Assembly: GCA_040220235.1 (NCBI GenBank)
Contig: JAVJTO010000136.1
Strand: one strand, 5' to 3'
Length of the DNA: 12,088 bases
Source of the DNA: Coleofasciculus sp. B1-GNL1-01
GTDB lineage: Bacteria > Cyanobacteriota > Cyanobacteriia > Cyanobacteriales > Coleofasciculaceae
A program made the position numbers and the translations under genes. The notes beneath the pieces are model-generated. The model saw only the letters and a program-made list of their open reading frames with translations, did not search any database and was not told the origin of the DNA. Below are positions 1 through 12,088 of the stretch, one piece after another (within the stretch, counting starts at the first letter, position 1; every line of letters begins with the position of its first letter).

Positions 1-136
1 CGTACTAGGATGATTCGTCACGTAGATGGTTATTCCTACTCACCACTCAAGTATGTCACGAAGGCGGATAAATCCGCAATGTCGCTTTTCCTCCCCGGCT
101 TTGAAAGACCGGGGCTACCAAGCTCCTGTAGTTTAC
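1..136 (-). mobile_element. IS200/IS605-family left end (copy A), element continues beyond window start; inserted 3' of ACAC (140..137, minus strand)
   Basis: Exact reverse complement of 11954..12088. Read on the minus strand: ACAC|GTAAACTACAGGAGCTTG-GTAG-CCCCGGTCTTTCAAAGCCGGGG, an imperfect GC-rich subterminal hairpin with a bulged T (93..114) preceded by a 4-nt guide. A second hairpin GCGGAT-TT-ATCCGC follows. It interrupts the large minus-strand ORF. No transposase is visible, so the family call rests on end architecture only. Confidence 0.75.
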
Positions 137-3080
137 GTGTGGTACTTTCAGCTAATTTTGTGTTCAGGTTGTTAATGACACCATCAAGCTGCTGCTGTAC
201 ACCTGCGGTCAAATTTTTCAGTTCACCCACTGTCGTATCTGCACGACTATTAACCCCATTCGTGTGACCATTTTGCAACTGCGTGAACGCTTGGCTGGCA
301 CGCTGCACCTCTTGGGCAATAGTCGTATTAAACTCCTCAGCCACCGTCGTGCCAGCAGCCGATGCCTGCTGAGTCACCGTATTGATACTGCCCAGCATCT
401 CCTGGGTTTGTTGATCAATCCCCTGTTCCGAATTGCTGATACCCGTCTCCAGGGATGCCTGAGTCGCTGCCATCATGCCATCAAGCTGACCCTGTGCCTC
501 CGCAATCACGGCGTTGACCACTGGTAGATTTGGGGTTTCCATGCCTTGAGCTTGGTCAGCAAATTGCTGGAATGCGCCTTGCACGTTAGTAGTTGCTTGG
601 TTAACCCCTGCTTGCAGCGCCGCTGTTACTTGCTCGGCATTGGCATTAATTCCCAGTTTCTGCTGTTCCCCTAAACTATTGAGCTGAGTTAACTGGGTTG
701 CCTGCATTTGGTCTAAGGAACTCAGGGTGGCATTGAGATTCTGATCAATGCTTTGGAGTTGACCCTTCAAGGCTTGGGATGCCATGTTCAGCGCCGATTT
801 CTCAGACTGGGCGAGTTCTTGCAGAGCCGCCTTGTACTTGAGTTGCAGCTCGTTGCGAGTCGTCGCCACAACCTGCTGCATTCCTTTCACTACTTCCGAC
901 TGGCTGGTGGAGAGTTCTGCGGCTTTTTCATTGGCGTTTTGCTGTAAGCCGTCACTATAGGAGGCAGCGACATCCCCGGCTGCTTTAATCTTGGCTTGGC
1001 GCCAGTTTTCAACGTAGGTTTCTCTGTCAAAGCTTTCCAGAAATTCCGTAATAAAATTACTGGGTTCTGGGGGAGATTCACCTGCAAATTGTTTTTGGTA
1101 ATCGTTACCAATTTGGATGGCTTCCTTGCCAACCGTCACCCCAGCAGCTCGGAAATCTTGGGCAGCTTTGGTGAAGGGTTTGGCAATATCAGACGCCATT
1201 CCCGTCTCAATTTGCTGGAGTTGAGCAAGGCTCGTTTGGTATTCTGTTTGGATGCGATCGCGTGCAGCGGTTGTGGAGGATTTGATCGCCCCGACAGTCG
1301 CTTGGTGTTGTCCCGTTACCTCCTGTTTTGCCCCTTGCGCCTGACTTTGAACTTGGCTACGGGCTTGAGCCATGGCATTAGTAATGGTTGCTTGATTTTG
1401 GCTGATTGCCATATCCACAGCAGCCACAGCTTGCCCCGCCGATGCCTGGATGCGAGGTGCAATGGTTTGTCCGAGGCTGCCTATACTTGCCACGCGCTGT
1501 GAACCCGAAGCCATGAATTGAGACATCGCGGCTTCTGCCTGGAGGCGCTGCTGTTCCATTGAGCTAGCTACCTGAGCTTCAGGAATGGGATGAGCGACAA
1601 TGCCTTGCTCAGCAGCAGCTAGGGAGGCTTGGGGATTCTCGGTTTGGCAAACAACCATACCATTTCCCGCCGCACCCAAAACCGTTTGGGGGTTGAGGGC
1701 AGCAATTCCTGCCTCGGTAGTCACAAAGGTGGGCTTGATTTGAGGTGGAGTAAATGCTACGCCTGTATTGGTTGGGGGTTGTGAGTTCGCCGCCGCCGTT
1801 TCTATCTGACTGCTGGTTTGGGCTACCGCCGTTGCTGCTTCCGCTTGTTTTCCAGCCACTTGTTCTTTTTGAGTGGTGACTTGGGCAACAGCGTCTTGAT
1901 CGACTTTTTCCTCATCAGTGGGTGTCTGTTTGGGGGTATCTCCTGTAGCGTCTGGACTCTCTTGCTCTCCAGCTTGAGCGGTAGCGGTTTCCTCTTTTGC
2001 ACCTGCTTCCGTTTTTGTCTCCGGCTCACCTAGATTTTCTGTTGTTTCGGCTGTCTCTGTTTTCGTTACGGCTTCAACAGCCTTTTGCGCGTCCTGGTTA
2101 GCCGTCTTGGCACTGGCGACATCGGGATTCGTGGACTCACTCTTACTGTTTTCCGCCTGACTCTTGTCCGTATTGGCACTATCAGTATCAGCGTTCTTAT
2201 GCTTACCTTTTTCGTCCTGAATGGCTACTTTCCGTTTAGCTTGAGAATTGCTCTCCGGCTGGTTCCGAGCAGTCTCCCTATCTGGCTCATTTTCAGCCGC
2301 CGCACTTGTGCTTTTGGTATCAGCAACGGCATCGCTCTCCGTTTCAGTTTCCTCTAGGGTTTCAGATTCACTTATTCCCTCCTGTGTGTCGTCTGAGGGC
2401 GTTTCCCTCTTGGTTTGAACGGGAGTCTCAGACGTCAGCCGATTCAACCCATTCAATCTAAGATTGGTTCTCTGTCCCAAAAGCGGTTGATACTGAGTCT
2501 CTAACCCCTTTTGGGGCAGCTTCCTCTGCACCGAAGATGGCTCTTTTCCTGGAGCATTGACTGGAACTTTCAGCCAGTTGGAACTCAAACGGGATGCTCG
2601 TTCCTTTTGAGCTTGTAAATCCGGGATTTGGGATTGCGGCTTTTCCGTTTCTGCCTCTGACTCCCCAGCAGGGGTAACACCTTCTGTTTCAGATGACTCC
2701 TGACCCTGTGATGCGGCGGCGGAGGATTGTTGTTTTTCTGATTCAACAGTTTCTTCTACCTGTTCTGATGTTGCCTCAACGTCTGGTACTTCCTGCGGCT
2801 GAGAGTTATCTTCTGATCCTCCACTAGCAGGCTTTTGCTGAATGGGTTGCGGTGGAGGTGTTTCTGATGCTTTAACCGGGACGTTCAAACCGTTGTAACC
2901 CACAAAGGCTGCTTGTTCCAGTTTCTGTTGCAGAAAAGCCTTCTGTTCTTCAGGGGAGCGTCGCACCACCTTTTCCGGCGGCTTGGGGACTTTGAAGCGG
3001 CGCCGCTGCAATGGATTGGGCGCTGGCGTCCGATTAAAGGGTGAGGAATTTTTTTTGCGGATGGGTTCTTGAAAAGACAT
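36..3080 (-). CDS. Large Gln/Ala/Glu-rich hypothetical protein, C-terminally truncated by IS insertion; N-terminus resembles cyanobacterial eCIS-associated (DUF4157-type) proteins
   Basis: Open frame of 1014 aa from ATG 3080 (ORF track starts at TTG 3098). It has a basic/Pro-rich N-terminus, a duplicated LQxxxExAxxxxxNxLxVPVxA motif, IQQK/VQRK/VQTK motifs, an acidic disordered linker and ~500 aa of Q/A-rich predicted helix. The last 33 aa (RKLQEL...YLSGE) are read from the IS end. The functional link is an inference and no DUF4157 HExxH motif is seen. Confidence 0.7.
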   Translation of the reverse strand: MSFQEPIRKKNSSPFNRTPAPNPLQRRRFKVPKPPEKVVRRSPEEQKAFLQQKLEQAAFVGYNGLNVPVKASETPPPQPIQQKPASGGSEDNSQPQEVPDVEATSEQVEETVESEKQQSSAAASQGQESSETEGVTPAGESEAETEKPQSQIPDLQAQKERASRLSSNWLKVPVNAPGKEPSSVQRKLPQKGLETQYQPLLGQRTNLRLNGLNRLTSETPVQTKRETPSDDTQEGISESETLEETETESDAVADTKSTSAAAENEPDRETARNQPESNSQAKRKVAIQDEKGKHKNADTDSANTDKSQAENSKSESTNPDVASAKTANQDAQKAVEAVTKTETAETTENLGEPETKTEAGAKEETATAQAGEQESPDATGDTPKQTPTDEEKVDQDAVAQVTTQKEQVAGKQAEAATAVAQTSSQIETAAANSQPPTNTGVAFTPPQIKPTFVTTEAGIAALNPQTVLGAAGNGMVVCQTENPQASLAAAEQGIVAHPIPEAQVASSMEQQRLQAEAAMSQFMASGSQRVASIGSLGQTIAPRIQASAGQAVAAVDMAISQNQATITNAMAQARSQVQSQAQGAKQEVTGQHQATVGAIKSSTTAARDRIQTEYQTSLAQLQQIETGMASDIAKPFTKAAQDFRAAGVTVGKEAIQIGNDYQKQFAGESPPEPSNFITEFLESFDRETYVENWRQAKIKAAGDVAASYSDGLQQNANEKAAELSTSQSEVVKGMQQVVATTRNELQLKYKAALQELAQSEKSALNMASQALKGQLQSIDQNLNATLSSLDQMQATQLTQLNSLGEQQKLGINANAEQVTAALQAGVNQATTNVQGAFQQFADQAQGMETPNLPVVNAVIAEAQGQLDGMMAATQASLETGISNSEQGIDQQTQEMLGSINTVTQQASAAGTTVAEEFNTTIAQEVQRASQAFTQLQNGHTNGVNSRADTTVGELKNLTAGVQQQLDGVINNLNTKLAESTTRKLQELGSPGLSKPGRKSDIADLSAFVTYLSGE

Positions 3081-3320
3081 TGCCAAACGTGTCCCCAATC
3101 AATGCTGATCTTTTCTGTGCCTCCATCAACCGCCAATGGCGTGTGTGGGAAGATTCAGAATAAAATATCCTCAATTTTATCTTGGAGATAAGGTAAGCGC
3201 TCATTCCTCTCATCAAAACTTAACCAACTCGCGATCGCTATAGTGGTATCGAGCTTGGAGAAAATCAATGCGATCGTCTCTCACCCCATCAACTGTTCTG
3301 TTATCACTTGTGTTATCTTA

Positions 3321-3710
3321 CTACGCCTGCTCCAACCAATCCACTAAATCCGACACCTCAGAAAAATCCAATAGCGCTTCTGCTAACGCTTCCAACTGGA
3401 CGATGGGTAATCTCCTAACCTGCTCAATTAATACTGGCTCAACCTCACCCAACCGCCGCTTAAGCTGACGGATAATCAAATTCACCTCTCCTGCTCGTGG
3501 CTGCTGATCCAACCAAGCCGTTAAATCAGTAGTTGCCGAAAAATCCAATATCGCTACCCCTAACGCCTCTAGCTGTTCGGGAGGTAACTCCCTAACCCGC
3601 TCAATTAATGCTGGTTCAACCTTACCCAGTCGCCGCTCAATCAGGCGTCTAGTCAAGCTGAATATCCCTTGTTGCAAAATATCTTGATAAATTACAGATC
3701 CACGCATCAT
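3321..3710 (-). CDS. DUF4351 domain-containing protein (two tandem DUF4351 repeats); C-terminal remnant of an Rpn-family (PD-(D/E)XK nuclease/putative transposase) gene
   Basis: MMRGSVIYQDILQQG is followed by two repeats of the LxxRxLxRRLGxV...LxxxQLEALxxAxLDFSxxxDLxxWL type. GGGAGG lies just upstream of ATG ATG (3710/3707). The in-frame upstream stretch STEILAGLRFEKDLIRRFLRED (to 3776) resembles the pre-C-terminal helix of cyanobacterial Rpn proteins and is preceded by TAA at 3779..3777. Confidence 0.8.
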   Translation of the reverse strand: MMRGSVIYQDILQQGIFSLTRRLIERRLGKVEPALIERVRELPPEQLEALGVAILDFSATTDLTAWLDQQPRAGEVNLIIRQLKRRLGEVEPVLIEQVRRLPIVQLEALAEALLDFSEVSDLVDWLEQA

Positions 3711-3810
3711 ATCCTCCCGCAAAAACCGACGAATTAAATCTTTCTCAAACCGTAACCCCGCGAGAATTTCTGTACTTTAGCTACATCTTTACTATTTTTT
3801 ACTAAAACAC

Positions 3811-3883
3811 TGTCACGCCGTTAAATTAGGAATAGGTAGCGAGCAAGATGCAAAGCTTGCGGCATGGCTTCGCTTAACGCACT
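3811..3883. repeat. Probable short dispersed cyanobacterial repeat / MITE-like remnant
   Basis: GTAGCGAGCAAGATGC-AAAGCTTGCGGCATGGCTTCGCTTAAC-GCACT resembles the GTAG-led GCGAGCAAGATGCTCGCACT palindromic repeat with a short internal insert. This is recognition from memory of cyanobacterial intergenic repeats, and there is only one copy in the window. Confidence 0.4.
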
Positions 3884-3947
3884 AAAACGATTTTGCCTAA
3901 AAATCATCAAATCAATCGTTCACTTTCATGATGCTACCGCTTTAACT

Positions 3948-4331
3948 CTAATCATCATAACTAAACTTCAACGCGACAAACTTATCACTAGAACCTGGGC
4001 GCTGACAAAATACTTCTTGTGAGCGATCGCGTTCATCTTTTACACAACTCACCATCCGTTTAAATTGTTCGACATTGTTTTTATACTGTCCTGGATTGAT
4101 ACGGAGTTTTTGGCGGAATTGTCCCCAAGTAACATCAACAATATCATCTCCACATACCATTTCGACTTCACCCCGTTCTACGTCAATATCACCCACATCT
4201 ACTTCAATTTCAGCATCTTCAATTTCCAAGATGTTGCACGTCTCTAGTTGAGCGCGATCGCCACAAGCGGCTAATCCACCAACAGTGATCGTAATAACAC
4301 CACCGAGAATAAGAGAGATAATCTTGTTCAT
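3948..4331 (-). CDS. Hypothetical lipoprotein (127 aa)
   Basis: MNKIISLILGGVITITVGGLAA|C gives a basic N-terminus, hydrophobic core and LAAC lipobox, which favours ATG 4331 over the upstream TTG. The mature part has four more Cys and an acidic beta-rich stretch (EIEDAEIEVDVGDIDVERGEVEM). Confidence 0.75.
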   Translation of the reverse strand: MNKIISLILGGVITITVGGLAACGDRAQLETCNILEIEDAEIEVDVGDIDVERGEVEMVCGDDIVDVTWGQFRQKLRINPGQYKNNVEQFKRMVSCVKDERDRSQEVFCQRPGSSDKFVALKFSYDD

Positions 4332-4393
4332 ATTTGTTTCTTGAATTGTGAGCATAATTATAAACAAATAACATAAATAAATTATTCAATTAA

Positions 4394-6721
4394 CTATAAA
4401 TCACTGATAAACATCATCGCTGACGCCTGATTCACGGTTGCCACTCTTGCCACTGCATGACGCCAATTTTGCTGGTCTTGCTTCCGGGTTTCTAACTCCT
4501 TAAATTCTAACCAAACCTTGGAGCGAACATCCTCATCACTCAGAAAAATTTCCCACTCTCGCTTCATGTCTCTGGCATAAATAACCAAATCGATAAATTC
4601 CTGCACCATATAATAACGAGCTTGACTGGGTGCAGTTAGCCAACTATTTAATGTTTCCTGACAAGCCGCCACTGCTTGCTCATGCAGCTTTTCCAGGTTC
4701 CTGAGTACCTCTGAAGCATTGGACGGATCAGGTAAAATTCCGAACACTTCCGCCAGACTTAAATCAATATCTGATTGCAGAATTTCATCAAGCTGTTTGC
4801 GAATTAAATGTAATAGAACACTCCCGTAAGAAAACTCGAATTCCCAAAGCGTTCTAAACCCTAACTCTAATTGATTTCCCCGTTGTCCTAGTAAATCAGC
4901 CATGTCTTTGAGAAAATCAGCGCCTCTGGTTGAGGTTAATTCGCCCAATTTACCTTGATTGACTAACACATCAGTTACTAACGATTTCACTTTATCAATC
5001 GATAGTCTCAATCCTTGATCAACTTGTAAAAAATGCCGCGATAAATGAATTCGCAGTTCCCGAATGTAGACGCGGTAGATAGCTTGATAGGATTCTTTAA
5101 ACTCAAATTCACAACTGCGGCTGATAATCTCCTGATCTGTCTCTGGAATCCCTTTATCGGTTTGACAGTTTTTCAACGCGGCTTGCACCGCCACCTGAAA
5201 ATCTGGATCAATGGCTTCACATTGTTCTTTCAGTTGATTCCTCAGTTCTAAAAGACCTTGGATTAGTTCCTGAGACAGTTGCTCAAATAATCGTCTAAAT
5301 TGGCGAGATTCCCCCGAATTGTATCCCAAGGCTTGAGTCGATTTTTCCAGTGCTTGCTGAATCTGCTGATGTAATTGTTGCAGGTTACTTTGGCAATGAA
5401 TCGCGTATCGCTGATCCAAGTCTTGAATATTCACCGTGAGATAGTCTAAAACCTGATTAAAGACTCGGTTAGCATCATCTGGATCAGAACAATCTGCTAT
5501 TTCGGTCTGTACGACCTGAATCGTATCAATATTTTGCTTAAGGCGTTGACAGGCTCTAAGATTCTCAGTTCTGCGACTATAATTTAAAATCATAAATGAC
5601 CGTTTTTCTAGATCATTCAGAGCTTGCGCTGCTTTATCATATAACTGAGTATCTAGGCGTTGCCATTGATAACGCTGCGGATCAGGTCGTTTAATAAACA
5701 AAACCACATCCACTTCATTCCCCAAGGTTTCTAACATTAGCGTTTCATCGCCTAACTTGGAGTCACCTAAACCCGGAACATCTACTAACGCAATGTTGCC
5801 CACATCCGGATTTTGAAACGGACAAACTATCTTAACCTCTTTTACTGCCAAGTGTTTGAACGTGATTAAATAATTCTGCTGCGTACCATCCCGTTTTTGC
5901 ATCACATAATCGGTAATTTCTTCCGCCTGAATTTTGAGCGATCGCGGATTTCCAGACTGAAGCAAAGATCTATAGTGACGGAGATTTTGATGATAATCGT
6001 AGCAGAGGCGTTTGTACATCTCTTCATTGCTTGCTCCGACTACTCCTTGTTCGGGAAATACCTGGTTGGCGAACTCATCTAAACTATAGGGTTTTTCCGT
6101 TAAACCAAGTTCATCGTAATAGGGATAAATAACTTCCTTTAAAAAGGATGATTCCGAATGTAGCGTGACTTCAACCTGAACAGAGGTTTTGGGTTTAGGT
6201 AAAACCATCTGGTCTTGAATTCCATATAAACTAGAGCCAACGCCATTAAATTGAACCGTTTTATCCTCTGAATTATTGTTAGTCAATAATTCCTCTTGCC
6301 GATTTTCAATTGTACTGCGAACTGCCGTGCAAGCTCCTCCTTCTAGTGCCGGAATTTCATTATCAGTCAGTCCACTTAAGGTTTTCAGTAATGTACTTTT
6401 TCCCTGTCCCATTAATCCGACAACGCCAATATTTAAGGTAGGACGCGAGAAACGTTTTTGCAGACTGTTCAGATTCTCGGATTCAATTTGAAGTTGTTGC
6501 AACAAATAGGAGAGATGAATGGTATTGAATTTCTCTTGGATTTCACTCTCACCGAACGATACCGCCAGCCGTTGACGATACCGTTCTAATTCGCCCAAGG
6601 CGGAGGTAAGTTGAGCGAGATGGCTTTCTACCTGTTGTATGTTTTGGACTAGGGGTTGGCGCTGTTCGATGATCTGGTTAATCCGTTGCGCTCTTGTCTG
6701 GGGGGGTTGGCTGGTATTCAT
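4394..6721 (-). CDS. Dynamin-like (TRAFAC) GTPase family protein, 775 aa
   Basis: N-terminal coiled coil, then G1 GLMGQGKS (aa 102-109), G2 GGACT, G3 LVDVPGLGD, a degenerate G4 (MILNYS) and a long helical C-terminal stalk. This is the layout of bacterial dynamin-like proteins. Confidence 0.85.
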   Translation of the reverse strand: MNTSQPPQTRAQRINQIIEQRQPLVQNIQQVESHLAQLTSALGELERYRQRLAVSFGESEIQEKFNTIHLSYLLQQLQIESENLNSLQKRFSRPTLNIGVVGLMGQGKSTLLKTLSGLTDNEIPALEGGACTAVRSTIENRQEELLTNNNSEDKTVQFNGVGSSLYGIQDQMVLPKPKTSVQVEVTLHSESSFLKEVIYPYYDELGLTEKPYSLDEFANQVFPEQGVVGASNEEMYKRLCYDYHQNLRHYRSLLQSGNPRSLKIQAEEITDYVMQKRDGTQQNYLITFKHLAVKEVKIVCPFQNPDVGNIALVDVPGLGDSKLGDETLMLETLGNEVDVVLFIKRPDPQRYQWQRLDTQLYDKAAQALNDLEKRSFMILNYSRRTENLRACQRLKQNIDTIQVVQTEIADCSDPDDANRVFNQVLDYLTVNIQDLDQRYAIHCQSNLQQLHQQIQQALEKSTQALGYNSGESRQFRRLFEQLSQELIQGLLELRNQLKEQCEAIDPDFQVAVQAALKNCQTDKGIPETDQEIISRSCEFEFKESYQAIYRVYIRELRIHLSRHFLQVDQGLRLSIDKVKSLVTDVLVNQGKLGELTSTRGADFLKDMADLLGQRGNQLELGFRTLWEFEFSYGSVLLHLIRKQLDEILQSDIDLSLAEVFGILPDPSNASEVLRNLEKLHEQAVAACQETLNSWLTAPSQARYYMVQEFIDLVIYARDMKREWEIFLSDEDVRSKVWLEFKELETRKQDQQNWRHAVARVATVNQASAMMFISDL

Positions 6722-6846
6722 GAAACCAGAAACGTTATTGTTAAACCATTAGATTACTCCAAAGTCGGCGCTATTTGATTGCAGCGGAATGGCACTGAAA
6801 ATTTGCATTTTGGTATCGCCTTCATCCTTGACATCCTTGATATACC

Positions 6847-7022
6847 GTAGAGTGGGCATTACCCACCAGCATAGCAGTCAGAAAAGGGTTGTATAGATTG
6901 TAGGCGGGATTGACAGAGACAAACCAAACCGTTAATTTCCTATCTGCCATAACCCACCAATCTATCATTTCCTGGGCGCAAGTCTTATTCTTCTGTTCTG
7001 GGCGCAAGCTTTGCGCCCCTAT
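6847..7022. repeat. Cluster of degenerate GTAG-type REP-like palindromes in the divergent intergenic region
   Basis: GTAG-A-GTGGG-CATTA-CCCAC (6847..6866), GTAGGCGGG...AACCCACC (6900..6958), direct repeat CTGGGCGCAAG at 6972 and 6998, and hairpin GGGCGCAA-GCT-TTGCGCCC-CTAT (7000..7022). Confidence 0.6.
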
Positions 7023-7134
7023 GATTGATGTATTAACAAAGCTATAAATGTTGTATCGTTTTATTAATACATCAGATCCAAACGATTGAGAATAAGCGAG
7101 ACTACATAACATAGCACGAAAAGGGTTGTCGATC

Positions 7135-8022
7135 ATGAAATCGTCTGGGTTGGGTTTCCGCTGCTTGTTCGCTCTTCTATCCCTATGCCAAGCAATTCTC
7201 TGTGGCGTTGCAGCGCTAATTGGAGATTCCGCCGCCCTAGCGCAATCCATCACCCCAGCCGCAGACGGTACAGGTACAACGGTTACGGAAAATGGTACCC
7301 AATATGATATTGACGGTGGTAGTATTTCCGCCGATGGGAGTAATTTATTCCATAGTTTTGAGCAGTTTGGCTCAAATGCAAACCAAACTGCCAATTTTCT
7401 CGCCAATCCCAACCTGGAAAATATTCTCAGTCGCGTCACGGGTGGAAATGCGTCGGTAATTAACGGTTTGATTCAGGTAACGGGGGGAACGCCTAATTTA
7501 TATTTAATGAATCCGGCGGGAATTATTTTGGGGGAAGGTGCGAGTTTAAACGTTCCTGCTAATTTTACCGCCACAACCGCCACAGGAATTGGATTTGAAA
7601 ATAACACTTGGTTTAATGCCAGTGGTGCGAATAATTATCAAACCTTAATTGGCACACCCAATCAGTTTTCCTTTAACGTATCCCAACCGGGAACTATTGT
7701 TAATGCTGGCGACTTATCCGTATCACCAGGGCAAACTGTCACCTTACTCGGTGGTAGTGTAATCAATACAGGAACCATCACCGCAGCCGGAGGAACCGTT
7801 ACCGTGGCAGCGGTTCCGGGTTCCAATTTAGTCAAGATATCTCAGCCAGGAAAATTACTATCGTTAGAAATTGAACAACCCACCAATGGTATGGGAGAAC
7901 CCTTACCCGTTACACCTCTAGATTTACCTGAGTTGTTAACGGGTAACGAGGAAACTGTTGAGACTGGGCTTGATGTGTTGTTATTTGGTCAGATGAAACA
8001 GCTAATATACATGGAACATTAA
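7135..8022 (+). CDS. Filamentous haemagglutinin N-terminal (TPS secretion) domain fragment, 295 aa
   Basis: Signal peptide ending ...[17 protein letters not shown], plus motifs [27 protein letters not shown] and [10 protein letters not shown]. The last ~15 aa ([14 protein letters not shown]) are out of frame. Confidence 0.8.
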
Positions 8023-11000
8023 CAGCACGAGGAGGCATCACTGCTGGAAATGGGGGATTAATTGAAACCTCTAGCAAAAAGTTTCTGGAACTTACCAGTA
8101 CCCCTGATACTTCTGCCCCTCAGGGGAAAGGGGGGACATGGCTAATTGATCCGACTGATATCACGATTGTAAATACTGGGGGAGGCGCGATTGGCACAAA
8201 CACAGTTGATGTTGCTAATATTAACACGGTACTTAATAATGGCAACAATGTCACGATTACGACAAATATCGCTGGTCTTACAGGTTTAGGCAATATTACC
8301 CTCGACAGTGGTGCAGCAATTAACAAAACAGGCGGAGGAGATGCTACGTTGACTTTGGAGGCAGATAATAATATCACTCTGAATGCGGGTATTACCTCTA
8401 GTAGTGGCAGGCTGAATCTCAATCTTTTTGCTGATCATGAGAATAACGGTGAGGGGATAGTCGAAATCAATCAATCCATTTTGACAGGAGGAGGAAATAT
8501 TGTTGCTACCGGAATGACTACCGGAACGAGTCCAGGTGTATTAGTTAATACCCCCCTCGACACCGGAGGTGGAGACCTTGAAATCACTGGAACTAGCACG
8601 TTGGAAGGTGTTCGTATCAATGACGAAATTAACTCCGGAGGCGGAGATATTATCCTTACCGGAAATAGCACAGGTAACGCCCCAGGATCATGGGGAATAT
8701 TGGTTGATCAACTGACTTCTGTCGGCGGGAATATTAGTGTAACAAGTCTTGGAGGATTTGAGGGGATTATTATTGCTAACCCGATCAATTCAGGCAGTGG
8801 AACTATTACCTTGACAGGTGACAGGATTAATCTTCAATTTTTTGGTTCTCCTTCAGTTAGCGGCAGTGGCGATTTAATTTTGCAACCATTGACGGCGAGT
8901 ATAAATCTGGAAATTGGTGGTACGGGTGCGGCAAGGACAACATTCCTGAACACACAAGAACTAGGTATAATAACGAATGGCTTACCCTGGATTACTATTG
9001 GACGAGATGACAGTAGTGGTACAATTACCCTAGGTGATAACGTCACATTTAATGACCCTGTAACCTTGCGATCGCCTAACGGATCAATAAACACTACAGG
9101 TGGCACTATTACTGGAGCAGATGATGCCACGATCACGTTGCTCTCTGGCGGCACAATTCGTACCGGAAATATCACAAATCCCGGTCGTTCTATTACCATA
9201 GGTACTCCCACCCTACCCGCCGCTAGTATTGAAGCTGGAAGCATCAGAACTAACACGACAACTGATGGTGACAATGGTGGTTCCGTCAATTTGGAAGCTT
9301 CAGGGGATATTACAGCATCACAAATTTTTACTATGTGGGAAGGTTCCACAACGGGTGATGGTGGTGATATCGCTGTTAAAGCGGGTGGTGATCTTTCTAT
9401 TAATGGTGATGTTCTTTCCTTGACGAATAATGGTAATGGCGGCAACATTACCTTTAATGTAGGCGGCAATATTTACACAGATGATATTCAGTCAATTGGT
9501 AATTTAAGTAGTGGAACCATTAATCTCAGAAGTGGTGGTACTATAGATACCACGTTTTTTGGGGGAACTGCTGGTGTAATATTCTCTTGTTCTGGCATAG
9601 GAAATCAGTGTTCTGGTGGTAATAGTGCAGGTGGCGATGTCACTCTTGAAGCAGCAACGAGTATTATCACCAATATCAATGCCACAGGTTCTTTAGGTGG
9701 CGGTAATATCATTGTTACCAGTGACGAAATTGACATTGGTGCAAGCAGCAATGGTGGAACAATTGAACTCAAGCCATTTACAGCAGATCAAGATATTGTT
9801 ATTGGCGCATCAACTACCAATAATACAGCGGCATTAGATTTGACAGCAGCAAAACTTAATCGATTACAAGATGGCTTTAGCTCGATTACTATCGGACGAA
9901 CTGACAGTAACGGTACGATTACTTTAGCTAATACTGTCACCTTTAATGATCCGGTTAATATTGCAGGTGGTTCAGAATTAATTGGAACAGATGGCGATAC
10001 AACCTTTACGATTACTAGCACCGATGCGGGTAATATTAGTGGTTTTGGTTCACCCTTAACCTTCTCCTCAATTGAGACTATTACAGGTGGTAGTGCTAAC
10101 GATACTTTTGCCTTCACTAATAATGCAACCCTTAGCGGCACGATTGATGGCGGTGGTGGTACAGATACCCTAGACTACTCCAGTAATCCAACTCCAGTCA
10201 CCGTTAATCTTGCCGCTATTGGCGGTGAAAATATTGAAGCCGCGATTGGTAATACAGGTAGCACCTTTAATTGGGCGATTACGAATAGCAATAGCGGCAC
10301 AATTAATGACACACTCAATTTCAACACCTTCTCGAATCTGACAGGTGGCAATAATGACGACACATTTAGTTTCAATGATGGCGTAACCTTTACCGGAACC
10401 GTTGATGGCGGCGCAGGAACAGATACCCTAGACTATTCAGCCTATACCAGTCCCTTAACTGTAAACTTAGCAGTATTAGGGGGAACTAATATTGAACAAG
10501 TCCACGGAACCCCAAATGCAACCAGTACCCTAATTGCCAATAACACCGCAAACACTTGGAATATTACCGGAAGCAATAGCGGTACAGTTAACGGACTGAA
10601 TTTTAGTGACTTTTCTAACCTGACGGGTGGAAACTCAGATGATACGTTTCAATTCAACAATGCAGCGACTATAAGCAGCAACATTGATGGAGGTGCAGGA
10701 AATCTTACCTTAATCGGCGATGAGCTTAATTTTACAAGCAATATCTCTGGAACCGGAACTTTAACTCTACAACCTTTAACCTCAAGCCAAGGAATTCAAC
10801 TAGGGGGTGCGGATAGTGGTAGCACAAGTATTTTAGATTTAACCGCACCAGAACTGAATTCTCTACAAAATACGTTTACCTCAATCACCATTGGGGGAAC
10901 AACTAGCAGTGGCGCAATTACCCTAGCTGATGATATTACATTCCAAACCCCGGTTACATTACAAGCACCTGTGGGTTCAGGTTCCATCAATACCACCGCC

Positions 11001-11957
11001 GGAACCATCACCGGAGAAGGGAATGCGACGATTACCTTGTTGGCGAATCAAGATATTATCACCAGTGACATTATCAATCGCGATCGCGCCCTTACCATCA
11101 CCAGTACCAATGGTGCAATTACTACAGGCAATCTTACCGTCGGTGCGCTGACACTGACAACCAGTGGCGGCGATATTTCGGTCAATAGCTCTAATCCTAC
11201 TATCTTGTCCGGTTCAGGCGTTATTCAAACCCTTGGCGGAACCGTTACCCTCAATACAACTGATTTGGAAGGGGGTGGGGTTACCTTAAATACCAGTAAC
11301 CCCACGGGAGAGGGGGGGAATATATACCTTAACGCAAAATCTGGCAGAGTGGCGATCGCAAATCTGAATAGTTCTGGATTGACGGGTGGCGATATTGTTG
11401 TTCAAGCGGAATTAGAAATAACCACAGGTGCAATTAATACCAGTGGCAGTTCCGGTGATGGGGGTCATGTTACCCTTGACCCTATTGGCGATATTCAGGT
11501 AACTTCGATTAACGCTCAAGGTGGTGATAATGGTACAGGGGGTAACGTTGATATCACCGCAGGCAAATACTTCCGCGCCACAGATACATTTACTGACCAA
11601 AATGGGATAGACGCCAGTATTTCTACGGCTGGGGGTAACGGTGGGGGAGATATTACCATTCGTCATGGGGGTGACGCACTCACACCGTTTAAAGTTGGTG
11701 ATGCAGAAATTAATGGTACGGCTGGCGTTCTCACCAGCGGAGACATTAGTATTATCCCGCCGCGTTCCTTTCCCCTGACTCACCGAGAAGGAAATATTGC
11801 GATTATTCGCGGTGATCTTCCCACCACTACCATCGATGAACCGCCGATAAATCCGGTTGATATTACTCAACAGACTGAGAGTAATGAATCTGCCGAGGAA
11901 GATAGCATTTCAGACGAAAGTAGTCCAGTCGCTGTCTCATCAACAACCAACACGTAA
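7974..11957 (+). CDS. Filamentous haemagglutinin-like Gly/Thr/Asn-rich beta-helical repeat region (downstream fragment of the broken gene)
   Basis: Frame +3 is open from 7974 (after TGA 7971) and reads [20 protein letters not shown]...GGLIETS...[12 protein letters not shown]. This is 125 codons upstream of the ORF-track TTG at 8349, so the fragment has no genuine start of its own. It contains repeated ITIGRxDSxGTITL...VTFNDPV and [13 protein letters not shown] modules. Confidence 0.75.
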
Positions 11958-12088
11958 ACTACAGGAGCTTGGTAGCCCCGGTCTTTCAAAGCCGGGGAGG
12001 AAAAGCGACATTGCGGATTTATCCGCCTTCGTGACATACTTGAGTGGTGAGTAGGAATAACCATCTACGTGACGAATCATCCTAGTAC
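11954..12088 (+). mobile_element. IS200/IS605-family left end (copy B), element continues beyond window end; inserted 3' of ACAC (11950..11953)
   Basis: Identical to copy A. Guide GTAG at 11972..11975, hairpin CCCCGG-T-CTT-TCA-AAG-CCGGGG at 11976..11997, second hairpin at 12013..12026. It supplies the stop codon of the haemagglutinin ORF. Confidence 0.75.
12011..12040 (+). promoter_or_regulatory. Possible sigma70-type promoter pointing into the IS (mirror copy at 50..79 on the minus strand)
   Basis: TTGCGG-18 nt-CATACT with a TG extended -10 motif, overlapped by the GCGGAT/ATCCGC palindrome. Motif match only. Confidence 0.3.

What the first reader, a model, noticed from the sequence alone, without database searches (positions are those of the whole stretch)
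11950..11997. IS200/IS605-type left end whose GTAG guide predicts an unusual ACAC target, seen at both insertion junctions
Seen: the two copies share sequence up to ACAC (11950..11953 and 140..137) and diverge at the next base outward. The 4 nt 5' of the subterminal hairpin are GTAG. Established: in IS608, guide bases 1, 2 and 4 pair with cleavage-site bases 2, 1 and 4 (AAAG/TTAC at the left end, GAAT/TCAA at the right end). Applying that rule to GTAG predicts A-C-N-C, which ACAC matches, and the guide position (+19..+22) is close to that of IS608. Inference: this is a recently active element with an A-initial target, unlike the classic TTAC/TTGAT. If it encodes TnpB, its TAM should be ACAC-like, which would make it a candidate RNA-guided nuclease with different specificity.
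Basis: partly seen in the sequence, partly recalled or inferred. Interest (0 to 1): 0.8.

Follow-up and report, generated by a model that had tools for sequence, protein, structure and literature searches.

The report
Gene-less guide-RNA transposon targeting ACAC
This is the end of a small jumping element in a cyanobacterium that has no genes, inserts just after the letters ACAC by a known base-pairing rule, and seems to carry a guide RNA with an unfamiliar folded front part that would let it borrow its relatives' DNA-cutting enzyme.

Summary
The repeat at both contig ends is the left end of a 401-bp IS200/IS605-type element, seen whole on another contig. Empty alleles in relatives keep ACAC and show no duplication. 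The IS608 pairing rule fits 96 of 108 distinct insertion sites, and guide and target change together: GTAG-ACAC 68/75, ATAG-ATAC 18/19, GAAA-TCAT 7/7.

Two corrections. ACAC is common in cyanobacteria, although I did not find it in print. And this element encodes no TnpB; sister tnpA+tnpB elements with the same ends do.

The unexpected part is the cargo: a -10 box, a ~150-nt covarying RNA domain with no Rfam match, then a TnpB-type omega-RNA scaffold with a compensated pseudoknot. The domain occurs in 41 of 301 genomes of the order. None of 67 distinct copies has an IS protein upstream or inside, and it is absent from 44 protein-coding sister elements.

Best reading: a PATE-like element that borrows TnpA to move and TnpB to be restored. 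Transcription, trans-loading and the ACAC TAM are inferred, not shown. New variant of a known kind.

The parts
11950..11953 (+). Target tetranucleotide ACAC (host DNA, left cleavage site) of the right-hand copy
   Evidence: Kept in empty alleles of G004 and G001 (L037, L039), which continue into the flank found behind the right end on C149
11954..12088 (+). First 135 nt of the 401-bp element (cut by the contig end)
   Evidence: Identical to the full copy at the end of C103
11972..11975 (+). Left-end guide GTAG (+19..+22)
   Evidence: Covaries with the target across 108 sites
11976..11997 (+). Subterminal left-end hairpin; an outer stem 11967-11970/12003-12006 leaves the guide in an internal loop; second hairpin 12013-12026
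   Evidence: ssDNA fold; conserved in related left ends
12032..12040 (+). Extended -10-like box (non-canonical first base in this copy); inferred promoter of the RNA
   Evidence: Family-wide enrichment, 58 of 66 versus 18% in control windows; no sigma-70 site called in this copy
12048..12088 (+). First 41 nt of the ~150-nt conserved structured RNA domain; the rest, the omega-RNA scaffold and the right end lie on C103
137..140 (-). Target ACAC of the left-hand copy
   Evidence: Kept in the empty allele of G005 (L035), which continues into the flank found behind the right end on C103
1..136 (-). First 136 nt of a second identical copy (guide at 118-115, hairpin 114-93)
36..3098 (-). Host ORF (1020 aa, no Pfam match) interrupted in the sense direction at 137 by the left-hand copy
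   Evidence: Orthologue reads through in G005; Pfam scan
8349..11957 (+). Host repeat-rich ORF (1202 aa, downstream of a TPS-domain ORF at 7126-8022) cut short in the sense direction by the right-hand copy
   Evidence: Orthologue continues for about 440 more residues in G004; Pfam scan

Best explanation
A 401-bp, protein-free derivative of an IS605-type element (PATE-like). SHOWN BY SEQUENCE COMPARISON: it sits 3' of ACAC without duplication, has a GTAG left guide and a GAAT/TCAA right end, and has moved recently. INFERRED: it moves as single-stranded DNA by peel-and-paste, using in trans the Y1 TnpA of a sister tnpA+tnpB element whose ends are visible in this assembly. It is transcribed from an internal -10 box towards the right end as a ~300-nt RNA plus flank. 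The 3' ~145 nt is an omega-RNA scaffold of the RuvC-II-rearranged (RIIr-5-like) TnpB clade. Loaded on a borrowed TnpB with an ACAC TAM, it would cut the empty site left by excision and so restore the element. The 5' ~150-nt folded domain stands where the tnpB mRNA normally is. It most likely serves to mature the RNA or hand it to TnpB; this is the least supported step.
For: Boundaries: three orthologous empty alleles join ACAC directly to right-end flanks found in G000 (L035, L037, L039), and a fourth keeps ACAC for the C63 sister copy (L054). Guide rule: 96 of 108 distinct sites fit, against 8 of 108 in flank windows and a mean of 57 (max 71) in 5000 permutations. Sister elements with this left end carry an IS200/IS605 transposase (NF033573) and a guided TnpB (NF040570), both above cut-off. 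In G000 a sister left end runs into a tnpA 3' end (C63), and two contig starts carry a matching tnpB 3' end and right end. The 3' part aligns with the 3' ends of these tnpB genes from an AAGTA motif, the motif at which two RIIr-5 omega-RNAs begin in the supplement of PMC10278001. A loop pentamer pairs fully with the last five bases in 46 of 53 elements, with compensatory changes in 6. 5' domain: 11 of 26 pairs show changes on both sides and 91% of cells pair, against 34-41% in slid controls. A -10 box is present in 58 of 66 copies versus 18% of control windows. PATEs that carry omega-RNAs are described in 10.1101/2023.03.14.532601.
Against: Transcription is not shown: only assembled contigs were available, and the promoter scan finds nothing in this copy. 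The whole 401 nt folds no better than shuffles (z -0.46). The structure was derived from the alignment it was counted on, kin inflate covariation, and the outermost helix is weak (66% paired). The middle of the sister tnpA+tnpB element is missing from the assembly, so no intact ACAC-type TnpA or TnpB was seen in G000. The one sister left end that is visible (C63) has lost the guide. The only complete IS200-type tnpA in the assembly (C86) has a GAAA guide. 12 of 108 sites do not fit the rule. GTAG left ends go with two unrelated TnpB clades, so ends and nucleases are shuffled and the TAM need not always equal the target. No TAM was measured.
Confidence: 0.7

Rival explanations
1. Same mobile element, but the omega-RNA scaffold is only a relic of a deleted tnpB, and the 5' domain is an independent small RNA or ribozyme carried as cargo.
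For: The domain is absent from 44 tnpA/tnpB/iscB-bearing loci, so it does not come from these genes. One metagenome copy (L210) has the domain and a -10-like box but no recognisable element ends. The right-end hairpin and TCAA are needed by TnpA anyway.
Against: The inner loop that closes the omega-RNA pseudoknot is kept in 46 of 53 copies and changes in step with the 3' end. That pairing is an RNA feature of TnpB guides (PMC10097598). 52 of 57 copies with enough sequence have a right end in place.
Confidence: 0.15
2. The 5' domain is a splicing device (IStron-like) that removes the element from host mRNAs.
For: Both window copies lie in the sense direction inside long ORFs.
Against: The domain starts about 95 nt inside the element, behind its own -10 box, not at the junction. 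No Rfam intron model matches. The G007 copy is outside the neighbouring gene.
Confidence: 0.05
3. GTAG plus hairpin is a REP-type unit moved by a REP-associated tyrosine transposase.
For: GTAG at a hairpin foot is the REP guide, also in cyanobacteria (PMC3733652, PMC6006769). G000 has two distant HUH-like hits of 23-27% identity.
Against: The tetranucleotide varies together with the target by the IS608 rule. The element has a paired GAAT/TCAA right end. Sister transposases score as IS200/IS605 (121-123 bits, cut-off 55) and below cut-off as REP transposases.
Confidence: 0.04
4. ACAC is part of the element or a duplicated target, as in an ordinary MITE of a DDE transposase.
For: The assembler included ACAC in the collapsed repeat (C103 starts with it). 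One orthologous empty site (G000 C98, for the G007 copy, 92% identical) reads AAAC, not ACAC.
Against: Four empty alleles keep ACAC once, with no duplication. There are no terminal inverted repeats, and the four right junctions in G000 are followed by unrelated sequence.
Confidence: 0.01

Closest known systems
PATE-like, omega-RNA-carrying derivatives of the ISGst elements of Geobacillus stearothermophilus (Meers et al., 10.1101/2023.03.14.532601; passages seen)
   Same: No protein gene; left and right ends shared with tnpA/tnpB sisters; DNA guide and adjacent motif covary; the omega-RNA would need TnpB in trans.
   Different: Target ACAC; a conserved ~150-nt folded domain and an internal -10 box ahead of the scaffold, shared across cyanobacterial families. 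Nothing like it appears in the passages seen.
IS608 of Helicobacter pylori (PMC3201880; passages seen)
   Same: Subterminal hairpins, guide 5' of the hairpin foot, TCAA right end, insertion 3' of a tetranucleotide, no duplication, A at target position -2. The sister TnpA matches solved IS608 TnpA at E 4e-26.
   Different: Target begins with A, so the T-4/A-2 hydrogen bond described for IS608 cannot form in the same way. The cut is 22 nt from the hairpin foot rather than 19. No genes.
RIIr-5 TnpB systems (orthologs 28 and 38 in the supplement of PMC10278001; rows seen)
   Same: The sister TnpBs share the RuvC-II-rearranged motifs of ortholog 38. Both published scaffolds start at AAGUA, where the scaffold-like part of this element starts.
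   Different: Ortholog 28 has TAM TTTAC; ortholog 38 is serine-recombinase-associated and was inactive. Their omega-RNAs are cut from tnpB mRNA.
ISC1-1_KR of Ktedonobacter racemifer (PMC4810608 Table 1; section read)
   Same: Listed target GT|GT, which read on the other strand begins with AC: an AC-initial target is already in print for this superfamily.
   Different: It encodes IscB1, the full tetranucleotide is ambiguous in that notation, and no guide is discussed in the section read.

Membership tests
IS200/IS605 family (cis features) | Subterminal hairpins at both ends, no terminal inverted repeats | tested here: met
IS200/IS605 family (cis features) | Insertion 3' of a fixed tetranucleotide that stays in the empty site, no duplication | tested here: met
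   L035, L037, L039, L054. L038 has a 3-nt deletion at the site; C98 reads AAAC.
IS200/IS605 family (cis features) | Guide 5' of each hairpin pairs with its cleavage site | tested here: met
   Left: 96 of 108 sites. Right: GAAT/TCAA.
IS200/IS605 family (cis features) | Single-strand excision and insertion by a Y1 TnpA | not testable with these tools
   Sister TnpA identified; activity on this element not assayed
Autonomous IS605 or tnpB-only IS1341 groups | Encodes tnpA and/or tnpB | tested here: not met
   No ORF or homology in six frames
PATE (protein-free IS200/IS605 derivative) | Both ends present, no coding capacity, several near-identical copies | tested here: met
   401 bp; three left and four right junctions in G000
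TnpB omega-RNA | Scaffold ending at the right end, with terminal hairpin and pseudoknot to the last bases | tested here: met
   46 of 53 copies pair fully, 6 with compensatory change; homology to tnpB 3' ends. The tertiary fold itself is not shown.
TnpB omega-RNA | Transcribed, bound by TnpB, guides TAM-dependent cutting | not testable with these tools
   Read laying gave contigs only
IscB/IsrB omega-RNA (HEARO) | Match to the HEARO model, or to leaders of iscB/isrB genes; guide at the 5' end | tested here: not met
   No Rfam hit. The domain profile finds nothing at the 13 IscB/IsrB-like hits in G000 at E up to 5.
REP/RAYT | Invariant GTAG/GTGG tag and a REP-type transposase | tested here: not met
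   The tag varies with the target; sister transposases are below the REP cut-off
IStron | Group I intron core starting at the left junction | tested here: not met
   No Rfam intron match; the domain starts behind an internal -10 box

The most novel reading that the evidence does not exclude
These are a widespread lineage of RNA-only parasites of TnpB elements. Their undescribed ~150-nt folded leader is a dedicated device that captures a TnpB which normally loads on its own mRNA, or that matures the guide RNA itself, much as SINE RNAs capture LINE proteins (analogy recalled, not tested). The same cassette has been moved onto left ends with different guides (by eye: GTAG, GAAA, AAAG, CAAG, AGAA), tracking TnpA/TnpB partners with ACAC, TCAT, TTAC, TGAC and CTAT specificities.
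Probability: 0.3. Interest if true: 0.8.

Novelty: new variant of a known kind. Interest (0 to 1): 0.55.

Why it matters
First, it gives a natural series of one-base guide changes (GTAG, ATAG, GCAG, GAAA) with matching target changes and attached TnpBs. That makes it directly testable how a protein-read TAM keeps pace with a DNA-guided insertion site. Published TnpB TAMs are described as nearly all AT-rich (PMC10278001), so a confirmed ACAC TAM would widen the set. Second, TnpB normally cuts its guide out of its own mRNA. A conserved folded leader found only on gene-less guide RNAs points to how trans-loading is solved, and might be useful for expressing guides. If the leader is only a passenger, the finding is a well-documented PATE family with a new target.

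Tried and rejected
Rfam found nothing above gathering score in or around the element; the best was a weak HgcC hit (E 0.022) at the right end of a relative.

One search used a stretch of L021 outside the element and is uninformative. No plasmid record matched. The viral scan gave 2 loci, which were not examined.

Sequencing runs: three RNA runs held only small shares. Four runs were laid, all as contigs. One RNA run had four 151-nt contigs of relatives over the 5' domain, and one had a 209-nt contig over the left end; neither shows transcription. A run of unrecorded kind had a 1949-nt contig carrying the C63-type left end, possibly the missing sister element; this was not followed.

The automatic left-end finder recovered a guide-matched target in only 17 of 64 RNA-domain copies, three of them doubtful, so the variety of left ends rests on reading by eye. 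The first pseudoknot count was off by one base and was redone. The flanks of the C52, C19 and C42 junctions could not be paired to an empty allele. The TnpB tree is the quick one (30 rows; the careful search did not finish).

Literature: searches for ACAC together with TnpB found no relevant paper; whole-word searches of the PMC10278001 supplement for ACAC, ATAC and five-letter forms ending in ACAC were empty, but I read only part 1 of 7 and the rows shown. The 2015 family review and the 2023 TnpB-mining paper are not held, ISfinder was not available, and the Microcystis genome paper's supplement could not be read. An ACAC target may be listed in any of these.

Full report
1. Observation. The window is the whole contig C136 of an 8.66-Mb draft genome. 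It is a cyanobacterium, probably Coleofasciculaceae: the TnpA and TnpB stretches of a same-family genome (L004) match a record so titled (L118) at 100% identity. Positions 2-140 and 11950-12088 are a perfect inverted pair. Both copies are preceded by ACAC and differ at the next base outward. GTAG lies at +19..+22, just 5' of a hairpin.

2. The whole element. The assembler left one full copy at the end of C103: 401 bp from the base after ACAC to a right end with a GAAT guide, a hairpin and terminal TCAA. G000 shows three left junctions (two in the window, one on C52) and four right junctions (C19, C42, C103, C149), so at least four copies, identical over the ends that were assembled. There is no gene: the longest ATG-started frame is 37 codons, and the tblastx output shown (cut at 5000 characters) held only its own copies. 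A 98.8% identical copy sits at another site in G007, also after ACAC.

3. Boundaries. In G005 the orthologue of the left flank (99% identical) runs from ACAC straight into the sequence found behind the right end on C103. In G004 and G001 the orthologue of the right flank runs from ACAC into the sequence found behind the right end on C149; G002 has a 3-nt deletion there. The site of the sister copy on C63 is empty in G007 and keeps ACAC. One empty site, in G000 for the G007 copy, reads AAAC. So ACAC is host DNA, nothing is duplicated, and both window copies break host ORFs that are whole in relatives.

4. The guide rule. I scanned the species-genome collection with a pattern that left the guide free. 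Three loci had too little flank and four were duplicates, leaving 108 sites. The rule fits 96 of them with a spacer of 17-21 nt, against 8 of 108 in each of two flank windows and a mean of 57 (maximum 71) in 5000 guide permutations. By guide: GTAG-ACAC 68 of 75, ATAG-ATAC 18 of 19, GAAA-TCAT 7 of 7, GCAG-GCAC 2 of 3, GAAT-TCAA 1 of 1; three odd guides did not fit. Counting each of 58 left-end types once, 52 fit. In multi-copy families the flanks diverge at the motif (13 and 11 different sites for the two largest). The free third base is A in every fitted target.

5. Who supplies the proteins. The same left end heads tnpA+tnpB elements, tnpB-only elements, IscB elements and gene-less elements. 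The closest complete sisters encode an IS200/IS605 transposase and a guided TnpB above NCBIfam cut-offs; the TnpB has no solved relative by sequence. In a quick tree of 30 TnpBs, 10 GTAG and 2 GCAG proteins group together (support 94) inside a clade with the RuvC-II-rearranged motifs. Three other GTAG proteins lie in an unrelated clade, and the GTAG label needs at least three changes. In G000, C63 ends in a sister left end (88% identical) followed by a tnpA 3' end, and C17 and C52 begin with a tnpB 3' end and a similar right end; the middle is not assembled. The C63 left end has the guide replaced so that the hairpin becomes perfect. The same change occurs in three other genomes, always still after ACAC. 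I read these as copies locked in place after insertion (inference), but they are exceptions to the rule, and no intact ACAC-type transposase was seen in this assembly.

6. The cargo. The inner 200 nt matches in 41 of 301 genomes of the order (two candidates scored per genome). A covariance model of the 5' domain matches 11 of 151 genomes of the class and finds nothing new in G000. A metagenome scan added 35 loci, none with a hit to my seven reference IS proteins. Among 67 distinct copies, a set that overlaps the 29 used to build the profile, none has such a hit within 1.5 kb upstream or inside (57 have at least 500 nt upstream), 52 of 57 have a right end, and 58 of 66 have a TAnnnT box just upstream, against 18% of 901 control windows. 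One copy (L193) has an IscB element inserted into it. The domain was not found in 44 protein-bearing sister loci among the 95 searched. It folds as two stacked long-range helices, a third helix, a 7-nt-loop hairpin and a short hairpin: 91% of cells pair and 11 of 26 pairs show changes on both sides (2 of 500 shuffles), while slid controls give 34-41%. The caveats are that the structure came from the same alignment, kin inflate the counts, the outer helix is weak, and the single sequence folds no better than shuffles. Behind it, from an AAGTA motif at element position 259, the sequence aligns with the 3' ends of the sister tnpB genes. Two RIIr-5 omega-RNAs in the PMC10278001 supplement start at that motif. 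A loop pentamer pairs with the last five bases in 46 of 53 copies, with matching changes on both sides in 6 copies (three with one change, three with another); three pair at 4 of 5, and in four no hairpin was found. A pseudoknot to the last bases is a feature of the ISDra2 omega-RNA (PMC10097598, passages).

7. Mechanism. Shown by comparison: boundaries, target, guide, recent spread, lack of genes, a conserved fold, and a scaffold homologous to TnpB guide RNAs. Inferred: peel-and-paste movement by a sister TnpA; transcription from the internal box; loading on a sister TnpB with an ACAC TAM; cutting of the empty site and repair from the occupied copy. Guessed: that the 5' domain serves maturation or capture of TnpB. 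Overall 0.7, with about 0.95 for the element and its target.

8. Known or new. Gene-less elements with omega-RNAs, and guide/target covariation, are described (10.1101/2023.03.14.532601, passages). An AC-initial target is in print for an IscB1 element (PMC4810608, section 7 read). I did not find ACAC with TnpB in the held library, nor a description of the 5' domain (search listings; Rfam). ISfinder, two key papers and several supplements were out of reach. Also seen as passages only: PMC13565253, PMC10278001, PMC3733652, PMC6006769, PMC2779907, PMC10691335, PMC12477157, PMC10711439. Earlier scan notes held nothing like this sequence; a word look-up gave notes on other elements of the family.

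9. Verdict. A real, recently active PATE-like IS605 derivative. The ACAC target and GTAG guide are right, but they are a common cyanobacterial variant of a known rule, and this element has no nuclease. The part worth following is the undescribed folded leader on a gene-less guide RNA, together with the sister TnpBs as ACAC-TAM candidates. New variant of a known kind; interest 0.55.

Noticed in passing
G000 C63 end (L030:1505-1580); also L072, L113/L188, L246: The left-end guide is replaced by the exact complement of the other arm, giving a long perfect hairpin, in four separate lineages, each still after ACAC: probably palindrome correction that immobilises a copy.
   Followed up: partly
L178, L179, L191, L193: Left ends after ACAC whose guide region is replaced by one shared short motif in unrelated genomes; cause unknown.
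   Followed up: no
G000 C103, about 400 nt past the element's right end (L021/L031): A second, broken IS605 element (truncated tnpA joined to a tnpB lacking its start) sits in the continuation of the same host gene that the window's left copy interrupts.
   Followed up: no
L210:2181-2328: A copy of the 5' RNA domain with a -10-like box but no recognisable element ends: possibly domesticated.
   Followed up: no
L193: An IscB element has inserted into the RNA of one of these gene-less elements.
   Followed up: no
window 7126-8022 and 8349-11957 (+): A TPS-domain ORF stops about 330 nt before the long repeat-rich ORF; the two look like parts of one gene, broken once there and again by the element.
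   Followed up: no
window 4394-6721 (-) and 3321-3722 (-): A dynamin-family GTPase (775 aa) and a small protein with two DUF4351 repeats.
   Followed up: no
L002:185-237: An NsiR1 small-RNA match above gathering score lies about 50 nt upstream of the G007 copy.
   Followed up: no
G047 (L008, L016, L022): One closed genome holds all three forms with GTAG/ACAC ends: tnpA+tnpB, tnpB-only and gene-less. It would be a good system for tests.
   Followed up: partly
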